A stretch of DNA of 27,551 nucleotides from Bacillota bacterium (GCA_003444595.1 DLUO01000072.1:1-27551), one strand, 5' to 3'; shown: positions 1 through 27,551, counted from the stretch's first letter. Notes: generated from the letters alone by a model not told the origin. A program made the numbers and translations.

Positions 1-137
1 ACAGCACTGCGCCATGTATGGATGGTGTTGGGTGAAATTTCATGGCGCCTGGCTACCAAGGCTACATTACCGGTTTCCTGGCATTCCTTAAGGATCTGTT
101 CTTTAAATTCATCAGTATACTGCTTTTTGTTTTGCAT
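1..137 (-). CDS. IS3-family transposase OrfA (HTH), 3'-partial
   Basis: Manual translation MQNKKQYTDEFKEQILKECQETGNVALVARRHEISPNTIHTWRSA, a typical Y-x-x-EFK...VAR...I...W transposase HTH. Confidence 0.85.
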   Translation of the reverse strand, partial: MQNKKQYTDEFKEQILKECQETGNVALVARRHEISPNTIHTWRSA

Positions 138-204
138 CACTCTTTACCCCCTATGGTAATGTTAACATACTACAAGACTTTCTTCCAAATCCTTTAGGGG
201 GCTA
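1..204 (-). mobile_element. Left part of an IS3-family insertion sequence, cut by the window edge
   Basis: OrfA-like HTH reading frame at 1..137, GGGGG RBS upstream of the ATG, candidate left end TAGCCCCCTAAAGG at 204. The exact end is uncertain. Confidence 0.7.
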
Positions 205-370
205 GATCGGAGATTACCAGAAGAAGTAAAACTTCAGCACAGGCAGTAGATTATGAAATTGTAAAAAGGCCATGCAAAAAAGGGGTCAATTTTGCTTGAC
301 AATCTACAAGTGTAAAAAAATGGGGATGAATTTCACCCCGCTTTCTCACCAATAGAACCCCGTCAAGCGT

Positions 371-559
371 TCAGGCGCCCATCAACACGATTTCGAGAAC
401 ATCGTCTTCCGGTTTATCTTTGGTTCCAGCACTCTTGCAACTCACCAGCGTGATTCCCGTGCCGACTGTTATAATTGCTTTGACTTCTTCAATTTCCTCC
501 GGTTCGATACTTTCTATTACTTCTGATTCAACAGATACAGGTTCGAATTCTGATTCAGA
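371..559 (-). pseudogene. Acidic C-terminal gene fragment, unknown family
   Basis: 62 open codons (SESEFEPVSVESEVIESIEPEEIEEVKAII...VLEIVLMGA*) with no start codon or RBS and an in-frame TAG immediately upstream. Confidence 0.35.
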
Positions 560-602
560 CTAAATGAATAGCATACCCTAATATATACACAAGTGCTTAA
601 TT

Positions 603-1417
603 TTACTCTTTTTCGCCAATTTCATTTTCAAAAGCTGAATTAACAGCATCGACCCATGTGTCACCTTCTGACTCATTGGTCACTTTTGTAAAAGGATTTT
701 GACTTTTGTTAATATGCAAACAAAAAATATCTGGACGCGAATAATGACCTACTGGGTCTAGCATTGCTTTTGTCCTTAGAATATTATTTAAATCTATATC
801 AGCATAAATGATACCCTCTTCATTTTCCGGTAGATGTTCGCAAAGATCTGTGCCTTCTGGATCGAAGATACGAGCTATACCTGCACCGCGTCCTAATATT
901 TTTTCTTTACCTCATCATCACCGCAGAAGAAATTAACAGCTGCATCCCCAATAAGCCCGCTTGTAAGCAAAGTATAAGTTCGAGTTTGCATTGCATAAGT
1001 TCTGGTAAGAGTGATTGGGCCTTCACATCCACCGGTAAGATGACCAGGATTATCAAATGCCGTTGCTGGCCAGGCAGCAATATGAATTTGCTCATTCATT
1101 GAGGCCATTGCATAGGTAATCAATGGCTGAGTATGTTCCCAGCACTCTGTTGCTCCGATAATACCATACGGCGTCTTTACAACCTTTAAATCAGCGCCGG
1201 TTCCTTCACCGCAAATAGTTCGCTCAGCATGCGTAGGTTTTAGTTTGCGACGGTTTACTAATAATTTGCCTTCATCACTGATAATTACCTGGCTCATATA
1301 TCTACTGGCACCACAACGCTCAACATATCCCGTGACAATATAAATATTGTTGTCTTTAGCAACTCTCATGATCCGTTTCATTTCAGGCCCGTCTAATTCT
1401 AATGAATTCTGCATCAA
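603..1417 (-). pseudogene. Nitrilase (carbon-nitrogen hydrolase) pseudogene: 5'-truncated, two frameshifts
   Basis: RRKLKPTHAER (catalytic Lys) and ECWEH (catalytic Cys) motifs in 893..1417. Other frames continue ILGRGAGIARIFDPEG...EEGIIYADIDL and then KAMLDPVGHYSRPDIF to TAA at 603-605. The N-terminal catalytic Glu region is absent. Confidence 0.9.
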
Positions 1418-1422
1418 TTTCT

Positions 1423-1500
1423 AGTAAAGGACGCTGGATTGACAATGTGGTCATAGAGCGGTGGTTCCGGAGCCTGAAAGTTGAGCGTATTTATTTAAAA
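1423..1500 (+). mobile_element. Remnant of IS3-family OrfB (DDE integrase core)
   Basis: Translation SKGRWIDNVVIERWFRSLKVERIYLK matches the IS3 G-x-x-x-DN...ER...SLK.E motif. It abuts the truncated 5' end of the nitrilase. Confidence 0.8.
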
Positions 1501-1565
1501 ATACTTCCACACAACATGGTAACAATAGCATTACGAACCTGAAAATTACATGCTTTCTTGCAATA

Positions 1566-1592
1566 ATTAAAAGAAGGCGATTGACGCCTTCT
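1566..1592 (-). terminator. Intrinsic terminator of the SIMPL gene
   Basis: 8-bp stem AGAAGGCG/CGCCTTCT with a 5-nt loop, followed by TTTAATT on the minus strand. Confidence 0.65.
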
Positions 1593-1647
1593 CTCAAACT
1601 GCGTTTTATATTTATATATTGACTTCCAACTTGCATAAAATAGATGC

Positions 1648-2385
1648 TTAGAAAAAGTATTCGGCCTTAACCCTTGCTGTAACTTCCACATCTCCGGGGA
1701 TAATGGGCGTAGGCGCTTGCTCCATCATTTTGGCACTTTCGCTTTGATCTAAGGAGACGCGATAGGGTGAATAGCCGGACATTTCTTCATGAATAACCTT
1801 AATTCCCTTGATAGTAACCCCTGCACTCTGAGCAATTGCTACAGCTTTAGCTTTAGCCTGGGCTGTAGCATTTTGTAATGCTTGCAATTTCAGAGCTTCC
1901 TCATCCTTTAATTCAAAACGAATGGATAATATTCTGTTGGCGCCGGCTTTTAATGCGATATCAACTACATTCCCTACTGTATCCAGGTCATGAACAGTAA
2001 CTGTCAGTTCATTATAAGCCCTGTAAATTGTCATATACTTTTCTCTGTTTTGAGGATCTACCTGTTGTTCATAGCTGCTTAACCTGTAACCGCTTGTTTT
2101 GACCTGTTTTTTATCAAAGCCGGCTTGAACCAGGGCATCAATTACTGCATCTGTCAAACGCGCATTTTCTTCTGCAGCCGTTTTTGCCGATTCATGCCTG
2201 GTTTCCACCGCCATCACCACCCGGGCTATATCCGGTGCTGCTGTTATCACCGCTTCTCCGTAAACGCTAATGATACCGTAATCTTCGACAGTATTCGCTT
2301 TAACACCCGGATGAACAATTAAACCGCAAAAAAGCACCGCCAATAACAACACTGTTCCCGCCTTAATCATTACCTTTTTTCTCAA
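1648..2385 (-). CDS. SIMPL/DUF541 domain exported protein
   Basis: Signal peptide, ISVYGEAVITAAPD, GANRILSIRFEL, A..KA.AIA...GV, PI.PG.V.V.A.V motifs. TTG start at 2385 chosen from the AGGAGG RBS (ORF track start 2406). Confidence 0.9.
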   Translation of the reverse strand: MRKKVMIKAGTVLLLAVLFCGLIVHPGVKANTVEDYGIISVYGEAVITAAPDIARVVMAVETRHESAKTAAEENARLTDAVIDALVQAGFDKKQVKTSGYRLSSYEQQVDPQNREKYMTIYRAYNELTVTVHDLDTVGNVVDIALKAGANRILSIRFELKDEEALKLQALQNATAQAKAKAVAIAQSAGVTIKGIKVIHEEMSGYSPYRVSLDQSESAKMMEQAPTPIIPGDVEVTARVKAEYFF

Positions 2386-2407
2386 AATAATACCCCCTCC
2401 TAACAAG

Positions 2408-2695
2408 GTGTTCTTATTTTATGACGAATGTAACAGGAAATGGTTCCCTATTACCGAGATGTGCCGTATTTATGCAAAAGATATTTGTAATGGTTTATCT
2501 AAGCCTTATTCCTTAGAACAGCGAAATTATATTGCCGGATTATTGGAAAGTTATATTCGTGATTATATAAAGAAAGTGGGAGGATATGATAAATTGAAAC
2601 TTTATACAAGGGAGGAGGTAGAGGCTATCGAAGATGAGACGACGCAGGAATTGTTGAACGCTATCGAGTGGTATAGGAATCTCAAGGGATATTAG
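2408..2695 (+). CDS. Hypothetical protein or gene fragment
   Basis: 95-aa ORF with protein-like composition, no recognisable family, weak RBS. Confidence 0.35.
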   Translation: MFLFYDECNRKWFPITEMCRIYAKDICNGLSKPYSLEQRNYIAGLLESYIRDYIKKVGGYDKLKLYTREEVEAIEDETTQELLNAIEWYRNLKGY

Positions 2696-2834
2696 GTTAA
2701 AGCCAATGTAGACGCAAAATTGTCAATGGCCATTAACAAAATTATTCAAACTAAACCGGGCTCCCCAATTAATTGTTTTAACTCTGAATTAATAGTAATG
2801 CTTATTTTGCACAGTAATACAGCTTGGTATTTGA

Positions 2835-3299
2835 CTATTTGGCTGTTACCAATTTTACGATAAAGAAAATCAGCGAGCCAAACATAAGACTTAAAAATAT
2901 TGGCAAAAACCAAACTGACAAAGGCTTTGCCATGGCAGAATTAACAGTTAAATATGCAAACACTACAACCGTAAGCAATTTAACTGTACTTAACATACTC
3001 TTTAATATTCGATATACTTTTTCCTTATTTTTTTCTGTTACCTTTACCCCTGTATTCCAAATTTGAGGAAATTTTTCTATTACGGACAGTCCAATATACA
3101 TAATCCAGGACGTAATAAATAGTGGGATTAAAGATTCCTTACTTGTCATTTTGTCAATTTCTCCCAATACGTTATAGTGCCCTGGTACTTTCTGAGGAAT
3201 ATGTTGCCATGATATTAATAAATAAATCAGTACACCAATTAGACACAATAAACAACATGCTTCTACGAAAAAGTCATACTTATTTGTTTTTATTTTCAT
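2835..3299 (-). CDS. DUF1648-domain membrane protein
   Basis: W..IP..VP.HY...GEID...SK motif with about 4 hydrophobic segments. Confidence 0.8.
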   Translation of the reverse strand: MKIKTNKYDFFVEACCLLCLIGVLIYLLISWQHIPQKVPGHYNVLGEIDKMTSKESLIPLFITSWIMYIGLSVIEKFPQIWNTGVKVTEKNKEKVYRILKSMLSTVKLLTVVVFAYLTVNSAMAKPLSVWFLPIFLSLMFGSLIFFIVKLVTAK

Positions 3300-3489
3300 A
3301 CTGCATGTCTTCTTTCGAATTATAATGATATTCGCGTTATCGTGTTATGCTGTGTATTCCACTAGAATCGATCAATCATTCGCCGGTTCCAGCAGATCAC
3401 TTTCAAAAGGCAACCTTCCAAGCCACTTTCTTCCCTGCTAATAATTATAAATAGGACAGGCATTGTGGTTCATCTATAGTAGCTGATCC

Positions 3490-3702
3490 CTAACGACTGT
3501 ATGTCTTGATAAACCTGTTAAGAGAGCGATCGTAAGTTTTTTCTACTTCCGGCGGGAAAAAACAAGCGGGCAGCTCATGGTGCTTCCAGTGATAGGCTAT
3601 GCACTCACAACACTTACCCTTCCGCGAACAAGGTTCGTAAGTACATGCGCAGCTCTTTCGGTTTTCTTCAATGGAGCATTTCATGTTTGAGCATCCAGCC
3701 AT
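3490..3702 (-). CDS. Small Cys-rich protein (DUF6485-like)
   Basis: [17 protein letters not shown]....ELPAC.F....EKTYDRS pattern, AGGTGAGG RBS. Confidence 0.8.
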
Positions 3703-3819
3703 ATTTACACCTCACCTTAAACATATTTTAATTGCCAGGGCTTCTTTCCTATTAATTCCAGCCTTCTTCTTAAGCTGAGAGATGTTCTTACCGTCAAAAA
3801 AACATACTAAAAAGGCCAA

Positions 3820-4986
3820 TCATAGCTTAAAATTATCTTTCTTCAACAGAAGCAGCCGCCTGCCTTTAAAAATGACATCCCTGCCGTATCTTTGCCTTAG
3901 CATGTCCAGAACCGGGGTAATTATTTCTTTTTTTCGGTTCTCTTCTGGAAAAAAAGAAAGCTGACTGCCCCTTTCCAGCCCTGAAACCCTGATACCAACC
4001 AGGCGCCAGGGAGGATTTCCGCAGCAGCGGGTAAATAGCTCGGAGACGGCCCTATAGATTTTTTCATCGCTGGCCGTGGCCCCGGGCAGGGTGAGGGATC
4101 TTGTTTTTATACTAAAATCGGGAAGCTTAAGTTTCAGACCAACGGTTCTGGCTTTAAGCCCTTTTGAGCGCAGGCGGTAGCCGGTCTCCGAAGCAAGGTC
4201 GAAGAGGACGTCCAGAATGTAATCCTTTTCGTAGATATCCTGTGGAAAGGTAATCTCCTCCGATATTGATTTGCGCACGGCATTAAGCTCCAGCTTTCTG
4301 CTGTCCCGGCCAAGGGCATACTCTTTGAGCTCGGCGGCTACGGCAGAGCTGCCGGCAATGCTTTCCAGCGCCTCCAGGGGGAGCGAAGCCAGATCTCCGA
4401 CAGTTTTTATGCCGAAATTATTCAGCTTCTGCTCTGTTACGGGCCCCACCCCCGGCAGAAAGCTTACGGGAAGCGGCCATAAAATCTTCTCTACATCTTC
4501 AGGATAAATAGCCCTGATGCCGTCCGGTTTGGCCAGGGAGCAGGCGATTTTGGCCAGAAGCTTGTTTAGTGAAACTCCAATGCTCAGTGGCAGGTGAAGC
4601 TCTTCCCGGACGGCGGAACGGATCTTGCGTGCTTTATCCAGGCCTGTGCCTGCTTTCACGGCAAGGTACGCTTCGTCAATAGAGACCTGCTCGATGTCGG
4701 GGGTAAACATATAGAATATATCCATCACCTGATCCGATACTTCTTTGTATCTGGGCATGTTCACCGGAAGGGTTACCGCTTCAGGACAGAGCCTCAGGGC
4801 CTCCTTCATGGAGATGGCAGATCTAATGCCAAAGCGCCTTGCTTCGTAAGAACAGGTGGAGACGACCCCGCGGGAGTCGGGATCACCGCCCACGATGACG
4901 GGTTTGCCTTTAAGCTCAGGGTTGTCCCGCTGCTCCACAGAAGCAAAGAAGGCATCCAGGTCGCAGAGAAGAATATCTTGCTTCAT
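3820..4986 (-). CDS. dinB: DNA polymerase IV (Y-family)
   Basis: DLDAFFASVEQ, GVVSTCSYEAR.FGIRSA, SIDEAYL, NKLLAKIA, LPGVG HhH and little-finger motifs. ATG at 4986 with GGGAGG RBS (ORF track start 5025). Confidence 0.95.
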   Translation of the reverse strand: MKQDILLCDLDAFFASVEQRDNPELKGKPVIVGGDPDSRGVVSTCSYEARRFGIRSAISMKEALRLCPEAVTLPVNMPRYKEVSDQVMDIFYMFTPDIEQVSIDEAYLAVKAGTGLDKARKIRSAVREELHLPLSIGVSLNKLLAKIACSLAKPDGIRAIYPEDVEKILWPLPVSFLPGVGPVTEQKLNNFGIKTVGDLASLPLEALESIAGSSAVAAELKEYALGRDSRKLELNAVRKSISEEITFPQDIYEKDYILDVLFDLASETGYRLRSKGLKARTVGLKLKLPDFSIKTRSLTLPGATASDEKIYRAVSELFTRCCGNPPWRLVGIRVSGLERGSQLSFFPEENRKKEIITPVLDMLRQRYGRDVIFKGRRLLLLKKDNFKL

Positions 4987-5089
4987 AAACAGCCGTCCCT
5001 CCCCTAAAGCTGCCACTCTTTTCAATTAGCCCAAAACATTAACTAATTGCATCGGAAAGTAATTGCTCTCCCGTCATAGAGTTTCTACC

Positions 5090-5103
5090 GAAAAACATGT
5101 TCT
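5090..5103 (-). promoter_or_regulatory. Candidate degenerate LexA (SOS) box upstream of dinB
   Basis: Minus strand AGAACATGTTTTTC is GAAC-N4-TTTT, one mismatch from GAAC-N4-GTTY, just downstream of a TATAAA -10-like hexamer. Confidence 0.35.
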
Positions 5104-5381
5104 TTTATAATTTCTACAAAAGGCGGATTTTTCCTTCGAAAATTGCCTTTTGAGGCGTATGGTTAATTATGACAATGCTACGCTGAGAGGCAGTCCTAAT
5201 TTTTCCTTGACTGCAGAGCGTATTGAAAAATATGTAAAGGAGTAGCAGAAGAAAAATCCGGTTTCCCCAAATCGTTATTACAGATATTCCGTCAGCATGA
5301 ATCGATTCCACCTCTACAGGTGAAGCTTGCTGTAGACGACGGTGAGGGAAATATATGGAGTACATTTTGCGAAAAACTACC

Positions 5382-5411
5382 TTGACATAAAAATATTAAA
5401 TGGTGTAAAAT
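5382..5411 (+). promoter_or_regulatory. Sigma-A promoter of the T-box leader
   Basis: TTGACA (5382-5387), 18-nt spacer, TAAAAT (5406-5411). Confidence 0.8.
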
Positions 5412-5432
5412 AAGTTTCAACCACAGTTTGGA

Positions 5433-5737
5433 TAAAACCGATGAAGGGGAGAAGTAAGCAATTTTGAAGATGGCAGAGAGCCGGGGGTAAGGTGCGACCC
5501 GGTATCGACGGTTGCTGAAATACACCCCGGAGCAGCAAACCGAAAGCAGCCGCTTTCCAGCAGTTGGTGAGCGGTTTAGTAAGTAGGCTTTGACGGAAAC
5601 TCCCACCGTTAAAAGGGAGGGGGTATAAAGCTGGGACAAAAACCGGCCCGTACCCTGTAAAGAGGGGGGCTTTGTGCCCAACCAGGGTGGTACCGCGTGA
5701 AGATAAGCTTCCGTCCCTATGGGATGGAAGCTTTTTT
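5433..5737 (+). ncRNA. T-box riboswitch, Tyr specifier (UAC), transcriptional type
   Basis: Stem I GGGG-AGAAGTA-AGCAATT ... GGTTGCT-GAAATACA-CCCC with AGAGAG and GGTGCGA distal motifs and UAC at 5521-5523. CCGTTA stem IIA/B motif at 5606-5611. T-box AACCAGGGTGGTACCGCG at 5680-5697, then a terminator. Confidence 0.93.
5705..5737 (+). terminator. T-box attenuator terminator
   Basis: 13-bp stem AAGCTTCCGTCCC/GGGATGGAAGCTT followed by a T-run. Confidence 0.9.
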
Positions 5738-5834
5738 AGTTAGTTTGTTTATGCGAGCTGAGGGGAGGAAGGCAGTAGTTTTTATTAAGGGATTTGCATT
5801 TTTTCCACTAAAAAACGGCAGGAGTGATTAAAGC

Positions 5835-7283
5835 ATGGCTCATGTAAAATTTTATTATGGAGATAGTGTTCCCTTAGAGATGCATAAGGCCCGTATTGTT
5901 CAGAAATTAAAGCTTCTACCCATCGAACAGCGTTGGGAAGCGATGACCCGGGCCGGCAATAACACTTTTTTACTCAAAAATCGTGATGTTTTTTTGGATA
6001 TGCTTACAGACAGCGGTGTAAACGCCATGAGTGATAAGCAGCAGGCTGCGATGATGGAGGCAGATGACAGCTATGCCGGGTCTGAAACTTTTAGCAAGCT
6101 GGAGAATAAAATTCGGGAGATTTTCGGCAAAGAGTATTTTCTACCCGCACATCAGGGCCGAGCATGTGAGCATATTCTTTCCAAGGCCTTTGTCGAACCG
6201 GGCTCCGTAGTACCGATGAATTATCATTTTACGACCACCAAAGCGCACATTGTTTTAAATGGGGGGATTGTGGAAGAACTTTATCTGGATGAGGGCGTGA
6301 AAGTCCAAAGCAGCCACCCCTTTAAGGGCAATATGGATATTGACAAATTTCAGGCAGCCATTGAGAAGTACGGGGCGGCAAAAATTGCTTTTGTCCGTAT
6401 GGAGGCCGGGGCTAACCTGATTGGCGGGCAACCCTTCTCTCTGGAGAATATGCAGGAAGTGCGCCGCATATGTGAAAAATATGGCCTGCTGCTGGTTTTA
6501 GATGCCAGCCTTTTGGCCGATAACCTCTATTTTATCAAAAAACGGGAAGAAAAATGTAAAAAGATGAGCGTCAGGGAGATAACCCGTGCCTTGGCCGATC
6601 TTTCCGACATTATTTATTTTTCCGCGCGCAAGCTTGGTTGTGCTCGCGGCGGCGGGATTTGTACGAACAATAAAGAAATATACCAGAAAATACGAGAACT
6701 TGTACCGCTTTACGAAGGATTTTTGACTTACGGGGGCATGTCTGTCCGTGAAATGGAGGCCATTGCTGTCGGTTTGGAGGAAACGATGGATGAAGACATG
6801 ATCAACCAGGGGCCACAATTTATCGCTTATATGACCACAGAGCTGCAAAAAGCAGGCGTACCGGTCGTAACACCGCCGGGCGGCTTGGGTTGTCATCTTG
6901 ATGCTATGGAATTTTTGGCGCACGTTCCCCAGGTGCAGTATCCTTCAGGTGCCCTGGCTGCTGCTCTCTACATTGTTAGCGGCGTAAGGGGAATGGAAAG
7001 GGGCACTTTATCCGAACAAAGGGATGCAGAAGGCCGGGAAACATTGTCCAATATGGAACTTTTGCGCTTAGCCGTACCGCGGCGCGTTTTTACCCTTTCC
7101 CAAATTAAATACGCCATTGATCGCATTGTCTGGCTTTATGAAAACCGTCATTTGATTGGCGGGCTGACTTTCGTAGAGGAGCCCCGGGTTTTACGTTTCT
7201 TTTTTGGTAGATTGACTACCGTTTCAGATTGGCAGGCCAAATTGGTGGCGAGGTTCAGAGAATGCTTCGGAGATAGTTTGTAG
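5835..7283 (+). CDS. tpl: PLP-dependent beta-eliminating lyase, tyrosine phenol-lyase/tryptophanase family; TPL-type specificity residues
   Basis: DMLTDSG, DSYAGS, HQGRA, GGQP, SARK (PLP Lys), MERG, LRLAVPRRV motifs. HFTTT and LRFFF match TPL Thr124/Phe448 rather than tryptophanase Asp/His. Family assignment is firm; the tpl symbol is inferred. Confidence 0.85.
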   Translation: MAHVKFYYGDSVPLEMHKARIVQKLKLLPIEQRWEAMTRAGNNTFLLKNRDVFLDMLTDSGVNAMSDKQQAAMMEADDSYAGSETFSKLENKIREIFGKEYFLPAHQGRACEHILSKAFVEPGSVVPMNYHFTTTKAHIVLNGGIVEELYLDEGVKVQSSHPFKGNMDIDKFQAAIEKYGAAKIAFVRMEAGANLIGGQPFSLENMQEVRRICEKYGLLLVLDASLLADNLYFIKKREEKCKKMSVREITRALADLSDIIYFSARKLGCARGGGICTNNKEIYQKIRELVPLYEGFLTYGGMSVREMEAIAVGLEETMDEDMINQGPQFIAYMTTELQKAGVPVVTPPGGLGCHLDAMEFLAHVPQVQYPSGALAAALYIVSGVRGMERGTLSEQRDAEGRETLSNMELLRLAVPRRVFTLSQIKYAIDRIVWLYENRHLIGGLTFVEEPRVLRFFFGRLTTVSDWQAKLVARFRECFGDSL

Positions 7284-7710
7284 AAAAATAATGAATCTAA
7301 GTAGGTTTGGCTATACTAAAATTCAGAGGCGAACAATCAGATTTCCTCGTAAAACACTATTTTACAAAAAAAACAATCTGATTGGTATTATGGATTTATA
7401 CTTCGTAGCTTTATAGCAGGGTTAGGTGCAGGTATCGCTTATACAATCATTAATGGGGTGTTCTTTGTCGCAGGGGTTCTACTTCCATATGGAACAGGGA
7501 ACCGTAAACCAACTTGTAAACCGCTGTAAATAAAAAAAGAAGAAGAAAGAATTGGTACCCAGAACGATAGAAGGCATTTTTATTTAAACCCTGGCGGCAG
7601 ACCAGCAAACCTGCAAAGGAAAGCAGGAGCAATATTGCATTCTGCTGAGGAAATTATGAAAATATCTTACGAATACTGGGGCATCGGCCAATCGCAAAAT
7701 CCGAAAGCCT

Positions 7711-7745
7711 GAAGGCTGCTCCCGGAACTTTTGGGAGCAGCCTTC
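7711..7745. terminator. Strong hairpin between converging tpl and MCP transcription
   Basis: 13-bp perfect inverted repeat GAAGGCTGCTCCC/GGGAGCAGCCTTC, 30 nt past the MCP stop. The U-tract is poor. Confidence 0.55.
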
Positions 7746-7775
7746 TCATGTCCGGCTAAGAGACGTAAATCATTA

Positions 7776-9653
7776 TTAAAACTTAAACGCGGCTATAGCA
7801 TTGTTCAGTTCATCCACCAAACCCTGAAGATCCGAAGCTGAATTGGCAATCTCGTTCATGGTTGCCGTTTGTTCCTCTACAGCCGCAGAGACTTCTTCAC
7901 TGCCTGCGCCGATTTCCTGCGCGACGGAAGCCACTTGCTCGATACGGCCGACAATTCCCTGGATCTGATCGATAATCTGTTTTAAGATATCTCCGGCATA
8001 AAATACAGCCTCAGTGCCGTTTTCCACGCTTTTCACGCTTTCAGACATTTGTTCGGCCACATTGCGGGACTCATACTGTATGGAAGTAATAATTTTTGTA
8101 ATTTCTTCTGCCGAAGAAGCAGATTGTTCGGCAAGTTTACGCACTTCCTCGGCGACTACGGCAAAACCTCTGCCCTGCTCACCCGCTCTGGCAGCCTCAA
8201 TGGCTGCATTAAGTGCCAACAGATTGGTTTGTTCGGCGATGCCTTTAATAGTGCCTACGATACTTCCAATATTTTCTACCTGAGCGTTCAATGAGGAGAC
8301 GTTTTCCTTAAGATTAGCAACGTTTTCGGATATGTCTCCCATTTGCGAGACCGCTTTTTCCACAGCCCCATATCCGTCTTGTGCCCTTTCGGAAATCTGT
8401 ATCCCCATTTTGTGCATCTCATTGGCACCTTCACTTAAATTGCTTGCCCCACTGGAGAATTCGTTAGCTGAGGAAGCAACTTCTTCCAGGCTGGCACTCA
8501 TCTCTTCAGAGGAAGCGGCCAGGGATTCGCTGGATTGATGGACTTTTACAGACCCTGCTTTCACCTTGGAGAGCATCTCCCGCAAAGATTTCTGCATCCT
8601 GTCAAAACTGCGTGCCAGAATACCAATTTCGTCCTTCATATTAAGAACGGAAGAGGGCAGCTCATTGGAGAAATCACCATATGACATATTATCAGCAAAT
8701 GTACTGGCATCTTTAATGGGACTTGAGATGGCACGCCCCAACCACAGGGCAAGTAATACGCCCAGAACAAGTGCCCCTAAAGAAACTGCCATAATAACAT
8801 TTCTTAACTGTCGGACACCGGCAAGTATTTCGTTTTCAAAAGAGCCCACCGCCAGGCTCCAACCGGTATTTCCGATAGGTTGATAGGCCATATACCTTTT
8901 TTCTCCTTGAAAATAATATGACTCCACTCCCTTTTCTCCGGCAACCATTTTGTCTATGAGCCGCGCCAATTCTTCATAATCGGGATCGGTTTTGGCCATT
9001 TCCCTGAAATCTACTTGATCATAAATGAAGTCCCTGTTTTCGTGTGCAATTAACAACCCAGTAGAATTGGTAATAAAGGCGTATCCCCTTTCCCCGAAAC
9101 CCATCTGATCGGTAAAATCGGTCAAAAAAGCAGCATCATTGGTGCCGAAAACAGCGCCGGTAATTCTGCTGCCATAATAGACGGGGGCGATATTAACCAT
9201 GACCATTGTGCCATCTTCGCGACTTATAATGGGATCGGACATATTTGCTTCTCCCTGCATTGCCTTCTGGAAATATTCCCTGTCACCGATTTGCATTTCA
9301 ACATAATCAACGGTAATGGCAGCACCGTTGCTATAAGAAAAGGCAATGTTCAGAGAATCGTTTCTTTGCGCTTCCCTACGAAGAACCGACAGCTTCTCTT
9401 CTAACTCAGTTTCAGGAGAGCCGATTACCTCCAAATTTGCAAGGACTCTAAAAACATCAAGTTTGCGTTCAAGCTCCGACTCGATTTTCGCCGCACATTC
9501 TTCGGCAAGCTGCACAAGCGAACGCTCCACCTCGTTTACGACAGCACCAGAAGACCTGGTGTAAGAAATTATCCCCAGACCGGCGCAAACCACAAGCAGA
9601 ATGGCAATAACAAATGCAGCAATTCTTTGTCCGATACTTTTAAACTGTAACAT
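7776..9653 (-). CDS. Methyl-accepting chemotaxis protein (TM-dCache-TM-HAMP-MCP signal)
   Basis: [38 protein letters not shown] hairpin, DEIG.LARSF HAMP, extracellular Cache-like region (GERGYAFI...G..IAH). Confidence 0.95.
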
Positions 9654-10147
9654 TTTTTATTCACTCCTTTGCAACAATCTCTTGGAAAACTATTTTTCAT
9701 TTAACTGACTTTTATTTTGGTAATTTTAATTATCTGCTCCTTGGAAATGTACCAGTCAAAATCTGTTTTTTTGCGGGACAATTATATAAGGTTTCAAAAA
9801 ACAGTAAGACCGACAATTTTGGTCTTGCTTCTTCTTTGAATATTTTACAAAGCCGGAGGGCATCTTTGCCGAAAAAATTTGCATTTGAAAAAAAATCCGG
9901 CTGTATCTTCCCTGTTAATTTTCAATCCTGCTGCCATCATCAGTTATGCTACTCCTTAACCTTGCAATTCCAGTTTACCGTTGTCAAAGCCAAGAGTTTA
10001 AATAGATTTTATTTACAATATATTACTTATGCTTACATTTTGAACTTAAACTGGATATTACTTCTTCGATCGAGCTGGTTCTGACAACACAATATTGCAC
10101 CAGCTTTTTATAACTGGAAACAGTGCGGCAAAATTAAGGAAAACGTC

Positions 10148-10188
10148 AAAAAGAAACGCTGCTTTGCCTGACGACGGCCAAACAGCGT
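10148..10188 (-). terminator. Intrinsic terminator-like hairpin
   Basis: Minus strand ACGCTGTTTGGCC...GGCAAAGCAGCGT followed by TTCTTTTT. Confidence 0.55.
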
Positions 10189-10430
10189 AAGATCTACAAA
10201 AAAAATATTAATGGTCTCTCACAATTGATGCGTAACAGCAATATTAAACTGCCGGGGAAAACGTTTCCCTTTCCCTCTACCTTTACCTTTAGCGGCAGGC
10301 TGGAGCAAAAATTGCAGAACCTTCATCCCCGGAAAGCCCAGCTTTATTTTCACACCGTGCGTCCATATAAAGGTAGTTTTTCCCACGAGGCAGACAACAA
10401 AGTCGTATTATGGATTAGGGAAAAACTTGG

Positions 10431-11033
10431 TTATTTGTTATAGGCTGCTTTACCTGCCGCGTACACAAGTAGTAACTGCACGGCTAACAAAGCTAGGCCG
10501 CCCAAGACAATCAAGAACCAGATCATCATCCGGGTAATTTCAAATCCTAAATGCAGCATTCCTTGCAGGTTGCCTGCGGTAGAGTTGTCAACCAGCGCAA
10601 CAAAAGCGGAGAAAGAGCATACTGCCAGTAAAACAAATGTCGCCAAAACAGCTGTCTTCTTAAGCGCCTCACGGAATTTTCGCCGGTCCTGTCCATTAAT
10701 TTTCGCTTTTCTTCCTGTATATACTCCCGCCGCCGCCCCGACAAGAACATTAAAGACAGGTACGCCCATGAAGAAGCCGAGAAGGCCAACCGAGTAGAAC
10801 AGGTAAAGAGCGAACGGTACAACTAGCGGCAAGTTGTAGAAGTTATTCACTAGGCCGCGTAAAACAATCTTATCGAGGTACAATCCTACCAGCAGGCCGG
10901 CAATCGCCCCCCATTTAATGTAGGTGTCACCCAAACCGAACAAGTAACTGCCCCACCATGAAAGGCACATTGTCACTACCGGGATGGCCAATCCCAATGT
11001 GATCCCGGCAAATAATCTGTCAAACCTTTTCAT
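10431..11033 (-). CDS. Hypothetical multi-pass membrane protein
   Basis: About 200 aa with 5-6 hydrophobic segments and a GFFMGVPVFN motif. ATG at 11033 with GGAGG RBS (ORF track start 11060). Confidence 0.8.
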   Translation of the reverse strand: MKRFDRLFAGITLGLAIPVVTMCLSWWGSYLFGLGDTYIKWGAIAGLLVGLYLDKIVLRGLVNNFYNLPLVVPFALYLFYSVGLLGFFMGVPVFNVLVGAAAGVYTGRKAKINGQDRRKFREALKKTAVLATFVLLAVCSFSAFVALVDNSTAGNLQGMLHLGFEITRMMIWFLIVLGGLALLAVQLLLVYAAGKAAYNK

Positions 11034-11439
11034 TAAGAACACCCTCCGAGCCAGGCGCATAATGGACGATTAGCACCGCCAGCATGAAAAACCACCACCG
11101 GCGTGTTGCCCGCCCCCACCGCTCATAAGCTCATTCCTTGATCACAGTCATACTCTTTGCCTCCTGCCCGGTATTAATTCTCTACCTTCCATTTTAATTC
11201 CTTTCAGCACTTTCCTGACCCCCACCGAGGATTGTTGTAAAAAGCAGATTTATATAGAATATTACTGGAAAATAGCTAAAAAGGTGGAAAATTTCTCTAT
11301 CAACTTTAATATTTTGGATTGATGAAAACAGAAATCTTTTTTATAATGTGCTATATAAAATTATTCGTAAAAGAAAAAGGTTATTAAGAAGAAATGATCT
11401 TAAAGATAAAAACTTGCCCAACAAAAGGGGGAATGCAGC

Positions 11440-11859
11440 TTGATGTGGAAGGAGAAGTATAGGATTGGTGTGAAAAGGATCGATGAGCAGCACGAAGAGC
11501 TCTTTCGCAGGGTAGAGAGCTTCTTAAAGGCTCTCCGGCAGGAGGGGGCCTGGAAAGAAAAGCTGGCCAAGGTTAAAGAGACCCTGGATTTTATGGGCTC
11601 GTACGTGGTAACCCATTTTGCCGATGAAGAGCAGTATCAAAAAGAAATCCGCTTTTCAGGTTACGAAAAACATCGCCAAGTCCATGAAAAATTTAAAGCA
11701 GAGGTAGAAAATTATGTGGAGAAATTCTCCAAAGAAGGCTTTGACGAGGATCTGGTCCAAGAATTTGGCGGCAAACTCATGGCCTGGTTGATCAATCACG
11801 TGGCCGGCGCAGATCAACAAATCGGCCAATATGCGGCAAAGATGGCAGGTGAAGTGTAA
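11440..11859 (+). CDS. Single-domain bacteriohemerythrin
   Basis: W...Y.IGV..ID.QH, HF.DEE, H.x.x.H, WL..H....D di-iron ligand set is complete. Confidence 0.92.
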   Translation: MMWKEKYRIGVKRIDEQHEELFRRVESFLKALRQEGAWKEKLAKVKETLDFMGSYVVTHFADEEQYQKEIRFSGYEKHRQVHEKFKAEVENYVEKFSKEGFDEDLVQEFGGKLMAWLINHVAGADQQIGQYAAKMAGEV

Positions 11860-12332
11860 TGAAAGCAGAGTATATTAACCCTTTTTACAAGGCGGCTCAG
11901 GATGTTTTTGAGCGAATGCTGGATCTCAGTACAGAAAGGATCAATTTAGGTGTTGTTGAGGAGATGGTGACAGGAAAGGAGGCAAATGTTATCATCGGGA
12001 TGACCGGCGATCTTGCCGGGACGGTTTTGTTTAGCTTCCCTAAAAAGATGACCTTTGAGATGGTAAAGATTATGTCGGGTCTGGAGGTGGACAAACTGGA
12101 CAGCTTCGTAACCTCCGCCCTCGGCGAGGTCGCCAATATTATCAGCGGCAATGCGGCTACTTATCTCTCCTTGGAGGAGTACAACTGCGATATTGTGCCG
12201 CCCCAGATCATTATTGGCACCAATAAATCAATCTCTTTGGCTACGGATAAAGCTTTATTTCTCACCCTCAGGACCGAGATCGGGGAGTTTGACATCAATT
12301 TATCTATTAAAGAACGTTCAAACAGGCAATAA
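11859..12332 (+). CDS. cheX: Chemotaxis phosphatase CheX
   Basis: EYINPF, IGMTG...G, SALGEVANII.GNA (E-x-x-N), I.PP.II motifs. Its ATG overlaps the hemerythrin stop (TAATG). Confidence 0.9.
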   Translation: MKAEYINPFYKAAQDVFERMLDLSTERINLGVVEEMVTGKEANVIIGMTGDLAGTVLFSFPKKMTFEMVKIMSGLEVDKLDSFVTSALGEVANIISGNAATYLSLEEYNCDIVPPQIIIGTNKSISLATDKALFLTLRTEIGEFDINLSIKERSNRQ

Positions 12333-12374
12333 CATCTTTAGCATCATTGCAGAAAGGAAGCAGCTTATATTTAT

Positions 12375-12560
12375 ATGAAACACATTCAGCACAGCACTGT
12401 AAACTTAGGGATCATGGCCGTCAGTGACATTTACCAGGCCTTGACAGAAGAGAGGCCCTATCGCAATCCCATGGGGAAAAAAGAGGCTTTTTCTATACTG
12501 CAGAAAATGGTTCAGGAAAAACGACCCAATTCCTATAGTCACGCTCTTTATATCGCCTGA
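12375..12560 (+). pseudogene. C-terminal fragment of an HD-GYP phosphodiesterase domain
   Basis: IMAVSDIYQALTEERPYRNPMGKKEAFSILQKM matches the AVADxFxALTxxRPY motif. HD and GYP motifs are missing. Confidence 0.8.
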
Positions 12561-12661
12561 GATTAACGACAGGAAGTATCCAAGCAATAAGACCAAGCAC
12601 GAGGCTTCCTAAATTAAGCAAACCAATCATAATATACTCCTTTCATTACAAAGTCAGTTTA

Positions 12662-13027
12662 CTAAAACGCCCAACCCCAGTGCTCACCTTCAACTTCAAG
12701 TAAAAATTCCCCATGAATTGTATCGCTGGACTCATACTTTTCTTTAGCTTCCATGTAAAAAGCAACCCACTGCTTATCTATTCCTTCATGAGATGTCATG
12801 AAATGAAAACGGCTTGAATGCAGACCGGCAGAAGAAAAAAAGAAACATTCCGAGTGAGGGCGTAACCCTTCCGAATAAATAGCCTGTGGCCTGGTTGTTT
12901 CAATATTGTCCAGCTGAACAATAATGTTTGGGGCAAAAATTTTTTCTTCAGAGGAAAATTCTAGAATCAAGTAATAAGAGCTGCCCTTTTTATACTTGCT
13001 GAGTTTTGTCTTTTCTCCTATACTGTT
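12662..13027 (-). pseudogene. In-frame continuation of the upstream ORF after a TAA; probable decayed exported protein
   Basis: Open frame from 13027 through 12662, with 19 extra codons upstream of the ORF-track TTG at 12970. No RBS for an independent start. Confidence 0.5.
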
Positions 13028-13468
13028 TTATTCTGCATAAAGCTTATTAACAGAGTACTTTTCCTCTTGAAAACCCGCTTCTTTTATTCTTTGTTTCATT
13101 CCTTCCAGGTCGCGGGCTTCCAGCGTATTACTAATTGTGTCTGTTGTTTCTTTTTTCATAAATTGGCAACCAGTAGAAAGGGGAACTATAATTAATGCAG
13201 AAGCAATGGCTAAAAGGATAAGAGTGATAGTTTTGTTCAGTTTCTTGCTTCTAGCACTCTTAAACCACCCACTAAACTGCAATATATTTCTATAAACTAC
13301 AAATACAAATATAATGTTTGCAATCCCAAGCATCCAGGCGTAATCTAATGCTTCTTTGCCAGTAATTTTAAAAATCCAAGTTTCCAAATTAATTAGTAAA
13401 ACTGAGCCTATTGTAATGATAAATAAAATTCTGACAAACTCTAAAATAAAAAAAACAATAGTTGACAT
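13028..13468 (-). CDS. Small membrane protein fused to a hydrophilic tail (probable chimera or pseudogene)
   Basis: GGAGTG RBS. Three hydrophobic helices (YRN.LQFSGW motif), then LSTGC and a charged tail ending in TAA. Confidence 0.6.
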   Translation of the reverse strand: MSTIVFFILEFVRILFIITIGSVLLINLETWIFKITGKEALDYAWMLGIANIIFVFVVYRNILQFSGWFKSARSKKLNKTITLILLAIASALIIVPLSTGCQFMKKETTDTISNTLEARDLEGMKQRIKEAGFQEEKYSVNKLYAE

Positions 13469-13682
13469 TTAGGTATCACTCCTTGAGCCCTATTATCCAC
13501 CGGTATATCATCTCCGTCTTTCTCCATCCATCTTTATGCAGGATTTTTAATATCTCTCAACGATCAACTATATTGCCTCCTGCAATTAAATTATGCACCT
13601 AAATTATACGCATGTCAAATTTATCATATATTTTAATCCATGTCTTTTTACGGGATGCTGTTTTATCCGTAATAAAAACTTT

Positions 13683-15215
13683 CTATATCCAGTTGCACTG
13701 TAAACCTTCTCTAATTATTTCTCTTGCCGAGATCTTTTCTCCTGTTTTTGCCTCTATCAAATTAGATAATATTTGCAAACCCTGGGGACTTTCGAGCAGG
13801 GCAAAAGAAGTAAAGAGACATAGCCCAAGGTTGGTGGAGGCGATCGTGTATGCGGACAGATAGTCCAGGTCGCTAATGTCTTCCAAGCCCTCTTCCCTAT
13901 AAGGCAGGCGGATGACAAACGCGGGAGCTTCCTTCTCCGAGGGGCGGGTTACCAGGGGCTGTAGCGCCGGATCGTCCGCAAAAAGAGCAGCTAACCCTGC
14001 TGTCATGCTGCCCAAAGCCCTTCCCCGCAACGAAAGCCTTTCCACCTCCTCCGCCATATGCTCGATTGCAGAGAGTTGCCAAGGCGTCCCCTCTGCCTGA
14101 AACAACATCTTGCAGCTGGCAATAAACTCTATGGGATCCAGGCCGAACTCAAAACAGCGTCGCGTGATGCGCCGGGCAAAATGCAGGTCATTTATCCCAA
14201 ACATTTCCCGACATGCCGCTATTACTTCATTTTCCATGGGTGAGCTTAATACCTCGCCAGTGTTGGCGGCATGCCTGTTCAGACAACCCACTACACAACC
14301 GGAGGCACAGTTGCGATTCAGGCGAATTGTTTTTTTAGCCCTATTAACACGCTGCTCTTTCTTTTCTTCCCTTTCTTTTACCGTGACGCCATCTATGTTG
14401 ACTCCGGTTTTTTCCCTTTGCGCTTTGCTCTGAAAAGCTTCTTCCGGGTTGTACTCCTGCAGCATTTTCATTAAAGTGATAGAACCGTAAGCGGGAAGCG
14501 CGCCCCCGCAAACAGGATGCTGCACGATGAGCCTGCTCAGCTGCTTGCTGTAGATCGATAACCTATCTGGATCCTGAACATCTGCCGAAAAGTGAGGCTT
14601 TGTGGATATGACCACGGCTTTTAATCCCAGACTCCCAAAAACCTCCCCACCTTTGTCACGGCTTACGGAAAAAACGGGTATGCCCCGGGCAGGATAAGTG
14701 CTGAAAATCCCGGCGAGGGGAAGCAGATGCTCCCCGGCCGGCCCAACTCCTACAATGGCTGAGTCTTTTCCCCATTTTTCCCGCAGAAAGCTGATAGTTT
14801 CACCGACAGGTTTATCCTTCAGCACCGGGAAAATATGCAGATCCACGCCTTCTTCCCGGATGTGTATTACTGCTGTCCGGCCGGGGCTATAGGAACCGGT
14901 GACAACAAGGGCGGACACTCCCTGGGAGGCAAGCTTTTGGGCAAAAGGCCCCGCTGTATTAGCCAAGTGAAGGCCCCTTTCCCGAACTTTTAAACCGGCG
15001 ATAACCAGCCTTCCTGTGGAGGGAACCTTTGTGCCTGACAGCAATCCCGGAGCGAGAACCAGACAATTGCCGCGGCCGCGGCCTGTTTTTGGGACGGTCA
15101 GTGCTCCAATAAGCTGCACAGCCAGACCTCTTCCTACTGAAGAGAGATTCTTAAAGACAAAGGCTTCCTCGCTAATTTTAAATCTATCCAGGTCAACATA
15201 TATAATTTTAGACAA
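13683..15215 (-). CDS. Divergent aldehyde:ferredoxin oxidoreductase-like protein
   Basis: N-domain motifs APGLLSGT..PS.GR, GPAGE, G.V.GS.GLKAVV. Also CASGCVVGC, FGLDPIE and LGLCLF. TTG at 15215 with GGGGAGG RBS overlaps the upstream ATPase stop. Confidence 0.85.
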   Translation of the reverse strand: MSKIIYVDLDRFKISEEAFVFKNLSSVGRGLAVQLIGALTVPKTGRGRGNCLVLAPGLLSGTKVPSTGRLVIAGLKVRERGLHLANTAGPFAQKLASQGVSALVVTGSYSPGRTAVIHIREEGVDLHIFPVLKDKPVGETISFLREKWGKDSAIVGVGPAGEHLLPLAGIFSTYPARGIPVFSVSRDKGGEVFGSLGLKAVVISTKPHFSADVQDPDRLSIYSKQLSRLIVQHPVCGGALPAYGSITLMKMLQEYNPEEAFQSKAQREKTGVNIDGVTVKEREEKKEQRVNRAKKTIRLNRNCASGCVVGCLNRHAANTGEVLSSPMENEVIAACREMFGINDLHFARRITRRCFEFGLDPIEFIASCKMLFQAEGTPWQLSAIEHMAEEVERLSLRGRALGSMTAGLAALFADDPALQPLVTRPSEKEAPAFVIRLPYREEGLEDISDLDYLSAYTIASTNLGLCLFTSFALLESPQGLQILSNLIEAKTGEKISAREIIREGLQCNWI

Positions 15216-16005
15216 AGCTTTGTACCTCCCCAAAAAATTTCATATTTTCCACCAGTTGTCGGGTATAGGCATCGGCTGGAGAATTCAGAACGTGTTCAGT
15301 TACTCCTTCTTCCACAATACGGCCTTGGTACAAAACGTAAACATATGTGCATATTTTTTTGAGAACACTGATCTGATGGGTAATAAATAAGATGCCGAGA
15401 GACGCTTCAGCGTTAATAGCCTGCAGAAGATCCAGAATGGAGTGGGCGCTTTTTGCATCGAGCATGGAGACGCTTTCATCGGCGATCAACAAGCGGGGGC
15501 GGGGGATCAGAGCCCGGGCGATAGCTGCTCTTTGGCGCTGTCCGCCGCTTAGCTCCCCAATTTTTTTATTAAAGGCCCAGCTGGCATAAGGAAGACCCAC
15601 CAGCTCCAGAGCCTCCTGCGGGCTGAACATACCCTGCCGTCTCCTTCTCTGGCACAGGCGCAGCGGTTCGCGCAAAGTCTGCTCCACAGTATAGCTGGGC
15701 TCCAGGGCTGAATAAGGGTCCTGGAAAATATACTGGATATCCGCTGCAAGGGTAAAAGACCGGCGTTGCAGGGGCAAAAGCGGCTTTCCCTCCAGAAAAA
15801 GCTCCCCTCCATCCGGCGTCTCCTGGCCGGTAATTATCCTGGCGAGGGTCGTTTTGCCTGCGCCGCTCTCGCCGAGAAGGCCGACCATGGCCCCCTGTTT
15901 TACTTCCAGGCTGACTTTTCGTAGAACGTGAATTTTCCCTCCGCCCAATATCTCATAGCTTTTCTCCACATTCCGCACGCTCAACAGGGATTTTGCTTCG
16001 CGCAT
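15208..16005 (-). CDS. Opp/Dpp/Nik-type ABC importer ATP-binding subunit (DppF-like)
   Basis: GESGAGKTT Walker A, IFQDPYSAL Q-loop, LSGGQRQR signature, IADES, ITH. Confidence 0.93.
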   Translation of the reverse strand: MREAKSLLSVRNVEKSYEILGGGKIHVLRKVSLEVKQGAMVGLLGESGAGKTTLARIITGQETPDGGELFLEGKPLLPLQRRSFTLAADIQYIFQDPYSALEPSYTVEQTLREPLRLCQRRRRQGMFSPQEALELVGLPYASWAFNKKIGELSGGQRQRAAIARALIPRPRLLIADESVSMLDAKSAHSILDLLQAINAEASLGILFITHQISVLKKICTYVYVLYQGRIVEEGVTEHVLNSPADAYTRQLVENMKFFGEVQSFV

Positions 16006-16700
16006 AACTGTTCCTCCAAAATCAACGCTCTGTCGGAAAAATTGCTAACCAGTCCGAGGTCGTGAGAAACCATGAGGAAAGTAACCCCTTCTTCCTTTCT
16101 TCTCCGTAAAAAATCCAGGATGATCTTCATGGTAACAGCATCAATTCCTGAAGAAGGCTCATCCAGGATATACAGTTCCGGCCTTTTTAAAAAACCCAGC
16201 AGCAGGATTAAACGCTGTTTCATCCCTCCGCTAAGCTGGTAAGGAAAATGCTCCAGAACTTGCGGAGAGAGCTTGAGCTCTTCCATCCAGGCATGCCAAA
16301 TATTTTCCTCCACTGTTTGCAGGCTCCTTTGAACATGACGAAAATGATTCCTCACGGTAAGAGAGGGATTGAGGGCGTTTTGGGCATACTGAGGGAGATA
16401 TGATATACGGCTGTACAGTTCGGGAGCAGGGATGCTGTTTCGATCCCTGCCCAGTATTTCTGCCCGCCGGTAGCTAACCACGCCGGGAAACCGGGGCTGG
16501 AAAAGGGCATTGAGCAGCGTGGTCTTGCCGCAGCCGGTTTGTCCGACGATCCCCAGACACTCCCCCTTTCCCACCTGCATTAGGGGATATTGGAAAACAA
16601 CCGGCAAAGGCGGCTGGGATGAATTCGACGACAGCGGCAACTGTGCCTTTGAAGATCGGTAGCGGACTTTTAAGCCTTCCACGAACAAAATGGGCGTCAT
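15981..16700 (-). CDS. Opp/Dpp/Nik-type ABC importer ATP-binding subunit (DppD-like)
   Basis: GQTGCGKTT, PYQLSGGMKQR, ILDEPSSGID, VSHDL. Confidence 0.93.
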   Translation of the reverse strand: MTPILFVEGLKVRYRSSKAQLPLSSNSSQPPLPVVFQYPLMQVGKGECLGIVGQTGCGKTTLLNALFQPRFPGVVSYRRAEILGRDRNSIPAPELYSRISYLPQYAQNALNPSLTVRNHFRHVQRSLQTVEENIWHAWMEELKLSPQVLEHFPYQLSGGMKQRLILLLGFLKRPELYILDEPSSGIDAVTMKIILDFLRRRKEEGVTFLMVSHDLGLVSNFSDRALILEEQLCAKQNPC

Positions 16701-16706
16701 CTTTGC

Positions 16707-17525
16707 TTACTCGCTCCTCTCAGCACTTTCACTTTCCTCATCAAAATCAAAGGTAAGCAGAGCCAAGGCCAGCACAAAAAGAACCAAGCATAAAATAGGG
16801 GGGAGTAGCCACCAAAGGTAGGTATGGTCCCAGAAGATACCCTCATAATCGAGAGCGGCCCTTATAGTGCGTCCCCAGGATTTAAGGGCCGGATCTCCAA
16901 TGCCCAGGAAAGAGAGCGTGGCTTCATATACCGCCGCCCTGCCGCACTGCTGAATAAAAAGGGTCGTTACGGCCGGATAAAAATACGGCCACATTTTCCT
17001 GCCCACATCTAGGAGATTTCCTTTTAATAATAGAGTGTACTGCACCGTATCCTGATTGATAATTACCATCGCTTTCCCTCTCAAGATACGGGTTATCCGG
17101 CTCCAGGAAAAAAAGATCATCACCATAACCACATCGGCTACTTTTGGTCCCGCAAAAGCGGCAAAGAGCATTATGACAATGATCTCCGGCACAATGATAA
17201 ATATTTCCGTGACACGCATTATAAAGCGGTCCACCCAGTGACGGAAAAAAGCACAGCTAACTGCCAGCGCTGTCCCAATCAAAGTGGAACAAAAAGAAAC
17301 AATAAGCGCGATGCTAATGGTGACCCTGAAACCGGCCAACAGGGCGGAAAAAATATCCTGCCCCATCTTGTTCGTACCCAACAGGTGCTTACCCCCAGGG
17401 GGCAGCAGCGCCGGAAAAGAAAAATCATCGGGGTGAAAGGGCGCTAGAGCTGGATATGCTATCCCCAGCACCACCATGATGAGAAGAACAAGCAGGGCTG
17501 CTTTTTTGACAGTTGCATTTCTCAT
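16707..17525 (-). CDS. ABC importer permease (DppC-like)
   Basis: PPGGKHLLGT..MGQDIFS, LSFLG.G....SWG, WW..PP motifs. ATGA overlap with the upstream permease. Confidence 0.92.
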   Translation of the reverse strand: MRNATVKKAALLVLLIMVVLGIAYPALAPFHPDDFSFPALLPPGGKHLLGTNKMGQDIFSALLAGFRVTISIALIVSFCSTLIGTALAVSCAFFRHWVDRFIMRVTEIFIIVPEIIVIMLFAAFAGPKVADVVMVMIFFSWSRITRILRGKAMVIINQDTVQYTLLLKGNLLDVGRKMWPYFYPAVTTLFIQQCGRAAVYEATLSFLGIGDPALKSWGRTIRAALDYEGIFWDHTYLWWLLPPILCLVLFVLALALLTFDFDEESESAERSE

Positions 17526-18532
17526 GTCATCTTTGTCAGTCTCGGGTTTAATTTTATAGACAGCAGTTCAAAGAGCATATTAATAGCGATACTATAGATG
17601 CTGGTTACCAGAAAGATACCCTGTATGAGAGGATAGTCCCTTGCTTCCACCGCAACTTTCATTAAAGTGCCCATCCCGGGGTAGGAAAAAATAATCTCCA
17701 CAAAGAGAGCCCCTGCAATAGCATAGAGAAAAGTAATATTCAAGCGACCTAAAATCTCCGGTAAACTGTTCAACAAAATATAATAGAGCCAAATTATTCT
17801 TTCCCTGATACCGAAATAATAAGCAGCTTCAACGTAAGGCTCTCTTTTTATTTTCTGCACAACATTGCGGGTCAGAACAGCCACTGGAGGTACTGTATAA
17901 AGGATCAGAACAGCGATGGGAAGGATGGCATGCCTCAGAAAATGAAGGGCAAACCCCGCATCTGCCGGGGTCATAACCAAAGGATAAGCTCCAAAAGCAG
18001 GGAACCAGCCCAGGTGATGGGCAAATAACATGCGGCAGAGAATGGCCAATAAAAAAACCGGGATCGTTTGCAGGACAAGAAGCAGGGTTAGGAGACCTTT
18101 TTCCAGGTATCCGCCCCCCTTCAGGGCGAGATATGCTCCCAGGGAAACGGCGATAAAAATCGAAATTACAATTGAAGTCAACGATAAAAAGAGGGTCAGG
18201 GTTACCCTGCTCATAACAATCTCCCTGACTGCCAGCCCATAATAAAAGGAATACCCCCAGTCCCCCCTCGCAAGATGTCTCAGATAGCCGGCAAACTGCT
18301 TGATAAGCGGCTGCTCGGGAGCGTAATAATCCGTGAAACGGTTAAAAGTCTCCTTCGGCAGCATGGCATTGAGAACATCAATCTGATCAGCAGAGAAAGA
18401 AAGGGGGCTTCCCGGTATTAAGCGAGGCAGAAGAAACCCCAGAATGATCAGGATACCAAGCTGCATACAGTTTCTGCCCAGAACAGTACACAACCATTTA
18501 AGACTTGGTCTTGAGCGAAAAAACAAAGGCAA
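17522..18532 (-). CDS. ABC importer permease (DppB-like)
   Basis: YL..LARGDWG.S, LILP-like helix, EPYVEAA..FG (EAA loop), E.IFSYPG.G, RDYPLIQG. Confidence 0.93.
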   Translation of the reverse strand: MPLFFRSRPSLKWLCTVLGRNCMQLGILIILGFLLPRLIPGSPLSFSADQIDVLNAMLPKETFNRFTDYYAPEQPLIKQFAGYLRHLARGDWGYSFYYGLAVREIVMSRVTLTLFLSLTSIVISIFIAVSLGAYLALKGGGYLEKGLLTLLLVLQTIPVFLLAILCRMLFAHHLGWFPAFGAYPLVMTPADAGFALHFLRHAILPIAVLILYTVPPVAVLTRNVVQKIKREPYVEAAYYFGIRERIIWLYYILLNSLPEILGRLNITFLYAIAGALFVEIIFSYPGMGTLMKVAVEARDYPLIQGIFLVTSIYSIAINMLFELLSIKLNPRLTKMT

Positions 18533-18535
18533 AGC

Positions 18536-20179
18536 CTACCTACCCCAAGTTCCTCTGATATAAACCAGTTTGTTCTGAACGGTGGGAACTGCCCGGGCAA
18601 CGCCGTCCTTTGTAAAAAACCAGCCGTTTAACGCTTCCGGATTATAAGCAAAGGTTATCTTCCGGTAATAAAGGGTCAGGGTGGGGAGTTCTTCAGCAAT
18701 AATCTCCTGCAGGCGGGCAACCTGCTTGTAACGTTCTTCGTAGTCCATCTCCCTCAACTGCCGGGCAAAAAGATCGTTAAACTCCTCATTAACCCACTGC
18801 CCTCCCCCTTGAGCCGTCACGCTGGGGGTAGATCCCAGGCTTCTTTCATCACTGACAAAACGGGCCAATAAGACAGGGTCCCCGCCGAAAGAACCGTGCC
18901 CGTTCAGGGCTAAAGTAAATTTACCCTCTTTGATTAGCGAGTCCACACTGTTCTGATCCAGTGTTTTGATCTCTAGCGCCACACCAATATCTCCCAGGTA
19001 GCTTTTCACCATTTCCGCTTCATTTACTCTGTCATTTACCACTAAAAGTTCATACTGCATAGCTTTGCCGTTAAATTCACGGATACCGTCGCCGTCTTTG
19101 TCCAGTATCCCGGCCTCATCAAGTAAATTCCTGGCTAGATCCGGGTCGAAATCGTATTCTTTTACCTGAGGATAGTACCATTCCGAATCGGGGTGGATAT
19201 GCCCCGCGTTGCCGGGATCAGCCCCGCCACCGACGGCTTTTTCCACAATTTCATCTCTGTTGATGGCATAATAAAAAGCTTTCCTGACGCTCTTCTCCGT
19301 AAATTCAGGGAAATCGAAATTAAAATACAGGCGATATACCCAGAATCCGGGACCTTCCAAGACGTTGAACCGGCCTTCACTCTTCAGGCGCATCGCCTCA
19401 CCATAGCCGAGGCGCTGTGCGGCATCCAGATCACCGTCGGCCAAGGCCTGAAGAGGGTCGTTGACTTCTGAAAATATAAGCTTATCGATAACCGGAGCAC
19501 CCAAAAAGTAGTTCGTATTCGCGGCAAAGATATATGTTCCCGCTGTGGGATCATAGTGCTCCAAGGTGAATGGACCGGAACCGATGACCGATTCGGGGGT
19601 ATTAAACTGGCTGGGGTCGGTAACATCCTGCCAGATATGCCGGGGCATTATAGGCACATTTCCGGCGATTTCGCTTAAAAACGGAGCATAAGTATCAACC
19701 AGTTCAATTTTTGCCGTATGCTCGTCCACAACTTCCACGTTTTTTACCATCTCCAGAGAAACCCAGGGATGTGGATGTTCTTGCATATATTCAAAGGAAA
19801 ACTTCACATCTTCGGCAGTAACAGGGGTTCCATCGCTAAAAAAAGCATCTTTAACAAGATAAAAGGTCCAACTTTTGGCATCATCAGCCAGCTCCCAGCG
19901 CTCTGCAAGCAAGGGCACCAGGCCTTTTTCGTCTTTCCAGGTCAGAGTATCGAACAGAAAACTGGTTAACAGATACCCACGACCCCGGGACGAGACCGTA
20001 TAGACGGAGGGAAAACCAAGATTCTGTTCATCGAGACGCAACACCCTTTCTCCCCTTGTGTCATCCCCGGAAGCTTCCTCCGCCGGCCCGGGGGCAGACG
20101 TTTTCTGTTCTGCACACCCCCCTAACACCAGCATGAAAAGTAAAAAAAACGACAGTAGAAGTAACAAGCTTTTTCTCAC
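18536..20179 (-). CDS. Family-5 (OppA/DppA/NikA-like) substrate-binding lipoprotein
   Basis: LGGC lipobox after a hydrophobic signal. LFDTL, PLLAERW, FSDGTPVTAEDVKFS, IGSGPF, VRKA..YAINR motifs. GTG at 20179 with GGAGG RBS. Confidence 0.95.
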   Translation of the reverse strand: MRKSLLLLLSFFLLFMLVLGGCAEQKTSAPGPAEEASGDDTRGERVLRLDEQNLGFPSVYTVSSRGRGYLLTSFLFDTLTWKDEKGLVPLLAERWELADDAKSWTFYLVKDAFFSDGTPVTAEDVKFSFEYMQEHPHPWVSLEMVKNVEVVDEHTAKIELVDTYAPFLSEIAGNVPIMPRHIWQDVTDPSQFNTPESVIGSGPFTLEHYDPTAGTYIFAANTNYFLGAPVIDKLIFSEVNDPLQALADGDLDAAQRLGYGEAMRLKSEGRFNVLEGPGFWVYRLYFNFDFPEFTEKSVRKAFYYAINRDEIVEKAVGGGADPGNAGHIHPDSEWYYPQVKEYDFDPDLARNLLDEAGILDKDGDGIREFNGKAMQYELLVVNDRVNEAEMVKSYLGDIGVALEIKTLDQNSVDSLIKEGKFTLALNGHGSFGGDPVLLARFVSDERSLGSTPSVTAQGGGQWVNEEFNDLFARQLREMDYEERYKQVARLQEIIAEELPTLTLYYRKITFAYNPEALNGWFFTKDGVARAVPTVQNKLVYIRGTWGR

Positions 20180-20320
20180 TTCTTCTCCTCCCGCCAATTT
20201 CTTTAGTGTGTTTAGCTAAATACAGTAGCCTGCTACGAAATCCATTATTCCATTTGCTCTCTTCCTTGTCCAATACAATCTATCTATAGTTAATTTAAAT
20301 AGTATTAAAGATAACTATGG

Positions 20321-20345
20321 AAAAAGAAAATCCCCCATACAGGGG
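20321..20345 (-). terminator. Weak terminator-like hairpin upstream of the ABC importer operon
   Basis: Minus strand CCCC-TGTAT-GGGG followed by GATTTTCTTTTT. The stem is short. Confidence 0.35.
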
Positions 20346-20476
20346 CTGGTTAATATAAATAGATGGGAGTGCCGAACCACGCAAAGTTAGGGAGTCGGCC
20401 CGGTTTACGTGTATCCGAAGTTGCAACTCTAATTTTGATTGCGAGAAGGCAAGGTAATGCTCCTTCATGAGAGGAC

Positions 20477-20926
20477 TTATTGGTCCGGATTGGCGTAACA
20501 GTATAGACAACCGCTTTTACAGGTCATAGCGTACCAGCCCAGATCAATTGAAGAGGTGCATCCGCACAGCTCTCTCTGATTTTTGGCTTTGGCGGTGGTA
20601 CACTGTTCTTTTTGCGGGTGCAGCCTGCTGAGCAGCTCTCCATCGATACACCTGCTCACCGGCGCGCCGGGTATGCAGCAGGCATGAACAACCTCCTGGC
20701 CGGACGACTTCTTTAGCATGTTCAGGATCTCCAGCTGCATTTCAGTTGAATATGGCAGCAGGATAAATCCGTGCCTGGCAAGCCTTTGGACAACCTTGGG
20801 GTAGGGTGAGCAAAAACTTGTTGAGAAATTGCGGATGCCGTATCTGCAAGACAACTGTACAATCTCCATAGCCCGTTCCTGATTATCGATTACTTTGCCG
20901 TTTTCTAAGCCTGGAAAGATAGTAAA
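20477..20926 (-). pseudogene. 5'-truncated DUF1848-family (Fe-S, radical-SAM-like) gene
   Basis: CID..L, QRELCGC..SIDLG.Y..C..GCLYCYANP C-terminal motifs. The frame is closed by TGA just above 20926 and the N-terminal half is missing. Confidence 0.8.
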
Positions 20927-21055
20927 TCATAATGCCGTAGACAGTTAAGTATGAACCGACTAAAAACAAAATTACGATATAATCTAAATTTAGTAACGCA
21001 AAAATGAGCATTAGCGCGGCATAAATATAACCCATGATAAAAATTAAATAAAAAC

Positions 21056-21114
21056 GGAAAGTTTGCTTTACATTTATTATAACACTACACCTTTAAATGT
21101 CAAGTAAACTTTCC
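21056..21114 (-). promoter_or_regulatory. Consensus sigma-A promoter enclosed by a 21-bp inverted repeat (operator)
   Basis: Minus strand TTGACA (21103-21098), 16-nt spacer, TGn-TATAAT (21081-21076). Arms 21056-21076 and 21094-21114 are reverse complements with 2 mismatches. Confidence 0.75.
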
Positions 21115-21168
21115 ATCAGTTAATATAAAAGTCCGGGATTTCCTTTTGAATTAATGCTATATTATAAT

Positions 21169-21284
21169 GAAGACAGCGGCCTGGTTGGGCATCTGGCAGA
21201 GAAAAAAGCCTCCTGCTTATCGAACTGCTCTCAGAGAGTATCGACTTCTTTAACGGTATTCCGAAAGAGCGCGAAATGGAGTGA
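21169..21284 (+). pseudogene. Possible C-terminal remnant of a MarR-type regulator
   Basis: GLVGHL plus, after a frameshift, EKSLLLIELLSESIDFFNGIPKEREME*. This resembles the last helix of MarR proteins that precede such exporters. No start codon. Confidence 0.4.
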
Positions 21285-21293
21285 ATTAGTGAG

Positions 21294-23018
21294 TTGAAGC
21301 TGTTTCGCTACCTAAAACCCTTTAGATTGCCTATTTGTGCTACTCTGATCCTGGTCATGATACGTGCGCTGGCTGACCTCTACCTTCCCACGCTATCAGC
21401 CGATATGGTTAACGTAGGCATAGTAAACAGAGATATTCAGTATATTTGGCATGTTGGCATCCGCATGCTGGTATTTGCAGCAGCCGGGGCTTCAGCATTC
21501 ATCCTGTCCGGCTATCTCTCTTCTAGGACTGCCGCAGGATTTGCCAGGCTTCTGCGTGAAAAGGTTTTTTCTCGCGTGGAGAGTTTTTCGCTGCACGAGT
21601 TTAACCGCTTCGGCACCGCTTCCCTTATTAACCGCACGACGAATGATATCACCCAGCTTCAAAACGTTTTATTATTTGGAATGCGCATGATAGTTATGGC
21701 ACCCATGTTAAGCATCGGCAGCTTATTTTTAGCCTTTTCCATAGAACCTGTTCTGGCACGGACCTTCGTTGCGGTCATTCCGGTGCTGTTTGCCATTATC
21801 TTCATTACCATGAGAAAAGGGGTTCCTCTTTTTCAAGCCATGCAGGTTAAACTGGACAATTTGAACCTTATAATGCGGGAGAGGCTGACCGGGATAAGGG
21901 TTGTCCGGGCCTTTAACCGAGATGACTACGAAAAACAGCGTTTTCAGGATGCCAACAGGGATTACACCGCTACAGCGATCCGCGTTAACCGCATTATGGG
22001 AGCGATGATGCCCTTAATGGCCCTGGTTATGAATTTAACCATTGTGGGTATTGTATGGTTTGCAGGTATCCGTATCGATCTTGGTTTTACAGACGTGGGC
22101 AATTTGATGGCGTTTATCCAATATGCCATGCACATTATGTTCTCCTTTGTAGCGATATCCAGAATTTTCGCGGCTATCCCACGTGCCACTGCTTCAGCGG
22201 CAAGAGTTAATGAAATTCTCGATACTGCTGTCGAGATCAGAGATCCGGAAAATGCTAAAAAGACGAAAGGTAAAGGCGGCTCCGTGGAGTTCAGGGATGT
22301 CACCTTCAGTTATCCCGGAGCGGAACACTCGGCTCTCAGCGGCATTTCTTTCATGGCCAGGCCAGGCAAGGTTACGGGAATCATCGGCAGTACGGGTTCG
22401 GGAAAATCCACCCTCGCTAGCCTGATACTGCGTTTTTATGATGTAGACAGCGGCAGCATACTTGTAGATGGCGTTGACGTGCGGGAGATGACACAGGAAA
22501 GCCTGCGCAGCAAAATTGGCTTCGTGCCCCAAAATGCAGTTCTCTTTTCCGGTTCTGTGCTGGAAAACATCCGCTTCGGCCGGGAAGATGCTGAGGAAAA
22601 AGATATCGTGAGAGCAGCCGAGACTGCACAGGCGGCAAGCTTTATCCTGGATATGAAAGAAGGCTTCTCTTCCATGATTGCCCAAGGAGGCCGAAATATT
22701 TCAGGAGGGCAGAAACAGCGTATATCCATAGCCAGAGCAATTGTTAGAAGAGCAAAAATTTATATATTTGATGACTGTTTTTCAGCCCTCGATTACAAAA
22801 CAGAGGCAAGGCTCCGCTCTGCGCTTTTCAAGGAAACAAAAGATTCGACCGTAATTATTATCTCGCAGAGGGTCAGTACGGTTAAGGAGGCCGACCAGAT
22901 TATTGTCCTGGAAGAAGGAAAAATTGCCGGTATCGGCACCCATGAAGAGTTGCTGAATGACTGTGCTATTTACCGGGAGATTGTTTCTTCGCAGTTTTCA
23001 GAGGAGGGGATCGCTTGA
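21294..23018 (+). CDS. Heterodimeric type IV ABC exporter subunit A (degenerate NBD)
   Basis: 6-TM domain, GSTGSGKST, ISGGQKQR, FDDCFSALD (no catalytic Glu), SQR in place of the H-switch; TM287/288- and EfrAB-like. Confidence 0.95.
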   Translation: MKLFRYLKPFRLPICATLILVMIRALADLYLPTLSADMVNVGIVNRDIQYIWHVGIRMLVFAAAGASAFILSGYLSSRTAAGFARLLREKVFSRVESFSLHEFNRFGTASLINRTTNDITQLQNVLLFGMRMIVMAPMLSIGSLFLAFSIEPVLARTFVAVIPVLFAIIFITMRKGVPLFQAMQVKLDNLNLIMRERLTGIRVVRAFNRDDYEKQRFQDANRDYTATAIRVNRIMGAMMPLMALVMNLTIVGIVWFAGIRIDLGFTDVGNLMAFIQYAMHIMFSFVAISRIFAAIPRATASAARVNEILDTAVEIRDPENAKKTKGKGGSVEFRDVTFSYPGAEHSALSGISFMARPGKVTGIIGSTGSGKSTLASLILRFYDVDSGSILVDGVDVREMTQESLRSKIGFVPQNAVLFSGSVLENIRFGREDAEEKDIVRAAETAQAASFILDMKEGFSSMIAQGGRNISGGQKQRISIARAIVRRAKIYIFDDCFSALDYKTEARLRSALFKETKDSTVIIISQRVSTVKEADQIIVLEEGKIAGIGTHEELLNDCAIYREIVSSQFSEEGIA

Positions 23019-24892
23019 GCACCGAACACAGACATAGTATTCCTCCATTGGGCCCGACAAGAGGCAGACGGATAAAAGGGTTGTCCATGCCCTCTGAAAA
23101 AGCAAAAAATTTTAAGGGAACCCTCATCAGGCTGCTGGGGTATTTAAGGCCATACCGGTTTTGGCTGCTGGTTGTTTTAGCAGCAGCTGTTGGGGGAGCG
23201 GTTTTTAATATCATCAGCCCGAAAATTCTGGGGGAGGCTACGACAATTATATTTGAAGGAGTAATGAACAAACTAAGGGGAGTTCCGGGTGCCGGCATCG
23301 ATTTTGAGCGGATCGCGTCGATCCTTCTTTTACTCGTTATGCTATACATTTTAAGCGCGGTATTTACTTACCTGGAACACTATATCATGGCTGGTGTAGC
23401 CCAAAAAACGGTATATAACCTCCGTGAAGAGGTCAGCGCGAAACTCTCCCGCTTACCGTTAAAGTATTTTGATTCTCACGGCCATGGAGAGATTCTAAGC
23501 CGGGTCACAAATGATATAGACCTTATCGGCACCACCTTACAGCAGAGCCTGATGCTACTGATAACATCGCTGGTCACCGTTTCTGGGATATTGGTGATGA
23601 TGCTGACCATAAGCCCGTGGATGACAGTGATTGCCCTTGTAACGCTTCCTCTATCTTATGTGGTAACAGTCAAGATCGCTGCCTATGCGCAGAAGAACTT
23701 TGCCGCGCAGCAGAAAGAGCTCGGCAGACTTAACAGCTATATAGAAGAAACTTACAGCGGCCACATGATCGTCAAGGCCTTCGGCAATGAAGAGAAAGCA
23801 ATCCGGCGTTTTAATATGATAAACGAGAAATTGTATGAATCAAGCTGGCGCGCGCAATTTATCTCCAGTATAATCATGCCGCTGATCGGAATTATAAATA
23901 ACTTCGGTTACGTGCTGGTCTGCATCGTGGGAAGTATTTTGGTCGCTCAGGGCAGGATCCCTATCGGAAATTTGCAGGCTTTTATCCAGTACTCCAAACA
24001 GCTTACCCATCCCATCGTCAATTTCGCCAGCATAGCCAACATTATCCAGTCTACTATAGCAGCTGCTGAGCGCGTTTTTGAGCTTCTGGACGAAGCTGAG
24101 GAGATCCCGGACAGCGCTGAAGCTCTGTCTGCTTTTTCTCCGCGCGGTGACGTCAGGTTCAATAACGTCAGGTTTGGTTACAGTGAAGAAAAAATAATTA
24201 TAAACAAGATGAATATCGATGTGAAGGCTGGACAGACGGTTGCCATTGTAGGTCCCACCGGCGCGGGTAAAACGACACTAGTCAACCTGTTGATGCGTTT
24301 TTACGAGGTTAACGATGGCAAAATCACCATTGACGGCCTGGATATCAGGGATATAAGGCGCGGCACGCTGCGCTCTGTTTTCGGCATGGTCCTGCAGGAT
24401 ACCTGGCTTTTTAAGGGCACCATTAAGGATAACATTGCCTACGGAAGGATAGGGGCCAGCGAAGATGAGATCGTCAGCGCAGCAAAAGCGGCCTATGCCG
24501 ATCGTTTTATCCGTACCCTTCCTGACGGTTATGATACCGTTCTAAATGAAGAGGCGTCAAATATTTCCCAGGGGCAGAAACAACTGCTCACCATCGCGCG
24601 CGCTATATTGGCCGATCCGGCCATCCTGATCCTGGATGAAGCCACCAGCAGCGTCGATACACGCACAGAGCTGCTCATCCAGAGAGCCATGGCCGACTTG
24701 ATGAAAAGCCGGACCAGCTTTGTTATTGCTCATAGGCTATCTACCATACACAACGCGGATAAAATTTTGGTCATGAATGAAGGGGAGGTGGTGGAGAAGG
24801 GCACGCATAGCCAGCTGCTGGCCATGGAAGGTTTCTACAAGGAGCTGTATGAAAGCCAGTTCGCAGAAAAGCCCTCCTTCAAGGCAGGATAA
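23015..24892 (+). CDS. Heterodimeric type IV ABC exporter subunit B (consensus catalytic residues)
   Basis: GPTGAGKTT, ISQGQKQL, LDEATSSVD, AHRL. 4-nt overlap (TTGA) with subunit A. Confidence 0.95.
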   Translation: MSTEHRHSIPPLGPTRGRRIKGLSMPSEKAKNFKGTLIRLLGYLRPYRFWLLVVLAAAVGGAVFNIISPKILGEATTIIFEGVMNKLRGVPGAGIDFERIASILLLLVMLYILSAVFTYLEHYIMAGVAQKTVYNLREEVSAKLSRLPLKYFDSHGHGEILSRVTNDIDLIGTTLQQSLMLLITSLVTVSGILVMMLTISPWMTVIALVTLPLSYVVTVKIAAYAQKNFAAQQKELGRLNSYIEETYSGHMIVKAFGNEEKAIRRFNMINEKLYESSWRAQFISSIIMPLIGIINNFGYVLVCIVGSILVAQGRIPIGNLQAFIQYSKQLTHPIVNFASIANIIQSTIAAAERVFELLDEAEEIPDSAEALSAFSPRGDVRFNNVRFGYSEEKIIINKMNIDVKAGQTVAIVGPTGAGKTTLVNLLMRFYEVNDGKITIDGLDIRDIRRGTLRSVFGMVLQDTWLFKGTIKDNIAYGRIGASEDEIVSAAKAAYADRFIRTLPDGYDTVLNEEASNISQGQKQLLTIARAILADPAILILDEATSSVDTRTELLIQRAMADLMKSRTSFVIAHRLSTIHNADKILVMNEGEVVEKGTHSQLLAMEGFYKELYESQFAEKPSFKAG

Positions 24893-24934
24893 AATCAGGA
24901 TTATCATGCTGATTAGCGCTATGATCGCTGCAGT
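24893..24934. repeat. 42-bp direct repeat, copy 1 (signal-peptide-coding piece of a lipoprotein gene)
   Basis: Matches 26034-26075 with 1 mismatch and begins immediately after the exporter TAA. Confidence 0.9.
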
Positions 24935-24973
24935 GATGGCCCGCAAACCCTTCTGTTAAAATTTTCAATTTTG

Positions 24974-24982
24974 TGGTATAAT
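24974..24982 (+). promoter_or_regulatory. Extended -10 promoter of the DUF6922/nucleotidyltransferase operon
   Basis: TGgTATAAT, followed by a GGAGG RBS before ATG 25009. The same element is present in copy 2. Confidence 0.6.
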
Positions 24983-25008
24983 AATATAACATTGTTGGAG
25001 GTATTACA

Positions 25009-25305
25009 ATGCTTCCAGCCTTCCTTCACCGGTATTTCTGGGACCATCCGGTAAATCAAGTTAATAAAGAAACACATAGTTTTTTTATTATTGAGCGGCT
25101 TTTAGAGCTTGGTAACGACGACGCTATCCGGTGGGTTTTGAGGAGTTATCCCCAACAAGAAATTACTGAAGTTGTTAAAAAAAGCCGTGTCCTTTCCAAA
25201 AAAACAGCAAATTTTTGGAAAAACTATTTCCGGTTAAACAAGGAGGAAATCAATTGTTTGCAAACGTCCTCTCAAAAGACCGAATCGATTTATTGGCCAT
25301 GCTAA
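25009..25305 (+). CDS. DUF6922-like protein, putative antitoxin
   Basis: YFWD........FFIIERLLELGN.......Y....I pattern, directly upstream of an AbiEii-type gene. Confidence 0.8.
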   Translation: MLPAFLHRYFWDHPVNQVNKETHSFFIIERLLELGNDDAIRWVLRSYPQQEITEVVKKSRVLSKKTANFWKNYFRLNKEEINCLQTSSQKTESIYWPC

Positions 25306-25895
25306 GCGAAAATAACTTGTTACAGGGCTTATATATGGCCGGGGGGACAGCTGCAGCATTACAGCTGGGCCATCGGAAATCGGAAGACTTTGATTTTTTT
25401 TCAGCCGAGCTGCATCCGGAAACACTGGCGAATAGTTTATCGGCAAAAACACAATTTGAGATATCTTCGGCTACAGCAGGTTCTCTACACGGCTTTATTA
25501 ACAATGTGAAAATAAGCTTTTTACTGTATCCATACCCACTGCTCTTTCCAACACAGTCGTTTATGCATGTAACTTTGGCTGATATAAAGGACATTGCTCT
25601 AATGAAAGTTGTTGCCATCGCAAATAGAGGCACCAATAAAGATTTTATCGATCTCTATTTTATCTGTAACACATGCATATCTCTTCAAGAACTACTATTA
25701 AATCTGTTTCCTAAAAAATACTCGAATCAATCCTATTCTCTTTATCATATTTTTCGCAGCCTGCAGTATTTTGAGGATGCAGAAAAATCTCCACCCATAG
25801 AAATGCTACACAACGTTGAGTGGAATATTGTTAAAGATTTCTTCATAAAAGAAACAGAACGCCTGGCAAAAAGCGTTCTGCCAGAAAATCATTAA
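25254..25895 (+). CDS. AbiEii/AbiGii-family nucleotidyltransferase (type IV TA toxin-like)
   Basis: YMAGGTAAALQLGHRKSEDFDFF, MKVVAIANRG..KDFIDLY, SL.YFEDAE motifs. TTG at 25254 with AAGGAGG RBS, overlapping the upstream gene by 52 nt. Confidence 0.9.
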   Translation: MFANVLSKDRIDLLAMLSENNLLQGLYMAGGTAAALQLGHRKSEDFDFFSAELHPETLANSLSAKTQFEISSATAGSLHGFINNVKISFLLYPYPLLFPTQSFMHVTLADIKDIALMKVVAIANRGTNKDFIDLYFICNTCISLQELLLNLFPKKYSNQSYSLYHIFRSLQYFEDAEKSPPIEMLHNVEWNIVKDFFIKETERLAKSVLPENH

Positions 25896-25899
25896 TAGC

Positions 25900-26090
25900 C
25901 AGCAATACAATAATCGACTGAAACCTTCTACAGTACGAAGGATATTCTCCTTATTCTACTCCGGCCTTTGCGGCTCTTCCTTTGTCCGCCAACGGCAGAC
26001 TGCTCACCAGAGCACTCAACATCCTGTTGCCGTAATCAGGATTATCATGCTGATTAGCGTTATGATCGCTGCAGTTATTATTTTGGACAA
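25900..26090 (-). pseudogene. Decayed lipoprotein gene
   Basis: GAGGAGG RBS, then TTG-start MSKIITAAIITLISMIILITATGC (lipobox Cys at codon 24), then immediately TGA. Fragments continue in shifted frames. The lower boundary is approximate. Confidence 0.6.
26034..26075. repeat. 42-bp direct repeat, copy 2
   Basis: Matches 24893-24934 with 1 mismatch. Confidence 0.9.
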
Positions 26091-26827
26091 GGTTGTTCCT
26101 CCTCTCCTATATTCATAGCCAGTTTCTTACTTAGTTTTTTACTCGTTTGTTGGAAGAAATCATCGGTAAGTTTGTCCTCCAGACCATATTTTCGATACAC
26201 CCAGTCGGCATAATGGTAGTTCATCCGATCAAGCAAAAGATAATCAATCTTTCCTTTAAACAGATCTGCAAGCTTCTCCGCCCCTGGAAGCATCGGAGCT
26301 ACCATGGCATAAGTCTTTATGCCGGCCTTATGCAACTCATCCAATGCATTTATCCTATCACTTATAGGTGGTGCGTTGGGCTCAAATATCTTCCTTATGG
26401 CATCGTCTGCCGTTGTGACGGAAAGGCCCGCTTCCAAATCTTGCATTTCCTTCAGAATATCAATATCCCTGAGTACCAAAGGCGAACGCGTTTGGATTGT
26501 CACAGGCCAGTTGTTTTGTGCCAGTATTTCCAGGCATTGCCTGGTCAGCTTATATCTTGCCTCCAATGGTTGGTACGGGTCGCAGACGCCACTTACCCAT
26601 ACTCTTCCTCGCTTTTTTTTCCTTATCTCTCCATAAAGCAAATCTGCTGCGTTTATCTTAACATCAACAAATTCTCCCCAGGGCTCTTTATGCCCGGTAA
26701 ACCGTTTCATAAAACGAGCATAGCAATAAGAGCAGCCATGTTGACAGCCCACATATGGATTAATGACCCAATCATAAATCTTGGATGCGGAGAGTATGGT
26801 TTTTACTTTTATTTCTTTAGTAATCAT
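26078..26827 (-). CDS. Radical SAM protein, SplB (spore photoproduct lyase)-like family
   Basis: INPYVGCQHGCSYCYARFM (CxxxCxxC), SGVCDPYQPLE, TRS.LVLRDID, FEP.AP motifs. Likely ATG at 26827; the ORF-track extension to 26908 runs through the repeat. Confidence 0.9.
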   Translation of the reverse strand: MITKEIKVKTILSASKIYDWVINPYVGCQHGCSYCYARFMKRFTGHKEPWGEFVDVKINAADLLYGEIRKKKRGRVWVSGVCDPYQPLEARYKLTRQCLEILAQNNWPVTIQTRSPLVLRDIDILKEMQDLEAGLSVTTADDAIRKIFEPNAPPISDRINALDELHKAGIKTYAMVAPMLPGAEKLADLFKGKIDYLLLDRMNYHYADWVYRKYGLEDKLTDDFFQQTSKKLSKKLAMNIGEEEQPCPK

Positions 26828-26951
26828 ATTTTTATACGACGGCTCGTGATGAAGGGGACAGCATATAGCGAGAAGATGGCCTGCAACCCCTTCTGTTAAA
26901 TTTTTCAATTATGTGGTATAATAATGATATAACATTATTGGAGGTATTACA

Positions 26952-27248
26952 ATGCTTCCAGCCTTCCTTCACCGGTATTTCTGGGACCATCCGGTAAATC
27001 AAATTAATAAAGAAACACATAGTTTTTTTATTATTGAGCGGCTTTTAGAGCTTGGTAACGACGACGCTATCCGGTGGGTTTTGCGGAGCTATCCCCAACA
27101 AGAAATTACTGAAGTTGTAAAAAAAAGCCGTGTCCTTTCCAAAAAAACAGCAAATTTTTGGAAAAACTATTTCCGGTTAAACAAGGAGGAAATCAATTGT
27201 TTGCAAATGTCCTCTCGAGAGAGCGAATCGATTTATTGGCCATGCTAA
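26952..27248 (+). CDS. DUF6922-like protein, second copy
   Basis: 98 aa, 5 amino-acid differences from 25009..25305. Confidence 0.8.
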   Translation: MLPAFLHRYFWDHPVNQINKETHSFFIIERLLELGNDDAIRWVLRSYPQQEITEVVKKSRVLSKKTANFWKNYFRLNKEEINCLQMSSRESESIYWPC

Positions 27249-27532
27249 GCGAAAATAACTTGTTACAGGGCTTATATATGGCCGGGGGGACAGCTGCAGC
27301 ATTACAGCTGGGCCATCGGAAGTCGGAAGACTTTGATTTTTTTTCAGCCGAGCTGCATCCGGAAACACTGGCGAATAGTTTATCGGCAAAAACACAATTT
27401 GAGATATCTTCGGCTACAGCAGGTTCTCTACACGGCTTTATAAACAATGTGAAAATAAGCTTTTTACGATATCCATACCCACTGCTCTTTCCAGCACAGT
27501 CGTTTATGCATGTAACTTTGGCAGATATAAAG
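27197..27532 (+). CDS. AbiEii-family nucleotidyltransferase, second copy, 3'-partial
   Basis: Open frame from TTG 27197 (MFANVLSRERIDLL...GGTAAALQLGHRKSEDFDFF...LADIK) to the adapter. It is absent from the ORF track because it has no stop. Confidence 0.9.
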
Positions 27533-27551
27533 CTGTCTCTTATACACATCT
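27533..27551 (+). other. Nextera/Tn5 mosaic-end adapter (library artefact)
   Basis: Exact CTGTCTCTTATACACATCT, starting where identity with copy 1 (…GATATAAAG|GACATT) breaks. Confidence 0.98.

Follow-up and report, generated by a model that had tools for sequence, protein, structure and literature searches.

A tyrosine-specific T-box riboswitch was identified ahead of a gene for a PLP-dependent lyase related to tyrosine phenol-lyase (TPL) in the window, a stretch of 27,551 nucleotides of DNA from a Bacillota bacterium (GCA_003444595.1, DLUO01000072.1:1-27551). The T-box-controlled lyase probably makes tyrosine, likely from phenol, as a salvage reaction beside the prephenate route. A tyrosine-supplying role is well supported by the regulation of the gene; that the substrate is phenol and that the enzyme runs in the synthetic direction is what we infer.

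The T-box leader and its specifier

A promoter of the sigma-70 type (TTGACA-18-TAAAAT, plus strand) is located at positions 5382-5411 and matches the consensus at 11 of 12 positions. Promoter-like matches around the locus were no more numerous than in shuffled sequence; this one is nonetheless credited because it is correctly placed and lies inside a block (5368-5735) which is conserved at 86% identity in the related genome G012. It is followed on the same strand by a T-box leader (5432-5721) with Stem I, Stem II, Stem IIA/B, Stem III and antiterminator. The leader was the sole Rfam match in the whole window and covered the full RF00230 model (1-219) with a score of 120.1 bits against a gathering score of 93 (E 2e-26). 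The same match places the bulge sequence UGGU, the pairing partner of the tRNA's terminal ACCA, at 5688-5691 (plus strand). Folding revealed an intrinsic terminator (5705-5739, plus strand) with a 13-bp stem and a U run, which competes with the antiterminator; the hairpin itself (5705-5733, followed by U6) has a free energy of -22.4 kcal/mol and a z-score of -6.5. The leader is a standard class-I transcriptional T-box riboswitch, and the complete T-box with consensus promoter and terminator that an earlier note on this DNA had described was found in all its parts. Contigs from RNA libraries cover the leader from 5432 to 5697 and also the coding region, which is no proof of regulation.

On its 3' side the specifier loop has the sequence GAAA-UAC-A, with the tyrosine codon UAC at 5521-5523 (plus strand) and the conserved purine A5524 behind it. 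Six further T-boxes from this genome, with identified downstream genes, served to calibrate the frame; their specifiers were UUC (pheS), CUC (leuA), UGG (a TrpB-like gene), AUC (ileS), UUC (aroQ) and GGC (glyQ). Since these codons were all read from the same alignment columns, the tyrosine reading of UAC is sound. It agrees with what the earlier note had read from the sequence alone and had proposed to check against RF00230.

A tRNA-Tyr(GUA) is present in the genome, and its 3' end, A73-CCA, is complementary to the UGGU bulge. The earlier note had taken this pairing to fit tRNA-Tyr and to exclude tRNA-Trp. The fit holds; the exclusion does not, since the UGG (Trp) T-box of the same genome also carries a UGGU bulge. 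Three Trp T-boxes in relatives use UGGC. The discriminator argument is therefore weak, and the three independent signals for tyrosine which had been counted are really two. That the leader senses another tRNA is nevertheless highly improbable. A G73 could be tolerated by UGGU through wobble, the genome's own Trp T-box uses UGGU, and a shift by one base upstream would turn UAC into AUA, an isoleucine codon. Against this stand the calibrated frame, the occurrence of UAC at identical columns in all lyase leaders and in all leaders of aroF-tyrA operons, and the pocket residues of the enzyme, which are of the TPL type and not of the tryptophanase type.

The lyase and its active site

The controlled gene (5835-7283, plus strand) encodes a PLP lyase of 482 amino acids, which belongs to a distinct, strongly conserved clade of the TPL/tryptophanase family. 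Its ATG at 5835 is preceded by the ribosome-binding site AGGAG (5820-5824, plus strand). The next gene, for a chemoreceptor (7776-9653), is convergent, so the lyase is the only gene under the leader, just as had been stated before. A spare sequence resembling a ribosome-binding site, GAGGGGAGG (5760-5768), was considered as a relic of a lost gene and rejected: no open reading frame starts behind it, and it bears no likeness to the ribosome-binding region of aroF in relatives.

The protein matched the Pfam family PF01212 (Beta_elim_lyase) with 178 bits and the NCBIfam model of the TPL/tryptophanase subfamily, NF009709, with 609 bits against a cut-off of 285. It fell below the cut-offs of both equivalog models, scoring 450 bits on TIGR02618 (TPL; cut-off 720.7, or about 721) and 355 bits on TIGR02617 (tryptophanase; cut-off 825.8, or about 826). 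True TPLs from the same order score 785-839 on TIGR02618. The closest PDB matches were TPLs, with E values of 1e-111 to 1e-113 and approximately 40% identity. Orthologs with 63-86% identity were found in Bacillota, Actinomycetota, Pseudomonadota and Bacteroidota. Among the cultured organisms that carry the enzyme are Schinkia azotoformans LMG 9581, Pseudobacteroides cellulosolvens DSM 2933, Niallia oryzisoli and Rhodoplanes serenus. In the databases they are labelled "tryptophanase", a name which appears misleading for the clade, given the 355 bits against 825.8 and the presence of Thr and Phe where tryptophanase has Asp137 and His463.

A tree and a residue census were constructed from 77 orthologs and 21 paralogs from the same order. 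The orthologs were monophyletic (SH-aLRT 100) and adjoined the true TPLs, with short internal branches and a stem of 2.63 substitutions per site. TPL residue numbers were transferred through alignment to the TPL matches in the PDB. The equivalents of Phe36, Tyr71, Arg100, Phe123, Thr124, Asn185, Asp214, Lys257, Met379, Arg381, Arg404, Phe448 and Phe449 were kept in all 77 clade members. In the numbering of the lyase itself, the PLP lysine K266 (motif S-A-R-K, codon 6630-6632, plus strand) and the general-acid tyrosine Y80 are invariant in the clade. So are the specificity residues T133, R389 and F455 (77/77), which correspond to Thr124, Arg381 and Phe448 of TPL; at the same three positions tryptophanase has Asp, Ile or Leu, and His, and the TnaA-like paralogs have Asp, Leu and His. 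The TPL-type equivalents of Thr124 and Phe448 to which the earlier note had pointed are thus present, and the pocket is not of the tryptophanase type. As judged from these residues, the pocket points to a 4-hydroxyphenyl side chain.

The surroundings of the PLP cofactor are different. Six substitutions, E69D, R217L, K256R, D258L, N262R and H343L (TPL numbering), were found in every one of the 77 clade members. Outside the clade, Glu69, Arg217, Lys256 and Asn262 are kept in 21/21 sequences, His343 in 19/21 and Asp258 in 17/21. Several of the substituted residues are presumed to line the monovalent-cation (K+) site of TPL and the PLP O3', although no text confirming which TPL residues bind the cation was found in the literature searched. 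With a TIGR02618 score of 450 against 721 and a rewired cofactor site in all 77 members, the lyase is not a TPL equivalog. The rewired sites suggest an enzyme that is "not simply TPL" and whose chemistry may differ from that of TPL.

Recurrence and origin of the arrangement

In a first scan, a T-box was found directly upstream of the lyase in 7/77 orthologous loci, namely those of the window, G012, G024, G019 (related genus), a Halanaerobiales MAG, a Bacillota MAG and Natronincola. A second scan, queried with the Natronincola protein, returned mostly the same genomes and added a Mageeibacillus locus with a Tyr T-box, which brings the total to five lineages, one of them being the family of the window itself (G000, G012, G024 and G019). 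UAC occupies the calibrated position in every lyase leader. Between the distant lineages the leaders vary in Stem II and in the linkers, and the lyase is followed there by unrelated genes (for a chromate transporter, for a RING-finger protein, or a convergent one). In these lineages the lyase is all that the T-box controls. Loci of true TPLs or tryptophanase-like paralogs from the same order, inspected as a control, had a T-box in 0/20 cases. Two genomes carry several such leaders: in G097 the lyase and the tyrA operon each stand behind their own Tyr (UAC) T-box, and in G099 the lyase has one, as has an ABC binding protein, with a further T-box near tyrA. The five-lineage recurrence, the 0/20 control and the arrangement in G097 and G099 identify the lyase as a recurrent member of a tyrosine-starvation regulon.

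A Tyr T-box thus stands ahead of orthologs in five lineages and at none of the 20 paralog loci, but most orthologs have no T-box. The earlier note had named as evidence against its reading both orthologs without the T-box and relatives in which the leader is separated from the lyase by tyrS or a transporter. The former make up the majority, and no relative of the latter kind was found. No convincing Tyr-rich or Tyr-codon leader peptides were seen upstream of the T-box-less orthologs in the sample, and no partner gene is conserved beside the lyase among the 77 loci.

The nearest relatives connect the lyase with aromatic amino acid synthesis. The order in G012 is Tyr T-box, lyase, DAHP synthase (aroF), tyrA, aroA, aroC, aroB, aroE, aroK and aroQ, with a gap of 60 nt and no terminator-like run between lyase and DAHP synthase. 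This operon contains no aminotransferase gene. A second DAHP synthase with a Phe T-box is located on the opposite strand. In G024 and G019, aroF begins 59-60 nt past the lyase. In eight relatives that lack the lyase, a UAC T-box lies immediately ahead of aroF-tyrA. The window's leader shares 85% identity with the G012 lyase leader, 81.5% with the G031 aroF leader and 72-77% with the aroF leaders of its own genus. Based on these identities and on the aroF-tyrA leaders of the eight relatives, it matches the leader of the aro operon. Either the lyase was inserted behind the aro leader in one lineage, or it was lost there elsewhere.

Homology to G012 starts at 5368 and does not extend past the stop codon of the lyase; directly behind this codon, strain variants recovered from digester RNA libraries also part ways. 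The window has promoter, leader and lyase as a self-contained unit, without aro genes. The insertion site could not be located by synteny with genomes of the same genus, which share no gene order with the window and are too diverged (approximately 70% DNA identity).

The earlier note had predicted that genomes with the lyase would lack tyrA or the shikimate pathway. The opposite was observed: PF02153 (tyrA) was above its cut-off in 48/50 ortholog-carrying genomes, and in the nearest relatives the lyase heads the aroF, tyrA and shikimate genes. Among 61 relatives, 50 had a PF02153 match above the cut-off, including all lyase carriers except the window's own genome. In that genome aroF and tyrA were not found, and only aroA fragments and aroQ were recovered from an assembly which is 62.5% complete and contains runs of N. 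The Halanaerobiales MAG, one of the exceptions among the 50, has aroC and no PF02153 match, a single case and in a MAG. The 48/50 genomes in which both occur speak against the lyase as a replacement for tyrA; by the same co-occurrence it is not needed for prototrophy. The enzyme is found in addition to the de novo route and does not take its place.

Role of the lyase in tyrosine supply

In the T-box family, the antiterminator is stabilised by uncharged cognate tRNA, and transcription then continues into the gene. Tyrosine shortage would accordingly leave tRNA-Tyr uncharged, its pairing with the leader (UAC with GUA, UGGU with ACCA) would bring about antitermination, and the lyase would be expressed. 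As part of a tyrosine-supply regulon, the enzyme would run in the tyrosine-forming direction. Its likely substrates would be phenol, pyruvate and ammonium, or phenol and serine by beta-replacement, and the reaction would provide a salvage route beside the normal prephenate route. Anaerobic digesters and biogas reactors are the source of the DNA. These habitats are ammonium-rich and phenol is present in them, two properties which ease the thermodynamic objection to synthesis. A phenol source is not encoded near the lyase. The tyrosine-from-phenol reading, already proposed in the earlier note, has gained from the Tyr-specific switch, the TPL-type pocket and the recurrence of the pairing, with phenol and direction still inferred.

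One objection is that an ordinary tyrosine-degrading lyase landed behind an aro leader, kept it when the module moved, and so acquired starvation control without adaptive meaning. Such regulatory hitch-hiking would be in keeping with the likeness of the window's leader to the G031 aroF leader (81.5%) and the G012 lyase leader (85%), with the eight relatives that have a like leader directly ahead of aroF-tyrA, and with the lack of a T-box at most orthologs elsewhere. In this family the lyase shares its leader with the aro operon, and control of the lyase could stem from an accidental place of insertion. This explains the family of the window and does not explain the four other lineages, where Tyr T-boxes of a different backbone precede the lyase alone, without aro genes. 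In G097 and G099, moreover, the T-box of the lyase is separate from the one near tyrA, and in the window the leader was kept with the lyase and not with aro genes. A degradative enzyme switched on by the lack of its own substrate would also be harmful. Hitch-hiking is, on balance, quite unlikely as the explanation of the pairing.

A different reaction could raise the charging of tRNA-Tyr as well, for example removal of an analogue that blocks TyrRS, transamination of 4-hydroxyphenylpyruvate or conversion of D-Tyr. This is rather improbable, yet it carries some weight in view of the clade-invariant R217L, K256R, N262R, E69D and H343L, the very long stem branch, the score far under the TPL equivalog cut-off and the G012 operon without an aminotransferase gene. 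The invariance of Y71, which we take from TPL mutagenesis to be the acid that protonates the leaving ring, and of the phenol-OH ligands T124 and R381 argues instead for an enzyme that breaks or makes the C-beta to C-gamma bond of a 4-hydroxyphenyl substrate, and the last step of tyrosine synthesis is normally carried out by general aminotransferases. There is also a stronger version of the salvage proposal, in which the clade would be a dedicated tyrosine synthase and not a reversible lyase. It would join free phenol to an activated three-carbon donor, for example serine or O-phosphoserine. Two arginines invariant in the clade, R265 and R271, would stand in for the monovalent cation of TPL or hold the leaving group, and the enzyme would be the tyrosine counterpart of TrpB2. 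We regard this version as speculative and rather unlikely. If it were true, a second, widespread route to tyrosine would draw on the phenol of digesters, guts and soils.

Salvage of tyrosine by the T-box-controlled lyase, which remains the preferred reading, can be compared with three known systems. Classical TPL is catabolic and is induced by tyrosine through TyrR. The lyase gene of the window, as predicted from its T-box, is switched on by tyrosine shortage. The fold, the PLP lysine and all known residues of the phenol-ring and carboxylate pocket are the same as in the TPLs of Citrobacter freundii and Erwinia herbicola (TIGR02618); the lyase differs in its identity of about 40%, its score of 450 against 721 bits, its separate long-stem clade and the six invariant substitutions. 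Enzymes of the TrpB2 type (TIGR01415) have a role in indole salvage. They too are stand-alone PLP enzymes able in principle to rebuild an aromatic amino acid from the free ring, although they belong to another fold type and another family. The TrpB-like gene of the same genome, behind its UGG T-box, follows a parallel regulatory logic applied to indole.

The Tyr T-boxes of B. subtilis tyrS and of the tyrosine operon and phenylalanine-4-hydroxylase gene of the B. cereus group share the class-I architecture, the UAC specifier, the UGGN bulge and the terminator/antiterminator with the leader of the window. They differ in their targets, which in the window is a TPL-family lyase. Known targets of Tyr T-boxes are tyrS, transporters, tyrosine biosynthesis and phenylalanine hydroxylase; T-box control is on record for tyrosine biosynthesis from shikimate and for a Phe-to-Tyr enzyme (PMC2494555). 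A TPL-family lyase was absent from the T-box-regulated genes in the surveys searched. In the literature searched, which included subscription journals only in part, neither a paper linking a T-box with TPL or tryptophanase nor an assay of any enzyme of the clade was found. This analysis adds the association of the lyase with the aro operon, the derivation of its leader, a tyrA test with a negative outcome, a control with paralogs, a census of residues and the finding that the discriminator argument is weak.

The T-box offers a handle which is independent of homology, in that a reversible enzyme is given its direction by regulation and not by likeness of sequence. With leader, lyase, aroF, tyrA and shikimate genes together, the locus of the relatives makes the idea testable within one operon. 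If the proposal is true, a widespread clade is mislabelled as tryptophanase, and surveys of guts and digesters would count a phenol-consuming tyrosine maker as a producer of indole or phenol. Tyrosine would gain a salvage route analogous to that for indole, and anaerobic communities would possess a sink for phenol, which is a toxic product of fermentation.

Surroundings of the lyase and partial genes in the window

Additional sequence was present between the T-box terminator and the start of the lyase in two genomes of the related genus, amounting to approximately 515 bases in G024 (L012:2947-3576) and 285 bases in G019 (L013:2292-2689). ORFs of 180 and 91 amino acids, respectively, were located within these bases, neither of which had a match in NCBIfam. 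One RNA-library contig departs from the window at position 5737, immediately past the terminator. The earlier note had remarked upon truncated genes in the window, and this agrees with four ORFs (893-1417, 13683-15233, 20477-20869 and 25215-25895) which cover Pfam models in part only, these being CN_hydrolase (53-202 of 256), AFOR_C (4-138 of 385), DUF1848 (147-262 of 262) and part of AbiEii.

Lyase orthologs in Smithella and Bacillaceae

The closest named orthologs of the lyase (80-81% identity; L038 and L040) were found in Smithella and Smithellaceae metagenome-assembled genomes (Thermodesulfobacteriota). Since these are placed inside a Bacillota part of the lyase tree, lateral transfer or mis-binned contigs are indicated. 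The Bacillaceae orthologs (L059, L063-L069 and L072) have no T-box. In alignment A1, a near-palindrome of the type AAACGCTTTAAAGCGTTT is conserved among these loci, preceding the start of the lyase by approximately 100-130 nt, and may serve as an operator for some regulator; none of these loci has an adjacent regulator gene.

T-boxes of other aromatic amino acid genes

In the genome of the window, a Phe (UUC) T-box is located immediately upstream of aroQ (contig C175, 3179-3501; L006). Its 3' half is approximately 80% identical to the window Tyr T-box, which suggests duplication of a leader within the aromatic regulon, a one-base change having swapped the specifier (UAC/UUC). A Trp (UGG) T-box of this genome (contig C24, 9553-9833; L004) controls a gene for a TrpB-like PLP enzyme (8139-9509; NF009057/TIGR01415, 732 bits), which is followed on the same strand by a 301-amino-acid ORF. 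By analogy, this gene would be a parallel case of a putative ring-salvage enzyme under a starvation switch. In G012, of the related genus (L124:361-1841), a second DAHP synthase is controlled by a Phe (UUC) T-box, divergent from the Tyr T-box operon. The two DAHP synthase isoenzymes are thus switched on separately, one by shortage of phenylalanine and the other by shortage of tyrosine.

Follow-up and report, generated by a model that had tools for sequence, protein, structure and literature searches.

Gene organization of the locus

Within a 27,551-nucleotide stretch of DNA from a Bacillota bacterium (GCA_003444595.1, DLUO01000072.1:1-27551; hereafter the window), six genes on the minus strand at 13683-20179 encode a family-5 substrate-binding lipoprotein, two permeases, two ATPases and an AOR-like Fe-S protein (Table 1). 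Consecutive genes overlap or are separated by gaps of up to 6 nt, although the start of the second ATPase is uncertain. The sequence-only reading that prompted this work had described this arrangement, together with an AOR-like protein that has lost several cofactor motifs, and the observation holds. The binding protein starts at GTG 20179, and a reading of its signal peptide revealed the lipobox LGGC. The AOR-like gene starts at TTG 15215 behind a GGGGAGG ribosome-binding site and overlaps the stop of the preceding ATPase gene by 8 nt. Upstream of the operon, a promoter-like site (TGGACA-17-AATAAT with TG), which is a consensus match only, follows the terminator-like hairpin of the upstream gene.

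Table 1. Coordinates of the features at the locus, with their profile matches.
Position	Strand	Feature	Length	Profile match
20332-20345		Terminator-like hairpin of the upstream gene		
About 20283-20290		CTATAGAT-like word		
20244-20272	-	Promoter-like site		
18536-20179	-	Family-5 substrate-binding lipoprotein	547 aa	SBP_bac_5, 260 bits
17522-18532	-	ABC permease 1 (NikB/Opp2B-like), exact start uncertain		BPD_transp_1, 97 bits
16707-17525	-	ABC permease 2 (NikC/Opp4C-like), overlapping permease 1 by 4 nt		BPD_transp_1
15981-16700	-	ABC ATPase 1 (NikD-like, short form without the Opp C-terminal extension)		ABC_tran
15208-16005	-	ABC ATPase 2 (NikE-like)		ABC_tran, 108 bits
13683-15215	-	AOR-like Fe-S protein, C-terminally truncated relative to its family	510 aa	AFOR_N, 98 bits (profile positions 2-197 of 199); AFOR_C, positions 4-138 of 385 only
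13683-13697	-	Breakpoint at the end of the AOR-like gene		

The importer has the composition and gene order of a family-5 binding-protein-dependent ABC importer (binding protein, two permeases, two short ATPases), and nickel and metallophore importer models give the best NCBIfam scores. However, every component scores at about half of the family cut-offs or less: NikA 141 of 393, NikB 108 of 447, NikC 118 of 358, NikD 108 of 319 and NikE 194 of 333 bits, with Opp2B at 161 and Opp4C at 141 bits, each against a cut-off of 350. The NikA, CntA and Opp4A models all score far below their cut-offs for the binding protein. The operon differs further from the NikABCDE, Opp2 and Cnt-type importers in having no NikR, no metallophore synthesis genes, and a sixth, coupled gene of the AOR family. 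The binding protein is 50-64% identical to its orthologs, being more conserved than any other gene product of the operon.

Rfam scans of the window and 12 related loci found no Moco, cobalamin or other riboswitch upstream of the operons, the only hits being T-boxes, a TPP element and tRNAs elsewhere. A Fur-box search allowing up to 3 mismatches and k-mer and dyad counts on 27 upstream regions gave no convincing operator; the only recurrent word was CTATAGAT-like, found upstream of many orthologous operons, which may be part of the promoter. Protein atlas look-ups added nothing beyond AFOR_N for the AOR-like protein and surface-repeat families for the large neighbour.

The AOR-like protein and its family

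The AOR-like protein belongs to a family of about 60 relatives of 500-545 aa, found almost only in Bacillota, in Clostridia-type bacteria, which share a motif pattern and 46 invariant residues. On a protein tree they form a single clade with 100% support, on a long branch away from true AORs. The structural model of the window's protein (pLDDT 82) has as its best fold match the tungsten aldehyde:ferredoxin oxidoreductase of Pyrococcus furiosus (1aor; Foldseek E 1.5e-24, TM 0.73), in agreement with a predicted three-domain AOR fold, although the protein is about 90 residues shorter.

To assess which elements of the tungstopterin site are retained, we aligned the protein with 1aor and true AORs. 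The motifs CASGCVVGC and LGLC align with Cys288, Cys291, Cys295 and Cys494, the ligands of the 4Fe-4S cluster (C309, C313, C317 and C472 in the numbering of sequence P0001). In 29 of 29 family sequences these four cysteines are kept, as are the equivalents of Arg76, Asn93, Arg182, Glu313 and Thr243, the last as Ser. DELGLD reads FEFGLD and DSAGLC reads TNLGLC, so that the GL(C/D) halves of both pterin loops remain while their aspartates do not. Across the family the Asp338 position is never Asp but F, T, S, Y or L, and the Asp489 position is Glu in 16 sequences, Gly in 10 and Thr in the window. EYE(S/T) reads ENEV, with loss of Tyr312 but not of the Glu313 equivalent. The YDPR...GxDH segment, which the sequence-only reading could not find, is missing: the YDPR stretch reads TRPS, Tyr427 is not conserved, and the 27-residue loop that follows, carrying His448 and Tyr452, is deleted. 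Thus, of the second-shell residues Thr243, Glu313, Tyr427 and His448 (PMC12096430), only the positions of the first two are retained. Arg76 and Arg182 are reported to contact phosphate, and Asp338 and Asp489 to anchor the pterin, in the 1995 AOR structure. The family also has invariant motifs of its own (HPVCGGALP, CLNRH and IPEFVKVLYRYF).

The sequence-only reading had allowed that the motif losses might only reflect decay of this copy, for instance by a frameshift near 13690. The orthologs share the losses, which are family traits and not decay, but the suspected damage near 13690 is real. The short C-terminus has two causes: the family as a whole is shorter than AOR, and this copy in addition ends about 35 residues before its relatives, at a sharp homology breakpoint near 13694. 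In a DNA alignment, homology to the 86%-identical ortholog stops after ...CAGTGCA and is followed by three unrelated codons (NWI), TAG and AT-rich unrelated DNA. The breakpoint removed the conserved C-terminal helix in this copy. The missing segment, IPEFVKVLYRYF, which is nearly invariant in all other members, left no trace in any frame downstream, elsewhere in the window or in the genome sequence, which is only 62.5% complete. A truncated protein with 99% identity (P0002), also lacking this segment, occurs on another contig.

Linkage to two importer classes

The gene is almost always encoded beside an importer, in 55 or more of 63 genome loci, and not with ferredoxin or catabolic genes. In 28 loci the order is SBP5-permease-permease-ATPase-ATPase-AOR-like gene, as in the window, and about 27 loci carry instead a Peripla_BP_2/FecCD/ATPase importer; only 2 loci with enough flanking DNA lack an importer. 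The importer type changes at least 6-9 times on the protein tree. Look-ups started from the binding protein ended again in the AOR-like gene in 4 of 7 cases. A FecCD plus AOR-like fusion (P0065) that joins half of each protein on a 3.6-kb contig was treated as a possible chimera and left out.

The FecCD-type importer, absent from the window, resembles the low-affinity molybdate/tungstate type II importer MolABC (HI1470-HI1472) of Haemophilus influenzae in having a Peripla_BP_2 binding protein, a FecCD permease and one ATPase. Among characterised structures its binding protein is closest to MolA (E 2e-25, against 1e-13 or weaker for siderophore, B12 and heme binders). Its nearest structure overall is the uncharacterised 4hn9 (E 4e-97), on which a literature search found nothing.

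Neighbouring genes also point towards Mo/W. An XdhC-family gene, XdhC being a Moco chaperone, lies nearby in 17 loci of both importer types, and an HD domain like that of the DVU_1551 Moco nucleotidyl transferase occurs in 5 loci. Prediction of a complex between an AOR-like protein and its neighbouring XdhC gave no verdict. The importer-less copy at locus L007 lies directly after a DMSOR-type oxidoreductase, and at locus L054 a true AOR lies 3 genes upstream. A sister importer lineage without the AOR-like gene carries DUF4213/DUF364 in its place. DUF364 is known beside Mo/W transporters (PMC2954201; bioRxiv 10.1101/2024.03.05.583561), and in the genome of the window it sits next to ModA on another contig. 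XdhC and DUF364 proteins are, like the AOR-like protein in this view, cytoplasmic partners encoded with Mo/W uptake or insertion genes, but neither is homologous to it and neither lies in this window's operon. An aldehyde dehydrogenase that seemed to replace the AOR-like gene in a sister lineage proved to be ordinary proA, and this idea was dropped.

Distribution of pterin biosynthesis and pterin enzymes

Of 30 host genomes, 21 make their own pterin cofactor, and nearly all of those also have a ModA-type transporter, so the module is not their only Mo/W route. Eight lack MoaA, MoaC and MoeA together; four of these still have XDH, AOR or formate-dehydrogenase-type enzymes, whereas the other four (host genomes G009, G016, G018 and G023) show none of the XDH, DMSOR, AOR, sulfite-oxidase or MOSC families, although G016 has nitrogenase-like genes. 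In three genomes without any known pterin enzyme, an XdhC gene still sits beside the AOR-like gene. We also asked whether genomes with pterin enzymes but no biosynthesis are enriched for this family, and they are not: in a random sample of 80 MoaC-negative genomes of the phylum, 17 have XDH, about 20 have true AORs and only one has this family, which is therefore not the general answer to pterin auxotrophy. Five tested genomes with pterin enzymes but no biosynthesis also lack a close relative of the FecCD-type binding protein.

Possible function of the module

We tentatively propose, with less than even confidence, that the operon is a self-contained uptake-and-handover module for molybdenum or tungsten in some bound form, either a preformed pyranopterin cofactor or another Mo/W complex, and not a nickel or peptide system. 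In this view the lipoprotein would capture the cargo outside the cell, the Nik/Opp-type importer would carry it in, and the AOR-like protein, made by translational coupling with the last ATPase, would take it up in the cytoplasm in what remains of the tungstopterin pocket. This pocket keeps the Fe-S cluster ligands, the phosphate/Mg side of the site, Glu313 and the Thr243 position, but has lost the His448 loop and the pterin-anchoring aspartates (Asp489 mostly), and with these aspartates gone pterin may not bind at all. The protein would act as a holder, a processing or transfer protein, or a specialised end user, and not as an aldehyde oxidoreductase. No family-5 binding protein is known to carry Mo/W, and a pure carrier would have no client in the four hosts without pterin enzymes. 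The anatomy of the operon, the residue pattern, the conserved linkage and the interchangeability of two importer classes are established by the analysis, whereas the Mo/W nature of the cargo, any binding of a W or Mo cofactor and the acceptor role are inferred.

The interpretation offered by the sequence-only reading, of a pseudo-enzyme serving as intracellular binder or carrier for an imported metal-organic compound or cofactor, is thus supported in part. The protein is not a conventional aldehyde oxidoreductase and its linkage to an importer is conserved, and the uptake idea gains independent support from the XdhC, MolA-like, DUF364 and DMSOR/AOR associations, but it remains unproven: no riboswitch was found upstream, most hosts make their own pterin cofactor and have ModA, four hosts have no known client enzyme, and most genomes with pterin enzymes but no pterin biosynthesis lack this family. 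The term pseudo-enzyme is too strong, given that Glu313, the Thr243 position, the Fe-S cysteines and the family-specific invariant motifs argue for a selected activity.

As for the window's own copy, which may be impaired, it is possible though doubtful that the sixth gene is a dead remnant, inactivated by the rearrangement that removed the last 35 codons, and that only the importer may still work. The sharp breakpoint, the near invariance of the missing segment, the absence of a second copy in the genome sequence and of a terminator after the gene favour this reading. On the other hand, the remaining 507 codons are intact, with no stop or frameshift, the protein is 86% identical to a full-length ortholog, the truncated form recurs on another contig, and the genome is incomplete.

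A less likely alternative is that the AOR-like protein is a ferredoxin-linked Fe-S redox enzyme acting on an imported metal chelate unrelated to Mo/W, for instance releasing nickel or iron from an organic chelator or dismantling heme under anoxia. Family-5 and Peripla_BP_2 importers both include known nickel-histidine and heme systems; NikA, CntA and HbpA are among the nearer hits of the window's binding protein, and IsdE and CeuE-type proteins among those of the other class. The minimal module is the importer plus this one protein, it occurs in genomes with no pterin metabolism at all, the Fe-S cysteines are invariant, and exporters (MatE, MFS) that could recycle a chelator are often in the operon. 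However, no Fur box lies upstream of the 27 operons searched, the Nik, Cnt and Opp models score far below their cut-offs, and this reading explains neither the XdhC, DUF364, MolA-like and DMSOR/AOR neighbours nor the invariance of the phosphate/Mg-site residues.

The narrower version of our proposal, in which importers of two unrelated classes salvage preformed Moco, the tungsten cofactor or a nucleotide-bearing form of it, and a degenerate AOR paralog, helped in many genomes by XdhC and by phosphatases that trim the cofactor, receives it and passes it on or uses it itself, is unlikely on present evidence, since most hosts synthesise the cofactor, no Moco riboswitch was found and nearly all genomes with pterin enzymes but no biosynthesis lack the family. 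In its favour stand the four hosts with pterin enzymes but no biosynthesis, the XdhC genes in the three genomes without known pterin enzymes, the His_Phos_1+HD and Y_phosphatase3 genes in the operons, and the loss of the anchoring aspartates and covering loop, which would suit reversible binding. If true, this would be the first bacterial uptake route for this cofactor, no bacterial Moco importer having been found in the literature searched.

Hundreds of prokaryotes carry molybdo- or tungstoenzymes without a pathway for the pterin cofactor, the orphan molybdoproteins of PMC6147048, by an unknown means of obtaining cofactor or metal, and such genomes were common among the gut-type Bacillota examined here. 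The family gives a concrete handle that can be cloned, a small Fe-S protein with a remodelled tungstopterin pocket that is genetically locked to two interchangeable importer classes. Depending on the ligand of either binding protein or the metal and pterin content of the protein, it would represent a new route for Mo/W or cofactor acquisition, a new kind of metal-chelate processing enzyme or a new chemistry for the AOR fold, and the database labels "peptide/nickel transporter", "iron complex transporter" and "aldehyde ferredoxin oxidoreductase" would be corrected.

The importer operon

The six genes of the operon encode, in order, a 547-aa family-5 binding protein, two BPD_transp_1 permeases, two short ABC ATPases and an AOR-like protein. 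The binding-protein gene starts at a GTG behind GGGAGGAG and its product carries a lipoprotein signal ending LGGC, whereas the last gene starts at a TTG behind GGGGAGG, overlaps the stop of the second ATPase by 8 nt and encodes 510 aa, a length identical to that of its 99% twin, protein P0002. A terminator-like hairpin of the upstream gene and a promoter-like site precede the operon. In addition, a CTATAGAT-like word recurs about 100-130 nt before the start codon of the binding-protein gene in many type-A operons, which may be a -10 element or an operator. All importer subunits match nickel, metallophore or oligopeptide models best, but at about half of the curated cut-offs or less, and the system is therefore an importer of the Nik/Opp type rather than NikABCDE.

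Coordinates of the operon, its neighbors and related features (in the window unless another source is named)
Position	Strand	Feature
13683-20179	minus	Six-gene importer operon
20179	minus	GTG start of the binding-protein gene
15215	minus	TTG start of the AOR-like gene
near 13694	minus	Homology breakpoint in the AOR-like gene
about 20283-20290		CTATAGAT-like word
11440-12332		Hemerythrin plus CheX gene pair
12662-13468		Two small ORFs without any family match
20477-20869		ORF matching part of DUF1848
21294-24892		Two adjacent ABC exporter genes
L076, 4456-5330		Hemerythrin plus CheX gene pair in a Tissierellales MAG
Contig C105 of the same genome, about 2.3-18.3 kb		Molybdenum island

Residue pattern of the AOR-like protein

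Pfam finds a complete AFOR_N domain in the AOR-like protein but only the first third of AFOR_C. The best solved relative is P. furiosus AOR (E 1.6e-21), and an AlphaFold model (pLDDT 82) matches the corresponding structure, 1aor, over the whole chain with a TM of 0.73. Residues were mapped using the HMMER alignment to 1aor and a joint alignment with 12 true AORs, and residue roles were assigned from the literature (PMC12096430). In AOR, Arg76 and Arg182 reportedly contact the phosphate, and Asp338 and Asp489 reportedly anchor the pterin, as described with the 1995 structure. The CX3CX3C spacing of the cysteines also occurs in true AORs and so is not special to this family. On the other hand, the family has invariant motifs of its own, which include HPVCGGALP, with an extra cysteine, CLNRH, and IPEFVKVLYRYF at the C-terminus.

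State of the AOR residues in the importer-linked family
AOR residue	State in the family
Cys288, Cys291, Cys295, Cys494	Invariant
Arg76, Asn93, Arg182	Invariant in 29 of 29 sequences (Asn in 26 of 30 in a wider set)
Glu313	Invariant
Thr243	Invariant Ser
Asp338	Never Asp (F, T, S, Y or L)
Asp489	Glu in 16, Gly in 10, Thr in the window
Tyr312, Tyr427	Not kept
His448, Tyr452	Inside a deleted 27-residue loop

Family traits and truncation of the window copy

About 60 proteins of 500-545 aa, 31-47% identical to that of the window, share this pattern and form one clade with full support, on a long branch from true AORs. The motif losses are therefore old and selected. Full-length members occur, for example, in Proteinivorax tanatarense, Natronincola ferrireducens and Clostridium collagenovorans. 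The window copy has a further defect, given that its homology to the 86%-identical ortholog at locus L001 stops abruptly after ...CAGTGCA and is followed by three unrelated codons, a stop and AT-rich DNA. The missing 35 residues include the near-invariant terminal motif, and they were not found elsewhere in the window or in the available genome, which is 62.5% complete. It is possible, although we consider it less likely than not, that this copy is impaired. Two small ORFs of 102 and 146 aa fill the AT-rich stretch that replaced the 3' end of the gene.

Linkage to two importer classes

A scan of one genome per species found 63 loci, all of them in Bacillota except pieces of one probably mis-binned MAG. 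In 28 of these loci, the window included, the same six-gene order is present, and the binding protein is 50-64% identical, against 35-47% for the AOR-like protein. About 27 loci instead have a Peripla_BP_2 binding protein, a FecCD permease and one ATPase beside the gene, the minimal form being a four-gene operon. Only two loci, L007 and L023, have enough flanking DNA and no importer. On the protein tree the importer type changes at least 6-9 times, and no label shuffle reached so few changes, implying that the two importers are interchangeable partners. Of seven look-ups started from the binding protein, four ended in an AOR-like gene (Proteinivorax, Natronincola, a metagenome and locus L081), whereas the other three, all from one lineage, did not. 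One further protein, P0065 (587 aa, from a 3.6-kb metagenome contig), joins the N-terminal half of a FecCD permease to an AOR-like protein lacking its first 160 residues, and is either a real fusion or an assembly or deletion chimera.

Genomic context and the nature of the cargo

An XdhC-family gene lies nearby in 17 loci of both importer types, its best NCBIfam model being "XdhC family aldehyde oxidoreductase maturation factor", with a score below the cut-off. Five loci add a His_Phos_1+HD protein whose HD part resembles the DVU_1551 Moco nucleotidyl transferase, and others add Y_phosphatase3, MatE or MFS exporters. In Anaerovoracaceae and Mogibacterium (loci L043, L044, L049, L053, L054, L037, L039, L034 and L036) we observed a same-strand operon of roughly 12 genes, which encodes His_Phos_1+HD, XdhC, MatE, the AOR-like protein, FecCD, an ATPase, a binding protein, a Big_2 protein, MotA/ExbB, DUF2149, a Big_2/fn3 protein and a surface-repeat protein of 1000-1400 aa, a putative and elaborate capture machine in monoderm bacteria with small genomes.

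The FecCD-type binding protein is nearest to the uncharacterised structure 4hn9, followed by the molybdate/tungstate binder MolA (2e-25; MolBC-A in PMC4031551), far ahead of siderophore, B12 and heme binders. The importer-less locus L007 lies directly after a DMSOR-type oxidoreductase, and locus L054 has a true AOR three genes upstream. The importer lineage without the AOR-like gene has a divergent DUF4213/DUF364 gene, and DUF364 is known beside molybdate and tungstate transporters. In the genome of the window it sits next to ModA on contig C105, within a molybdenum island that holds a formate-dehydrogenase-type gene with an in-frame TGA, ModA, two DUF364 genes, MoeA copies and a second ModA.

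Pterin biosynthesis and pterin enzymes in host genomes

The pterin pathway and the distribution of pterin enzymes cut the other way. In 30 host genomes, MoaA, MoaC and MoeA are all present in most, and all three are missing in eight, two of them isolates. Among these eight, four (genomes G008, G017, G019 and G021) keep XDH, AOR or DMSOR-type enzymes, whereas the other four (G009, G016, G018 and G023) have no XDH, DMSOR, AOR, sulfite-oxidase or MOSC family, although G016 has nitrogenase-like genes. Alitiscatomonas aceti is a host that has XDH but no biosynthesis of the cofactor. ModA-type binders are present in nearly all hosts that make the cofactor and absent from the eight that do not. In some hosts the protein must be the end user of whatever is imported.

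In a random sample of the phylum, 117 of 400 genomes lack MoaC. Of the 80 of those that were tested, 17 have XDH-family genes, about 20 have true AORs (up to 7 copies) and only one has the AOR-like family. Five AOR-rich genomes from that sample (G129, G146, G167, G199 and G228; loci L065-L069), with 5-7 true AOR-family genes each, also lack MoaA and MoeA in our searches, and of those five only one had even a distant match to the FecCD-type binding protein. This is in agreement with the "orphan molybdoprotein" phenomenon (PMC6147048), which seems frequent in gut-type Bacillota. The AOR-like family is therefore not the general solution to pterin auxotrophy.

Interpretation

The convergence of the AOR fold, XdhC, MolA-like binders, DUF364 and pterin-enzyme neighbors makes a Mo/W-related cargo the best-supported idea, albeit a tentative one, in which the AOR-like protein would be the cytoplasmic acceptor. 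The gene order, the residue pattern and the linkage to importers were observed directly in the sequences, whereas the Mo/W nature of the cargo and the acceptor role are inferred from them. A redox enzyme acting on another metal chelate remains a serious rival, even if we regard it as the less likely of the two. Within the Mo/W reading, the cargo may be a whole pterin cofactor, which we consider unlikely on present evidence, or a metal complex.

Other features of the region

A hemerythrin plus CheX gene pair lies next to the importer operon in the window, and the same pair lies next to the DUF364-type sister importer in the Tissierellales MAG (locus L076). Upstream of the operon and transcribed divergently from it are two adjacent ABC exporter genes (ABC_membrane + ABC_tran, 574 and 625 aa), and members of the same cluster lie within 10 kb of the AOR-like gene in four other loci (L011, L048, L057 and L063). 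Finally, a 130-aa ORF matches only the C-terminal half of DUF1848 (profile positions 147-262 of 262) and looks like a gene fragment.
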